Below, one piece after another: positions 1 to 64,000 of a DNA stretch of 64,000 nt. The stretch is from an uncultured Haloferula sp. (lineage in GTDB: Bacteria > Verrucomicrobiota > Verrucomicrobiia > Verrucomicrobiales > Akkermansiaceae). The notes under the pieces were generated by a model. That model saw nothing but the letters and a program-made list of their open reading frames with translations. It did no database searches and was not told the origin of the DNA. The stretch is taken from positions 192,001 to 256,000 of the forward strand of contig CBFGTS010000003.1 in the NCBI GenBank assembly GCA_965652295.1. Reading direction: 5' to 3'. The first letter of the stretch is position 1; the number at the start of each line of letters is the position of its first letter. The translations under genes were made by a program, and so were the position numbers.

Positions 1-328
1 TCTTTCCCGGCTTGGGGATGAGGAGACGCCTCACGGCGGATGGTCGGTGGCCAGCGTCGAGCTGCTCCGCCATGCGGAACCGCTGAACGGGCGTGGGACT
101 CTCTACACCGTCGATGCCGGCGGTCTTCTTGCCTGAGCTGCTCTGGGCCACCTGCCTGACGGCAAGCAGCTTCGCTTGGAAGCTCCCGAGCAGCCGGCGC
201 TGATACCGGTGTATTGCTTCAATGTCATCACGCAATGCCGCGTCGAAGACGTTCCGTTGCAGTTTGGTGACGTAGCGCCTGACCTCGGGCCAGTCGACAT
301 CACCCCATCGATTGATTTCGCTTTTCAT
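1..328 (-). CDS. Group II intron-type reverse transcriptase/maturase, N-terminal part (RVT_N and start of RT), truncated by window edge
   Basis: Manual translation from ATG at 328 (not in ORF track): MKSEINRWGDVDWPEVRRYVTKLQRNVFDAA...LLGSFQAKLLAVRQV...SGKKTAGIDG...PSAVRRLLIPKPGK. Matches the W..DW...V.KLQ / KLLAVR.V / GKKTAG.DG / VRR..IPK pattern of CL-class intron RTs. Confidence 0.85.
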   Translation of the reverse strand, partial: MKSEINRWGDVDWPEVRRYVTKLQRNVFDAALRDDIEAIHRYQRRLLGSFQAKLLAVRQVAQSSSGKKTAGIDGVESPTPVQRFRMAEQLDAGHRPSAVRRLLIPKPGK

Positions 329-902
329 GGTTCTAATGATTTCGGTTCGTTCCGATGCGCTCCCGCGACCAGTTTTGCGTATCCCGGGCACTACCCCGGG
401 CCTTTGCTTGGTGGTGCACCTGCCCGACGGCAGCATGCGGCCATGAGCCTGCTCGCCGCTTTCGCGGAGAGAGCCGGCGTCGGTGACCACGTTCCGGGAG
501 AGCATGATTTCGCGGGGCTCGGACGAGGGCATCCCACCGAGGTCTGGCCGGTGATCCAGCGGAGAACCCGCTCCGTTGGTGCCCTTCCACCCGGCGAACC
601 GGGGTTCTCGACCTAAGTTTACGTGTTTACGATGGCTTGTATCCCTTTCCTTGTAGTCGTCGTTGCCCCACCTGAGTGCGCCGGCTGCATTGCCGACGCG
701 TTTCCCCCCGCTACAGCCCGCCGGCCCTTCATGGCGGTCGGCAGGTCGAGGGGGTCTTTGCATCGATCACCGCGATGGCGGGAGTTGTGCGACGGTGACC
801 GCCACACTCACCCGCATGCTCTACCGACATCAACGTGGGGGTCGGACCCCCAGTTGTCACCCATCCCCCGCCTGTTGGCGGTTTCGGGTCATCGTGTCGC
901 TT
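329..902 (-). ncRNA. Putative group IIB intron ribozyme domains I-III upstream of the RT, apparently degenerate
   Basis: Minus strand shows AAGCGACACG (cf. GTGCGACACG), GGGTGACAACTGGGGGTCCGACCCCCAC, GGAACGTGGTCACC and AAGCAAAGGCCCGGGGTAGTGCCCGGG in the expected order over about 575 nt. No convincing ORF here. Confidence 0.5.
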
Positions 903-1159
903 ATGAGATTACGTGATTCTGACATTCGCAGGCATTCTGATGTCGGGCTGCCTGCGGGCCCTCTCGTCTGTCAAAGAGCTTCCGTTTCAGGATCACAACA
1001 CAGGAGGCGAGCCACCTGCACAGGAACCTGAAGAGGAGCACTGGGCGCCTCCCGGAACGGCGTAGCCTCTTCGCAACCCCCGGTCGCCCGGGTGGCCACG
1101 GCGATTGCCACCACCGATGTATGTTCCGGCCGCGGAGGACCGGGAGTGATCCCGTCCGG

Positions 1160-1441
1160 TTACCCAATGACGATGCCGAGGGCCTTGACTACCGCTGCTG
1201 GGTTGAACCTCACCGTCCGGCCCGACCGAAGGGCCGCAGGGATCTTCCCCTGGGCCTCCCACTCAAGGATGGTCCGTGAGGTGACCTGGAGCGCATCGCC
1301 AATCTGGGTCGCCGTTGAGGGAGCCGGAAGCGGCACGCCATCGCGTCCCCGGAGGACGAAGTCCCCAGAGGTGTCGGTGGTGTAGCCGTTCGGTTTCACG
1401 AGGCGGAACTGACAATGCAGTCGGCTACGCTGCAAGGCCAA
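1160..1441 (-). CDS. Excisionase/MerR-like helix-turn-helix DNA-binding protein (true start probably further downstream)
   Basis: TATQIGDALQVTSRTILEWEAQGKIPAALRSGRTVRF is a typical HTH_17/Xis pattern. Confidence 0.7.
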   Translation of the reverse strand: MALQRSRLHCQFRLVKPNGYTTDTSGDFVLRGRDGVPLPAPSTATQIGDALQVTSRTILEWEAQGKIPAALRSGRTVRFNPAAVVKALGIVIG

Positions 1442-1724
1442 TTTTCACGTAACCGACTCATTCAGAACAGGTTACGAAATACGATCAAACGCCTGTTTGA
1501 ACACCTAATGAACAGAATGGTCAGGAACAGCCGAGCCTGACTGAACACCTTCAAAACGGAGTACAGGTCGCCCTCCGTGGCTCATGAACAGCTTGTGAAC
1601 ACGGACTTCGCCCCAGTCCTCCCCCAAAAAAATGGCGAAAATTGTGTGCAGCGGCTTTGTAAGCTTCACCTGAAGACACGGATCACCAACGCTCCCTACC
1701 AAAAATCCTCCAGATCACCCTGAT

Positions 1725-2654
1725 ATGAACCACAACGAACCATTAGCCGAAAGACGCCTTCAGCTCGTCGACAAGGTGATCGATACACTCATCTCGAAGC
1801 ATCCTGAGTGGCGCACGAGGGCATATCGACCGAGTCATCAGGAAATGGCGGCTCTGACCGAAGACGCCGAGTTCCTTCTGAGAACAGTGGAGTCGCACTA
1901 CACCCGTTCCGTATACGCCTATCAGCTGTTCTCACCGGACGACCCGATGATGAGCGCCAGAAAAATCGCCGACCGATTCAAGGAGTTCGGCTGGGTCAAC
2001 GGAAAGAGTCACAACACCATCCGGTCGTTGATCAACACGCTCCTCGGCCATGCGGCGACGGAGGCTTCAGCACGGTCAGAGGCGTTCGCAGGATTGATCA
2101 CCGAGCGCACCACGCCTTCGGATTCGACATCCCCATACCGCCCAAAGTCGATTACCGATATTCTGGAAGAACTCGGTGGTGAGGTCGGGCAGCTACTCGA
2201 CAAACTCGGGTTCTCTGACGTCGTCACGGATTCCACCGCGCTGCGAGAGGCGGTGGTGGCATCGGTGGTGAAGTGTGTTGGGATGCAGCTTCATCATGCG
2301 AGTCCCGCCTTCAGAAATGAAGACCTCACCGCTTCTCTAGCCGCCAGTAGCTTTATGAAATACGTTTGTGGGGCGGCCACCGTGAAAGAGTTCGAAGCTC
2401 GCGACGAGAAGTCCGTTCGACCTCACGAGCTGTTTCTCTTCGCTTACCAGCAAGGGCTTTGCGAGGCCGATCTCAGCATTGACATCCGGCGACTAGCCAG
2501 CGATGCGGAGGAATCACTGGGTAGATCCACCCGAAACGCCCTCTCAATACTTGAGAGCCACGGCGGGATCGACGAAGCCATCAACGCGTGGCTAAGAAAA
2601 AATGATCCGCAAAGCTTGGAACCTTACGAAGCCAAACTCCCTTCAACCGATTAA
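1725..2654 (+). CDS. Hypothetical island protein, possible internal HTH
   Basis: 309-aa ORF with normal composition; SARKIADRF...SHNTIRSLI is HTH-like. Confidence 0.6.
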   Translation: MNHNEPLAERRLQLVDKVIDTLISKHPEWRTRAYRPSHQEMAALTEDAEFLLRTVESHYTRSVYAYQLFSPDDPMMSARKIADRFKEFGWVNGKSHNTIRSLINTLLGHAATEASARSEAFAGLITERTTPSDSTSPYRPKSITDILEELGGEVGQLLDKLGFSDVVTDSTALREAVVASVVKCVGMQLHHASPAFRNEDLTASLAASSFMKYVCGAATVKEFEARDEKSVRPHELFLFAYQQGLCEADLSIDIRRLASDAEESLGRSTRNALSILESHGGIDEAINAWLRKNDPQSLEPYEAKLPSTD

Positions 2655-2768
2655 CATTCTGGAGGCCACCCGCCCTCTACGATGCCAGTTCGGATTTTAA
2701 GGGCAGTTTTCGGGCATCGCCAAATAGAACCCCCTCCGCCCTACTAGCGTAACTCTTTGATCATAAGA

Positions 2769-2853
2769 TGCCACCGGGGGGACTCGAACCCCCACGCCGG
2801 TTGCCCGGCAGCGGATTTTAAGTCCGCGGCGTCTACCATTCCGCCACGGTGGC
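2769..2853 (-). tRNA. tRNA-Leu(TAA), CCA not encoded
   Basis: GCCACCG acceptor stem, TGGCGGAATGGTAGACGC D-arm, GCGGA-CTTAAAA-TCCGC anticodon arm, long variable arm, GGTTCGAGTCC T-arm. Confidence 0.97.
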
Positions 2854-2874
2854 TTTCGCAAAAATCGACCAAGC

Positions 2875-4467
2875 TCACCCCCGCTTGCGGATGGCGGCGA
2901 GGGCTTGCTCGATCTGAGTTCGGATCTCGCCCTGCGCACCCTCCCGGACGCGCTCCAGAGGAGCAAGCGATTTGTCGGTGCCGACGCGCTCGAGCAGACG
3001 GATCGCCGACACGCGCAGAAGCAGCGAATCGGCATCGAGAGCCTCGATCACCGGCTCCTCGATGGTGCTGCCGAGATCGCCGTAGAGAGCCTCCCAGTCG
3101 CCGGGACGTTCAAGCCAAAGGCCGTGGATGAAATCGATGGCGCGACTGTCTCCTCCCTTCACGAGGAACTCGATCATCGGGCGGGGAACTTCACCGCCTT
3201 TGCGATCGATTTCCGCGGCAGCCTCATGAACCGCTTCGATCGAGCCATCGCCCGGCTGGGACCACACCGCGAGGGCCCGCGCCAAATCGGAGCGGAGGTC
3301 CTTGTCTCCCGTTTTCAACAGCTCACGGAGCCGCGCGGCGATATCGGTGCGGTAGCGCACTGGCTCGACGGTGGCCAGACGCTTGACCGCCTGCTCGACG
3401 CGGTCCTGATCGATGCTCTGGAGTTCGCGCAGGTTCAGATCGAAAAACGCCGGATCCTTCGGGTCGCCGAGTTTGCTGAGCGAGCCCGCGACAAAGCGTT
3501 GGTTGTCGACGTTGACCTCGACGACGTTGAGTTCGTCCACAACGCGGCCGACCTCTCCGAACCGTTCGCAAACGGCGGCGACCGCCTTGACGTCCGGCTT
3601 CACCCCGTGGAGGACCACGAGATAGTCCGAGGGCGGGCGGCTGTAGGCCCATGACTTGTCTCCGGCCTGTGTGGAGCGGATGAGGTACTTGACGATGAGG
3701 TCCTTGTTATACTCGCGCACATCGCGCAGCCACACGCCGATCGCCGTCACTCCGTCCTTCACGCCATCGGGGCCGTATTCCGTGATCGCTTCCTGGAGTT
3801 TCGAATACGTCATCTCCTCCTTCATGGCGGCATGAGGATCGAGAGGCAGAGGCTCGGCGACCACCGGGACGGGGCCGGCATCCACGCCGACAGTCCTCCG
3901 CGGGTCCGGCAGTCCGGTGCGGAAGACGAATGGCAGCGACAGGAGAACAACAAGGCTGACCAGCCCGCCAGCCAGGCCCTTTTTTCGAGCGTAGGGATTC
4001 GCGGCCACCAACAGGCACAGGGCAATGACTCCAGTGAAAGCGGCCAGCACGAGGCGTTTGGTCATCGATGCTCCGTCGAGCAGCTGGCCGGGCCCGCCGC
4101 CGACGATGAAAAGCAGGCCGACGAGAACCACGAAAAGCACCGCGACGATGCCGACCACCAGGCGCAGGGGGGAAAAGGTCTGAACCGGCCGGCCTTCGCC
4201 ACCACCGTAAACTTGAGCTGGCTGGAACTGAGGCATGGGCCCGGATTTCATCGGCACCCGGCTGAAACGCTCCAGGGCCGGGTCGCGATGTTCTCCCGGA
4301 TAGAATTTCCGCGCGCGCACCACCACGTCCTCGCTGACGCGAAAACGCTCATCGCAACCGCCGCATTCCACCATCTTCCCCATGAAGTCCGGGCCGACCT
4401 TGAAACGCTGGGTGCACTTGGGGCACCGGATTGTGATTTTTCCCGAGTCGTCGGAGGCAATGTCCAT
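2875..4467 (-). CDS. Membrane protein with N-terminal zinc ribbon and C-terminal HEAT-like repeats
   Basis: CPKC...CGGC near N-terminus, three hydrophobic segments, C-terminal LRVSAIRLLERVG...ALAAI. Confidence 0.75.
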   Translation of the reverse strand: MDIASDDSGKITIRCPKCTQRFKVGPDFMGKMVECGGCDERFRVSEDVVVRARKFYPGEHRDPALERFSRVPMKSGPMPQFQPAQVYGGGEGRPVQTFSPLRLVVGIVAVLFVVLVGLLFIVGGGPGQLLDGASMTKRLVLAAFTGVIALCLLVAANPYARKKGLAGGLVSLVVLLSLPFVFRTGLPDPRRTVGVDAGPVPVVAEPLPLDPHAAMKEEMTYSKLQEAITEYGPDGVKDGVTAIGVWLRDVREYNKDLIVKYLIRSTQAGDKSWAYSRPPSDYLVVLHGVKPDVKAVAAVCERFGEVGRVVDELNVVEVNVDNQRFVAGSLSKLGDPKDPAFFDLNLRELQSIDQDRVEQAVKRLATVEPVRYRTDIAARLRELLKTGDKDLRSDLARALAVWSQPGDGSIEAVHEAAAEIDRKGGEVPRPMIEFLVKGGDSRAIDFIHGLWLERPGDWEALYGDLGSTIEEPVIEALDADSLLLRVSAIRLLERVGTDKSLAPLERVREGAQGEIRTQIEQALAAIRKRG

Positions 4468-4557
4468 CTGGAGGGAGCTTGCACAGGCCGGCCGAAACAA
4501 TGCAATCCTCCTTCCCCGGGGCTTGCCCGGCGGACCCGCCTTCGCCACTGTCGCTTC

Positions 4558-5262
4558 ATGCTACCCACCATTGAGGCTCTGCTGGTCGTGCAGGACCGTG
4601 ACCGCCGCCTGCTTGATCTCGAAAACCAGCTCGGCAAGATTCCCGGCGATGAGGCGAGGGCTCAGGGCAAGCTTGACCGGGATCTGGCGGCTCTTGCCAA
4701 GGCCAAGGAGGCCGTCCAAGCGAACGGCGTGGCGGCCAAGAAGCTCGAAATCGACATCGAGACCCGGAAGACCACCATCATCCGCCTACGCCAGCAGCAG
4801 TTCGAGACGCGGAAGAACGAGGAATACCGGGCGCTCGGCAATGAAGTCGACCGCTACAACGCAGAGGTCGACAAGTTGGAAACGCAGCTTCTCGAGCTGA
4901 TGGAGGAAGCCGACGGATTGCGCAGCCGCCAGGCCGAAGCCGAACAGGCCTTGGCCGCTTCACGCAAACTGGTGGACGAGGACCTGGCGAACCTGGCGAG
5001 CCGACGGGAAAATTTGGAAGCCCAGCTCGCGGAGACCCGGGCGGAGCGTACGGAGCTGGCGAAAGCTGCCGATCCCGAGTTGTTGGACCTCTATGACCGC
5101 CTGCTGAGGAAGAAGGGCGGCATGGCGATCGCCCCCGCCGAGCAGGGTCAATGCGGCGGCTGCCACGTCAAGCTCATCCCCGCGACCTTGGTCAAGCTCC
5201 AGGGAGGAAGCTCGGTGGTGCAGTGCGAGACCTGCGGGCGGATTCTCTATCTTCCCGCCTGA
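4558..5262 (+). CDS. Coiled-coil protein with C4 zinc ribbon (DUF164/HP0958 family)
   Basis: LLVVQDRD start, long coiled coil, CGGCH...CETCGRILY. Confidence 0.9.
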   Translation: MLPTIEALLVVQDRDRRLLDLENQLGKIPGDEARAQGKLDRDLAALAKAKEAVQANGVAAKKLEIDIETRKTTIIRLRQQQFETRKNEEYRALGNEVDRYNAEVDKLETQLLELMEEADGLRSRQAEAEQALAASRKLVDEDLANLASRRENLEAQLAETRAERTELAKAADPELLDLYDRLLRKKGGMAIAPAEQGQCGGCHVKLIPATLVKLQGGSSVVQCETCGRILYLPA

Positions 5263-5267
5263 TCCTC

Positions 5268-7478
5268 TCAGTTGCTCACGGCGCTGCCCTCGTAGAACTC
5301 GCGGGGCTTCTCTTCGAGCACCACCAGCCAGTTCAGCATCGACACCGGCGGCAGCGCCGCCGGGTGTCCGATGGGTGCCAGGTTGACCACCATCTTGTCG
5401 TGACCGAGTTCCTTGTTGGACGCGGTTTTCACATCGAGGAGGTGGACGGAGGTCGAGGACGCCGAGTCCGTCCCCGCCAAGCTGCCGAGCTGGCCCGAGA
5501 GCGTCAGGTTGTAGGGATCATTCTCCGCTCCGTAGCGCTTCTCCGGGGCGAAAAGAGAACACGGCGGATAGAAGGGCGAGGGCAACCCACTACCCGTCGG
5601 AGGGGTGGTCGCGACGATGTTGAAATCGTCCGCAATGTAGAGCCTCAGGTTCGTCACCACGGAAAAGCCTTTGGTGAAGGTCGTCAGATCGCCGCACTCG
5701 TGCAGGATCACCCCGTAGTCGAGATCGGTGCAAGGGATCGAAGGTTTGGGAATGAAGGAATTCGCCACGTAATCGACATTGATCGCTATGGAGTGGTTCA
5801 CCGCCGGTCCGTCGGCTCCGATCAACTCCAGGAACCGCTTGAAGCGCTCGGGGTAGAGGGTGATGCAGGGTTTCGAGCCGTGCAACACCGTCACCTCGAA
5901 CGGATAGCTCGGCCGGAAGTAGCCGTTCTTGAGCACACCCACGTAAGGGTCTCCAAAACGCGCATTGTCGAAGGTGACGGAGCCGCTGACACCCGTCTGA
6001 TAGTAATACTGGCCGCTTTTTCCATACGCCACGTCCACCGGATAGGGAAACAGCACGGTCTCGTGCTCCACGCAGCACTGGACGTAGCCCGGGGGCAGTC
6101 CCACATCGGCCCCCTCCTGCAGATCGATCACCATCGTCTGCATGGTGCCGCCTTTTTTGTACCTGAAGGTAAGCTCGGAGGGCGTGAGATCATCGCTGCT
6201 GACGACATCGGTGATGTCGAGCGTCATCGCGCAACGCCGGGCGCCGATCGAGTAATCATCCCAGGTCGTGGGGGAAAGAGTCAGCGTCTGCGCGGTGCCT
6301 GCAAAACGGTCGAAGAAGTCCACGCCGCGGTTGATCGGAATGAAGGCCGCCAGACCGCTCTCCGATGCCAGGGAAACCGGCATGTAGCTGCCATGGGTAA
6401 CCTCGAACTTTTCGCGAACACCGGGAGCGAAGGGATTGGTGGCCACCGCCGCGCCGGAATCATCCGTCACCACCCCGGTGGTGTCGCCGGTCGCGAGCAA
6501 CGGGTTGTCGCCGATCTGGGCGTCCGGCGCGATCTCCAGCCCGTTCCGGCCCGCCACCCAGTCCACGTCCATGCCGGAGCCAACCCGGGCACGGGACGCG
6601 AAGACCCCTCCCGCGATCGTGGTGTTCTGCCATTGGGTCCCATCCTCGTACTCACCAAGCACCGCAAAAGCCTCGGCGGAAATCGCAAGCTGCGAGGGCA
6701 CTTCGTAGATTGAGAGCACGAAGTCGCGCTCGCGCCGCTGGACCTTGGTGGCGGCCTTCTGATGGTCCCCGAGGTTCATGGTGAAGGCCCACCAGTTCTG
6801 CTTCGCCACGAAGGGCTGACCCGGCTCGGAATAACCGAAGCGAATGTTGGGGTAGGAGATCACGTTGAACTGCGGGTAGTCGGTCACCGACGCCCCCACG
6901 CGCGATTCCGCACGGCTGCCGTAGACTTTGGACTCCGTGATGATCGGATACGTGCGGTCCCTGCTGGCGACCGTCGAGCTGCTGGTTTCCAGAGGCGGTG
7001 GAAAATCGGTGCCGAAATCCGCATTCAGACCGGGGGTGGCATAGCCGGTCCCGGAATAGGCGCGGAAGGTCGTCGAGGAGTCGGACGCCGCATCACCGGT
7101 GTTGCCGTTGATCGCGCCATCCAGGCCAAAGTCACTCAACATGGTCGCATCGACCGAGGATTCGGCGTTGGCAGAGAGAATGGCGTCTTCGAAGATCGAT
7201 TCCCACTTCAAGGGAGTGCGGGTCGCGGACGACGCGTCGGACCCGCCACGCATCACCTTCATTGCGGCGTTGGCCGTGAGAGGGATGATGGCCCGGAGCA
7301 CGGCGTCTTCCTTCGAGTCGTAGTCGCCCCGCAGGGTGACCTCCGCCTGGACCGTATGAGACCGGGACGCCTCGCGGTAGGTGCCCATCATCATCACCAA
7401 TACCGTGAGACCCATGGTGAGGACCAGAACGTAGGAGATGTAGCCGCGCGGCTGATGGAATGCGTTCGTTTTCATCAC
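5268..7478 (-). CDS. Large PilX-like/pilus-associated protein
   Basis: Basic leader then GYISYVLVLTMG hydrophobic helix; overlaps upstream pilin gene by 4 nt. Confidence 0.65.
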   Translation of the reverse strand: MMKTNAFHQPRGYISYVLVLTMGLTVLVMMMGTYREASRSHTVQAEVTLRGDYDSKEDAVLRAIIPLTANAAMKVMRGGSDASSATRTPLKWESIFEDAILSANAESSVDATMLSDFGLDGAINGNTGDAASDSSTTFRAYSGTGYATPGLNADFGTDFPPPLETSSSTVASRDRTYPIITESKVYGSRAESRVGASVTDYPQFNVISYPNIRFGYSEPGQPFVAKQNWWAFTMNLGDHQKAATKVQRRERDFVLSIYEVPSQLAISAEAFAVLGEYEDGTQWQNTTIAGGVFASRARVGSGMDVDWVAGRNGLEIAPDAQIGDNPLLATGDTTGVVTDDSGAAVATNPFAPGVREKFEVTHGSYMPVSLASESGLAAFIPINRGVDFFDRFAGTAQTLTLSPTTWDDYSIGARRCAMTLDITDVVSSDDLTPSELTFRYKKGGTMQTMVIDLQEGADVGLPPGYVQCCVEHETVLFPYPVDVAYGKSGQYYYQTGVSGSVTFDNARFGDPYVGVLKNGYFRPSYPFEVTVLHGSKPCITLYPERFKRFLELIGADGPAVNHSIAINVDYVANSFIPKPSIPCTDLDYGVILHECGDLTTFTKGFSVVTNLRLYIADDFNIVATTPPTGSGLPSPFYPPCSLFAPEKRYGAENDPYNLTLSGQLGSLAGTDSASSTSVHLLDVKTASNKELGHDKMVVNLAPIGHPAALPPVSMLNWLVVLEEKPREFYEGSAVSN

Positions 7479-8008
7479 TGTTCGGTTCCTGAATAGACAA
7501 GCTCTTCGCCGTTCGGACCGGCCAGGCGCATCCGGAGGATTCCCTGTTCCACGGAAAAGGTGACGTCGGCAGGTTCCTTCGTCACCGCCCAGTCCGGATC
7601 GCCGATGGTGCCGGAGGTCGGGACCAGCCGATAATAAAGTCCCTGCCCGAAACCCGATCCGGGGTCTTCGAAGGAAAGCACGCTGGCCTTGAGGGTGCCG
7701 TTCGGAAGGCGGTAGCGAAGCACCAGCACGTCGGCGTCGGCGAGCACCGGCTGTCCGCCGTTCCGCAAAGCGGCGATGTCCGTGTAGAGCCGATAGCCCT
7801 CGGCGCTCCCGATCACCTTGGAGATCTGGGCGTGGATCATCGGAGCCTCGCGGGTGAGGAAATCCTGGGCGTTGAAGATCCGGATGAACGCCAGCTGTTG
7901 GTTCATCATCAGAATCGACATCGACGCCGCGGTGAGACCGATGACGATGGCCAGCGCGAGCTCGATGAGGGTGAACCCCCGACGTTTTCTGGTGAATCCC
8001 GTTCTCAT
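7475..8008 (-). CDS. Prepilin-type N-terminal cleavage/methylation protein
   Basis: RKRR-G|FTLIELALAIVIG motif. Confidence 0.85.
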   Translation of the reverse strand: MRTGFTRKRRGFTLIELALAIVIGLTAASMSILMMNQQLAFIRIFNAQDFLTREAPMIHAQISKVIGSAEGYRLYTDIAALRNGGQPVLADADVLVLRYRLPNGTLKASVLSFEDPGSGFGQGLYYRLVPTSGTIGDPDWAVTKEPADVTFSVEQGILRMRLAGPNGEELVYSGTEQ

Positions 8009-8532
8009 TGGGAGCGGACGACGGTTCGGGTTTTCACATAGGTCCTGCCACCGATCTCGTAGGTCAGGATGCTCTGGAAGTTCCAGATGCGGATTCCCGC
8101 GGGGTTCTTGGTGACGTCTCCCGTCCCTCCATCGACGGGGAAATTGTCCGGATCGGGCATCCGGGTGCGGATCACGGTGCCGCTGATGGCTGCGCCACCC
8201 GGCAGCTTGCCCAGCTCGACGGTCGACTGCGCCTTCTCCGGATAGGCCGGCCAAGGAGAGGTATCGGCGAGGAGGTCGTTGAAAGGCAGCCGCTGGGCGA
8301 GGGCTTTCTCGTAGGTGAGGTAGGCGTCGGTGACGGTCTGCTGGAGCGTCCACTGGCGCGGCGCGGTGATGTTGAGCGCCAGTTTCATGAAGATCAGCGC
8401 CAGCCCCGCCAGGAACAACATGGCGTAGGTGGCCTCCAGCAGAGCGGAGCCGCGGAGGCGCGCCCGGGGAGGACGCAGCCGGGCTGCTCGTCTGCCAGAG
8501 AGGCATCGTGGGGGTGGAGCCGCTCCAAACAC
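8005..8532 (-). CDS. Pilin-like (minor pilin/TadE-like) protein; start uncertain
   Basis: RLRG|SALLEATYAMLFLAGLALIF with Glu at +5; overlaps next gene. Confidence 0.7.
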   Translation of the reverse strand: MFGAAPPPRCLSGRRAARLRPPRARLRGSALLEATYAMLFLAGLALIFMKLALNITAPRQWTLQQTVTDAYLTYEKALAQRLPFNDLLADTSPWPAYPEKAQSTVELGKLPGGAAISGTVIRTRMPDPDNFPVDGGTGDVTKNPAGIRIWNFQSILTYEIGGRTYVKTRTVVRSQ

Positions 8533-8647
8533 TTAATTTGACTTAATAAAATTTCTCTCGTTTGGCAACCCGCGTCATCGCGGGCTCGCTTGGAGAGGAG
8601 TCCGGCCGGGACTTGCGGTGATCCCGATCCCTCCTCAAGCTGCCCGC

Positions 8648-9238
8648 ATGCGGATCGCGATCATGATGCTGTGGCTGACCGCTGCCGGCCTGCTGCACGC
8701 GCAGGCGGTGCTGGAGCCGCCTCTGGGGATGAAATGGGGCGACCGCCCGGAGCGCCTCATCGGGTGGGCAGACGACCATGAACTCGACGTCCGGATCGAC
8801 CTCCCGGCCAAGGAGCCGCACCTCAGGGTGATCCGTCTCTCCTCTCCCGCCGGGAAGCTTCCCAAGGGCGACGCAAGCAGCCTTGAAGCCCGCTATGTGG
8901 ACGGACGGCTGATCGAAATGACCCTGCACTACGGCGGTTCGACGGCAGAGGCCGCCCGGGTCGAAGCCGCGTTCCAAGCGGAGCGCAAGCGGCTCACGGC
9001 GGAGCACGGAAAGCTCACGGCGAACCGCCAGGAGCGCTCCGTCGAAAACCAGTTTTCCACCGTGACGTATTCGTTTCATCGCGAGCCGGTCCGCGGCCTT
9101 TTCCTGCTGATCGCCTTCACCCGGATCGAGGATTTGCTCCGCGACCAGAGCGAGGCCGAGTTCTCGGTGATGTACCGCAACGACAACCTGAGGACCCGGA
9201 TTGAGAACGAACGGACGTCAGCCGACGGCTCCCGCTGA
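8648..9238 (+). CDS. Secreted hypothetical protein
   Basis: Signal peptide (LHA|Q), PLGMKWG motif, host-like codon usage. Confidence 0.7.
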   Translation: MRIAIMMLWLTAAGLLHAQAVLEPPLGMKWGDRPERLIGWADDHELDVRIDLPAKEPHLRVIRLSSPAGKLPKGDASSLEARYVDGRLIEMTLHYGGSTAEAARVEAAFQAERKRLTAEHGKLTANRQERSVENQFSTVTYSFHREPVRGLFLLIAFTRIEDLLRDQSEAEFSVMYRNDNLRTRIENERTSADGSR

Positions 9239-9252
9239 CCCACGGCCGACCG

Positions 9253-10299
9253 CTATTCCACGGTGACCACCGAGCCATTGACCTCGATGCGCCGGTCGAT
9301 ATCGAAGGTCACATAGTCCAGGCGATCGATGCCGAAAGGAGTCACGGTGAGGAGTTCGATGGTGTATTGGCCGCTGTCGTCGATGGCGGTGTCCCAATCA
9401 TCGATGACCAGCGTGCGGTCCTGCGGCACGGAGTCGTAGTGAACCAGCCCCGATCCTGGAATGACCACACCTTCCGTTCCGAGCACGGGCGGCCCCGGAT
9501 AGATCTGCGCGTAGGTGCGCGAGTCGGGGTAGAGATCGTTCATGGTGAACGTGAGCGACGGCGTTTCAAAGCCGACCTGCTGGTCGTCGACCAAACCATC
9601 GATCGTCCCGTCGGCCACCGGCCAGATCTGCACGAACATCGCCGCGAGCTGCAAAGACGGTGCTTGATAGTCTTCCAGCGAATAAACCGAGAACCGCTCC
9701 TCGCCACGAACCTTGGAACGATCCGCTCCCGGAACCGAGTTGACCTGAATGGTCATGCGATGGAGCGCGTTGTTTGTCAGGGAAACCTGGCTGAGTAGGG
9801 CAGCTTGGGTCCGATCGATCTCCAAGCCGCTCCCCCCTTCCCCATACGACTGGACGTGGCGCAGCAGGTTCACGCTTGTAGACGCCTCCGTCGCATTTGG
9901 GTCATCCGCCGCCAGCAGCCCGGAAACCTCGATATCAACCACGAAAGGCCGGTCGGCGCGGGTCCGTGGAATGCCGGTGTAAATGTAGGGGTCTTCGGTA
10001 CGAATCAACACATTTGCCTTCGGAACGTAAGTGCTTACGTAACGAGTATCGAGCAAGTAGACTTTGACCGGATCGTTCTTGATCGTCCACAGCTCGAAGC
10101 GCGCACCACCTTCCTCGATTTCGAGCGGAGAATACGTTGCTTCAGTTCCATTGGTGGGCTCCACGGACATATCCCAGGTCACACCTGTCACGACTTGGAC
10201 CTGACGCACGAAGTTGGTGAAGTAGTCAGCCGCCTGGCCGAAGACCGGGCCACAGATTGCGATCAGCGCCAGGGAACGTGCGATGAGTTTCATTTTCAT
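9253..10299 (-). CDS. Secreted beta-rich hypothetical protein
   Basis: Signal peptide, 348-aa ORF overlapping upstream gene. Confidence 0.75.
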   Translation of the reverse strand: MKMKLIARSLALIAICGPVFGQAADYFTNFVRQVQVVTGVTWDMSVEPTNGTEATYSPLEIEEGGARFELWTIKNDPVKVYLLDTRYVSTYVPKANVLIRTEDPYIYTGIPRTRADRPFVVDIEVSGLLAADDPNATEASTSVNLLRHVQSYGEGGSGLEIDRTQAALLSQVSLTNNALHRMTIQVNSVPGADRSKVRGEERFSVYSLEDYQAPSLQLAAMFVQIWPVADGTIDGLVDDQQVGFETPSLTFTMNDLYPDSRTYAQIYPGPPVLGTEGVVIPGSGLVHYDSVPQDRTLVIDDWDTAIDDSGQYTIELLTVTPFGIDRLDYVTFDIDRRIEVNGSVVTVE

Positions 10300-10850
10300 T
10301 CCGCTTCGGTCTGGGTGATGGTGGCTTCCGGGTCGATCTTGAGGGGCAGCACCGAGATCGGTCCCCCTTTCAGAACGGCGACGACCAAATTCGAACTGGT
10401 TGCGATGTAATCCCGCTTCTCCTTCGCGATCGCCTCATTGCCCTCGGCTTGGGCCTGGGAAACTTCAATGGTGGTGATCCACCCGCGGTTGCGTTTGTAG
10501 AACTCCGACCAGCCCACGATGCGGGTACCGGGCTTCATCCCGAGATGCTCTTTGTGATCTTCAGGCGTCGAGAGGATGGCCTGCTTCGGAACGAGTGTCG
10601 TGAATCCGCCGAAGCTGATGATGTCGGACTGCTCCAACAGGTTGATTGGCTGATTGACCTTCGTCGGGTCCTCGCCATGGACGGTTTCGAGCTTTTTCAT
10701 CGGGTCCCGCTGGCGGAACTTCCGGAGCTCCAGCTCCAGCTGTTCGTGGGTGGCGGCGTCGCGATAGACCGGCATGTCTTCGCTGCCGGCGACCTGTGTC
10801 GGGATCGACTGGAGAAGAATGGCGGCGAGAACGGGAGAAAGTCGTTTCAT
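10296..10850 (-). CDS. Secreted hypothetical protein
   Basis: MKRLSPVLAAILL signal peptide; operonic arrangement. Confidence 0.7.
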   Translation of the reverse strand: MKRLSPVLAAILLQSIPTQVAGSEDMPVYRDAATHEQLELELRKFRQRDPMKKLETVHGEDPTKVNQPINLLEQSDIISFGGFTTLVPKQAILSTPEDHKEHLGMKPGTRIVGWSEFYKRNRGWITTIEVSQAQAEGNEAIAKEKRDYIATSSNLVVAVLKGGPISVLPLKIDPEATITQTEAE

Positions 10851-10879
10851 GGAAATGCATGGTGAAGTGGGACGCCTGC

Positions 10880-11770
10880 TCACGGGGCTTCGTCATCGAC
10901 GGTGGGATCCGAATCGAGATCGATGAACGGCGCGCTGCCCGGATTGCTTGAATCGATGCCGTCGAGGTTGTTCCCGTGGCCGTTGTTGTTTTTCGCCTTG
11001 GACTTGAAGGTGACCAGAATGACCAGATCCTGAAGGTCATAGCCGGGGTCAGACTGCTGGGAATCGTAGTGGGTCAACTCCATGAAGAGGATCACGTCCA
11101 TGGGGCCGATCGCCGTCTTTCCGTCCTGCGACAGGTAGGGCTTGATGAAGCTTTCCAGCGACGGCGCGTTGTAGTCAGGGACGTTTGAAGGCGGAGTGTC
11201 GCGGTTGACCAAGGAGCGGACGTTGTCCGTTCCGCTGTCCGAATTGAAAAGAGGCCCCCAGGAGCGGTTGTAGTAATACCGTCCGCCAAACTTGAGTTTT
11301 TGGTTCTTACCGAGGGTAAAGGTACTCACCACTTGGTTCGGATTCACCTCCAGGTTCGTGCCGTAGAAGATGCGCTGGTAGCTTCCTCCACCCACGCTCA
11401 TCAATGCCTCGGTGGGCACGAAGGTGTAATCGCTACTGCCGTAGCTCGTCGCCGTCACCCCCGCACCGAGAATGCGGATTTCACAATCGACCTCCTCATC
11501 CGCCTCAAGCGTGGCCGGTGGGATGATGGTGACGTAATCCTCGACGATCGAGGGATAGTTGATCCCCCAAGTCAATGTCGGTCGGGTGCCGGCTTGGACT
11601 ACCTGCGGCGAAGCGGTCAACCACCCTGACGGAAGAATCGGAAAGGTCTTTGCCGTGGAGCTATTCTTATCCGGATCGGATGAAGAAGTCCTGCGTCTTG
11701 CGAATGCCGTGTCGGGGATCGCAGTGAACGCAACGCACAGCGCCGTGGTGGCGATGAGGCTGGTTTTCAT
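10880..11770 (-). CDS. Secreted hypothetical protein with NNGHGNN.DG.DSSNPG tail
   Basis: Signal peptide (AFA|R); DLQDLVILVTF followed by KNNNGHGNNLDGIDSSNPG. Confidence 0.75.
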   Translation of the reverse strand: MKTSLIATTALCVAFTAIPDTAFARRRTSSSDPDKNSSTAKTFPILPSGWLTASPQVVQAGTRPTLTWGINYPSIVEDYVTIIPPATLEADEEVDCEIRILGAGVTATSYGSSDYTFVPTEALMSVGGGSYQRIFYGTNLEVNPNQVVSTFTLGKNQKLKFGGRYYYNRSWGPLFNSDSGTDNVRSLVNRDTPPSNVPDYNAPSLESFIKPYLSQDGKTAIGPMDVILFMELTHYDSQQSDPGYDLQDLVILVTFKSKAKNNNGHGNNLDGIDSSNPGSAPFIDLDSDPTVDDEAP

Positions 11771-12082
11771 GGCTGGTGTGTGGGTGTGACTGCCGGGCAG
11801 CTATCGGCTGGCTCCGGATCGGCGATCGGGATGGATCGCCGGCGGAAGCCGGTCCGGAGGAGGTAAAGGCAGGGAGGCTCCTTGGCTTAGGATTCGCCCT
11901 GCCGGTTCGGGACAGAACCCCTCTCCGGACCGCCGCAACCTCCCGTCAGGACTCGGGAATTGCGGACAACTTTGCTAGTGTGGGACTAAAGGATGCTCGG
12001 CAGTCGGGTGTTGGGTGTGTGGTGTAAGGGTGGGTCAGCAGTGAACAGAATAGATGAATTGCCGCGATCAGGTATTACGCGA

Positions 12083-12856
12083 TCAGTTAGGGTGCCGATG
12101 TCGCCAGGGACCGGCAGGTACGTCCCGCTCCTCGACGAAACGCCACTGGACGCGATCGCCGCTGCGCAGGCCGAGAAAATCGCGGACCGCAGGGCTCAGA
12201 TCGATGCCGGCCCCGCCGTTGCGGTTCTCACGCGGCTCTTCGCCGCCGAAGACATACTCCCAGTGGTCGGTCTGGAACGGGCCCACGTCCTCCCATTGGG
12301 CGTAGCAGACGCGGCCGTGACGGTGGATCGCGAGCCAGCGGCCGCGGCACACGGAGACTCCGGCACCACGGTATTCGCTCCAGAACCAGGGAATCACTTG
12401 GGCGGCCTCCGGGCGATGATACCCGTCGGGCCCCAGATCGTTGTAGGGCAGGGCGATGTAAAACGGGTTCAGCCGCGGACGGAAGCCGGCGGGGAGGTAG
12501 CCCGCGCGCCGCGACGGGTCATCGTAGCCGCCGAAATTGTCCTGCCAGTTCGGATCCCAGGCACTGGCCACGTTCGCCACCGGGTTGTTCTCGGTGGCCT
12601 GCTCGCCCACCCAGAACACCGTCGCCACCACGTTTCCGCGCCAGGAGGCGACGTCGTGGTAGGGTGAAAGCGCAGGCTCGAGCACGATCTTCGCCGGCTC
12701 CGGAGCACCAAAAGGATCGCTGAGGGCGGGAAGCCGCTCACGGCGATCTTCCAGCAGCCATTCATGCCTCTCCGAAAGCATCCGACCAAGCCCCATGCCC
12801 TCGGCGGTGACCGCAGTCACCCAGGCAAGGAGGAAGATCGGGACGGAGGAATTCAT
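12083..12856 (-). CDS. Secreted conserved protein, possible double-psi beta-barrel (RlpA/3D-like) glycan-active fold
   Basis: ATVFWVGE, NPFYIALPYND, YAQWEDVGPF, GIDLSPAV resemble DPBB D.GP/IDLS motifs. Confidence 0.6.
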   Translation of the reverse strand: MNSSVPIFLLAWVTAVTAEGMGLGRMLSERHEWLLEDRRERLPALSDPFGAPEPAKIVLEPALSPYHDVASWRGNVVATVFWVGEQATENNPVANVASAWDPNWQDNFGGYDDPSRRAGYLPAGFRPRLNPFYIALPYNDLGPDGYHRPEAAQVIPWFWSEYRGAGVSVCRGRWLAIHRHGRVCYAQWEDVGPFQTDHWEYVFGGEEPRENRNGGAGIDLSPAVRDFLGLRSGDRVQWRFVEERDVPAGPWRHRHPN

Positions 12857-13088
12857 AAAAATTGTGTGCGCTTTAACGATTCGAGGTATATTTCACCTTT
12901 CCTAAGCATCCAAGAGTTTTTTGAAAAAACTTTGAACGTTTTGAATATTTTGCGGTCTGAAGCTCACGGCGGTGAATCCTTGGTGGGCTTCAAGTCCTTC
13001 TGGAGGAGGCCCGCTCTTTCCTCAATCGTGAAGGTCCCTTAGGAATTTTAACGGTTAGGATCCGTAGATGTTCGCAGATCCGGGGCTT

Positions 13089-14834
13089 TCAACGCCCGAG
13101 CCCGAAGCGTCGCTCCAGCTCACCGAGGGAAAACTCGGTCAAAGTGGGACGCCCGTCCGCGGCACAATAGGGCAGGTCGCACTCGAAAAGCTGGTCCAGC
13201 ACGGCGAGTGCCTCTTCCGGCCGCGGCGCTTCCAGCAGGGCGGCCCGGCGTGCCAGCGAACGGGCGAGCTTTTCGTAGGCGAAACGCCGTGACATCGAGG
13301 CCTCGTCCGCCAGTTCGTCGGCCAGTTCGGTGAGGAGTTTGCCCACTTCCGCTGGCTCGACAAATCCCGGCGCGGCGGAAACCTGAACGCTGCCGCCTCC
13401 GAAATCGCCGACCTCGAACCCGGCGGACCCCAGCCCATCGCGGTGCGCCAGCAACAGTTCAGCCTCGCGCGGCCCCGGATCGAGCACCACGGGCACCAGC
13501 AGGCTTTGCGAAGCCACCCCGCCTTGACCGCCCGCGAGCAGTTTTTCGTAGAGAATCCGTTCCCGCGCCGCGCGGGGATCGAGCATCACCAGCCCGTCCT
13601 CCGATTCCAACAACGCGAACCGCCCGAGCAAGGTGCCAATGTAACGGAATCCCGGCCCCTCACGCTGAGGCGGCGTCTCCGGGATCAGCGGACGTTCCAC
13701 CATGACCGGATTCCAGCTCGCCGCCCGCGCTGGCGGGGCGGCGTAGGAAGGAGCGATGGCCGGGCGCGAGACCGGTTCGGCGGTGTCGGCCGGCCGCACG
13801 GGCGGAGCCGCCGCCGGCTCGCGCAGGACCGGACGTGGCGGCTGGAAGGCGGAGGAAGCACCCATCACCGCCGCGGCCACCGCTTCCCGCAGCTCGTGCG
13901 GACGCCGCAGACGGATCTCTCGCTTGGCCGGGTGGACGTTGACATCGACGAGCGAAGGATCGAGGTCGATCCACAGCCACGCCGCCGGGTTCAAGCCCTC
14001 ACCCAACCCGCCGCGGAAGCCCTCGATGAGCCCGCGGGAAATCGCCGAATCCTCCACCGGGCGACCGTTCAGGAACACGCACTGGTGCTTCCGCCCGCGC
14101 CGCGCATGGCCATGCGGCAACATGAAGCCTTCCACCTTCAGCCCATGGCCCTCGGTGGTTTCCAGCCGCAGCAACTCCTTCCCCACCGCCAGCCCCACGA
14201 TCTGCCGCAGCCGGTCGAAGCGATCCAGGCCCGCGGGCAGGTCGAACACCTCCTTCCCGTCCTTGCCGAAACGCAGCCGCACCCCCGCCGCCGCCAAGGC
14301 GTGCAACCGAAGTTGGTGCTCGATGTGGGCCGACTCGGTCGTCTCCGTCCGCAGGAATTTCCGCCGCGCCGGGACGTTGAAAAACAGATCCCGCACCTCG
14401 ATCACCGTACCCACCGGACAGCCGGCGTCGCGCGCCTCACCGATCGCTCCGCCGTTCACCTCGATCTCCACACCCGCCACGGTCTCGCCCGTTCTCGTTT
14501 TCAGGCGAAAACGGGAAACGCTCGCAATGCTCGGGATCGCCTCGCCGCGGAATCCCAGCGTGCGGATCCGGTGGAGATCAGCCGAATCCCGGAGTTTGCT
14601 CGTCGCGTGACGTTCCAGGCACATCCGGGCGTCCTCCGGCTCCATGCCGCAGCCGTCATCGGTCACCCGGATCATTGCCGCGCCGCCGCGGCGGATCTCC
14701 ACCAGCACTTCCCGCGCGCCGGCATCGATGCTGTTCTCAACCAACTCCTTGACCACGCTGGCCGGGCGCTCGACCACCTCGCCGGCTGCCACCTGGCTGG
14801 CCAGAACGTCGGGGAGCACTTGGATGCGCGGCAC
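13089..14834 (-). CDS. mutL: DNA mismatch repair protein MutL
   Basis: AAGEVVERPASVVKELVENSIDAGA, GFRGEA, DVNVHPAK. Confidence 0.97.
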   Translation of the reverse strand: MPRIQVLPDVLASQVAAGEVVERPASVVKELVENSIDAGAREVLVEIRRGGAAMIRVTDDGCGMEPEDARMCLERHATSKLRDSADLHRIRTLGFRGEAIPSIASVSRFRLKTRTGETVAGVEIEVNGGAIGEARDAGCPVGTVIEVRDLFFNVPARRKFLRTETTESAHIEHQLRLHALAAAGVRLRFGKDGKEVFDLPAGLDRFDRLRQIVGLAVGKELLRLETTEGHGLKVEGFMLPHGHARRGRKHQCVFLNGRPVEDSAISRGLIEGFRGGLGEGLNPAAWLWIDLDPSLVDVNVHPAKREIRLRRPHELREAVAAAVMGASSAFQPPRPVLREPAAAPPVRPADTAEPVSRPAIAPSYAAPPARAASWNPVMVERPLIPETPPQREGPGFRYIGTLLGRFALLESEDGLVMLDPRAARERILYEKLLAGGQGGVASQSLLVPVVLDPGPREAELLLAHRDGLGSAGFEVGDFGGGSVQVSAAPGFVEPAEVGKLLTELADELADEASMSRRFAYEKLARSLARRAALLEAPRPEEALAVLDQLFECDLPYCAADGRPTLTEFSLGELERRFGLGR

Positions 14835-14942
14835 GCCGCCACTTCAAACCCCAATTGCCAATTATCCAACATCCAATCACTCTCGTCCGTCGGCTCATTT
14901 TTCCCTCGCACCCCCGCCCTGCCGCCTTATCTAGACCTCGTC

Positions 14943-15317
14943 ATGATCACCATCAGCGAACGCGCCGCCAGCGCCCTCCGCGACCTCCTTGCCAGCAAGG
15001 GCGCGTCGGAGCAGACCGGCCTGCGCCTCGCCGTCCGCCGCGGCGGCTGCGCCGGCTGGCAGTATGAGATGAAAATCGCCGAAGCCGAAGAGGGCGACCA
15101 GATTTCCGCCTTCGAGGGTGGCCGCCTGATCGTCGCCGGCGACAGCGCCGAAAAACTCGACGGCTGCGAGGTCGATTACTCCGACGGCCTCTCCGACGCC
15201 GGTTTCCGCATCGTCAATCCCCAGGCCGTCCGCTCGTGCGGCTGCGGCACCTCGTTCGAAACCGCCGCCGACCCGCCGTCGGACTTCGATCCCGAGGACG
15301 ACTGCACCACGAAATAG
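14943..15317 (+). CDS. HesB/IscA family Fe-S assembly protein
   Basis: GGCAG and NPQAVRSCGCGTSF. Confidence 0.92.
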   Translation: MITISERAASALRDLLASKGASEQTGLRLAVRRGGCAGWQYEMKIAEAEEGDQISAFEGGRLIVAGDSAEKLDGCEVDYSDGLSDAGFRIVNPQAVRSCGCGTSFETAADPPSDFDPEDDCTTK

Positions 15318-16070
15318 ATGAGCCCGAAGGCGGAAGCAGCTCCCCGACGCCGTCGCGGCCACTACTACTGGTGGCTGCTGGCCAATACCGTCGCCGCCTG
15401 CCTCGCGGTGCTCTCCTGGCTGCTCACCCTGCATGTTTTCGGCCACCCGGAGATCCCGCAGTTCTACGACCTGATCAGCAAGCTCGGCCGCGCCGAGCCA
15501 CCCGTCGGTTTCACCCTTCAGGAAGCCCCGCCCGGCGAGGCCGCCGATCCACAGAAGCTCTACACCCGCTACGCCGAGCTGCCCGAGGACAAGACCGCCA
15601 CCCTCAACCGCGCCCTGATGCGCAACTACCTCACCGGCCTCAAGCAGCCGGACCTCATCCAGTACGTCGAGGGCACCCTGGAAGTCGTCGAAACCCGCGA
15701 CCTCGGTCCGGACGACCTCTTTTCCGAAGGCTTCGCCGTCCGTGGCCGCGCCATGGTCCGGCCCGATGAATTCACCCAGCCGGTCCCCTATCCCGTCGTC
15801 ATCGACTACCTCTTCCCCACCGCCAACACCGCCGCGAGGAAATGGTTCGTCCCCGGCGACCAACTCAAGATTTCCAAGATCCCCAACTGCGCCATGCTCC
15901 TTCACGTGGGCCGCGCGATCGATGGAGATACGCCGTTGGTCGTGCTCAGCGTCGTGCCGCTCGTCATGACCGAGTATCAGGTCGGCGAAGACCGCCGCTT
16001 TTCCCTGAAAACCCCGGAGACCCTCGATCCCGGCGCGCGCCTCCCGGCCTTCGGGACCGGTGGCGAGTAG
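15318..16070 (+). CDS. Membrane-anchored hypothetical protein
   Basis: ATG directly follows the iscA-like stop; one N-terminal TM helix. Confidence 0.75.
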   Translation: MSPKAEAAPRRRRGHYYWWLLANTVAACLAVLSWLLTLHVFGHPEIPQFYDLISKLGRAEPPVGFTLQEAPPGEAADPQKLYTRYAELPEDKTATLNRALMRNYLTGLKQPDLIQYVEGTLEVVETRDLGPDDLFSEGFAVRGRAMVRPDEFTQPVPYPVVIDYLFPTANTAARKWFVPGDQLKISKIPNCAMLLHVGRAIDGDTPLVVLSVVPLVMTEYQVGEDRRFSLKTPETLDPGARLPAFGTGGE

Positions 16071-16125
16071 CTCCAAACCTTCTCTTCGCTTGGCACCGGT
16101 CGTCACGCCCGGCAGCCTCTCGGTC

Positions 16126-17355
16126 ATGGCTTGGCGTATCGACGAACAAGTGATCCGCGGCGAAATCGACAGCCGCACGCAAGGTCGCACCACCGGCCGC
16201 ATCTGGTTGCTCGGGCGCGATGAGCCCCTGCAGCTCGACCTCGAAGGCAACCCCTGGGCCGACCTCGCCGGGCACCTCCTTCATTTCAGCCACCCCGCGC
16301 CGGTTCCCGGTGAAATCGACCGCCTCGCCACCGAACAACGCGGCTCCGTCGGCGACATCACCGCCTCTCGCAAGCTCCGCGTGCCGGAGTGCCCGCTCGA
16401 CGAAATGCTGGCCCTCTCCAAAGCCGGCAAAGCCTACCCCTGGCACTGGTCCAACAGCCTCTACCTCGAGTGGTTCAGCCAGCGGAACGGCCGCGTCGTG
16501 ATCGAAAGCACCGACTTCGAACTCACCATCGATCCCGAACCGGCCTGGAGCATGTCTCCGGACGACGAGATCGCCCAACGCACCCGCAATGCCTCCGCCC
16601 TCAGCCGTTTCATGGACCGTCTCGGCGCGGTCACCGCCGGCGAGGCTCTCGATGACGACGCTCCGCAAAGCAAAGCCGAGGCGGAGGCCGACGCCCACAC
16701 CGACTGGATGAACCGCCTGCTCGATCGCATCGAGGCGCGGCTCGAACGCGAAGGACTCGACGAAGCCGACTACGAGAGCATCTACGAAGAAGAACGCGCG
16801 CGTTTGCAGAAGGAGACCGGCTATCCACCCGAACCGGCGGACGACGACGAGACCGAAGAAGAGCGGCAGGCATGGATCGATGAGATGAACGCCATCGCCG
16901 CCGAGGCCCTCGTGGAAATGGAAAGCGAGGCGTGGAAAGAGCGGCCCGAACCCCGGCGGCCCGAGCTGCTCGACCGCGCCATGGACCTCGGCATCCAGCT
17001 CCATGCCGACATCGAAGCCTGGATCTCGGAAGACTCTCCTGCCGAGCACCCGCTCCGCGAAATCGCCTGGGGCGTGCAGTTCGCCTCCGTCAAAATCGGC
17101 GGCGCCCTCGGTCACGATGCCGATGAACCGTGGCCGCCCGATCCGCTCATGGCGGGCGACAGCCTGGTGCGCCTCAAGAAGTCCCGCGACTGCCTCCGCG
17201 ACGCCCTGCGCGCCATGGATTGCGCTGATGAGGAAAGCCTCGCCACGCCCGAGTGGCGCATCACCTCCCGCCGCGCCATCGCCGACATCCTCGGCGAGGT
17301 CCAGCTGCTCATTGTGCAGCTCCGTGAGGTGTTGAAAGACACGCCGGAGGCCTGA
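16126..17355 (+). CDS. Acidic hypothetical protein
   Basis: Long ORF with host codon bias (MAWRIDEQVIRGEID...LYLEWFSQRNGRVVIES). Confidence 0.75.
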   Translation: MAWRIDEQVIRGEIDSRTQGRTTGRIWLLGRDEPLQLDLEGNPWADLAGHLLHFSHPAPVPGEIDRLATEQRGSVGDITASRKLRVPECPLDEMLALSKAGKAYPWHWSNSLYLEWFSQRNGRVVIESTDFELTIDPEPAWSMSPDDEIAQRTRNASALSRFMDRLGAVTAGEALDDDAPQSKAEAEADAHTDWMNRLLDRIEARLEREGLDEADYESIYEEERARLQKETGYPPEPADDDETEEERQAWIDEMNAIAAEALVEMESEAWKERPEPRRPELLDRAMDLGIQLHADIEAWISEDSPAEHPLREIAWGVQFASVKIGGALGHDADEPWPPDPLMAGDSLVRLKKSRDCLRDALRAMDCADEESLATPEWRITSRRAIADILGEVQLLIVQLREVLKDTPEA

Positions 17356-17434
17356 GAGATCGCAACGCAAGAGCCGCGCCCCGTCCGGAAAAGCCCCGAA
17401 CCGGAGGGACGCGGTCTGTTTACCCGGAAAAAGC

Positions 17435-19765
17435 CTACGGCTCGGTCTGCGAGACTTCGATCCGGGTGAACAAACGGGCCGGAACCGGGCCGGTGACGGT
17501 CGCGGTGACCGTCGTCGTTCCGCTGGCTGGCATGTCCCCGGTCGCGACGAAGGTCACCGTCGTTCCCGCGGCCGTTTCGCCGCTGGCGTGCCACGTCACC
17601 AGGTCGGTGGACCAGCGGTAGGCTGCGCTCACGTCGCCCGCCACCTCCTCGTTCTGCGGATGGAGGAACGTGACGGTGCCGCCGGACTTCGCGATGCCGG
17701 TCACCCCTGAATTCGTTGCGCCCGGATCGGTGCCGAAGAAATTCTCAACACCGTTCGCAAGGCCATCGCCGTCCGGATCGTCGTTGAAACCGGTCGCCCC
17801 CCCCACGCCGGGGTAGTTCGAGATCCAGGTCGCGTAATCGTCGGCCGGACCGCTGAGACCGGTGAGGTCCACATGGAAAGCACGATCGCCCGCGAGTTCG
17901 ACGTAGCTGCCGTCGATCTCCGCCACCGCCTCGCCACGGAAGGCGGTGCCACCGGCATAGCCGTCCAGCGACGTCCCGCTCAGCTCGAAGTAGGGATCAC
18001 CGGCCGTCGTGGAGATTTCGAAGTAATAGGTGGTATCGGGATCCAAGGTTCCGATTTCAGCCGCCGACAGATCGAAGGTCAGGTAGGTTCCCGAGCCAAG
18101 GTTGTCCGGCTGGGCGGCATTCACCAGCGCATCGCCGGTGTAGAGGGCCGCGTCGGAGTGGAAGACCGGGGTCTTCACACCGCCCGTGACCGTGCCGAAC
18201 TGGAACTTGAGGAGGTCGCCGTTTTGTAGGTCGTAGTAGGTCCCGTTGCCGAGATAGTTGTCCCACTGCACGTGGCGGACGGTGACCGAAGCGATGGTGT
18301 AGCCGAGCGGATCGGAGCCCGTGGTGAACGACATGCCCTGGCTTGTTTTGTCGAAGGCTACATAAGTCGACTCATCATTGTCCCCCGAGGTGACGATCGG
18401 AATGCCGCCGGGACTGCCGTCGATGTTGTCGACATCGTCCACATTGCCCGGGAGATAGAACTCGTCGAACGAATCCGTCGCAGGCGCGGTGAGACCTGCG
18501 GTGACCGTGAGATCGACCAGACGCACCGTCGCCACCTCCGAGAACGTCTCCCTCGGAAACCCCTCTTCCGCCACTGCCGCATCGTCGGAAACAATCACGT
18601 AGTAGCCCCCCGCCTCGGCAGCACCGATCCCGCCAAGTTCAAGCGTCGCGGTCGTCGCACCCGTGATGTTGCCGCCATCGGAAAGCTCGATGTCGCCTCC
18701 CTCGCCGACTTTGAACCACTGGTAGCTCAGGTTCCCCACGCCAGTGGCGATCACGGTTAGCTCGACCGTCGAGCCGGCGAAAGCACCGGTCGATGCCGGT
18801 TGTTGCGTGATGGTCGGATTGGGAAAAATCAAATCCACCAACACCTCGTCGCTGGTGGCATCTCCATTCTCATTGCTGGCGATCACCCGGTAGAAACCGT
18901 TGTCGGCGGTCGCCGCGGGATCGATGACCAGCGAGGCGTTCGTCTCGCCCCCCAGGTCGATCCACGGATCCTCCCCGTCCGCGGAATACTGCCACTGATA
19001 GGTCGGCGCGGGCTCGGCTGCCGCCGAGGAGGTCAGGGTCACCGTATCCCCCACGAAACCGAAGAAATCCTCCGGCTGGGTGACGAAGACCGGCACCGGC
19101 GAATCGGGGATGAGGACCACGTTGTCCAGCACCGGCCATGACTCCGTAGCCGCCGGGCGGAAGGTGTTGAAACGAAGGAAAAGCTCCTGCGTCCCCGCCG
19201 CGCTGAGATCGAGCGTGGCCGTGACGGACTCGACCAGCCCGTCCACGCCCGTGGTGGTCATGGTGAAACTCTGCGAACCGAGGAAGGTGACCCCGTCGGC
19301 ACCACGAACGTCGGCGGTGTCATCCGGCGTGAACGCTCCGACCCCGTCATAGGCATAGACACCGATGGTCAGCCCGAGCTCGCGCCCTCCGGGGTCGTCG
19401 TTCGGCGCACCCCAGTCGAACTGCACGTCGACCGAGGTCAGCCCGTCGGCGGTCCCGATGCTTTGGTAGAGATGATTGCCCGTGTCGGCGTCGGCCGATG
19501 CCGTGTTCTGGACCGCTCCCGCTTCATACGAGCCAAGCACGACGACCGTCGTACCATTGGGAGTGATGGCTGCGGCGTTCGTCTGCCAGGTGCCGTGCCA
19601 GAACGTGCCATCGCTGGTGTCATTCCAATCGCTGACGTTGTCGATATTGTTGCCGGCACCGGTCTCGAAGTTGCCGTTGGTGATCGCGAGCTGGGCGTGC
19701 GCAGCCGGCGCGCCACCCATCACGGCACCGAACATGCAGGCCAGAACGAGTTCGTGGTATTTCAT
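17435..19765 (-). CDS. Secreted surface protein with two Ig-like domains and a Verrucomicrobia-type C-terminal domain
   Basis: Signal peptide; PTYQWQ...DNGFYRV and LSYQWFK...AGGYYV; tail YATWI...DPDGDGLANGVENFFGTDP...RLFTRIEV. Confidence 0.85.
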   Translation of the reverse strand: MKYHELVLACMFGAVMGGAPAAHAQLAITNGNFETGAGNNIDNVSDWNDTSDGTFWHGTWQTNAAAITPNGTTVVVLGSYEAGAVQNTASADADTGNHLYQSIGTADGLTSVDVQFDWGAPNDDPGGRELGLTIGVYAYDGVGAFTPDDTADVRGADGVTFLGSQSFTMTTTGVDGLVESVTATLDLSAAGTQELFLRFNTFRPAATESWPVLDNVVLIPDSPVPVFVTQPEDFFGFVGDTVTLTSSAAAEPAPTYQWQYSADGEDPWIDLGGETNASLVIDPAATADNGFYRVIASNENGDATSDEVLVDLIFPNPTITQQPASTGAFAGSTVELTVIATGVGNLSYQWFKVGEGGDIELSDGGNITGATTATLELGGIGAAEAGGYYVIVSDDAAVAEEGFPRETFSEVATVRLVDLTVTAGLTAPATDSFDEFYLPGNVDDVDNIDGSPGGIPIVTSGDNDESTYVAFDKTSQGMSFTTGSDPLGYTIASVTVRHVQWDNYLGNGTYYDLQNGDLLKFQFGTVTGGVKTPVFHSDAALYTGDALVNAAQPDNLGSGTYLTFDLSAAEIGTLDPDTTYYFEISTTAGDPYFELSGTSLDGYAGGTAFRGEAVAEIDGSYVELAGDRAFHVDLTGLSGPADDYATWISNYPGVGGATGFNDDPDGDGLANGVENFFGTDPGATNSGVTGIAKSGGTVTFLHPQNEEVAGDVSAAYRWSTDLVTWHASGETAAGTTVTFVATGDMPASGTTTVTATVTGPVPARLFTRIEVSQTEP

Positions 19766-19848
19766 GGAGTCCATCATCGGGGGGGTTCTCGTGCTGCTCG
19801 GACGCCTGCCGCAGGTCGGCACCGTCGTGAGCAGTCCTTCGTGCCCAA

Positions 19849-19877
19849 GAAGCGGATTGTGCGCGGAGAATCCGACA
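19849..19877 (-). promoter_or_regulatory. Putative ECF promoter, copy 1 (TGTCGGATTCTC-N8-ATCCGCTTC)
   Basis: Identical to the 20778-20806 motif apart from the 8-nt spacer; lies upstream of the Ig protein gene. Confidence 0.65.
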
Positions 19878-19921
19878 GGGGTGCCGTGATTTCTTCCGCC
19901 TCCACCGCGCCCGGGCTTTTG

Positions 19922-19959
19922 AAAACGAAAAGGCCGCCGCGGGGCTCTCCGCGGCGGCC
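19922..19959 (-). terminator. Rho-independent terminator of the PEP-CTERM gene
   Basis: GGCCGCCGCGG/CCGCGGCGGCC 11-bp stem followed by TTTTCGTTTT on the minus strand. Confidence 0.8.
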
Positions 19960-19984
19960 CGTGGTGAGACAGGTTTCGGAGAGA

Positions 19985-20710
19985 TCAGGCGCGGCGACGG
20001 CGCAGCAGGCCGAGGAGTCCGAGGCCACCGAGCAGGGCAGCCGTGGGCTCGGGAACGATGGTGATGTTGTCCAGCGCGGACCAGGACTGGGTGTCCGCAG
20101 GGCGATAGTTGCTGAATCGAAGAAAAAGCTCCTGCGTCCCGGCACTCGAGATATCGAGCGTCGCGAGCTGAGTAAAGATCTGGTCGTCCAGATTGACCGA
20201 ATCGTAAGTGAAGCTCATCGAGTCAAGCAAAGTAACGCCGGTGGCACCCCGCACGTCGGTATTATTGCCCGGGGTGAAGCCACCGAGGCCATCGTAGGCA
20301 TAGATCCCGACGGTGATCCCCAAAGTGCGCCCGCCGTTGTCATCATTCGGCTGGCCAAAATCGAAACTGAGCGGAAGCAAAAGCGCGCCGTCCGCAGTTC
20401 CGATGCTCTGGAAGAGGTAGTTGCCGTCGTTCACATTGGCCGAAGTCGTGCTTTGGATCGCTCCCGATTCGTAGGAGCCAAGGATCACAACATTCGTGTC
20501 GTTGGGGGTGATGGTAGCGGCATTCGTCTGCCAGGTGCCTTGCCAGAAGGTTCCGTTGCTGTTGTCGAACCAGCTGGTGACATCGTCGATGTTGTTGCCA
20601 CCTCCGGTTTCGAAGTCGCCGTTGGTAATTGCCAGGGCTCCGAAAGCCGCGGGGCTGAGGAGGGAAAGCGCCGCGAGGGTGCCGATACTGTACAGGTTTT
20701 TCATTCTCAT
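19985..20710 (-). CDS. PEP-CTERM surface protein
   Basis: Signal peptide and C-terminal VPEPTAALLGGLGLLGLLRRRRA. Confidence 0.93.
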   Translation of the reverse strand: MRMKNLYSIGTLAALSLLSPAAFGALAITNGDFETGGGNNIDDVTSWFDNSNGTFWQGTWQTNAATITPNDTNVVILGSYESGAIQSTTSANVNDGNYLFQSIGTADGALLLPLSFDFGQPNDDNGGRTLGITVGIYAYDGLGGFTPGNNTDVRGATGVTLLDSMSFTYDSVNLDDQIFTQLATLDISSAGTQELFLRFSNYRPADTQSWSALDNITIVPEPTAALLGGLGLLGLLRRRRA

Positions 20711-20777
20711 GGAGGTTTTGATGGTTCGAGGGGAGAGACGGCTTCCGTTTGGGGGCTCACCTGTTCTCCCATGCCGA

Positions 20778-20806
20778 GAAGCGGATCTTCCGGAGAGAAT
20801 CCGACA
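20778..20806 (-). promoter_or_regulatory. Putative ECF promoter, copy 2
   Basis: TGTCGGATTCTC-N8-ATCCGCTTC about 70 nt upstream of the PEP-CTERM gene. Confidence 0.65.
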
Positions 20807-20911
20807 CGGGCTCCGAAGTTTTTTTCTCAGGGTCCGAACCTGAGCCTCCAAAAGCGGCGGCTGTCACCGGGAACAACCTCCGCCGGGACTGCCGTCGTTT
20901 CCCCCGGGAGA

Positions 20912-23119
20912 CTATTCCCCGCCTTCTTCCACCTGCTGGCCGGCTTCCTCAAGCAGGAGGCGGACGTTGACCCAATCGAACCAGAAACCGGCATTCGTCC
21001 CTCCCAGCTTCTCGATGCCACAATGCCCGGCTGCCTCCTCCTCCGCCCCTTCAAGATAAGCTTCGGCCTCACCGCCAGATCCGGAGCGTCGCTCAACCAT
21101 GGCCAGAAGGATGCGGCTCGATATGGGACAGGTGGGATTCACCTGCGGCTGCGCCAAACAGCGCTCCGCCCAGATCCGCGCCAACTCGTCGTCGCCCTGC
21201 CGGTAGTGGAACAGCGCCAACGCGAAACAACTCCATGCCCTGAGGTCGTGGTCGGTCCAGGTCCGGCTGTCCTTGTCTTCCAAGGCGGTTTCCACGCGCT
21301 CGGCCAGCGGTGCCAGGCGATCCAGAATCTCCGGACCCGCCGGCCGCAACAGACAGCCCTTGAGCATTTGCTCCGCCACCACCGGCTGGTTGGTGTTCCC
21401 GAAGCGCTCGATCGCGATCTTGCGGAACCAATCGTAGCGCCGCATGTCGCCGGACTGGCAAACAGCCGTCGCGGCCGGCAGCAGACGCATGGAGACCTTT
21501 TCGTTGTCCGTCGAATCCACCCGCGCCAGAGCCACGGCCATCGCGACCAGACGCCTGTCCACCTCCGCCATCCGTCCTGCGAAAAGGTGCCATTCCGCGA
21601 CCTTTGCGAAAACGTCCACCGCCTCAAGTGACGCCGGTGTGTCCTCCACCGGAATCGTCGCCAGGAGACGGTCCGCCCCCTCCATGTCCTTGTAGTGGAT
21701 CCGCACCGCCGCCTCGGCGACCCGCGAACGCACATCGGCCCGTTCCCGCAGCACCATTTCCGAGGCATGGGCGCGCTCGGCCTCGGCGCGGGCCGCCTTC
21801 TCCCGCAAAAAGAGCACCGTCGCCGCACTGAGGCCACCCAGCAAACCCACCAGCGCCAGCGTCCCGGCACCGAAAACCAGCCGGTTCCGCCGTACCAGCT
21901 TCACCAGCCGGTAGCGCCGCGTCTGCGGTCTCGCGAGCACCGGCTCCTCGTCCAGCCAGCGGCGGACATCCGCCGCCAATCCATTCACCGTGGCATAGCG
22001 CTGCGCCGGATCGCGATCCACGGCTTTGCGGACGATCCAGTCCAGCTCCTGCTCGCACCACAGAATCAACTTCTGCGCTGAAATCCCCCGCAGCCCCGCG
22101 ATCTTCGTCCGCTCGCAGGCCGGCAGCCTCCGCAACGCCTCCGATGGCGGCCTCGGCGGATTCCTTTGGAGAAACTCACGCACGTTCTGGGTTTCTCCTC
22201 CCGCCAGCTCAGCCGGCACCGGACGCGGTGGTCCGCCCAGCAGCTCCCCGAGAACAATCCCAAGGCTGTAGATATCGCTCCGGGTATCCACCGGCTCGTC
22301 CCCGGTCGCCTGCTCCGGGCTCATGTAATCCGGCGTCCCTATCTTCCGCTGCTGCCCGCCCTCGTCCGCGTCCTCGCTTTCCATCGCGATCCCGAAATCA
22401 ATCACCTTCGGTATCGGCATTCCGTCATGACTCGTCACCAGAATGTTCGAAGGCTTGATGTCCCGGTGCACCACCCCGCGCTGGTGGGCGTGCTGGATCG
22501 CCCGACACACCTTCTCGAAAAGCTCCAGCCGCTCCCGCACGCTCAACCTACGGGAATCACAGTAATCCGAGATCGACTCACCATCGACCAGTTCCATCAC
22601 GAAAAACGGGCGACCGTTCGAGGTCGTCACCGCATCCAGAACCCGGGCGATGTGCGGATGATTCATCGACGCCAGCGCCTGCGTCTCCGCCCGGAACCGG
22701 GCGATCACCTCGGGCGAGTCCAGACCGAGGCGGATGATCTTGATCGCCACCTTCCTCCGCACCGGCTCCAGCTGCTCCGCCAGATACACCACCCCGCATC
22801 CTCCCGAACCCAGCCGCTCGATCAACCGGTAGCGGCCGAGGCCGATGCCCAGGCCGCCGTCCGGCATGGGCTCATCCTCCTCGTCCGCCACCGCGTGGCG
22901 CGGGTCGAACTCGAAGAAATCATCAGCATCCTCCTGCACGCCGAGCAGCACATCCAACCGCGCGCGCAACTCCGGATCGCCCCGGCAGACGTGCTCGAGA
23001 AAAACCGATTGCTCCGCCGCCGAGCCGAACATCGAAGCCGCATCGAACAGCAGCTTCTCCACCGCGGCAGACGTTTCCGCGCCGTGCCCCGCCGCCTCGT
23101 CCCTTGCGCTAGAGTTCAT
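20912..23119 (-). CDS. Hanks-type Ser/Thr protein kinase with TM helix and helical C-terminal region
   Basis: LGSGGCGVVY, VAIK, HRDIKPSN, DFG, GTPDYMSPEQ. Confidence 0.95.
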   Translation of the reverse strand: MNSSARDEAAGHGAETSAAVEKLLFDAASMFGSAAEQSVFLEHVCRGDPELRARLDVLLGVQEDADDFFEFDPRHAVADEEDEPMPDGGLGIGLGRYRLIERLGSGGCGVVYLAEQLEPVRRKVAIKIIRLGLDSPEVIARFRAETQALASMNHPHIARVLDAVTTSNGRPFFVMELVDGESISDYCDSRRLSVRERLELFEKVCRAIQHAHQRGVVHRDIKPSNILVTSHDGMPIPKVIDFGIAMESEDADEGGQQRKIGTPDYMSPEQATGDEPVDTRSDIYSLGIVLGELLGGPPRPVPAELAGGETQNVREFLQRNPPRPPSEALRRLPACERTKIAGLRGISAQKLILWCEQELDWIVRKAVDRDPAQRYATVNGLAADVRRWLDEEPVLARPQTRRYRLVKLVRRNRLVFGAGTLALVGLLGGLSAATVLFLREKAARAEAERAHASEMVLRERADVRSRVAEAAVRIHYKDMEGADRLLATIPVEDTPASLEAVDVFAKVAEWHLFAGRMAEVDRRLVAMAVALARVDSTDNEKVSMRLLPAATAVCQSGDMRRYDWFRKIAIERFGNTNQPVVAEQMLKGCLLRPAGPEILDRLAPLAERVETALEDKDSRTWTDHDLRAWSCFALALFHYRQGDDELARIWAERCLAQPQVNPTCPISSRILLAMVERRSGSGGEAEAYLEGAEEEAAGHCGIEKLGGTNAGFWFDWVNVRLLLEEAGQQVEEGGE

Positions 23120-23666
23120 CCCGGATCATCTGGAACAGCCGCGCCTTGGCGTAGCGCCAGTGGCGCTCGATCGTCCGCTCACTCACTCCATCCATCGCCG
23201 CGATCTCCTTGTTCGTAAGCCCGCCGAAAAACTTGAGCGACACCACCCGCGCGATGTCCGGCTGATCGGACTCAAGGCGATTCAGCACCTCGTCCACCAT
23301 CAGCACCCGCTGATCCTGACTCGCGTCCGCGACGTCGAACCTCTCCAGATCCGAGGGCCTGACCCCCGCGCCACGTTTCTTCGCGGCCTTCTCCCGTGCC
23401 CGGTCCACCAGAATGCGCCGCATGGCCTGCGCCGCGGTGCGGAAAAAATGCTCGCGATCATTCCAATCCTGCGTCTCGTCGCCTCCCAGCTTCAACCACG
23501 CCTCGTGCACCAGGGCCGTCGGCTGGATCGTCTGCTGGGTCCGCTCGCGCGACATGTTCCGCGCCGCCAGACTACGCAGCTCATCGTAGACCAAGGGCAG
23601 GAGATCGCCGGAAACCGGCCGGCCCGTTGGACTCGAAGCTTTCAGGATATGGGTGATCTTGCTCAA
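23109..23666 (-). CDS. ECF sigma factor, kinase-associated Planctomycete/Verrucomicrobia type (TTG start inferred)
   Basis: LLPLVYDELRSLA...QPTALVHEAWLKL...HFFRTAAQAMRRILVDRAR; overlaps the kinase gene. Confidence 0.92.
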   Translation of the reverse strand: MSKITHILKASSPTGRPVSGDLLPLVYDELRSLAARNMSRERTQQTIQPTALVHEAWLKLGGDETQDWNDREHFFRTAAQAMRRILVDRAREKAAKKRGAGVRPSDLERFDVADASQDQRVLMVDEVLNRLESDQPDIARVVSLKFFGGLTNKEIAAMDGVSERTIERHWRYAKARLFQMIRDEL

Positions 23667-23911
23667 TGGCTTGGGGATGCCGCACGGCGGAGCTCGATCA
23701 CAGCCTAGCCGCCGCCCCATCCAGGCGGCAATCCCGATCTCCGCCGCCTACTTTTCGGTCCGCTCTGACATCAGGCCCGGCGGCGATCCGACCTCTCCCA
23801 TCGCCCCATATTCGACCCCTTTTCTGCCTTGGCGGAAGCACTGCTTGCTTCGAAAGCGGATCGGGATTAACGGAATAACAACCTCGTCCCGTTCATCCCC
23901 TTTACGAAAAG

Positions 23912-24289
23912 GTGAGTTTTCTCCGTTCCGTCCTCGCACTGCTGCTGGTCTTCCTCATGGGAAGCCCGCTTTGTTGCTGCGCCGCAGGCGGAGGGAATAC
24001 GGAGACGGCTCCCGGGCCGTCCACGTGCTGCAGCCAGACCGGAGGTCAGCCCTCCGACGAACGCGCTCCGGATGATCACGTCTGCCTCTGCAAGTCGAAG
24101 GAACCCCGCGATGTCGGCGAGTTGACAGTCGCGCCGCAGCCACCCCTCTTGCCTCTCCCGCGAGAAGCCGCGGTGGCCGTCCCGCCTCCCGAGGCAAGCC
24201 GCGCCCCCGCGTGCGTCGCCGCCCCCCTCTTCTCCGGTATCGATCCGCCGCGGGCGCTTCTCGCTCGTTTTTCGCGCTGGATCATTTGA
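23912..24289 (+). CDS. Small Cys-rich protein leading the metal efflux operon
   Basis: CCC, CC and CLC clusters, C-terminal DPPR. Confidence 0.55.
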   Translation: MSFLRSVLALLLVFLMGSPLCCCAAGGGNTETAPGPSTCCSQTGGQPSDERAPDDHVCLCKSKEPRDVGELTVAPQPPLLPLPREAAVAVPPPEASRAPACVAAPLFSGIDPPRALLARFSRWII

Positions 24290-24446
24290 TACCCTCGTAG
24301 CGCCCCGACCTTTCCGGAGCAGCGCTCCCTTCACGCATTCCCGCTGCCGGGCATGCATCCCGTCCACGATGGCCCGGCCATCGCTCCTTCGTCGATTTCA
24401 CGAAGGCTCGTATTCTCTCTAACATTCTATCCAATCACCACTCATC

Positions 24447-24731
24447 ATGAAAACCATCCTCATCCTCAGCTCCATGTCCGCCGTTCTCGCCCTCGCCTCG
24501 TGCAGCAAGGACGAAACCACCACCTCGAACCCACCCGCGGGGGCCGAAAGCCCGGCCGCCACCCCCTACCCGCTGGAGGTCTGTCTGGTCTCCGGCGAAG
24601 AACTCGGCTCGATGGGCGAGCCCCATGTCATCGTCCACGAAGGACAGGAGATCCGTTTCTGCTGCGAGCAGTGCGAACCGAAGTTCAAAGCAAATCCCGA
24701 GAAATACCTCTCGCAGCTCGCAAACCCCTGA
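24447..24731 (+). CDS. YHS/TRASH-like metal-binding lipoprotein
   Basis: Lipobox LASC; CLVSGEELGSMG...FCCEQCEPKF. Confidence 0.85.
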   Translation: MKTILILSSMSAVLALASCSKDETTTSNPPAGAESPAATPYPLEVCLVSGEELGSMGEPHVIVHEGQEIRFCCEQCEPKFKANPEKYLSQLANP

Positions 24732-24772
24732 ACCTCCAACCCGGGGGCTCTCCGGTTCCCTATCCGCAACCG

Positions 24773-26083
24773 ATGAGACCAATCATTCTGATGCTGGGCG
24801 CTGGCCTGCTGCTACCCGCCTGTACGACCGCGCCGGATTCGGCACCCGGGAAATCCGTGACGCTCATCCCCGCCCCACCAAGCGGTGCCGTGAGCTACGG
24901 AGTGCCGGGCAACGCCGGTCCGGAGGAACTCGCCCGCCTTGCGATGCGCCATCATCCGTCGATCGCCGCCGCCCGGCACCGGGCCGAGCGCCTTGAGGCC
25001 AAGGCTCCGCAGGAGCGGTCGCTGCCGGATCCCAGCATCGAGGTGGCGGCCGGTTCCATGGCCGAGACGGCCGCCGGTCGGATGCAGGCGATGGGTGGGG
25101 TGAAGCAGAAGATTCCCTTCCCGGGAAAACGTCGGGAGGCGGCCGCGGCCGCCGAGCGCGAGGCCGCCGCAGCACGGGCGGAGATCGCGGCGCTCGAACT
25201 CAAGCTCACCGAGCAGGTCCACGCCGCCTGGTGGGACCTCTACCTCGCCCACCGGACCCTCGAACTCACCGGCGAAAGTCGCTCGGTTCTGGGAGCCGTG
25301 CGCGAAACGGTCGATGCCCGCGTCGCCGCGGATCAGGCCAATCAAGCGGACCAGCTGCAGCTTTCCAACGAGCTGGCCATGATCGACTCCGACCTCGCCG
25401 CCGCCCGCCAGCTCCAGGCCAGTGCGCGGGCGCGGCTCAATTCCCTGCTCAACCGGCCGGCCGGGGCATCCCTGCCGCCACCACGCGAGGTCGCGATTCC
25501 CAGCTCCGGCAGCTTGGAACACCTGCTGGCCACCGCCCAGGCACATCACCCGGAGGTCGCCGCTGCCGAGCAGCGGGCCAATGCCTTCCGTCACCGGCTG
25601 AAGCGTGCGGAGCTTGAGAAGTTCCCCGATTTCACCGCAGGGATCACAGGTGCCGCGGTTTCGGATTCCGGGCTCTCGCGCATGGCCAACGGCCGCGATC
25701 AGGTCTACGCGACCCTCGGCGTGAACATCCCGCTGTGGCAGGAGCCCCGCAAGGCGATGATCCGCGAGGCACGGGAAGGCATGGCGGAAACCGAAGCCAT
25801 GATCGCCAGCACCCGCTCCGATCTCCGCTACCGGGTGGAAGAGGCCTGGTTCCGCGCCAAAACCGCGCGCGAGGTGGCCGATCTTTTCCAGACCCGTCTC
25901 GTCCCGGACGCCCGACAGGCCTACGACGTGACCCTGACGGGCTACAGCGCCGGCAGCCGCGATTTCAACGATTTGATCGAAACCTGGCGGCAACACCTCG
26001 CCTACCGCCTCCAACTCGCCCGCAACCAAGCCCAGCTCGGCAAGGCCACCGCCACCCTCCGGGCCGCCGCCGGCATCCGGTAA
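24773..26083 (+). CDS. TolC/CusC family outer membrane efflux protein
   Basis: Lipobox LPAC, LPDP...QKIPFPGKR, duplicated OEP helical repeats. Confidence 0.9.
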   Translation: MRPIILMLGAGLLLPACTTAPDSAPGKSVTLIPAPPSGAVSYGVPGNAGPEELARLAMRHHPSIAAARHRAERLEAKAPQERSLPDPSIEVAAGSMAETAAGRMQAMGGVKQKIPFPGKRREAAAAAEREAAAARAEIAALELKLTEQVHAAWWDLYLAHRTLELTGESRSVLGAVRETVDARVAADQANQADQLQLSNELAMIDSDLAAARQLQASARARLNSLLNRPAGASLPPPREVAIPSSGSLEHLLATAQAHHPEVAAAEQRANAFRHRLKRAELEKFPDFTAGITGAAVSDSGLSRMANGRDQVYATLGVNIPLWQEPRKAMIREAREGMAETEAMIASTRSDLRYRVEEAWFRAKTAREVADLFQTRLVPDARQAYDVTLTGYSAGSRDFNDLIETWRQHLAYRLQLARNQAQLGKATATLRAAAGIR

Positions 26084-26092
26084 CACCTTCCC

Positions 26093-28327
26093 ATGAAAAC
26101 TCCCGTCGTGTCTCAACGCGTGAAACGCGCCTCGCGCAAACTGGCAGCCCTCGCCCTGCCTCTGCTCTTGTTCTTCGCCGGCTGGTGGTTCGGCCTGCCG
26201 CCGTCGGAAAAAGACGATGGCAGCGACCCGGCCGCCGGCACTGGAACGATCTGGACCTGCTCCATGCACCCGCAGATCCGGCAACCGAATTCGGGCCTGT
26301 GCCCGATCTGCAACATGGACCTGATCCCGCTGACGGACGACGCCGGCGGGGGCCTGCGCGAAGTCACGGTGAGCCCCGAGGCCGCCGCTTTGCTCGACCT
26401 CCGGGTGGCCCCGGTCGTCCGGGCACCCGCCGAGGCGGAAGTCCACCTCTTCGGCCGAATCGACTACGACGAGCGTGGCGTCACCACCATCACGTCACGC
26501 GTCGCCGGGCGGCTCGACCGCTTGTTCGTCGATTTCACCGGTGCGCGGGTGCGGAAAGGAGATCACCTCGCGGAAATCTACTCGCCCGACCTGCTCGTGG
26601 CCCAACGCGAGTTGATCGAAGCCAGTCGGGCGTTCGAGGCGCTGAATGGAGCTTCCTCCGCCGTCAAGGACACCCGCCGGCGCTTGCTCGAAGCCGCCCG
26701 GGAAAAACTCCGGTTGCTCCAGTTCACCGAAGAGCAGGTGCTCCAGATCGAGAACTCCGCCCAACCCACCGATCATCTCACGCTCTACGCCCCGCAGTCC
26801 GGCATCGTCACCGAAAAGTTCGCCTCGGAAGGCCAGTACGTGAACACCGGCGATCCGCTTTTCAAAGTGGCCGACCTCTCCACCGTGTGGCTTGAGCTGG
26901 AAGCCTACGAGGCCGATCTGACATGGCTGCGTTACGGTCAGGACGTCGCTTTTTCCGTCGAAGCCCTCCCGGGTCGCACCTTTCACGGCCGCATCGCCTT
27001 CATCGATCCGGAGATCGATCCGATGCGCCGGGTCGCGCGGGTCCGGGTGAACGTGAAAAACGACGACCTGGCGCTCAAGCCCGGGATGTTCGCCCAGGCG
27101 GTCGTCCACTCGACCATGACCGCGAATGGCAACGTGCTGGACCCCTCGCTGCGGGGCAAATGGATCAGCCCGATGCACCCCGAGATCATCAAGGACGGAC
27201 CCGGCCAGTGCGACATCTGCGGCATGGACCTGGTGCCTGCCGAGCAGCTGGGTTTCATCCCCTCCGCCGAGTCGTCTCCGAACCCCTTGCTGGTGCCCGC
27301 CTCGGCGGTCCTCAGGACCGGGGAGCGCGCCGTCGTTTACGTCCGCACCGGAACCGACGCAGGCCCCACCTTCGAGGGTCGGGAAATCGTGACCGGTCCC
27401 CGAGTCGGCAACCAGTTCATCGTCGAGGCCGGGCTGGAGGAAGGTGAGCTGGTCGTCGCGCGCGGTGCCTTCAAGCTCGATTCCGAACTCCAGATCAAGG
27501 CCAAGCCCTCGATGATGAACCCCAACGCGGGACTCGAGGAACGCCCGGCGGGTAGCGCACCCGACGAGCTGGCCGGTCAGTGGGCTCCCGTTCCACGACT
27601 CCTTTTCCGCTTCATGGAAGATCCGGACCTCCAGGGAATCGATGCCCTCTCGTCGCTCGTGCGGGGAGTGGACGTGGATTCACTCCAACCCGACGACCTC
27701 AATCTCTGGAATGAATTTTCCCAACGTCTGCTCAACGACCTGACCGTGGCCGCCGACGAACTCGATGCCACCCCGCAGGCCGCGGCAAGGCGCGTCGCCC
27801 GGGCCGTGGAAAACGCCGGCCGACACCTCGGCCTGCCCTATCAACCCCAGCCGACTCCCTCCGCCGATCCGTCGCAGGCGGCCTCGCTGCGCAAGGCCGT
27901 CGCTGCCTACCTGCCCGTCGCGCAGGCCTTGGCCGCCGACGATGACGCGGAGGCCCGACAAGCCGCGCGAGACCTCGTCCCGGCGGTCCCCACCGACCTC
28001 CGTCCCCTCGCCGAAGCCGTGGCCGACGCCGCCGATCTCAAATCCCGCCGCGCCGCCTTCAAACCCTTGAGCGACGCCCTCATCGCCCGCATCCGCGAGG
28101 GCGGGATCGATGCCGTCGGCAACGCTTACATCGTCCACTGCCCGATGGCCTTCGGCAATCAAGGGGCCGACTGGATCTCCGACGAACCTGTGGTCCTCAA
28201 TCCCTACTACGGCGACGCCATGCTCACCTGCGGCAGCGTGACCGACACGCTCTCCGTAGAGTCCACATCCGCGCCGGAAAACTCCGCGAAACCCCAGAAG
28301 CCCGAACGCAAGAACACCGATCACTAG
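26093..28327 (+). CDS. CusB-like efflux adaptor with heavy-metal-binding domains and DUF3347-like tail
   Basis: WTCSMHPQI...CPICNMDL, ISPMHP...CDICGMDL, LKPGMF, HCPMAF...NPYYGDAMLTCG. Confidence 0.92.
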   Translation: MKTPVVSQRVKRASRKLAALALPLLLFFAGWWFGLPPSEKDDGSDPAAGTGTIWTCSMHPQIRQPNSGLCPICNMDLIPLTDDAGGGLREVTVSPEAAALLDLRVAPVVRAPAEAEVHLFGRIDYDERGVTTITSRVAGRLDRLFVDFTGARVRKGDHLAEIYSPDLLVAQRELIEASRAFEALNGASSAVKDTRRRLLEAAREKLRLLQFTEEQVLQIENSAQPTDHLTLYAPQSGIVTEKFASEGQYVNTGDPLFKVADLSTVWLELEAYEADLTWLRYGQDVAFSVEALPGRTFHGRIAFIDPEIDPMRRVARVRVNVKNDDLALKPGMFAQAVVHSTMTANGNVLDPSLRGKWISPMHPEIIKDGPGQCDICGMDLVPAEQLGFIPSAESSPNPLLVPASAVLRTGERAVVYVRTGTDAGPTFEGREIVTGPRVGNQFIVEAGLEEGELVVARGAFKLDSELQIKAKPSMMNPNAGLEERPAGSAPDELAGQWAPVPRLLFRFMEDPDLQGIDALSSLVRGVDVDSLQPDDLNLWNEFSQRLLNDLTVAADELDATPQAAARRVARAVENAGRHLGLPYQPQPTPSADPSQAASLRKAVAAYLPVAQALAADDDAEARQAARDLVPAVPTDLRPLAEAVADAADLKSRRAAFKPLSDALIARIREGGIDAVGNAYIVHCPMAFGNQGADWISDEPVVLNPYYGDAMLTCGSVTDTLSVESTSAPENSAKPQKPERKNTDH

Positions 28328-28351
28328 TCACCGGTTACCGATCATTCCGCG

Positions 28352-31300
28352 ATGAACCGCCTCATCCATTTCTGCCTTCATCAGAAGCTGGTCGTCCTGT
28401 TGCTGCTGATCTTCTTCATCGGCTGGGGAGTTCGCGTCGCGCCCTTCGACTGGGACACCGGCGGCTACCCGCGCGACCCCGTCGCGGTCGATGCCATCCC
28501 CGACCTCGGCGACAATCAACAGATCGTTTACACCGATTGGCCCGGCCGCTCGCCGCAGGACATCGAGGACCAGGTGACGTATCCGCTCACCGTCGCGCTG
28601 CTGGGCGTGCCCGGTGTCCGGGAAGTCCGCTCCTTCTCGATGTTCGGCAGCTCCTACATCTATCTGATCTTCGAGGAGGATGTGGAGTTCTACTGGAGTC
28701 GCAGTCGTGTGCTGGAAAAACTCAACTCACTGCCCGCCGGACTTCTCCCCGAAACGGTCGTGCCCACGCTCGGACCCGATGCCACCGGCCTCGGGCAGGT
28801 GTTCTGGTATGTGCTGGAGGGCCGCGATCCCGAGGGAAATCCGGTCGGCGGATGGGACCCGGACGAACTCCGCGCCATCCAGGACTGGCAGGTCCGCTAC
28901 GCCCTGCTCGCCTCCGGCGGCGTGGCCGAGGTCGCGTCCATCGGCGGCTACCAGCGGCAATATCAGGTCGATGTCGACCCGGACCGGCTCCGCGCCCACA
29001 ACGTCACCCTCGCCCAAGTCGTCGATGCCGTGCGCAAATCGAATCAGGAGATCGGCGCGCGCAACCTCGCCGTCAACGGGGTCGAGTATTTCCTTCGCGG
29101 CACCGGTTACATCGAGGATGTCGCCGACATCGAGAAGGCCGTCGTCGCCGTCCGCGGAAACACCGCGATCACCGTGAAGGAAGTCGCCGCCGTCACCCTT
29201 GGCCCGGCGATGCGGCGCGGCGCGCTCGACGTCAACGGCGCGGACGCCACCGGCGGAGTGGTCGTCGCCCGCTTCGGCGCCAACCCGCTCGCCACCATCA
29301 AGGCGACCAAGGCGAAGCTCAAAGACCTGGAAACCTCCTTGCCGGTCCGCGCCGTGATTGATTGGGAAAAGGTGGATTCCGAACAGGCCCGCGATTTCGC
29401 ACAACGACAGGGGATCGAGCCCGCCTTCGATGATGCCGGCACTCCCGACGAGGCGGCATGGCTCGATTTCACCCGCCGCACACCGCGCGCCGAATGGCCC
29501 GACTGGCTGACCACCTCCAAGGTGACCGTGGTCCCGTTCTACGACCGCTCGAAGCTCATCGACGAAACGCTCAATACCCTCGACGAAGCACTCTATCAAC
29601 AGGTGCTCGTGACCATCCTCGTGGTCATCGTGATGGTCCTCCATCTCCGCACCAGCCTGCTCATTTCCGCGATGCTGCCGCTGGCCGTGCTGATCACCTT
29701 CATCACCATGAAGCTCGCGGGCGTCGATGCCAACGTCGTCGCCCTCGCCGGCATTGCCATCGCCATCGGCACGGTCGTCGATGTCGGTATCGTGCTCACG
29801 GAGAACATCCTCAAGCACCTCGATGAAGCCGACCCCGGAGAATCCATCGCCTCCGTGATCTACCGGGCCGTCACCGAGGTCGCCAGCGCGGTGACCACCT
29901 CGGTCCTGACGACGGTGATCAGCTTCCTGCCCGTCTTCACCATGACCGGCGAGGCCGGACGTCTCTTCAAGCCGCTGGCCTTCACCAAAACCTTCGCCCT
30001 GATTGCCTCGATCGTCGTCGCTCTGACCATCATCCCACCGGTCGCGCATCTGCTCTTCGGCTCGTTTCCGAAACTCTTCCGCAGCCGTCGGGGGCTGTCT
30101 TCCGGGTTGCTCGCCGCCGCCGGAGTCATCGCCTTCGCCTTCTCCGTCCTACTGGCGGTCGCGCTGTGGGTGCTCGCCGCAGGGATCGCCATCGATCCCT
30201 TCGTCCGCGGCAAGGTCCGCAGAGGTTTCGTCCTCGGCGTCAACTGGATTGCCGCGCTGACGGTGGTGATCTTTCTCACCATCGACTGGATGCCGCTCGG
30301 TCTCGACCGCAGCACGCTGGAGAACGTCTTCTTCGTGGTCCTCGTCGTCGGCGGACTGCTGCTCGCTTTCAAGGGCTTCGAGGTGATCTATCCGCGCGTC
30401 CTCGCATGGTGTCTCGCGCACAAAGCGACCTTCCTCGTGCTGCCCGTCGGCCTTCTTGTCTTCGGACTCAGCGTGCTGGTCGGTTTCCCGAAACTCTTCG
30501 GCTTCATGCCGCGCATGTTCGGCCAAGGCATCGCCGAAACCCGCCTCTGGCAAAGCGCCGCGGAAAAAATCCCCGGTCTCGGTCAGGAATTCCGCCCGCC
30601 TCTGGACGAAGGCTCTTTCCTCTACATGCCGACGGTCAGCCCGCATGCCTCCATCGACGAGGCCATGAACTTTCTGCGCCAGACCGACGCCGCCATCGCC
30701 GCCATCCCCGAAGTCGAACGGGTCGTCGGCAAGATCGGACGAGTCGATTCCCCGCTCGATCCCGCACCCATCTCGATGATCGAGACGGTGATCAATTATG
30801 TTTCCGAGTACCGCACCGACGAGAAAGGGAGGGTTCTGAGATTCCGCACCGACGACGAGGGCAACTTCCTCTACGACGAGAGCGGCAACCTGATCGAAGA
30901 CCGTCGCGGCCAACCCTTCCGACAATGGCGTCCGGAGATCCGCACCCCCGAGGACATCTGGGCGAAAATCGACGAAGCCACCCGCATCCCCGGCATCACC
31001 GGAGCGCCCAAGCTCCAGCCCATCGAGACCCGCCTGGTGATGCTGCGAACCGGCATGCGCGCGCCGATGGGGCTCAAGATCAAAGGCGAATCCCTCGAAG
31101 AAATCGAATCCTTCGGCCTGCAGGTCGAGAAGCTCCTGCGCAGTGGCGAAGTCGAGGGCCTCGCGCCCGCCACCGTCAATGCCGACCGCATCGTCGGCAA
31201 ACCCTACCTTGAGATCGAACCCGACCGCGAGGCCGCCTCACGCTACGGACTCAACATCGCCGACATCCACGACACCGTCCAAACCGCGATCGGCGGGCGG

Positions 31301-32242
31301 ATCGTCAGCACGACCGTGGAAGGGCGGGAGCGCTTCGGCGTGCAGGTCCGCTACGCCCGCGAAGCCCGCGACACGCAGGAGGCGCTCGGTCGGGTGCTCG
31401 TCACCGCCCGCGACGGTGCCCAGGTGCCGCTCTCGCAACTGGCGAAAATCGACTATGTCCGTGGCCCTCAGGTCATCAAAGCGGAGGATACCTTCCTCAC
31501 CGGCTACGTCACTTTCGGCTCGGAGCCAGGCTACGCGGAAGTCGATGTCGTCCAGGCGGCCAAGGATTTCCTCGAACAGGCCGAACGCGACGGACGCCTC
31601 AAACGAACGCCCGGCATCCGCTACGATTTCGCCGGGAACTACGAGTCGGCCCTCGAATTCAACCGCACCCTCTGGACCATGGTGCCCCTCGCCCTCGGCG
31701 CGATCTTCATCCTGCTCTACCTCGACAACCGCTCGGTCACCACGACCCTCATCGTGTTCTCCGGCGTGGCGGTGGCGTGGTCCGGCGGCTTTCTTCTCCT
31801 CTGGCTCTACGGCCGCCCGGACTTCCTGGATATCGAGCTTTTCGGGCACAACCTGCGCCAGCTCTTCCAGGTCTCTCCGATCAATCTCTCGACCGCCGTC
31901 TGGGTCGGCTTTCTCGCCCTCTTCGGCATCGCCACCGACGATGGCGTCGTCATGTCCACCTATCTCCGCCAGCGGTTTGCGGAGCTGAAACCCCAAGGAC
32001 CGCAGGCGATCCGCGCGGCGGTGGTGGAGGCCGGCTGCCGACGTGTGCGGCCCTGTCTGATGACCACCGCGACCACCCTTCTGGCCCTGCTGCCCGTGCT
32101 CACCTCCACCGGCCGCGGGTCCGATCTCATGGCCCCCATGGCCGTGCCGATCTTCGGCGGGATGCTGATCGAGCTGATGACCATGTTCGTGGTCCCTGTT
32201 CTGTTTTCGATGAATCAAGAACGGCAGCACGGAACTCCATGA
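28352..32242 (+). CDS. cusA: CusA/CzcA family heavy-metal RND permease
   Basis: DAIPDL, GPDATGLGQVFWY, AIAIGTVVD, GIATDDGVVM, RVRPCLMT. Confidence 0.92.
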   Translation: MNRLIHFCLHQKLVVLLLLIFFIGWGVRVAPFDWDTGGYPRDPVAVDAIPDLGDNQQIVYTDWPGRSPQDIEDQVTYPLTVALLGVPGVREVRSFSMFGSSYIYLIFEEDVEFYWSRSRVLEKLNSLPAGLLPETVVPTLGPDATGLGQVFWYVLEGRDPEGNPVGGWDPDELRAIQDWQVRYALLASGGVAEVASIGGYQRQYQVDVDPDRLRAHNVTLAQVVDAVRKSNQEIGARNLAVNGVEYFLRGTGYIEDVADIEKAVVAVRGNTAITVKEVAAVTLGPAMRRGALDVNGADATGGVVVARFGANPLATIKATKAKLKDLETSLPVRAVIDWEKVDSEQARDFAQRQGIEPAFDDAGTPDEAAWLDFTRRTPRAEWPDWLTTSKVTVVPFYDRSKLIDETLNTLDEALYQQVLVTILVVIVMVLHLRTSLLISAMLPLAVLITFITMKLAGVDANVVALAGIAIAIGTVVDVGIVLTENILKHLDEADPGESIASVIYRAVTEVASAVTTSVLTTVISFLPVFTMTGEAGRLFKPLAFTKTFALIASIVVALTIIPPVAHLLFGSFPKLFRSRRGLSSGLLAAAGVIAFAFSVLLAVALWVLAAGIAIDPFVRGKVRRGFVLGVNWIAALTVVIFLTIDWMPLGLDRSTLENVFFVVLVVGGLLLAFKGFEVIYPRVLAWCLAHKATFLVLPVGLLVFGLSVLVGFPKLFGFMPRMFGQGIAETRLWQSAAEKIPGLGQEFRPPLDEGSFLYMPTVSPHASIDEAMNFLRQTDAAIAAIPEVERVVGKIGRVDSPLDPAPISMIETVINYVSEYRTDEKGRVLRFRTDDEGNFLYDESGNLIEDRRGQPFRQWRPEIRTPEDIWAKIDEATRIPGITGAPKLQPIETRLVMLRTGMRAPMGLKIKGESLEEIESFGLQVEKLLRSGEVEGLAPATVNADRIVGKPYLEIEPDREAASRYGLNIADIHDTVQTAIGGRIVSTTVEGRERFGVQVRYAREARDTQEALGRVLVTARDGAQVPLSQLAKIDYVRGPQVIKAEDTFLTGYVTFGSEPGYAEVDVVQAAKDFLEQAERDGRLKRTPGIRYDFAGNYESALEFNRTLWTMVPLALGAIFILLYLDNRSVTTTLIVFSGVAVAWSGGFLLLWLYGRPDFLDIELFGHNLRQLFQVSPINLSTAVWVGFLALFGIATDDGVVMSTYLRQRFAELKPQGPQAIRAAVVEAGCRRVRPCLMTTATTLLALLPVLTSTGRGSDLMAPMAVPIFGGMLIELMTMFVVPVLFSMNQERQHGTP

Positions 32243-32398
32243 CGGCGGAACGGTCACACCGCACCGTGCATTGCATCCGTCCAGAACGGGGCCGCATTCT
32301 GCATCGCACCATCCGCGATGTATCCCGCTCGATGCTTGATTCCCCCTGCCTATAGCGTCGGCACATGACATGCGGCAGGGAACCCAACAAACCATCAG

Positions 32399-33151
32399 AT
32401 GAAGAAGCCCGCGAAAATCTACCGCATGGTCACCCCGGACCACCTGTGTCCATGGGGGGTGAAATCGCTCGATCTGTTGAAGCGGCACGGCTATGCCCCC
32501 GAGGATCATCATCTGGAGAGCAAGGAAGCCAACAAGGCCTACAAGGAAGAGCATGGCTTCGAGGAGACCCCGCAGATCTGGATCGAGGGCGAACACATTG
32601 GGGGCTATGACCAGCTGAGGGGGTTTCTGAACCTCGATCCGGACCCGAAGGAAGGCAAAACCTACCAGCCCGTCGTCGCGGTTTTCGTCGTGGCCTTGCT
32701 GATGGCGATGACCACCTGCTGGGCGATCCGGGGCGAACTCGCCCTCGTCCGCATCCTTGAGCTTTTCATCGCCTTCAGCATGTGTGTCCTCGGCATCCTC
32801 AAACTCCAGGACCTGCGGTCGTTCGCCACCGGCTTCGTCCAATACGATCTGGTCGCCCGCCACTACGTCCCCTATGCCTACCTCTACGCGTTCGTGGAAG
32901 CGGGTGGCGGCATCCTGATGATCGCAGGTCTTTTCACCTGGGTCGTCGCACCTGCCGTGCTCATTGCCAGCACGATTGGAGCCGTCTCCATCATCAAGGC
33001 GGTCTACGTCGAGCACCGCGACCTCAACTGCGCCTGCGTCGGGGGAGGTAGCAGCGTTCCCCTGGGCTTCGTTTCGCTGAGCGAAAACCTCCTCATGATT
33101 GCCATGGCCGTGTGGATGCTCATCAAGCGCGGCGTCCTCGGCGGAATTTGA
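32399..33151 (+). CDS. Glutaredoxin-MauE/DoxX fusion membrane protein
   Basis: CPWG...TPQIWIEGEHIGGYD, then TM helices with CACVGG. Confidence 0.85.
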   Translation: MKKPAKIYRMVTPDHLCPWGVKSLDLLKRHGYAPEDHHLESKEANKAYKEEHGFEETPQIWIEGEHIGGYDQLRGFLNLDPDPKEGKTYQPVVAVFVVALLMAMTTCWAIRGELALVRILELFIAFSMCVLGILKLQDLRSFATGFVQYDLVARHYVPYAYLYAFVEAGGGILMIAGLFTWVVAPAVLIASTIGAVSIIKAVYVEHRDLNCACVGGGSSVPLGFVSLSENLLMIAMAVWMLIKRGVLGGI

Positions 33152-33602
33152 AAAGAGGGGGGGTGACTCCGGCCCGGGTCCCGCAGGGGGAGGCGCGACC
33201 GAACCGGAGTCTCTCCGGGGAGAAGCCAACGGGCGATCGGGGGGAATCTTCCGCCAGCCAATGCCATCATCGCTGAAACGACGCCTTCCACCATTCCGGG
33301 ATCGCGCACCCGCAGACAGGGAGGGAGCCGAGGCAGATTCGGGATCGCTTCCCCTCCCCTCCACCCCACGCGATCACGGAAGTTCCAATCTACCACAATG
33401 ATGTATCTCTAACCACGGACAGGGGAGCACCTCTCCTGACTAACAGAGACCGACCAGGCGTCTGAGCGACGTTTCGAGATCTGGGGGGATTTAGAAACTT
33501 GCGAGCTTTGGTTGATGCACTGAGGGGCGCGGTGAGCTGGGGGCTCGCCACGCCCCTTCTGCTTTCTGCTTCGCCCCGAGGATGATCGAGCCAAGGAAAT
33601 CC

Positions 33603-33959
33603 AACCGCAGATGAACGCGGATGGACGCAGATTTCAGAGAGCCGCCACCGGCCGCCGAGAGAAAAGGATGACCTCCAGGCCGATCAGGACGAATTCCGAT
33701 CCAGAGCTCGGCCATTGGGGCGCGAGCCGGGCCCTGCTTGGAACCAAAGGGTTCTCGGGACCAGGATGGATGGGATGAATAGGATAAAAATGGAGGGGAG
33801 TCGCATCCGGCAGCCTCAAAATATCCCATCCATCCTATCCATCCTGGTCCACCAACAGCCAGTGGTCCTCGTTTTCTCCCTACCGTAGGAGCCCTGAATC
33901 CCGATCTCCTCCGATTCAATTGACCCCACCTCCCTCTGCATCTGCGTTCATCCGCGGTT
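33603..33959. repeat. Nested inverted repeats with 9-nt periodicity
   Basis: Outer arms 33603-33622 and 33940-33959 (18/20); inner arms 33758-33786 and 33822-33850 (26/29). Confidence 0.75.
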
Positions 33960-34013
33960 CATTCCCTGCTCGCTCGCTCCCTGGCTTGAGTGCCCCGGTA
34001 TCGCCCCGCGCTT

Positions 34014-35381
34014 TCAGAACTCGCAATGGCCCGGGGTGCGGACAAAGGGAACGACATCGCGGATGTTCTGCATGCCGGTGACGAACATCAGCAGCCGCTC
34101 GAAACCCATGCCGAAGCCGGCGTGCGGGATGCTGCCGTACTTCCGGGTATCGACGTACCAACCGTAATCTTCCGTGGAAAGCCCGTGCCGCTCCATGTTT
34201 GCCAGCAGCACATCGAGCCGCTCCTCGCGCTGGCTGCCGCCGACGATTTCACCGATCCCGGGGACGAGCAGATCCATGGCGGTCACGGTCTTTTCGTCGT
34301 CGTTGAGCCGCATGTAGAACGGTTTGATCTCCTTCGGGTAGTTGAAGACCGTGACGGGGCGTTTGAAATGCTCCTCGGTGAGCCAACGCTCGTGCTCGCT
34401 CTGGAGGTTGTGGCCGTATTCGACCGGATACTCGAAGCTCTTCCCCGACTTCTGCAACACCTCGACGGCATCGGTGTAGGAGATCCGCTGGAACGGGTTC
34501 GACACCACGAACTCAAGGCGCTCGCGTAGGCACTTATCGACGAATTTCTCGAAGATCGCGAGGTCGCCGTCCTGCTTTTCCAATGCCTCGACGACGAGGT
34601 ATTTCACCATCTCCTCGGCCAGGTCCATGTCGCCCTCCAGATCGCAGAAAGCCATCTCCGGCTCGATCATCCAGAACTCCGCCGCGTGACGCGAAGTGTT
34701 CGAGTTTTCCGCCCGGAAGGTGGGACCGAAGGTGTAGATGCGCCCCAGGGCGCAGGCGAAAGCCTCGCCCTCAAGCTGGCCGGAGACAGTGAGGTGCGCG
34801 GCTTTCTCGAAGAAGTCGTCTTCGAATTTCTGCTTCGCCCCGGAGGTCGGGTCGAGCGTCGTTACCCGGAACATCTCCCCCGCCCCTTCGCAGTCGCTGG
34901 CGGTGATGATCGGCGTGTGGATGTGATGAAACGCCCGTTCCTCGAAAAAGCGATGCACGGCGTGGCTCATCCGGCTGCGGATACGGAACATGGCACCATA
35001 GAGGTTGGTGCGCGGCCGGAGGTGGGCGATGGAGCGGAGAAATTCGGGCGAGTGACCCTTTTTCTGCAGCGGATAGTCCTCCGGGGCTTCGCCGAGCAGA
35101 CGGATCGAGGAAGCGTGCAGCTCCCACGCCTGCCCCCCGCCCTGGGAGGAAACCAACCGGCCCGCGAGCTGGACGGACGAACCGGTGGTCATCTTCGGCA
35201 GGTCGACGGAGCCGGGCACGCCATGATCCACCACGACCTGCAGGGACCCCAGACAAGAGCCATCGTTGATTTCCAGAAACGAGAAGGTCTTCGAATCCCG
35301 CCGGGTGCGAACCCAGCCCGCGGCGATGATGTCGGCGGCGGGCGCGGTGGCGGAAATCAAATCGCGGATGAGCGAGCGCAT
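34014..35381 (-). CDS. asnS: Asparagine--tRNA ligase
   Basis: [42 protein letters not shown]. Confidence 0.97.
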
Positions 35382-35420
35382 GCCTTCTCCCTAGCAAGGA
35401 CTCACCCGACGGCAAGTTCC

Positions 35421-36521
35421 CTACCTCACCGAGCCCAGGTATTCCTGCGGTTTCCCGGGGTTGCCGATCAGTCGCGGGCGATCCTCCCAGCCCTCCTGAT
35501 CACCCCAAATCCGCCGCCACAGCCGCGCCATCATGGCTTTCGTGTCGCGTTCCCGTTTGCCGGTCTGTTTCATCGGATCGCCCTTGGTCTCCTTGCGCAG
35601 GTCCCAGGCGAAGACCGGCCGCAGCTCCAGGCCGCGGTCATCCCACTCCCGGTATTCACCGAAGCGCAGGTCCACCATCCAGATCCCCGCGGCCCGGTCG
35701 CGAGCAAGGCACCAGTCCTTGGAAAACCAGCGCACCGTCCGCACTTCCGGCCGGTCCGACCAGGCATCCAGCGCCGCTTCGCCTTTCGGGAAAATCGTCC
35801 ACTGCACCGGCTTGTCACCATCGAAGAGCGAGCGGTAGCCGACCCAGAATTCGTCGTCGCGCTCGATCACGATCCGCCACAGCAGGATCGAGAACGGTGC
35901 CGGTGCCTCCATTTTCCGGTCCCACGAAATCCCGCGCCGACCGAGATCGGCGATCGCCGTCCGCGAGACGGACGACTTCGCCCAGAAGCTCAACCCGACA
36001 TACGCACAACTGATCGCCACACACACCGCCGTCATGCGCAGACCCTCGCCCTTCTTCCAGCGCTTCGCTTCGATGAACAACCCCCACACCACCGCCACCA
36101 GCAGCGGCAAGGTGAAGACGGGATCGATGATGAACAGATTGTCGAACGACACCGGATGCATCGAAAACGGCCAGAAAACCTGCGTGCCATAAACCGTGAA
36201 GCAGTCGATCAGCACGTGGGTCGCCAGTGCCAGGAAGACGAACCACCCGGCGCGCGCCGGCGTCACTTTCAGCTTCTTCCAGCGCTTCGCCAGCGGCTTG
36301 GCGAGCAGCCACGAGGCCGCCACCATCAGCAGCAGCGAGTGGGAAAATCCCCGGTGAATGCGCAGATCCCAGATCGTGTCGAGGAATGGGAGCAGCACGG
36401 CATCGAGATCCGGAAGCGTCCCGAAAAGCGCGCCCCACCCGATCGCCGGGCGGCCGAGCTGCTTCCCGAGCACCAAGGCTCCGACCGTGGCCCCGAGAGC
36501 CGCCTGGGTAATGGAATCCAC
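35421..36521 (-). CDS. Metal-dependent hydrolase, YdjM-like inner membrane family
   Basis: DSITQAALG, LPDLD, HRGFSHS, HVLIDCFTVYGT, DLRFG. Confidence 0.88.
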   Translation of the reverse strand: MDSITQAALGATVGALVLGKQLGRPAIGWGALFGTLPDLDAVLLPFLDTIWDLRIHRGFSHSLLLMVAASWLLAKPLAKRWKKLKVTPARAGWFVFLALATHVLIDCFTVYGTQVFWPFSMHPVSFDNLFIIDPVFTLPLLVAVVWGLFIEAKRWKKGEGLRMTAVCVAISCAYVGLSFWAKSSVSRTAIADLGRRGISWDRKMEAPAPFSILLWRIVIERDDEFWVGYRSLFDGDKPVQWTIFPKGEAALDAWSDRPEVRTVRWFSKDWCLARDRAAGIWMVDLRFGEYREWDDRGLELRPVFAWDLRKETKGDPMKQTGKRERDTKAMMARLWRRIWGDQEGWEDRPRLIGNPGKPQEYLGSVR

Positions 36522-36800
36522 GGCGACGAATCTGGGCACCCCAGCAGCCAGGCCAAGGTGAAAAGCGGGATGAGAGGTTTCCCACCTCCGTGGCCTCCGT
36601 TCTCCTCAGTTCCTCCGTGCCCGGAAGAATGCCTGTCCGACCGAAAACCACCTCGAACAAGCCTCCCCTCGCCACTTTTTCCCTTTTCCTCATCACTCGC
36701 CACTCCTGCCGGGCGCCCGCCCAACCTTTCCCGGGCTTGATCGCCCTGCGGAGAAACCCCCGGCTTGAAACTTCAAACCGGAAACTTGAAGCTCCCCTCC

Positions 36801-37292
36801 ATGCGCACCGCGGTCTACGCCGGTTCCTTCGATCCCCCCACCACCGGTCACCTGTGGATGATCGAACGCGGCCTCGAACTCTTCGACCGTCTCATCGTGG
36901 CCATCGGTGACAATCCGTCGAAGTCCTACACCTTCTCCATCGACGAGCGCCTGCGCCTGCTCGAAGCCTCCATCCCCAGCTGCGAGCGCCTCACCATCGC
37001 CCATTTCCACAACCGCTACCTCGTCGATTACGCCCGGGAAATGGGTGCCAGCTTCATCCTCCGCGGCATCCGTTCGCCCGACGACTACGAGTACGAGCGC
37101 GTCATGCGCCACATCAACTCCGACCTCGCGCCGCGCATCACCACCACCTTCCTGATGCCGCCGCGCGACATCGCCGAGGTCTCCTCCAGCATGATCAAGG
37201 GGCTCATCGGTCCCGACGGCTGGCAGGAAACCGTCCGCCGCTACGTCCCCGCCGCCGTCTTCGACGCTCTGGAGGCAAGGCTGCCGGAGTGA
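36801..37292 (+). CDS. coaD: Pantetheine-phosphate adenylyltransferase
   Basis: [16 protein letters not shown]...[12 protein letters not shown]. Confidence 0.95.
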
Positions 37293-37505
37293 GGGAACCC
37301 GTGGCTGCGGGGTCCCGCCGCAGGCCGTGGCGGAAGCGTCCCGCTTCCCCGCTTTCACGCGCACTTGGCCGCCTTCCAGGATCTCTCGTCCTCAATCCCC
37401 CCGATCCCGTCCATCCTGATCCCGCGTCCTTCGGGGCCGTCTTCCGCTCCCCGCCGAAGAGTTTCTGAAACGCCTGCCAGCGACTGACACTATCTCGCTT
37501 TGTTC

Positions 37506-37525
37506 ATTTCGCGAAATAGCGAAAT
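37506..37525. promoter_or_regulatory. Probable ArsR operator
   Basis: ATTTCGC-N6-GCGAAAT inverted repeat 9 nt before the arsR start. Confidence 0.65.
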
Positions 37526-37534
37526 ACTACACCC

Positions 37535-37831
37535 ATGACCGTCACCCGCACCCCCGCCGCGGAAGTCTTCAAGGCTCTCGGCCACCCCGCCCGGATCGAT
37601 ATGGTGCGTCACCTGATCCCCGGCGAGCGCTGCGTGTGCGAGCTGGTCGAAGTGGCCGGCTTGGGCTGGTCCACGGTTTCCCGCCACCTCGGGGTGCTGC
37701 GCGCCGCCGGTGTGGTCAGCGATGAAAAGCGGGGCCAACAGGTTTTCTACCGCCTCGCCCTGCCCTGTGTGGCCGGCTTTCTCACCTGCCTGGAGAACTC
37801 CGAGACCCCCTCTTGCAGCGGGAACCCCTGA
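37535..37831 (+). CDS. arsR: ArsR/SmtB family repressor
   Basis: FKALGHPAR, ERCVCEL, STVSRHL. Confidence 0.9.
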   Translation: MTVTRTPAAEVFKALGHPARIDMVRHLIPGERCVCELVEVAGLGWSTVSRHLGVLRAAGVVSDEKRGQQVFYRLALPCVAGFLTCLENSETPSCSGNP

Positions 37832-37832
37832 A

Positions 37833-39116
37833 ATGAAGGAGGAATGGAAACGCTTTGCCTGGCTGGCACTCGCCTTCGCAGGCCTCTACTTCCTCCCCAT
37901 CGGGCATGACCGGTTCGATGCCGCGCTGTTCGAGGGGCTTGAACTGGCGAAATGGTACGCCCGCGAGCACGTGATCCTCTGCCTGCTGCCCGCGTTCTGG
38001 ATCGCCGGAGCCATCGCGGCGTTCTTTTCCCAAGCCTCGGTGATGAAATACCTCGGCCCGGACGCACCCAAGGCCGCCTCGTACGGCGTCGCCTCGGTCT
38101 CCGGCACCATCCTCGCCGTCTGCTCGTGCACCGTGCTGCCCCTGTTCGCCGGCATCTACCGCATGGGTGCCGGACTCGGACCGGCAACGGCTTTCCTCTA
38201 CTCCGGACCGGCGATCAACGCCCTCGCCATCATCCTCACCGCCCGCGTCCTCGGCTGGGAGATCGGGCTCGCCCGGGCGATCGGCGCGGTCGTCTTCGCG
38301 TTGGCGATCGGCGTCGCGATGGCCTCGATCTTCCGGCGCGATGAGCAGGAGCAGGGACGCAAGGCAGCGGCCCTGCCGGCGGCGGACGACGAAGGCCAGT
38401 CCGGCAAACGCACCGCCGCGTTCTTCGCCGTGCTGGTGGGCATTCTCGTCTTCGCCAACTGGGGCGAGGGCGACGGAGCGTTTGGCGCAATCCACTCGGT
38501 GAAATGGCCCCTGACTGCGGCCTTGGGGGCGGTGCTCGCCGTCATGCTGCGGGCCTGGCATCAGCTGCCCGTCTGGAAGATCCTGATCGTGGTGGCGTTC
38601 ACCGCAACGGCTGCCCTGGCCTGGAGTCCGGCGGCGGCGGTGCTGGTTGCCTCCCTCGGACTCGCTTGGATCACGGCCGGGCGCAAGGACGCCAGCGGCC
38701 AGTGGTTTGCCGAAAGCTGGGCGAACGCGAAACTGATCCTGCCTCTGCTGCTGGCCGGGGTCTTCGTCGCCGGAATCCTGCTGGGACGTCCCGGTCACGA
38801 GGGACTGATCCCCGGAGAATGGATCACCCGCCTGGTGGGCGGAAACTCCTTCGGTGCCAATCTCTTCGCCTCCGTCGCGGGAGCCTTCATGTATTTCGCC
38901 ACCCTCACCGAGGTGCCGATCCTCCAAGGCCTGATCGGCAACGGCATGGGCCGGGGCCCGGCGCTCGCCCTGCTGCTGGCCGGCCCGGCGCTCAGTCTGC
39001 CGAGCATGCTCGTCATCGCCTCCGTGATCGGCCCGCGCAAGACCGCCACCTACGTGGTCCTGGTGGTCACCGGTGCCACCTTCACCGGCTGGATCTTCGG
39101 CATGATCGCCGGATGA
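37833..39116 (+). CDS. ArsP/DUF318 family permease
   Basis: EHVILCLLPAF, AVCSCTVLPLF, FLYSGPAIN, MYFATLTEVP, GPALSLP. Confidence 0.88.
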   Translation: MKEEWKRFAWLALAFAGLYFLPIGHDRFDAALFEGLELAKWYAREHVILCLLPAFWIAGAIAAFFSQASVMKYLGPDAPKAASYGVASVSGTILAVCSCTVLPLFAGIYRMGAGLGPATAFLYSGPAINALAIILTARVLGWEIGLARAIGAVVFALAIGVAMASIFRRDEQEQGRKAAALPAADDEGQSGKRTAAFFAVLVGILVFANWGEGDGAFGAIHSVKWPLTAALGAVLAVMLRAWHQLPVWKILIVVAFTATAALAWSPAAAVLVASLGLAWITAGRKDASGQWFAESWANAKLILPLLLAGVFVAGILLGRPGHEGLIPGEWITRLVGGNSFGANLFASVAGAFMYFATLTEVPILQGLIGNGMGRGPALALLLAGPALSLPSMLVIASVIGPRKTATYVVLVVTGATFTGWIFGMIAG

Positions 39117-39145
39117 CCCGTGTTTTCCCCACCCGACCCGAACCT

Positions 39146-39394
39146 ATGAAGAAACTGCAAATCCTCGGAACCGGCTGCGCCAAGTGCAACCAGCTCACCG
39201 ATGCCACCCGCCAAGCCGCTGACGCCTGTGGCATTGATTACGAAATCGAGAAAATCACCGATTTCCTCCGTTTCGCCGACTTCGGCGTGATGATCACCCC
39301 GGCGCTGATCGTCGACGGTCAGGTGAAGGTTTCCGGCAAGGTGCCTTCCATGGAAGAACTCCGATCCATGATCGGGGAAAACGCTTCGTCATGA
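39146..39394 (+). CDS. Small redox-active disulfide protein (MTH895/ArsE-like thioredoxin)
   Basis: ILGTGCAKC...GVMITPALIVDG...GKVPS. Confidence 0.9.
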   Translation: MKKLQILGTGCAKCNQLTDATRQAADACGIDYEIEKITDFLRFADFGVMITPALIVDGQVKVSGKVPSMEELRSMIGENASS

Positions 39395-39846
39395 AATCCA
39401 AGCTCGTCATCCGGCTTGTCCTACTGGGGCTGGTGGCCATCGGCATCGGCCGCTGGGCATGGACGGAATTCGGTCCCTCCACGCCCGTCCGCGCGGCAAT
39501 CGTGCGACCCGACGGCGTCACCGTGATCTCGCTCCACGGCGACAAACGCTGCCGAACCTGTCTCCGCATCAGCGAACTCGCCGAGGACGAGATCCGCCAA
39601 CGATTCGCGACCGAGATCCGGGAGGGCCGCCTGTATTGGGAGAGCGTCAACTATCAGACTCCCGGGAACGAGGACCTCGTCCCCCACTATGAAATCGTCA
39701 GCTCGACCCTGGTCGTGAGCCGCTGGCAGAACGGCGAGGAAACGGGGTGGCAACGCCTCGATGAGGTCTGGGACCTCGTCGGCGACGAAGCAAGCTACCG
39801 GGACTTCATCGCCGCCCGGGTCGCCACCGCCCTGGATCCTCCATGA
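39391..39846 (+). CDS. ArsF-like membrane-anchored thioredoxin-fold protein
   Basis: HGDKRCRTC...YEIVSSTLVV...LDEVW. Confidence 0.75.
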   Translation: MKSKLVIRLVLLGLVAIGIGRWAWTEFGPSTPVRAAIVRPDGVTVISLHGDKRCRTCLRISELAEDEIRQRFATEIREGRLYWESVNYQTPGNEDLVPHYEIVSSTLVVSRWQNGEETGWQRLDEVWDLVGDEASYRDFIAARVATALDPP

Positions 39847-40535
39847 CGCCGGAAGCCTCCATCTGGATCGCGGGCGGGGCGGCGCTGTGGCTGGGCCTGC
39901 TCACCGCTGTGAGCCCCTGCCCGATGGCCACCAACGTCGCCGCCATCAGCTACATGGTGCGCGACAGCCGTTCGCCGCTCCGCACCCTTGCCGCCGGCGG
40001 GCTTTACTCGCTGGGACGCATGGCGGCCTACACCGCCGTGGGGGCGCTCATCGGCGGCGGGCTGCTCTCGGCTCCCGCCCTCGCCTCGCTGCTGCAGCGC
40101 CACCTCGGCCAGCTCATGGGCCCGCTGCTGATCCTCACCGGTATGGTGCTCCTCGGACTCTTCCCCGGCCTCCCGGCGATCGGGATGCGGGATGGCCCGC
40201 TCGCCCGTCGCCTCGCCCGCGCCGGGCGGCTCGGTGCCGCCCCTCTGGGTTTCCTTTTCGCCCTCGCCTTCTGCCCGGTCTCCGCCGCGCTCTTCTTCGG
40301 CAGCCTCCTGCCCCTCGCCCTCCGGCACCAATCCCTCTGGGTCCTGCCCGGCGCCTTCGGCCTCGGCTCCGCCGCCCCGGTGGTGCTCTTCGTGTTCCTT
40401 CTGGCCTTCGCCCGCCAAGCCGCGGCGACGAGTCTCGAACGCCTCAAGACGGTCGACCGCTGGCTCCTTCCGCTCACCGGCTGGGTGCTCGTCGCCATCG
40501 GTGCCGGCATGACCCTCCTCCACCTCGGGAAATGA
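39843..40535 (+). CDS. ArsG/CcdA-like membrane protein
   Basis: LTAVSPCPMATN and FALAFCPVSAALFFG. Confidence 0.8.
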   Translation: MTPEASIWIAGGAALWLGLLTAVSPCPMATNVAAISYMVRDSRSPLRTLAAGGLYSLGRMAAYTAVGALIGGGLLSAPALASLLQRHLGQLMGPLLILTGMVLLGLFPGLPAIGMRDGPLARRLARAGRLGAAPLGFLFALAFCPVSAALFFGSLLPLALRHQSLWVLPGAFGLGSAAPVVLFVFLLAFARQAAATSLERLKTVDRWLLPLTGWVLVAIGAGMTLLHLGK

Positions 40536-40625
40536 GCGGAACCCGGAGGTGACACGCTCACTTCACCCCCCAAGGGCCTTTTTTCTCGCCCGTGAGGGCG
40601 GTTTGTGACGGGTTCGTCGCAATCC

Positions 40626-42413
40626 ATGACGCTCCTCGGTTCCATTTCCGTCACATCCGTCGTTCTCGGCGTGCTCCAGGTTCTCGGAGCCCTCGGGGTT
40701 TTCCTGTTCGGCATGAAGGTCATGTCGGAGGCCGTCCAGCGCGTCGCCGGCAAAAGGATGCGGCAGGCGCTTTCCGGTCTTACGGCCAACCGCTTCAGCG
40801 GACTCATGACGGGTTTCGTCACCACCTCCCTGGTCCAGTCCTCCTCCGCCACCACGGTCCTTGTCGTTTCCTTCGTCAATGCCGGCCTGCTGACCCTCAT
40901 CCAGTCGATCGGTGTCATCATGGGTGCCAACCTCGGCACCACGATCACCGCGTGGATCGTCGCCCTGATCGGAAAATTCAGCGTCTCCAGCGTCGCCCTG
41001 CCCCTGATCGGCATCGGCCTGCCCTTCGTCTTCATCGGCAAGGACAAGGCCCGCAGCTGGGGCGAGCTGTTCCTCGGCTTCGGTCTGGTGTTCTTCGGCC
41101 TCGGCCTGCTCAAGGACTCGGTGCCCGACCTCAAGACGATGATGAAGGAGGACCCGACCACCGCCGAAGCCATCCGCCAGGTCGTCACCTGGATGGGCGG
41201 ACGGGCGTTCCTCTCCACCTTGCTCTACTTGATCGGCGGCATCATCCTCACCCTGATGGTCCAGTCCTCCTCCGCCGCCATGGCCATCACCATCACCTGC
41301 GCCCTGAACGGCTGGCTGGGCGATCTGGAAAACCCGCTGGAGGTCTTCCGCAACTCCGCCGCCATCGTTCTCGGCGAAAACATCGGCACCACCGTCACCG
41401 CCTGGCTCGCCGCGCTGGGGGCCAACGTCCACGCCAAACGCGCCGCCCGCGCCCACTTCACCTTCAACGTGATCGGCGTGCTGTGGATGCTCGTCGCCTT
41501 CGTCCCCTTCTCCGCGCTGGTGTGGCGGCTCGCGCAGTCCTTGCCGGAAAGCATGCGCTCCGCCTCGGGCAGCTTCCAGACCTCCGAGATCGCCTTCGCC
41601 ACCGCGATCTTCCACACCTCCTTCAACCTCGTGAACATCGGCCTGCTCGTCTGGTTCGTCCCCCAGATCGCGCGGCTGGTCGAGTGGTGGGTGCGCGACC
41701 AATCACCCAAGGACACCTCGCCCCGGCTCCAGTACATTTCGCAGGGCCTCGTCGATCTCGGGGAGCTGAACATCGCCGAGGCCGAGAATGCCACCCGCCG
41801 GATGAACGTCCTCACCTCCGAGATGTTCGATGGCTTCGTGAACCTTCTCAACAACCCCCAGACCGACCTTTCCACCGAAGTCGCCGCGCTGAAGCAGATG
41901 GAGGACGACTGCGACGAAATGCTCAAGGACATCACCTCCTACCTCATCCAGTGCTCGTCGCACGAGATCGGCCCCGGAAATGCCGGCGAGATCACCTCCA
42001 TGCTGCGCGTCGTTTCCGAGTATGAGGAGGCCACCGACCGCATCTACCGGCTGGTGAAGCTGGTGCAGCGGAAATACGAGAAGGGCCGTCATTTCAGCGA
42101 AGAGCAGCACCGCGAGCTGACCGCCATCTGCTCCCAGGTCCGCGCCATCCTCGACCTCTGCGCCAACGCCCTCTCCGGCGTCTCCGGCGAGATGCTCGAA
42201 AACGCCAACCGCATCGAGGACCGCATCGACCGCCTGCGCAAACAGCACAACAAGGGTGCCGTCCGCCGCATGCAGGCCGGAGCCGAGGTGCAGACCGAAA
42301 TGCTCTACACCGAGACCAACAACCACCTCGAGGCGATCGGCAACCACGCCCTCAACGTCATCGAAAGCTCCGAGCGCTCCGAACACGCCTCCGCCGCCCG
42401 GGCGGACGATTGA
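40626..42413 (+). CDS. Na/Pi cotransporter with PhoU-like C-terminus
   Basis: Two QSSS repeats, GANLGTT and GENIGTT. Confidence 0.93.
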   Translation: MTLLGSISVTSVVLGVLQVLGALGVFLFGMKVMSEAVQRVAGKRMRQALSGLTANRFSGLMTGFVTTSLVQSSSATTVLVVSFVNAGLLTLIQSIGVIMGANLGTTITAWIVALIGKFSVSSVALPLIGIGLPFVFIGKDKARSWGELFLGFGLVFFGLGLLKDSVPDLKTMMKEDPTTAEAIRQVVTWMGGRAFLSTLLYLIGGIILTLMVQSSSAAMAITITCALNGWLGDLENPLEVFRNSAAIVLGENIGTTVTAWLAALGANVHAKRAARAHFTFNVIGVLWMLVAFVPFSALVWRLAQSLPESMRSASGSFQTSEIAFATAIFHTSFNLVNIGLLVWFVPQIARLVEWWVRDQSPKDTSPRLQYISQGLVDLGELNIAEAENATRRMNVLTSEMFDGFVNLLNNPQTDLSTEVAALKQMEDDCDEMLKDITSYLIQCSSHEIGPGNAGEITSMLRVVSEYEEATDRIYRLVKLVQRKYEKGRHFSEEQHRELTAICSQVRAILDLCANALSGVSGEMLENANRIEDRIDRLRKQHNKGAVRRMQAGAEVQTEMLYTETNNHLEAIGNHALNVIESSERSEHASAARADD

Positions 42414-42425
42414 AAAGGAGCACGG

Positions 42426-42546
42426 GGAGCGCCGGCATCCTGCCGGCAGGGTTTCGCATCCTGCGGAACCCTCCTTCTTTCAAACACTCCTTCTTCCAAG
42501 GTGCCCGGCGGGACGCCGGCCACTGCCGGCTGGAAGCCGGCGCTCC
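42426..42546. repeat. Inverted GGAG-type REP doublet
   Basis: GGAGC-GCCGGCA-TCC-TGCCGGC at 42426 and an opposite copy GGAGC-GCCGGCT-TCC-AGCCGGC at 42525-42546. Confidence 0.75.
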
Positions 42547-42619
42547 CCCCTTCCCTGTTCCATTCATCCCGTTCATTCGCTTGGCAAGAGAGGCTCCCGT
42601 GTTCTAGACCCCGCGCGGA

Positions 42620-43018
42620 ATGCGTTTACAGGACACAATTGAATGGCCGGATGAAGTGGAAGTGCTCGTCGATCGCCTCGAAAGCGAATCGGCCGAGCGA
42701 GCTCTCAGCCGCGAAGAACGCGCCCTGATGGATGTGTATGAGACCGTCCCGGTTCTCGAGAGCGACAACTGCCTACACGAGTTCTGGCAGAGCGGCATGG
42801 ATCACCAGCGGGTGATCAACTCCTTCGACCTCATCGGCGCGACCGGCATCGTCGATCCCCTCAAGGCGAGTCGCTGGTGCGAAACCCGCAGCGAAGACCG
42901 CAACGACTACAGCGAAACCGAAGAGGACTACCTCGCCACCATCGAAGAAGAACTCCCGGCCGGCATGGACGAACTCGTCGATCTCGTGCTTGAGTTCATC
43001 GAGGAAGAGCTGGGGTGA
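42620..43018 (+). CDS. Small acidic hypothetical protein
   Basis: 132-aa ORF with host codon bias. Confidence 0.7.
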   Translation: MRLQDTIEWPDEVEVLVDRLESESAERALSREERALMDVYETVPVLESDNCLHEFWQSGMDHQRVINSFDLIGATGIVDPLKASRWCETRSEDRNDYSETEEDYLATIEEELPAGMDELVDLVLEFIEEELG

Positions 43019-43021
43019 GAA

Positions 43022-43126
43022 GGTAGACGGTAGACGGTAGACGGTAGACGGTAGATGGTAGATGGTAGATGGTAGATGGTAGATCGTAGATCGTAGATCG
43101 TAGATCGTGGATGGCGGATCGTGGAG
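43022..43126. repeat. Heptamer tandem repeat, 15 units
   Basis: GGTAGAC x4, GGTAGAT x5, CGTAGAT x3, then three degenerate units. Confidence 0.95.
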
Positions 43127-43140
43127 ACAACAGCCGCTCC

Positions 43141-43986
43141 TTACTCGGCGTTCCGTCCCACTTGGATCAGCGCGACGAAATTCCCACCACCGGTGAGAGG
43201 ATCGGAGGGTTGATGGGCCTCGAAGCGGTCGTTGTCGGTCGGCGACTCGGCGCGGAAGCCGTCGATGGCAATGAAGTCGCCCTCGTTGACGAGGAGAGTT
43301 CCTTTCACCTCCGACCGGCGGAACACGGGCATGTCGATCCGGTTCTCGAAAAGCACCACCTCACGCGGGAAACCCAGAAAACCCTTTTCATGACGTGTGA
43401 TCGGATCGCCGTAGTTGACGAATCCTACAAAGGCGGTGCGGGCGAGAGCGAGGTCGACCACCACCTTTCCTTTCTCCGCCGAGCGGCCCTTGCAGGTCAG
43501 GATGGGACCGAGCACGCGTTCCTCGAATTGGCATGGGGTGGACGGATGGATGACTTCGAGCCGACCCTCCGCATCCGTCCGGGTTTCCGCAGGAAGATAT
43601 TCGGAAGGATACACGAACTCCCTTATGAGCTCGATGTGCGAGGTGTCGCCTGAATCGGAGACGACCGTCACTCCGCCGTCCATGATGGGCTCGAACCCTC
43701 TCCGCCGGGAGAGCGATTTGGCCAAACGGCTTCCCTCCTCCGCCGAATAGACGCCCGAGATCCTGGCCGTGTCGTGTCTTTTCCCGAAGTGGAATCCATC
43801 CGGTGCCCGGAAGTAGTAGGCCGTCAATTTGATCGCCGGCTCCCCTGCCCGTGCGACCTGATGTCTGACATGGGCCCCGGAGGCCACGCCGGTATCCGAC
43901 ACCGAGCACGAAGCCAAGGCCCCGGCAATCAGCAGCCCGACGAGAGATAGAAGGCGGCCTGCTGCCGTCGAGAACCCACTGTGCAT
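43141..43986 (-). CDS. Lipoprotein with secretin-like C-terminal domain
   Basis: Lipobox LASC; IELIREFVYPSEY...TPCQFEER...FVGFVNYG...PVF resembles Verrucomicrobial secretin-family segments. Confidence 0.6.
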   Translation of the reverse strand: MHSGFSTAAGRLLSLVGLLIAGALASCSVSDTGVASGAHVRHQVARAGEPAIKLTAYYFRAPDGFHFGKRHDTARISGVYSAEEGSRLAKSLSRRRGFEPIMDGGVTVVSDSGDTSHIELIREFVYPSEYLPAETRTDAEGRLEVIHPSTPCQFEERVLGPILTCKGRSAEKGKVVVDLALARTAFVGFVNYGDPITRHEKGFLGFPREVVLFENRIDMPVFRRSEVKGTLLVNEGDFIAIDGFRAESPTDNDRFEAHQPSDPLTGGGNFVALIQVGRNAE

Positions 43987-44061
43987 GTTAGCAGACCATC
44001 GTTTCCTAGCTTTGCTGTCAACCCCGCCCGAACTGCCGGCATCTCCTGCGACCTCAGAATT

Positions 44062-46914
44062 TCACTCCTCCCCGAGCGCCTCGAAGTGCGCCACCGCCGC
44101 CTTCGCCAAGCCCGCCGGATCGTAGCCGCCTTCCAGCACCGAGATCACCCGACCGTCCGCCCAGCGGTTCGCGATCCTCACCACCGCCCTGGTCAGCTCC
44201 GCGAAGTCCTCCGGCACGAGCTTGAAGCCCCCCAGCGGATCGCTCGCCAGTGCATCGAAGCCGGCGGAGACCAGCACCAACGCCGGCCGAAACTTCTCCA
44301 TCGCCGGCACCAGGCGGTCCTCGATTACCGATAAAACCGCTTTCCCATCCGACCCGTGCTTCAGCGGCACATTCATCGTCGTCCCGATCCCGCGGCCCGC
44401 CCCGGTCTCGTCCGCGCCACCGCTGAAGGGAAAAATCCCATCCTCGTGCACCGAGAAATAAAACACATCCGGGTCCGCGAAGAACAGGTCCTGCGTGCCG
44501 TTGCCGTGGTGCACGTCCCAATCGACGATCAACACCCGCGGCACCCCGAACTCCTCCTGCGCGTGCCGCGCCATCAGCGCGATGTGATTGTAGATGCAGA
44601 AGCCCATCCCGCGGTCGGCCGTCGCGTGATGACCCGGCGGCCGCACCGCCACGAAAGCCCGCTTCACCCGCCCGTCCATCCCCGCCGCCACCGCTTCCAG
44701 ACCCGCGCCGGTCGCCAGCATCGCCACCTCCTCGCTTTCCGGACCGATCGCCGTGTCGCCCGTGCGCAGGCGATCGGCGAGGCTTTCAACATCGATGTGC
44801 ACCAGGTCCAGATAGTGCGCCGCATGGCACCGCAGCAGCTCCGCCCGCGTCGCCTTCCGGCCCGGCAAAGCCACGGCATCCATCCGTTTCGCCGACTCCG
44901 CCAGCGCTTCGCCCAGCACCCGGTAACGCTGCGGATTCTCCACCTCGCCCGGTCCGCCATCGTGACGCAGGCAGGTTTCCGACCAATACCAACCCACCGC
45001 CACCCCGACCGGCTTCGTCAAAACGGAGGGCCTTCCGGGTTTCACCAACCTCCGCGCCACCATCGCCACCGGAATCCGGAATTCCAGCTCTCCGTCCTCC
45101 TGCCGCGCCCGACCGCCGAACTTCTCGAACAACCGGATCATCGGCAGATTCGTTGGTAGCACCGAGGCCCAGAACTCCGCGATCCCCCGCTTCTTCGCCA
45201 CCCGCGCCAGCTCGCCGAACAACTCACCCGCCATGCCCATCCGCCGCGTTTCGTCATGCACCACGAAGGCGACCTCCGCACTGCCGTTGTCGTCGCGATA
45301 AAACCGCCCCACCGCCCGCAGCACTGGCTCGCGACCCAGACCGATTTCCTCGAATATCCCCAGCGCCAGATCCCGCGACTGATCCACCCCCACCAGCTTG
45401 AAAGCCGAGTCCGCCGGCATCGACTCCCGCAGGTAGCCATACCGGTTGCGCACCGTTTCCTCACTGTGACTGTAGAAGAACTCCTGCAACCGCCGGATGT
45501 CCGAGGCGTGCAGCGGACGTAGGAAAAACGAGCGATCCCCGCCAAGTCGCAGCCGCCGAAATTCGACCCCCGACTTCACATCGCCCGGAGCCAGGCTCGT
45601 CGGTGCCACCGACACGAACTTCGGAATCCACCCCCGCTCGTGCGCCCCGCGCATCAGCTCCTCGCGGAACTTCGGGTCGGCGATCTGGATCATCTCCAGC
45701 GCCCGCTCGCGCATGCTCTTCCCGCGCAAATTGGCCACCCCGTGCTCGGTAATTACATAATGCACGTCCGTCCGACCGGTCGAAACCACCGTCCCCTCCG
45801 GCGGACTCGCCACGATCCGCGACTTGCTCCCGTCCTCGCTGGTCGAGCGCAGCACATGCACCGGCCGACCGCCCGCACTGCCCGCCGCGCCGCGCAGGAA
45901 ATCGAGCTGCGCCCCGATCCCGCCGTGAAACCGGTGCCCCGCCGCGTCCCGCATCACCTGGCCCGTGATGTCAATCTGCCGCGCCCCGTTCACCGCCACC
46001 ATCTTGTGGTTCATCGCAATGATCCCCGGGTCGTTCACCCAGTCGCTCGTCCGGAACTCCAGCTCCCCGCACTCCGCCACGAACTCATAGAGCCGCTTCG
46101 ATCCCAGCGCGTGGCTCACCACCGCCTTGCCGGTCATGAAATGTTTCCGCGAGTGATCCACCGCGCCGCAGCGGATCAGCTCCATCAGCTCGTCGCACAG
46201 CAACCCACTGTGGATTCCCAGATGCCGGTGGCCCCGCAGGGCGGAAACCGCCGCCCGCGCCGTGGTGCCCAGCCCCACCTGCAGCGTCGAGCCATCATCC
46301 ACCAGCTCCGCCAGATACGCGCCGATCTTTTCCCGCACCGGGTCCCGTCCCACCTTCGGCAACGTCGCCAGCGGCTCCTCCTTCTCGATGAACCAATCGA
46401 TCTTCGACGCGGGCAGGGTCCCATCGCCCCTGGTGAAGGGAATCCGCGGATTCACCTGCGCCACCACCACCCGCGCCGCCTCCACCGCCGCCTTCACCAC
46501 GTCCACGCTGATCCCCAGCGACACCTGCCCGTCCGCATCCGGCGGGCTCACGCTGATCAGCGCCACATCCACCGGCATCACCGTCGAGCTGAAGAACCGC
46601 GGCACCTCCGACATCGAGGCCGGCGTGTAGTCCGCCCGCCCTTCCAGCACCGCATCGCCCAGTTCCGGAGTCAGGAAAAACGAATTCGTCCGCAGGTTCT
46701 CCGCGAACCTTGGGTCCACCCACGGCACCTTCCCCAGCGTATGGATGTGCACCAGCTCCACATCCCGCATCCCCTCCGCCGCCTTCAGGAACCGCCGCAT
46801 CAGCTCCCGCGGCACCGAAGCCCCTCCGCACAAAAACACCCGCGACCCCGGACGCACGATCCGCCCCCACGCCTCGTTGCTTCTTTCCAGCTCCTTCACG
46901 CTCCCATTCTCCAC
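44062..46914 (-). CDS. Fusion: acetyl-CoA hydrolase/CoA-transferase-like + GNAT acetyltransferase + histone deacetylase family domain
   Basis: VSPPDADG..SLG, QIDITGQ, GIGAQLDF, YVITEHG; LRPL...AEVAFVVHD..RRMGMAG...N.PMI.LFEK; RPPGHHA, DWDVHHGNGTQ, SAGFDA, LEGGY. Confidence 0.92.
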   Translation of the reverse strand: MENGSVKELERSNEAWGRIVRPGSRVFLCGGASVPRELMRRFLKAAEGMRDVELVHIHTLGKVPWVDPRFAENLRTNSFFLTPELGDAVLEGRADYTPASMSEVPRFFSSTVMPVDVALISVSPPDADGQVSLGISVDVVKAAVEAARVVVAQVNPRIPFTRGDGTLPASKIDWFIEKEEPLATLPKVGRDPVREKIGAYLAELVDDGSTLQVGLGTTARAAVSALRGHRHLGIHSGLLCDELMELIRCGAVDHSRKHFMTGKAVVSHALGSKRLYEFVAECGELEFRTSDWVNDPGIIAMNHKMVAVNGARQIDITGQVMRDAAGHRFHGGIGAQLDFLRGAAGSAGGRPVHVLRSTSEDGSKSRIVASPPEGTVVSTGRTDVHYVITEHGVANLRGKSMRERALEMIQIADPKFREELMRGAHERGWIPKFVSVAPTSLAPGDVKSGVEFRRLRLGGDRSFFLRPLHASDIRRLQEFFYSHSEETVRNRYGYLRESMPADSAFKLVGVDQSRDLALGIFEEIGLGREPVLRAVGRFYRDDNGSAEVAFVVHDETRRMGMAGELFGELARVAKKRGIAEFWASVLPTNLPMIRLFEKFGGRARQEDGELEFRIPVAMVARRLVKPGRPSVLTKPVGVAVGWYWSETCLRHDGGPGEVENPQRYRVLGEALAESAKRMDAVALPGRKATRAELLRCHAAHYLDLVHIDVESLADRLRTGDTAIGPESEEVAMLATGAGLEAVAAGMDGRVKRAFVAVRPPGHHATADRGMGFCIYNHIALMARHAQEEFGVPRVLIVDWDVHHGNGTQDLFFADPDVFYFSVHEDGIFPFSGGADETGAGRGIGTTMNVPLKHGSDGKAVLSVIEDRLVPAMEKFRPALVLVSAGFDALASDPLGGFKLVPEDFAELTRAVVRIANRWADGRVISVLEGGYDPAGLAKAAVAHFEALGEE

Positions 46915-46963
46915 ACCTCCCTCCCCTCAACAACCTCCACCTGTGGCTGCATCCCCGAGCCCT

Positions 46964-47207
46964 GGAGCGCCGATTATGAAATCGGCATCATCCATAGGAG
47001 GTGGGACGCCCCGTCCCGCCCCCCCCCCGCAGCCCGCCACCTCTGTTCGTAGTGCGTCCCTTTAGGGCGTCCCTTCGGTCCTGCCGGAGCCACGGAGCGC
47101 CGAATATGAATTCGGCACCGCCCCACCCCATAAGCTTCTTTGCCGCCACGATAGGCAACCCCGCACCCACCGCGTCTGCTAAACGGAGCGCCGGTTTCCA
47201 AACCGGC
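46964..47207 (+). repeat. Cluster of five co-oriented REP-like hairpins
   Basis: GGAG/GTAG followed by a short palindrome at 46964, 46997, 47049, 47094 and 47185. Confidence 0.7.
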
Positions 47208-47341
47208 ACCGCCTTCCGCAGTCTCACTTCCCAAAAGATAGACATCCCCGCATCCCCGACTCCAGCCGATCCAACCTCCGTCGATCCGCAATGCGACGTC
47301 CACCACCACATGCTCGAAGATGACTCCTCCGCCGCCGTCTT

Positions 47342-48145
47342 TCATGAAACCGGTCGGGCTTTCCACTTCCAAAACGCGAATCCCAGCAGCAGCGCCAGCA
47401 ACGCTCCCGCCACCGGAACCCACGGAGTTTCCTCCGGCTCATTCGCTTGATCGACAGCGGGCCGTTCTGACCGCTCGTCCACCGGCCGGCGCGACGTTCT
47501 CGGTGTTGCCAGCACTTCTCCTTGGAAATCGTAACGCTTTTTCGACCCCTTGAAGGAGTAGGTCTGCTTGCCCTCCCTTACCTGGTCCCTCCATTCGAGC
47601 CAAAGATCCATGCGCGTCGAGCTAGGCACCGGAGGATCTTCCAACATGCCCGCCAAGGTGCTGGCGGACGCCTGACCCAAGGTGCCTTCAAGATCGGGAA
47701 GACGTCGTTTATCGTTGTCGCCCAGAAACCCTGCGAGGATATCCACCACTTCCGGAGTGTGAAAATAGCCCAACACAGTAAAGACCTTTTGTCGCTCTGT
47801 TAAGTAATGGTTATAGGCAGGTCCGTTTTCAAGTCCTTCTTCTTTGAGCCTTGAAACATAATCCCGGAAGAAGCCCGGGAATTCAGGTCGTTCGGCAAGG
47901 GCTGTCTCAAGCGCGGGGACTACTTGGGTCTCCATGGCTTTGGAAAACGTCGGGAGTCGGTATTTCCTGTAAAGCATGGCAAGTTCAGGCATGGCTTCCT
48001 CGGCCGGCATTTGGCGGAGTTCATGAATACGCTCCAAAACCGAGGTCTCCCATGCTTGCAACTCTGCCGGGTTGTCAGGAAGACGGGCTGATATTTTTGT
48101 CGAAATCGTGACGATTCCGACCAGCAAAATCATGAAGCATTTCAT
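47342..48145 (-). CDS. Exported helical protein with C-terminal membrane anchor
   Basis: Signal peptide, C-terminal PWVPVAGALLALLLGFAFWKWK; ATG abuts the upstream stop. Confidence 0.75.
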   Translation of the reverse strand: MKCFMILLVGIVTISTKISARLPDNPAELQAWETSVLERIHELRQMPAEEAMPELAMLYRKYRLPTFSKAMETQVVPALETALAERPEFPGFFRDYVSRLKEEGLENGPAYNHYLTERQKVFTVLGYFHTPEVVDILAGFLGDNDKRRLPDLEGTLGQASASTLAGMLEDPPVPSSTRMDLWLEWRDQVREGKQTYSFKGSKKRYDFQGEVLATPRTSRRPVDERSERPAVDQANEPEETPWVPVAGALLALLLGFAFWKWKARPVS

Positions 48146-51100
48146 TTAGTCGATAAACTCGGTTAACCACTCATCGATCTTGTCCCACTCCCCCTTCACC
48201 AGCAGCCGTTTTCTCAATAGACCGGTGTGGAACGGGTTCGAATACATCAACCGATCGGGATGATGCGTGCCTGCCAAGGGTGCAGGGCCTCCACCGTCGT
48301 TCGGGTGTCCTCCCCCCATCATGACGTGCCCGATTTCGTGCGCCAACGTGTTGAGAATACCGCTTTTGCTCCTTCCCGTGTTGCCCGGCAGCCAGACGGT
48401 GCGCGAAGCCGGATGAGCGAGACCCACATACCCTCCGAAGCCATGGAACTCGCTGTTGAAATCCCGCCAGACGGTGATCTGTTCCGCGCCACCCACGAAA
48501 TAAACGTTGATGTCCGCAGCGGCGTCCACTCCCGCAGAGGTAAGGATCTTACTTTGTTCGGTTCCAATGTCGCTACCATTCGAATCCAATGAACCATTCC
48601 CTGAGGCAGGTCCTGACCCGGGCTCTTGTTGGAAATCCTCTCCCGTTCCGTAGTCCCAATACACCGGGGTCGGCTGGACATCACCGGAGGTTTCGACGTC
48701 CCAATAGGCGTTGACCTGTTTGCCGTAGATGTCGTCGAGGAATTCCTCGATTTCGGCTTTGGTGAAGGCGTGTTCAGGATTCACCCGGCCGTCCACGCCG
48801 TTGTTCTGCGCGACGTGCCAGAAGTGGAGTTTCACCTCACGCCGCTTCATGACCTTCACTCCGATCGGATGGGAAACGCTGTCGGCATCTTCGAAACCGA
48901 GATCCACATCCACCTCGGACGAGGACGTCGCAGCCGAGGACCAACTTACGGGAGTAGTCCCGAGATCAAGGGTAGCAGGAGTAATGGCGACGTTCCCGGC
49001 GCTCAAGGTCAGGGCCCGGTCGGGCGTCACGGGAGCGTGGACGACCGAGGCATTCGCCTCCGAACCTCCTCCGGGAACCATCACCCAGATTTTGCCCCCT
49101 TGTCGTTCGTCCTCCTTCAATGCGGTCGCCGAGACAGGATCGACTCCGGTGGCAAATTCGTCGTCCTCCACCCGAACGGGAACGGCGCTGAGCAATCGGG
49201 TGAAATCCGCCGGAGCCTCGTGGGAGGAGAGACCCGCGACAAGGGAACCCGAACCGGCCATTCCCAAAAGGCGGGCCTGCTTCCATTCCCCGTCCAATCC
49301 GGGAGCGATCTCGGGGAGGTAATACAGCCGCCCATTCCGCCAGACCAATCCCTCGCGCATGACGCCGGTTCCGTCCTTGGACAGATCGATGAGATCTTTC
49401 ATTTTCGAGATCGGAGACCAATCCGACGAAGACTTCCTGGCTCTCGGAGTCACCTTTTCACCGAGGAGCACCAAGCCTCCATTACCGTTTTCTCCACCCA
49501 CTTCAACCATCTTCCGAAATTCATTCTTACCCAGCGAGATCGCCGCGCCTCCCGCTCCGGTAAGGAAGCCTTCCTCGTTCTGCCAGTCGTACCCCCAGAG
49601 AGCCCCGGACTCGTGGGCAAACACCGCATACGGCGGGGCCGGGGTATAGACAGGTTCGGACCCTTCCGGTTCAAGATCCCAAACCACCCGCTGGTCCTGC
49701 TGCCAGCTCACTCCGGAACCCGAGCCACTGGAGACCCCCTTGTAGTTTTGAACCACGATTTTCCCGTCGTTCGAAAGGGTCGAACCAAACCTCAAAAAAC
49801 CGTGTGCCATGTCATACGGTGCACGGGCCGCATCGTTGCCTGATCTCATTTCGGAGGCACCGTCGCCGGGTTTCTTCCACCAAACGAGGCGTCTGCTCTC
49901 CCGGCTTTCATTGAGATCATCGTCGAAGGTCTGACTCCCCACGACCCAGCCCTGATCATTCATGGCGTAGAGCAGGGCATCTTCGCCATAGTCCACGATC
50001 TCGCCGCGATCCCAAACCTTGCGGCTGAACATCACCCTGCCCACATCGTCCACCCCCGCCGGGCCCTCCGGCCATAAGCCTGGTGTGGTGAGAGAGGAGA
50101 TCGGCAACTCAAACACCGCATACACCGAGTGGGGAGTCTTTTTCCAATTGATGAGCGAGTCGTTTGCAACCGCGTCTTCACTATCCGGCACCGAGTCTCC
50201 ATCCGAGTCGAGCTGCTGTCCATCCGGTACACCATCGCCGTCGTTGTCACTTTGAAAGGGAGAGGCCAAACCCGAGTCCGGGTGCTCGGGATCCAACATC
50301 ACGGCAAATTCGGCCCAATCGGGACTGCCATCGGAATCGGAGTCGAGACTCCAATCCGCCGAAATCCGCACGAACCCCCTGCCATCCGGCGAGGCGGGAG
50401 CCGGGGGAGGTGCCGCACGAGCAACGGCCACGGAATTGGCGACGGCCGCGTTCATTTCGGGCAGGCGGGCCCGGAACTCATTCACCATCGCGGCATCCTC
50501 TTCGGCAAGCGGAGACTCTTCCTGCGGAGGGATCTGCGGCGTGGGAAGATGGAGGACGAAAAAGTAGTAGTCGCCGTAGGGGTGGGCGAACCATGGCATC
50601 TCCGACCAGTCCTGATGCAGGGATTCAGGAATCCGGAACACCACCGATCCACCTGAATCGAGCGAACGCCAGGAAAGGATGGTGCCCGTTTCCGGAGAGG
50701 CCGCCGGGGCGACCATCAGGCTTACGTGTTGAGAGGGAACCTCCACCGCTTCACCCCCGGGCGCTTCCGGGTCCGGCGGCGGAGCCGGAGCCCTTTCCAC
50801 CAACGGTACGACGTGCTCGTGCCCCAGCCCATAGATATTCCCGATCTCCTCCCAATCCTGCAGATCGCGGCTGAACTCGACCCGATAACCCACACCAGCC
50901 GTCGATCGAAACACCCAAGAAGTCTGCACCGATCCATCAAGCGCGGACACATCCTCCATCCAACGGGGCGGCAGCGGGTCGTCCTGCTGCGCGGCTGCAG
51001 AACCAAGAAGAGCCAACGACACCATGCCTGCTGCCACGAAAACCCTGGGAGATTTCAGCCTTCGATCAGTCACGACGGGATTCGATGACTTTTGCCACAT

Positions 51101-51181
51101 ATAACGCAAGTCAGAAATGACTACGGTATGCTCTGCGAGGGTTTCAAGCTGCTGGAATGCCATCGCGCAAAGGCCGTCCAC
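48146..51181 (-). CDS. Large secreted protein with C-terminal metzincin-like metallopeptidase motif (true start probably 51100 or 51025)
   Basis: Signal-like LALLGSAAA|Q, DxDxDG repeats, TLAHEIGHVMMGGGH...RLM. Confidence 0.75.
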   Translation of the reverse strand: MDGLCAMAFQQLETLAEHTVVISDLRYMWQKSSNPVVTDRRLKSPRVFVAAGMVSLALLGSAAAQQDDPLPPRWMEDVSALDGSVQTSWVFRSTAGVGYRVEFSRDLQDWEEIGNIYGLGHEHVVPLVERAPAPPPDPEAPGGEAVEVPSQHVSLMVAPAASPETGTILSWRSLDSGGSVVFRIPESLHQDWSEMPWFAHPYGDYYFFVLHLPTPQIPPQEESPLAEEDAAMVNEFRARLPEMNAAVANSVAVARAAPPPAPASPDGRGFVRISADWSLDSDSDGSPDWAEFAVMLDPEHPDSGLASPFQSDNDGDGVPDGQQLDSDGDSVPDSEDAVANDSLINWKKTPHSVYAVFELPISSLTTPGLWPEGPAGVDDVGRVMFSRKVWDRGEIVDYGEDALLYAMNDQGWVVGSQTFDDDLNESRESRRLVWWKKPGDGASEMRSGNDAARAPYDMAHGFLRFGSTLSNDGKIVVQNYKGVSSGSGSGVSWQQDQRVVWDLEPEGSEPVYTPAPPYAVFAHESGALWGYDWQNEEGFLTGAGGAAISLGKNEFRKMVEVGGENGNGGLVLLGEKVTPRARKSSSDWSPISKMKDLIDLSKDGTGVMREGLVWRNGRLYYLPEIAPGLDGEWKQARLLGMAGSGSLVAGLSSHEAPADFTRLLSAVPVRVEDDEFATGVDPVSATALKEDERQGGKIWVMVPGGGSEANASVVHAPVTPDRALTLSAGNVAITPATLDLGTTPVSWSSAATSSSEVDVDLGFEDADSVSHPIGVKVMKRREVKLHFWHVAQNNGVDGRVNPEHAFTKAEIEEFLDDIYGKQVNAYWDVETSGDVQPTPVYWDYGTGEDFQQEPGSGPASGNGSLDSNGSDIGTEQSKILTSAGVDAAADINVYFVGGAEQITVWRDFNSEFHGFGGYVGLAHPASRTVWLPGNTGRSKSGILNTLAHEIGHVMMGGGHPNDGGGPAPLAGTHHPDRLMYSNPFHTGLLRKRLLVKGEWDKIDEWLTEFID

Positions 51182-51438
51182 TCACATCTCCCGGTTCACG
51201 CCCGGAAGACCCGGACGAGCTATTTGTCCATCAGGTAAAAGCAATTTTGCGAGAAGAACGGCTCAAACGGGGCATCAGTTTCAGAAAATTGGAGAGCCTT
51301 TGTGGAATCTCGCACGGGTATCTCGCGCTTGCCGAGCGTTCCGATGTGCAGCCAACGCTTCTTGTGATCCGACGATGGACCAACGGTCTTGGAATCAGTT
51401 TGGAAGACGTCATCCGACGGGCCCACCAGGATTCTTGA
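51157..51438 (+). CDS. XRE family HTH regulator
   Basis: LREERLKRGISFRKLESLCGISHGYLALAER...PTL. Confidence 0.8.
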   Translation: MPSRKGRPLTSPGSRPEDPDELFVHQVKAILREERLKRGISFRKLESLCGISHGYLALAERSDVQPTLLVIRRWTNGLGISLEDVIRRAHQDS

Positions 51439-51460
51439 GATCGACTCGTTCCGCTCGAAG

Positions 51461-51577
51461 GAAACGCCGGAACCGAACCTGGTGGCGGGGATGAAGTGGT
51501 TGATGGGAGCTTACACTCAGAGCTGGAACCGCAGGCGCAAGCGGCGTGGGCACGTGTTCCAAGGGCGCTACAAGGGG
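51461..51577 (+). pseudogene. Internal fragment of a Y1/REP-associated tyrosine transposase
   Basis: ETPEPNLVAGMKWL...YTQSWNRRRKRRGHVFQGRYK; HUH and catalytic Tyr segments absent. Confidence 0.8.
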
Positions 51578-51678
51578 TGGTGGTCAATGGTGAGGGGAAC
51601 GGTGAGCCTTTCCGGACGCTTTCGGCGTTGGACAGAAAACGCAGCTTGAAAACCGCACGGATAGCGCACGCTCCCCCT

Positions 51679-51921
51679 GTGAAAACGATCACAACCACCA
51701 CCGCACGGTCCGATCTGTATCGCGTCACCGATTCGGCTCTTTCTGACCACGAGCCCGTGCAGATCACCGGCAAGCGCGGGAACGCCGTTTTGGTTGCGGA
51801 GTCCGATTGGAGGGCGATCCAGGAGACCCTGCACCTTGTGAGCATTCCGGGTATGCGGGATTCCATCCTCAAAGGGATGAAGCAACCGGTTGAGGAATGC
51901 AGCCGGGAGATCGACCTGTGA
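51679..51921 (+). CDS. Phd/YefM antitoxin
   Basis: ARSDLYRV...HEPVQITGKRGNAVLV...IQETLHLVSIPGM. Confidence 0.92.
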   Translation: MKTITTTTARSDLYRVTDSALSDHEPVQITGKRGNAVLVAESDWRAIQETLHLVSIPGMRDSILKGMKQPVEECSREIDL

Positions 51922-52181
51922 GCTACGATCTCGCCTATACCCGGCAGGCGAGAAAGGACGCGAAGAAGCTGAAGGGATCGCCATTCGCAGCCAAGGCGAG
52001 GGAACTGCTGGATTTGATCGCCAACGACCCCTTTGCCGGTCCTCCTCCATTTGAGGCCTTGGTCGGTGACCTGAAGGGAGCCTATTCGCGCCGCCTCGAC
52101 ATTCAGCGTCGCTTTGTTTATCAGGTCTTGGAGGAGGAGCAGATCGTGAAGGTGCTGCGACTCTCGACGCACTACGACTGA
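51918..52181 (+). CDS. Txe/YoeB toxin
   Basis: PPFEALVGDLKGAYSRRLDIQRRFVY...THYD; GTGA overlap with the antitoxin. Confidence 0.92.
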   Translation: MSYDLAYTRQARKDAKKLKGSPFAAKARELLDLIANDPFAGPPPFEALVGDLKGAYSRRLDIQRRFVYQVLEEEQIVKVLRLSTHYD

Positions 52182-52447
52182 AACCCAAGAGCCGATTCTG
52201 AACCCGCCTCACCGGGAGGGTAACCCGTCACGACGATACCATCCTCAACCCAATCACGCCTCACGAAGCCAAGTTCACGATTCAGATTCCATGAGCACAA
52301 TGAGAGCGCTCGCAATCAGCATGACCAGAAGCGCCCAACTACCTGACCTCCTTCGATTCCGCTGATTCATATGATCAGGACACTCAGCCCTCAGGCAACG
52401 CGCGGCTGCCATCAGGCGGTGGTGTGCGATGACGTTCCACCGGAACC

Positions 52448-52870
52448 ATGAAGATGAATCCTGCCATCGTTGGAACATGGATAATCGAATCGCCTGAACG
52501 ACAGGGTGAGCATGAGTATATTCATATTTGCAGCGATGGACGAATCGTGCACTTCACGTTTGCTCAACCGGAAGGTCACCGCGTCTGGTCGGTGAAGCTC
52601 TGGGCGACCCCGATGGGAGGCAATCATTACCAGATTCGTCCGAAACCGGTCCACGAAGGCTGGCCGGTCGAGATCCTCCCGTCCGAAAATGGGCTTCGAA
52701 CTGCGCACAACGAGAAGTCGCATTCGCTGCTTCCTGCTTTAGATGCCTGTTTGCCCAACTGGTTCAACAGCCGGCTTGAGAAGGCGCTTGCCGAGATGGC
52801 TGAGCTGGAAGAACAGGCACAAAAAGCCCAGCAAGCGGGAGATTGCGATGCTCCACAGCAGCCTCGTTGA
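52448..52870 (+). CDS. Hypothetical protein, cassette-like
   Basis: 140-aa lower-GC ORF (IVGTW...DGR). Confidence 0.6.
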   Translation: MKMNPAIVGTWIIESPERQGEHEYIHICSDGRIVHFTFAQPEGHRVWSVKLWATPMGGNHYQIRPKPVHEGWPVEILPSENGLRTAHNEKSHSLLPALDACLPNWFNSRLEKALAEMAELEEQAQKAQQAGDCDAPQQPR

Positions 52871-53125
52871 AGCCCCGTTTTTTGTGGTTCGCTGCTCTCA
52901 TGGGGATCGACGCCGCCAGGTGCCTGCGCCACCAAAGGAACCGATGATCCGGACTTTATCGTCCCATCCATCCCGGAAATCCTATTCATCCTTGATCCCA
53001 GATCCCCGGCAGCCGTCCCCTCACAAAACCCTCTGCGGCTCGCCGCTGTGCGGAAATTGCCGAAGTGTTCGCGCTTCCGGCATTGCCGTTGACCCGACGC
53101 CGAACTGCGGTTGACTCGTCCTGTT

Positions 53126-54316
53126 ATGGGCGTTCTTGTCATCAACTGCGGCTCTTCCTCGGTCAAATTCGCGCTTTTCGCCGCCAGCGACCCGCAACCG
53201 GCCGCCAGCGGCATTGTCGAGCGTCTCAACAGCCCCGGTGCCCGCGGCATCATGCATCTGGCCGGCGACGGATTCATCGAGCTGTCCGTCGAGGCACCCG
53301 GCGATCACACCGCCGCGCTGCGTGCCGCGCTCCAGGCCCTCCGCGCCCAGCCCGGGCTCGAGCCCGTCACCGCCATCGGTCACCGCGTCGTCCACGGCGG
53401 CCAGCGCTTCTCAAAACCGGCGCTGATCGATGCCGAAGTCCTCGCCGCCGTCCGCCTGCTCGCCCCGCTCGCTCCTTCCCACAACATCCCCAACGCCCTG
53501 GGCATCGAGGCCGCCTCCGCGCTCTTCCCCGGCATCCCGCAGGTCGCCGTGTTCGACACCGCCTTCCACCAGAGCATCGCGCCGAAGGTCTATCGCTACG
53601 CCATCCCCGAAGAACTCTACCGCGAGCACGACGTCCGCAGGTACGGCTTCCATGGCACCAGCCACGGATGGGTCGCCGCGCAGGCGGTGAAGGCGCTCGG
53701 CCTGCCCGACCACCACCGACTGCTCATCGCTCATCTCGGCAACGGTTGCAGCGCCACTGCGGTGCTGGACGGCCGGTCGGTCGACACCACCATGGGCCTG
53801 ACCCCGCTCGAGGGCCTCGTCATGGGCACCCGCAGTGGGAACGTGGACCCGAACCTCCACGCCTTCCTCCACCGGCAGACGGGCATGTCGCTTCAGGAAA
53901 TCACCGACCTCCTCAACCTGCGCTCGGGCCTCACCGGGCTGGCCGGCATTTCCGACATGCGCCAGCTCGCCGAAGCCGAGGCCGCGGGCGATCCCGCCGC
54001 CCACCTGGCGGTCGAGGTCTTCACCTTCCGGCTCGCCCGCGAACTCGCCGGCCTCTGCGTGGCGCTAGGCGGTCCGCCTGACGCCCTCGTCTTCACCGGC
54101 GGCATCGGAGAAAACTCGGCCATGATCCGCCGGGCGACCGTCGATCAACTCGGCGTGCTCAGCCTGAAGCTCGACGAGCCCGCCAACCTCGAGCACGGCC
54201 GCGCCACCGCCGGGCGGATCAGCCCGCATGGTACGAAACCTGCCGTACTCGTGATCCCGACCAACGAGGAATTCGCCATCGCCACCGCCACCCGCGAACT
54301 CACCGGCCAAGCCTGA
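53126..54316 (+). CDS. ackA: Acetate kinase
   Basis: INCGSSSVK, GHRVVHGG, FDTAFH, YGFHGTSH, FTGGIGEN, TNEE. Confidence 0.97.
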   Translation: MGVLVINCGSSSVKFALFAASDPQPAASGIVERLNSPGARGIMHLAGDGFIELSVEAPGDHTAALRAALQALRAQPGLEPVTAIGHRVVHGGQRFSKPALIDAEVLAAVRLLAPLAPSHNIPNALGIEAASALFPGIPQVAVFDTAFHQSIAPKVYRYAIPEELYREHDVRRYGFHGTSHGWVAAQAVKALGLPDHHRLLIAHLGNGCSATAVLDGRSVDTTMGLTPLEGLVMGTRSGNVDPNLHAFLHRQTGMSLQEITDLLNLRSGLTGLAGISDMRQLAEAEAAGDPAAHLAVEVFTFRLARELAGLCVALGGPPDALVFTGGIGENSAMIRRATVDQLGVLSLKLDEPANLEHGRATAGRISPHGTKPAVLVIPTNEEFAIATATRELTGQA

Positions 54317-54324
54317 TCTCCGTC

Positions 54325-56442
54325 ATGCCCCAGCACACTTTTCTCACCGTTCCGGTCGGCCGCAGCGTCGGCCTGACCTCTGTCAGCATCGGCCTCGTCC
54401 GCGCGCTCGATCGGCTGGGGGTGGACGTCGGATTTTTCAAGGCCCTCGGCCAGCCGCATCCCGGCGAGGATTTCGACCGCTCCTCCGCCTACCTCGAGGC
54501 CACCACCACGCTCACCCCTCCCCCGCCGATCCCCCACTCCACGGTCCGTCATGCCGTCAGCAAGGACGATATCGATGACCTCATGGAGGAAGTCGTCAGC
54601 CGCTACGAGCCGCTTCCACGGCAGCACGATGTCATCATCGTCGAGGGCCTCGTCAACACCCACGACCTGCCCAGCGCCACCAAGCTCAACGCCGCCCTGG
54701 CCCGGGCCCTCAACGCCGAAGTCGTGCTCGTGACCCGCCCGGAAGAGGGCGATACGGTCGAGGCCATCGCCGACCAGCTCGACCACGTCCTGCGCCAGCT
54801 GCCCGACCATTTCCGCCGCATCAAGCCGGCCGTGATGCTCAACCACGTCGATGTCGATGCCCTCGCCGCCGACCTCGGCACGACGACCGATGCGCCCAGC
54901 CTTCTCACCGCGCTTTCCGCGCAGCTCTCGGCGAAACAGGGCGACTACGAAATCATCGGCATCATCCCCGACAACCCCGACCTCGCCGCGCCCCGGATGT
55001 GTGACGTCGTCGATCTGCTCGGCGGTTCCGTCCTCATGGCCGGCGACATGGCCGGCCGCCGCATCAAACGGATTTCCCTCTGCGCCCGCACCGTGCCGAA
55101 CATGCTCGGTGCGCTCCGTTCCGGAAATCTCGTCGTCACCCCGTCCGACCGCTCCGACATCATCCTCGCCGCCGCGCACGCCGCCACACGCTCGATCCAG
55201 CTGGCCGGGTTGATCCTCACCTCCGACCTCGAGCCCGACCCGCAGGTCATGCGTTTCTGCCAGGACGCCTTTGAAGCCGACGGCGGCACTCCGGTCATCC
55301 GTGTCCCCGATTCCTCCTTCGACATCGCGCTCCGTCTCCACGATCTCAACCCCGAGCTGCCCGTCGAAGACGTCGAGCGCATCGGCCAGGTGATGGACAC
55401 TGTCGCCCGCTCGACCGACGCCAACTGGCTGCGCGAGCGTTGCGCCACCTATGTCGCCAAACGTCTTTCGCCGCCCGCCTTCCGCCACCGCATCGCCAAA
55501 ACCGCACGCGCCAATCTCAAACGGATCGTTCTACCCGAAGGCGACGAACCCCGCACCGTCCAGGCCGCCGTCCGCTGCGCCGAGCGCGGCATCGCCCGGT
55601 GCATCCTGGTGGGCGATCCCGAACAGATCCGGGAAGTCGCCCGCGTCAACAACCTCACGCTCCCGCCCCTGCTTGAGATCCTCGACCCCGAGCCCCAGCG
55701 CGCCCGTTTCCTGGAGCCGCTGCTGGAGCTGCGGAAAAGGAAGGGACTCACCGAACTCGCCGCCCAGGAGGCGCTGCGCGACAACGTCGTGTTCGCCACC
55801 ATGATGCTCGCGATGGACGAGGTCGACGGTCTCGTTTCCGGTGCCGTTCACAGCACGGCCGACACCATCCGGCCCGCGCTCCAGCTCATCCGCACCGCTC
55901 CCGACGCCCGCGCCGTTTCCTCCGTCTTCTTCATGTGTCTGCCCGATCAGGTCCTCGTGTATGGCGATTGCGCCGTGAACCCCGACCCCGACGCCGAGAC
56001 GCTGGCCGACATCGCCATTCAGAGCGCCAACTCCGCGAAGGCCTTCGGCATCGATCCGATCGTCGCCATGATCAGCTACTCCACCCTCGGCTCGGGTGCC
56101 GGCAGCGAGGTGGAAAAAGTCCGCCTGGCCACCGAGATCGCCCGCCAACGCGCGCCCGAGCTGATCATCGACGGCCCGCTGCAATACGACGCCGCCACCA
56201 TCGCCGAGGTCGCCGCGACCAAAGCCCCCGACAGCAAGGTCGCCGGCCGCGCCAACGTCTTTATTTTCCCCGATCTCAACACCGGCAACACCACCTACAA
56301 AGCCGTCCAGCGCTCGGCCAACGTCATCTCCATGGGCCCCATGCTCCAGGGCCTGCGCAAGCCGGTCAACGACCTCAGCCGCGGTGCCTCCATCGATGAC
56401 ATCCTCTACACCATCGCCCTCACGGCGGTGCAGGCGGGGTGA
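54325..56442 (+). CDS. pta: Phosphate acetyltransferase (long form with DRTGG domain)
   Basis: VGLTSVS, LSPPAFR, IVLPEG, DCAVNPDP, DGPLQYDAA, PVNDLSRG. Confidence 0.97.
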   Translation: MPQHTFLTVPVGRSVGLTSVSIGLVRALDRLGVDVGFFKALGQPHPGEDFDRSSAYLEATTTLTPPPPIPHSTVRHAVSKDDIDDLMEEVVSRYEPLPRQHDVIIVEGLVNTHDLPSATKLNAALARALNAEVVLVTRPEEGDTVEAIADQLDHVLRQLPDHFRRIKPAVMLNHVDVDALAADLGTTTDAPSLLTALSAQLSAKQGDYEIIGIIPDNPDLAAPRMCDVVDLLGGSVLMAGDMAGRRIKRISLCARTVPNMLGALRSGNLVVTPSDRSDIILAAAHAATRSIQLAGLILTSDLEPDPQVMRFCQDAFEADGGTPVIRVPDSSFDIALRLHDLNPELPVEDVERIGQVMDTVARSTDANWLRERCATYVAKRLSPPAFRHRIAKTARANLKRIVLPEGDEPRTVQAAVRCAERGIARCILVGDPEQIREVARVNNLTLPPLLEILDPEPQRARFLEPLLELRKRKGLTELAAQEALRDNVVFATMMLAMDEVDGLVSGAVHSTADTIRPALQLIRTAPDARAVSSVFFMCLPDQVLVYGDCAVNPDPDAETLADIAIQSANSAKAFGIDPIVAMISYSTLGSGAGSEVEKVRLATEIARQRAPELIIDGPLQYDAATIAEVAATKAPDSKVAGRANVFIFPDLNTGNTTYKAVQRSANVISMGPMLQGLRKPVNDLSRGASIDDILYTIALTAVQAG

Positions 56443-56463
56443 ATGGAGAGCCGATCAACCTGC

Positions 56464-56751
56464 CAGTGGCATGACCGTCCCGGTCATGAAAGGGGGAGCT
56501 TTTCGAACTCACCAAGCAGGCGACCGGATGAATCTTGTTCGGGGTTTCCCTTTCATGACCATTCCGATCAGAAGAAAGGAAGCTCCTCTCACCCGCCAAG
56601 CAGGCGACCGAGTCGCCTGCTCGTTGGGAGTTTCTGTCTTTCATGAGGCTCTCATCAGAAAAAAGGAGACTCTTCGGACCCGTTGAGCAAGCGACGGGGG
56701 GAACGCTCGCCCGAAGCACCCCCGCTCATGACCGGGACGGTCATGCCACTG
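56464..56751. mobile_element. Non-autonomous REP-bounded element (REPIN/BIME-like), 288 bp
   Basis: Perfect 26-bp terminal inverted repeats CAGTGGCATGACCGTCCCGGTCATGA, identical to the left end of the metH insert. Confidence 0.85.
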
Positions 56752-56776
56752 ATAGGCGACAAAAGCCTCAGAACCC

Positions 56777-56835
56777 ATCATCGCATCACGATATGATGAT
56801 TTGACTCTTGCGAGCCCGGGCGGATTCCTTAGGTT
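56777..56835 (+). promoter_or_regulatory. Candidate metH operator and sigma70-like promoter
   Basis: ATCATC..ATC-AC-GAT..GATGAT dyad at 56777-56800; TTGCGA-N16-TAGGTT ending 6 nt before the ATG. Confidence 0.4.
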
Positions 56836-56841
56836 GCCGGC

Positions 56842-61377
<4,536 letters not shown>

Positions 61378-61383
61378 CGGGGC

Positions 61384-62457
61384 TCAATCGGTGATCCCCG
61401 CCCTCAGGTCGAGGTAGCGGCGCACGGCGGCAATCCGGTTCTCGACTCCGAGCCGCTGGAACACCGCCTCGAGGTGTTTCTCCACCGTTCGTGGGCTGAT
61501 GTTCAGGATGATCGCCACTTCGGCACTGGTCTTGCCCTCGGCGATCCATCCCATGATCTCCTTCTGTCGCCGGGTCAGGACCGCGTTCAGCGCATCCTCC
61601 CCTCTCATCGCACTGGCGTCGAAATGCAGAAGGATGATCTCCCCGTCCGGACGCGGCAGGGCCATGAAGCTCACCGGACCCTGATCGCCGAACGGAATCT
61701 CCACGCTCCGGAACTCCGCCGTAACCGGATCGATCCAAGCCAGTGCGAGCTGCGTTTGAAGTTCGGCCAGGACCGTCCGATCGATTTTCCCAAACGCCTG
61801 GTCGTCCCCCCACCATGCCTCGGCGCGGCGGATGCCCTCGAAGTTGATGGGCAGCGTATCGCCATTGGAATGGACGAGAAACACGGCCGCATGGGCCGAG
61901 GGAGGCGATCCGAGGTAGAGCTTGCGGAACTGCCGCTCGACATTTCCGGCAGCCAGACGCTCGGCCATGATTCTGGCGGTGAGAAGCATCATGTCGAACA
62001 AGCGGCGATCGCTGTCGGCAAAGGCACCTTCTTTGCGCGGGATCAGCCAAAGCGTTCTGGTCCGCCCGTTCGCACAGAGCCGTCCACCGAGGAAATCGCT
62101 GCACGCATCCGTCAGAGGGAGCAGGTTCTTGAGTTCCCGCCAGGCCTTGCCTCCCGCTTTGAGCCCCACCCCCAGCTGGTCGGGGTTTTCGGAATCCATC
62201 TCCCGCATCACCGCGGCCAACACCCCCTGGGAGGCTTCGGCCCGGCCGAGCGGGCGGGCGAGCTCCTCACCCTCGCGGCCGCGGCCGATGCTCAGGACAT
62301 TTCCAGCGGGCGACACCGACAGCACCCATCCTTCTTCCTCGACTCCGGCAAGCTCGGGAAACCGCTGGCAGAGAAGGCCGACCATGGATCGGAAATCGGA
62401 GCAGCGCTGGAGGTCCAGCGCTAGCTGGATGAAGCGATCGTCAGGTTGGGAGGGCAT
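61384..62457 (-). CDS. LuxR family transcriptional regulator
   Basis: LTRRQKEIMGWIAEGKTSAEVAIILNISPRTVEKHL...LGVENR. Confidence 0.9.
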   Translation of the reverse strand: MPSQPDDRFIQLALDLQRCSDFRSMVGLLCQRFPELAGVEEEGWVLSVSPAGNVLSIGRGREGEELARPLGRAEASQGVLAAVMREMDSENPDQLGVGLKAGGKAWRELKNLLPLTDACSDFLGGRLCANGRTRTLWLIPRKEGAFADSDRRLFDMMLLTARIMAERLAAGNVERQFRKLYLGSPPSAHAAVFLVHSNGDTLPINFEGIRRAEAWWGDDQAFGKIDRTVLAELQTQLALAWIDPVTAEFRSVEIPFGDQGPVSFMALPRPDGEIILLHFDASAMRGEDALNAVLTRRQKEIMGWIAEGKTSAEVAIILNISPRTVEKHLEAVFQRLGVENRIAAVRRYLDLRAGITD

Positions 62458-62612
62458 GGGTGAGGGGAGGTGTCTATCGTAATCGCGCCGCGAAATCGTT
62501 ACGTAGCTCCACGTGATTTCGTCGTCGTTACTGTTTCGCCGTGAGGAAGTCCGGCAGATAGGGGCCGCCAACTACGATGCCAACCGTAATCGGCCGCCAT
62601 GGGGGCGGCGGC

Positions 62613-64000
62613 CTAACGCTTGCGCCGCAGGAACGCGGGCACGTCCAGATCCTCGCCATCGATGAGGCTGGGATCCGCACCCTCGAAACGTCCCTTCGGG
62701 CCGGAGTCGAACGTGAGTTCGCCCTGCCCCCCGGATTTCGCGGGACGGGACGGCTCCTCCTCGCTCAGGACCGGCGGGTCGCTCTTGGGTTCCGTGGCTG
62801 CCTCTGATTCGACCGCTTCGGGCTTTTCCCCCGGCGTTTCGTCTGGTGATGGCGGCGAAGGCTCGGCGAAGGGCACCTCCATTTCGGGCTCGGAATTCTT
62901 CGGCACAAACGGCCGCTTGCCCTTCGCTGAAATCCAGGACGGCACGGCAGGCACCTCGTCCTCGAAGTTGGGCAGATCTTCGATCTCGTCTTCAGGTTCC
63001 GGAGCGACGGCTGTGAGATCGGGTTCAAAAGGCGACAACGGTTTGGCTTCGCCAGCCGCGGTGGGAGGTGCCTCATCCGGCTCCGGGGCCGACGGCTTCT
63101 CCTCCTCGACGACCTGTTCCTTCTCCTCTTCCGCCGCCCAGGGTTCGGGTTCCGGATCCTTGATGTCTTCGGCCATCTGCTGCGGTTCGGCGGGCTCATC
63201 GAACGGGTTCTTCACGGCGGCCATGGGAGCCGTGGCGGCGGCAAAGCCCATGCTCGGCTCCAGGGCCGGGGAGCTGCGACGGTACTCCTCGTCGGGCATC
63301 GTGCGGCGGAGGCGCTCCTCCGGCAGCGAGCTGACCAAGGTGATGCTGAGCTGATCGGTCATGCTGGGGTCCACGGCGGCTCCGAAGAGAACCTGCGCCT
63401 TCTCCGGCACGTGCTTGCCGAGGCTTTCCATCAGCAGCTCGATCTCGAACAGCGTGAGGTCTTCGCCACCGCAGAGGTGGACGAGCACGGTCTGGGCGTC
63501 CTTGAGCAGCGCTCCCTGGTCGAGCAGCGGGCTGCCGAGCGCGTTGCGCAGCGCCTTTTGCGCACGGTCCTTGCCCCGGGCGATGCCGGAGCCGAAAAGG
63601 CAGCGCGAGCGGGTGGTGCGCAGCGCGCTCATCAGGTCGTCGAGCCCGACGTTGATCAGGCCGGGGCGGACGACCAGCCGGATGACGGCCTTGATGCTCT
63701 CCGAGATCATGCGGTCGGCCGCGGCGAAGGCCTCGTGAATCCCCTGCTTCGCCAGCACCAGCTCACCCATGCGGCTGTTGTCGAAGGTCACCAGCGCGTT
63801 CGAAAGGACGGCCAACTCATTGAGCGCGGTTTCCGCCTGCTCGCGGCGGCGTCGACCCTCGAATCCGAAGGGCATGGTGGCGAACATCACGACGAAGGCA
63901 CCTTCTTCGCGGGCGATGCGTGCGACGATCGGTGCCGCACCGGAGCCGGTGCCGCCACCGAGGCCGACGCAGACGAAAACGATCTTCCGTCCCTTGAATG
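62613..64000 (-). CDS. ftsZ: FtsZ, 5'-truncated by window edge
   Basis: Frame stays open to the edge: GLGGGTGSGAAP, PFGFEG, long acidic Pro-rich linker, C-terminal DLDVPAFLRR. Confidence 0.92.
   Translation of the reverse strand, partial: FKGRKIVFVCVGLGGGTGSGAAPIVARIAREEGAFVVMFATMPFGFEGRRRREQAETALNELAVLSNALVTFDNSRMGELVLAKQGIHEAFAAADRMISESIKAVIRLVVRPGLINVGLDDLMSALRTTRSRCLFGSGIARGKDRAQKALRNALGSPLLDQGALLKDAQTVLVHLCGGEDLTLFEIELLMESLGKHVPEKAQVLFGAAVDPSMTDQLSITLVSSLPEERLRRTMPDEEYRRSSPALEPSMGFAAATAPMAAVKNPFDEPAEPQQMAEDIKDPEPEPWAAEEEKEQVVEEEKPSAPEPDEAPPTAAGEAKPLSPFEPDLTAVAPEPEDEIEDLPNFEDEVPAVPSWISAKGKRPFVPKNSEPEMEVPFAEPSPPSPDETPGEKPEAVESEAATEPKSDPPVLSEEEPSRPAKSGGQGELTFDSGPKGRFEGADPSLIDGEDLDVPAFLRRKR

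Follow-up and report, generated by a model that had tools for sequence, protein, structure and literature searches.

What keeps an acetylation writer and its eraser from undoing each other's work when both are encoded by one gene? The question is raised by a Haloferula gene within the window (the whole stretch of 64,000 nucleotides that was analysed), in which a CoA-transferase-like domain, a GNAT acetyltransferase and a zinc-dependent deacylase are joined. Avoidance of a futile acetylase/deacetylase cycle has only recently been explained, for Bacillus, where the sensor is a separate protein (PMC13121692). Here, writer, eraser and candidate sensor lie in one purifiable chain, and such triples are known in the named cultured genera Haloferula, Rubritalea, and Coraliomargarita, so that the question can be tested in a single tube. 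A literature search found no paper on the triple fusion. Judged from its sequence, the protein is likely a self-contained lysine-acetylation switch; on balance, it is best read as a writer under acyl-CoA control that carries its eraser on the same chain and has acetyl-CoA synthetase (Acs) as its substrate.

Gene Architecture and Authenticity of the Fusion

An earlier note on this DNA had described an uninterrupted frame of 950 residues with three domains, and the description holds. The frame opens with GTG and has zero internal stops, and Pfam finds, in order, AcetylCoA_hydro (residues 45–180), AcetylCoA_hyd_C (271–422), GNAT (464–606), and Hist_deacetyl (658–947). The full-length model has a pTM of 0.63, and the packing of the domains is not confidently predicted. 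Promoter and terminator scans gave nothing above chance level.

Table 1. Coordinates of the triple-fusion gene, its domains and its acetate-metabolism neighbours in the window.
Feature	Position	Strand	Basis
Triple-fusion gene (CoA-transferase-like, GNAT, Zn-deacylase)	44062..46914	-	ORF, Pfam, homologues
Family I (Cat1/4-hydroxybutyrate type) CoA-transferase fold without catalytic Glu, aa 10–432	45619..46887	-	Pfam, structural alignment
Gly237 codon GGG at the catalytic-Glu position	46204..46206	-	alignment
Pat-type GNAT domain, aa 459–607	45094..45540	-	profile and fold matches
Zn-dependent classical deacylase, class II/HdaH-like, aa 638–948	44071..45003	-	Pfam, motifs
ackA (acetate/propionate kinase), divergent to the triple-fusion gene	53111..54316	+	context
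pta (phosphate acetyltransferase), following ackA	54325..56442	+	context

The fusion is conserved. Full triples make up 74 of the 120 best homologue clusters (of 767 found), at 45–100% identity to the 950-residue protein, and the triple is present in 14 of 151 family genomes. A contig of an independent study (X3) runs ungapped across the GNAT–deacylase linker and differs by 14 substitutions, and reading 24 of the listed strain differences into the frame creates no stop. Sequencing error and strain-specific stop loss, which the earlier note had reckoned with, as well as assembly error, are ruled out by the triple clusters, the independent contig, and the stop-free strain variants. Its other reservation, that relatives might encode the deacylase separately, is often true: 13 of 17 two-domain (CoA-transferase–GNAT) relatives have the deacylase gene immediately after, usually with overlapping stop and start. 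The fused and split states interchange about five times on the tree, and the hypothesis that all fused forms make up one clade fails (p-AU 2.5e-61). The linkers span 25–49 residues and are poorly conserved. In one genome (L125), a single in-frame TAG lies at the fusion join, and one relative (L136) has the GNAT and deacylase without the first domain.

The recurrent changes of state, the rejected single clade, the loose linkers, and the TAG would fit a join that has no meaning of its own, made by chance when the stop codon between two genes of an operon was lost, or by misassembly. Such an origin has next to no chance of being right, given triples down to 45% identity, their spread among family genomes, the independent contig, and a second, independent triple family. 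Error is excluded as the source of the join, and the covalent linkage is dispensable: because the deacylase is so often a separate neighbour and the state has changed repeatedly, a single chain is not required. By the same evidence, it is the writer that the dead first domain accompanies, and not the eraser. The fusion likely serves to set a 1:1 ratio of writer to eraser and is probably not needed for the chemistry.

A CoA-Transferase Fold without Its Glutamate

Family I CoA-transferases use an active-site glutamate as nucleophile (PMC3180442, PMC9813914). Their two-domain alpha/beta fold is present in the first domain by Pfam and by structural match, where the model aligns with 2oas at Z 52.2 and an rmsd of 1.7 over 423 residues. 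The domain is 33–38% identical to the 4-hydroxybutyrate CoA-transferases AbfT (3gk7) and AtoA (2oas) and retains 56 of 63 positions conserved in the CoA-transferase family. The nucleophile is absent. As the earlier note had read it, the motif is GIHSG (residues 233–237), and Gly237 aligns with the glutamate of GIHSE or GIHTE in five solved 4-hydroxybutyrate CoA-transferases. The replacement is invariant, with glycine in 120 of the 120 best homologue clusters (of 767).

The glutamate-less domain is under strong selection. It is the best conserved of the three, with a mean identity of 0.59 against 0.57 for the GNAT and 0.54 for the deacylase. Pocket motifs Gln212, Gly216, Asn309, Gly332, and Gly334 are invariant or nearly so in the Gly clade, Asn309 being retained in all 120 best clusters (of 767), and Trp65, His268, Arg312, Arg322, and His327 are clade-invariant residues newly gained. 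These gains suggest that the ligand may differ from acetyl-CoA. The fold is thus that of AbfT and AtoA, whereas the glutamate is gone, the family-conserved Gly335 has become Ala (or Ser in parts of the clade), basic residues have been added, and no stand-alone form of this Gly-type domain occurs among the best 120 short relatives, of which 116 have Glu and four Gly. Those four resemble fragments or frameshifts of fusions.

Beyond the clade, the glutamate is kept in 40 of 75 GNAT-fused representatives at 50% identity, replaced in 34, and gapped in one; among 41 representatives with no GNAT match, 35 have it. At least 12 different residues substitute for it across the wider fused family. Repeated loss of the glutamate thus accompanies GNAT fusion. 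Fusion needs no dead domain: the glutamate is kept in those 40 fused representatives and throughout the 80 cross-phylum loci described below.

The loss excludes the family I ping-pong mechanism, though not catalysis as such, because MdcA has a similar fold and no acidic active-site residue, relying on an Asn and a backbone oxyanion hole (PMC5534430). The first domain could therefore still be catalytic and act without Glu as a CoA-transferase or thioesterase. It would form a mixed anhydride directly, as the family II-like transferases MdcA and CitF do, which also have a carboxylate-binding site, and would make or remove the acyl-CoA of the GNAT; with glycine at this position, a free carboxylate could fit in and be bound by the new arginines. 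The retained asparagine, the gained Arg312, Arg322, His268, and His327, and a substitution that in the Gly clade is always Gly and never random all suit this reading. By sequence and by fold, the domain matches family I. However, a stand-alone copy is missing from the best 120 short relatives, the many replacements in the wider family look like lost catalysis, and the conserved Gly335 has changed, leaving the Glu-free enzyme only a small chance. The first domain is instead likely a ligand-sensing or scaffold domain.

The Second Triple Family

A second triple family, which the earlier note had not spotted, has the same three parts but a class I deacylase and, among the best 120 matches, mostly Asp in place of the catalytic Glu. 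A single origin of the two families is ruled out by the trees (p-AU 3e-11), so that other bacteria seem to have evolved this arrangement of three parts on their own. The second family occurs in 8 of 251 genomes of one phylum (that of G152) and 0 of 301 of another (that of G154). A metagenome scan with P0130 as query returned 12 loci, matched in the first domain only, and zero triples. Because the two fusions are independent, involve different classes of deacylase, and both belong to lineages without the Glu, they provide a natural comparison of the conversion of an enzyme into a sensor.

The pocket of the second family is more eroded, with the Gln, the GxG loop, the Asn, and the GGxG motif all changed. 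This is consistent with a first domain that senses nothing and serves as an oligomerisation scaffold shaping the substrate site, in which case writer and eraser would be correctly assigned and their balance would follow from mass action of acetyl-CoA on the GNAT. Homologous CoA-transferases form dimers or tetramers (PMC3180442), and PatZ needs its N-terminal domain for oligomerisation and activity (bioRxiv 10.1101/2024.11.12.623305). A pure scaffold is nevertheless unlikely, since the pocket motifs and several new polar residues of the Gly clade are held (nearly) invariant, beyond what a scaffold needs. The dead domain is, with fair probability, a ligand sensor. Of the earlier note's proposal, the loss of the glutamate is borne out; that the domain switches both activities is unsupported, and in split relatives it stays with the GNAT.

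Writer and Eraser Domains

The GNAT call of the earlier note can be made more specific. The best nine PDB matches of the domain profile are all Pat protein acetyltransferases, as are the top ten matches of the fold search, led by the GNAT of SlPatA bound to Acs (4u5y; Foldseek, TM 0.86). In both searches, GNATs that act on small molecules come far behind the Pat enzymes, and the NCBIfam Pat model matches 42 of 42 GNAT domains, every one below its cut-off. The domain is thus closest to Pat-type protein lysine acetyltransferases. Arg491 corresponds to PatZ R754 and Glu547 (45274–45276) to E809; both, with Arg557 and Gly560 of motif A (R/QxxGxG/A), are found in 120 of the 120 best clusters (of 767). 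The position of PatZ F756 is occupied by Gly493, again glycine in all 120. Of 115 Glu-type fusions, 57 have Phe there, and the second triple family has a His without exception. Replacement of F756 by Ala costs PatZ much of its activity (bioRxiv 10.1101/2024.11.12.623305). With glycine here, the acceptor or the acyl group may differ.

Classical zinc-dependent deacylases are recognised by a double His, GFC, Asp-His-Asp zinc ligands, and a GGY tyrosine (PMC11532494). The motifs named in the earlier note (GHH, DxH, D, and GGY) are all intact, here as RPPGHH, DxH, D, and EGGY, and so is GFC, with His762-His763, Asp800, His802, Asp887, and Tyr931 in place. These catalytic residues (double His, GFC, Asp-His-Asp, GGY) recur in 74 of 74 triples, Tyr931 itself in 73 with one gap. 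RPP together with EGGY marks robust acetyl-preferring deacylases, and PEG/PIS is the polyamine gatekeeper of HDAC10 and ApaH-type deacetylases (PMC11532494). The gatekeeper reads PLG here; positions 894 and 895 are L/M/I/V and G/A, with no Glu, in 74 of 74 triples. Membership of the polyamine deacetylases is rejected, as the motif is missing throughout. The two domains probably form a reversible protein acylation pair.

Proposed Mechanism and Relation to Known Systems

The mechanism that we infer, from ligand binding and allostery to enzyme activities and target, would run as follows. Acetyl-CoA or a related CoA ester would occupy the first domain, which would gate the acetyltransferase. At high acetyl-CoA levels, this ligand-bound dead domain would activate the GNAT, much as PatZ is activated by its dead synthetase domain; when acetyl-CoA drops, the tethered or co-translated NAD-independent deacylase would strip the mark. 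There is precedent: the dead domain of PatZ binds acetyl-CoA and activates its GNAT towards Acs (bioRxiv 10.1101/2024.11.12.623305), and AcuA, AcuB, and AcuC act on AcsA (PMC13121692).

Type I and II Pats (E. coli PatZ, Salmonella Pat, Streptomyces lividans PatA) likewise join a Pat-type GNAT to a catalytically dead acyl-CoA enzyme domain. Theirs is an NDP-forming synthetase, for which neither Pfam nor NCBIfam gives a match in the 950-residue chain; here it is a CoA-transferase fold, a deacylase shares the chain, and F756 has become Gly. Type III Pats (cAMP-type MtPat/MsPat, ACT–GNAT PatB, NADP+-type MxKat) also place a regulatory domain of ~300–400 residues before a Pat-type GNAT, but the three ligand domains listed for them do not include a CoA-transferase-like one and come with no fused eraser. 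Membership of types I–III is rejected, the N-terminal domain being CoA-transferase-like and not of synthetase, cAMP, ACT, or NADP+ type. The five-type scheme of bacterial GNATs, in its available text, has no CoA-transferase-like domain (bioRxiv 10.1101/2024.11.12.623305). The AcuA/AcuB/AcuC–AcsA system of Bacillus shares a GNAT writer, a zinc-dependent eraser, and a metabolite sensor tied to acetate activation, yet consists of three separate proteins, with a CBS-ACT sensor that binds AMP and inhibits the eraser (PMC13121692). No CBS or ACT domain is found by Pfam in the fused chain, and AcuC is class I-like, whereas the eraser here is class II/HdaH-like.

The bifunctional enzymes GlnD, GlnE, and AceK, which both add and remove a modification in response to metabolites, likewise house their opposing activities in a single polypeptide. 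Their chemistry is uridylylation, adenylylation, and phosphorylation; to our knowledge, none of them uses lysine acetylation. A bolder reading, advanced tentatively and with some doubt, is a GlnD/GlnE-like, single-chain and metabolite-gated lysine acetylase/deacetylase that was built twice independently, a pseudo-CoA-transferase–GNAT having been joined once to a class II deacylase and once to a class I enzyme. Its repurposed pocket would read acyl-CoA/CoA (or acetate) and set both activities reciprocally, which would make it a new type of bacterial protein acetyltransferase.

Genomic Context and Candidate Targets

The neighbours of these modules (ackA-pta, acs, ADP-forming synthetase) point to acetate metabolism. 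In the window, ackA lies 6.2 kb from the triple gene; in the three closest relatives it is immediately adjacent, and pta shows the same linkage. Of 34 close loci, 4 have the ackA-pta pair next to the module; where the deacylase of the clade is separated, the pair lies beside it in two of three loci, one of them also with acs. The two-domain CoA-transferase–GNAT form is spread over many bacterial phyla and archaea. Among 80 Glu-type loci from many phyla, 26 contain a deacylase, 40 an ADP-forming synthetase, and 16 acs; AcsA scored over the cut-off in three of three tested.

The host genome encodes an Acs with the conserved lysine motif PKTRSGK, and Acs may well be a main target. As Acs is near-ubiquitous (133 of 150 family genomes) and most of these genomes lack the module, co-occurrence says little. 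A different acceptor or acyl group is conceivable. The acceptor could be another protein (e.g., Pta, AckA, or an ADP-forming synthetase) or a small amine, polyamines among them, and the acyl chain could be longer or carry a charge. The invariant Gly or His at the F756 position and a clade whose recurrent neighbours are ackA-pta, not acs, would fit, and some bacterial deacylases act on polyamines as well as lysine (PMC11532494). Against this stand the Pat ranking of the GNAT, the acetyl-preferring RPP and EGGY motifs without PEG/PIS, and acs beside related modules in several phyla, which make such a departure quite unlikely. The acs adjacency seen with AcuABC–AcsA is found in none of the 34 Gly-clade loci (within ~8 kb), in one of three separated-deacylase loci, and in three of eight second-family loci, where acs lies directly upstream. 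These last three share flanking genes and hence probably represent one lineage.

Domain architecture

The earlier note had read a CoA-transferase region, a GNAT, and an HDAC domain in one frame with the motif GIHSG, and this was borne out by reading of the ORF, by Pfam matches (acetyl-CoA hydrolase/transferase N- and C-domains, GNAT, histone-deacetylase domain), and by alignment to five solved 4-hydroxybutyrate CoA-transferases, where GIHSG at residues 233–237 lies opposite GIHSE/GIHTE. In an AlphaFold2 model of the 950-residue protein (mean pLDDT 88, pTM 0.63), the N-domain aligns with 2oas over 423 residues (Z 52.2, rmsd 1.7), and the C-domain has Kdac1, HDAH, and HDAC6 as structural matches (Z about 44).

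No paper describing the triple fusion was found in full-text literature searches, judged by titles and abstract openings and with most subscription journals outside their coverage. The three domains are already named in automated source names of homologue clusters, and a supplement to PMC11532494 enters the Rubritalea protein solely as a deacylase domain (residues 666–956). New here are the count of glycine invariance, the finding that fusion and fission recurred, a double origin put to the test, and apparently remodelled pockets.

Features of the triple gene and its surroundings (window coordinates)
Feature	Position	Strand	Remarks
Triple-fusion gene	44062-46914	(-)	One 950-aa frame; Pfam matches
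Codon 237 = GGG	46204-46206	(-)	Gly in place of catalytic Glu
Downstream gene	43141-43986	(-)	Partial, below-cut-off match to Amuc_1098 family
Region between triple gene and ackA	47342-52870		267-aa and 1011-aa proteins without Pfam matches, HTH_3 gene, 140-aa unknown
YefM/YoeB pair	51568-52181		Within 47342-52870
Repeat pair	56459-56501 / 56714-56756		Between pta and metH; related to metH insert flanks
metH	56842-61377	(+)	Frame open despite insert, 1511 aa
metH insert	60190-60861		In-frame, in methionine synthase activation domain
metH insert flanks	60190-60220 and 60831-60861		31-nt inverted repeats, 97%

Conservation of the fusion

The triple fusion and the Glu-to-Gly change, both singled out in the earlier note, recur among the best 120 of 767 homologue clusters: 74 are triples (query included; 45–100% identity), with source names from Haloferula, Rubritalea, Coraliomargarita, Akkermansiaceae, and Chthoniobacterales, the remaining 46 are two-domain CoA-transferase–GNAT proteins, and position 237 is Gly in all 120. 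A contig from another study spans the GNAT–deacylase linker without a gap. The join between GNAT and deacylase is real, and the triple is conserved. Of the doubts raised beforehand, an error at the join is contradicted by the 74 triple clusters and the independent contig, while a separate deacylase in relatives was indeed found. That the join is meaningless is scarcely credible.

Among 151 family genomes, 14 carry an unbroken triple, 17 the two-domain form, and one (G017, locus L125) a triple that a lone in-frame TAG interrupts at the join. In 13 of the 17 two-domain genomes the orthologous deacylase gene follows directly, with an ATGA overlap at 10 junctions and an ATG 2 nt past the stop at 3. 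Across the phylum, the module in any form is patchy, matched in 18 of 301 genomes (E 1e-100). On a 42-row tree the fused or split state changes five times, one change being a probable frameshift artefact (L178 in G432, a triple whose GNAT is frameshifted), and grouping all fused proteins in one clade is rejected (p-AU 2.5e-61). The deacylase gene is mostly the neighbour of the two-domain gene, the state has changed repeatedly, and the fused proteins do not form one clade; the predicted writer and eraser have thus stayed partners, with a labile covalent link between them. The first domain remains joined to the GNAT in all but one case, a 532-aa GNAT–deacylase frame (L136:2265-3860, G102), with no CoA-transferase-like domain within 8 kb upstream.

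The CoA-transferase-like domain

Family I enzymes require the catalytic Glu, according to PMC3180442 and PMC9813914, and the domain, which the earlier note called dead, is likely so. The word is only "likely" because MdcA, as described in PMC5534430, has a comparable fold and carries out acyl transfer without an acidic residue; that the first domain is a Glu-free transferase is distinctly improbable. Since its mean pairwise identity across the 74 triples is the highest of the three (0.59, against 0.57 for GNAT and 0.54 for deacylase) and, of 63 positions conserved among relatives with Glu, it retains 56 (comparison groups selected for having Glu), the domain is, by its sequence, under no decay. 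It has gained near-invariant Trp65, His268, Trp292, Arg312, Arg322, and His327, and Gly335 is replaced by Ala or Ser in the clade. That it serves as a scaffold only is unlikely.

Short relatives (best 120 of 438) have Glu in 116 and Gly in 4, and these 4 resemble fragmentary or frameshifted fusions. Among 50%-identity representatives, whose clusters are not independent, Glu is present in 40 of 75 GNAT-fused proteins (another residue in 34, a gap in 1) and in 35 of 41 without a GNAT match. Four stand-alone CoA-transferases of 420–436 aa (P0226, P0232, P0247, P0266) carry Gly at the catalytic position without other marks of the Gly237 clade, and P0226 falls outside that clade in the one tree with such a row. 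Other family fusions, P0134, P0135, and P0222 among them, place a 4Fe-4S region before CoA-transferase–GNAT or a receiver domain before CoA-transferase; open frames of >1000 codons at loci L049 and L071 may join an ADP-forming synthetase to CoA-transferase–GNAT.

Putative writer and eraser

The nine best PDB matches of the GNAT profile are PatZ, SlPatA, MtPat/MsPat, and Sulfolobus Pat, and by fold the closest match is SlPatA in complex with Acs (TM 0.86). Invariant Arg491 and Glu547 correspond to PatZ R754 and E809. The equivalent of PatZ F756, needed for activity according to bioRxiv 10.1101/2024.11.12.623305, is Gly in 120/120 (best 120 of 767 homologue clusters), so the acceptor or acyl pocket may be changed. 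A different acceptor or acyl group is quite unlikely.

Every catalytic deacylase motif given by Graf et al. (PMC11532494) is present in 74/74 triples, with Tyr931 in 73 and one gap; the PEG/PIS polyamine gatekeeper described there is absent from these 74 domains. The host genome also encodes one more deacylase, a sirtuin, and an Acs bearing a PKTRSGK motif; a search with the triple protein found no further GNAT resembling its own.

A second triple family

P0130, representing a second family, has 1013 aa, the same domain order, and a class I-like deacylase (best PDB matches HDAC1/2 and HDLP). Its best 120 of 1475 matches all contain both a CoA-transferase and a deacylase domain, in a few cases only partly. 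Among the source names are Deltaproteobacteria, Myxococcota, Aminicenantes, Planctomycetes, and a Thermoplasmatota archaeon; at the catalytic position 108 have Asp, 7 have Glu, and 5 have neither. Other pocket motifs are changed too. In subsampled rows both triple families form groups with 100% support, each set among its own two-domain relatives; a tree that unites the two is rejected (p-AU 3.1e-11; LG+G4, 38 rows), and the class I/class II split separates their deacylases. The phylogeny thus points to a second, separate origin of the layout. Both fusions lie within Glu-less lineages, two events that carry no statistic. Arg occupies GNAT position 489 in 112/120 of the class II-type family, 115/115 of the second, and 9/115 Glu-type fusions.

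Gene neighbourhoods and predicted role

The three closest relatives have ackA-pta immediately next to the triple gene, in divergent orientation. In the window ackA-pta lies 6.2 kb away, behind an HTH gene, a hypothetical gene, and a toxin–antitoxin pair; the intervening region, of lower GC, is probably an insertion because it is absent between the same genes in those relatives. In another genus, the deacylase lies beside pta-ackA in 3 genomes, in one also behind acs. No acs was found within about 8 kb in 34 loci centred on the triple clade's genes, and the presence of Acs alone says little since 133/150 family genomes have it. Glu-type two-domain loci (the best 80 of at least 598, half ending at contig ends) include a deacylase in 26, an ADP-forming acyl-CoA synthetase in 40, and acs in 16. 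Of 8 loci of the second family, 3, probably one lineage, have acs immediately upstream.

We somewhat favour the prediction that the triple pairs, in one chain, a Pat-type writer gated by acyl-CoA and an eraser tethered to it, and that their shared target would be acetyl-CoA synthetase at the acetate node. Its sensor–writer half would work as in PatZ and its parts list resembles AcuA/B/C (PMC8556138, PMC13121692), but the triple fails the defining tests of each. Reciprocal control of both activities, as put forward in the earlier note, would be a further possibility, and the labile link to the eraser is the one finding that bears on it.

At L195, L197, and L198, panB, a 425-aa gene of unknown kind, and acs lead up to the class I triple gene, and another CoA-transferase–GNAT gene lies convergent to it. 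None of 34 related loci showed the Amuc_1098-like downstream gene next to the module. The metH insert has a Y1_Tnp (IS200/RAYT-like) match at residues 1222–1290.
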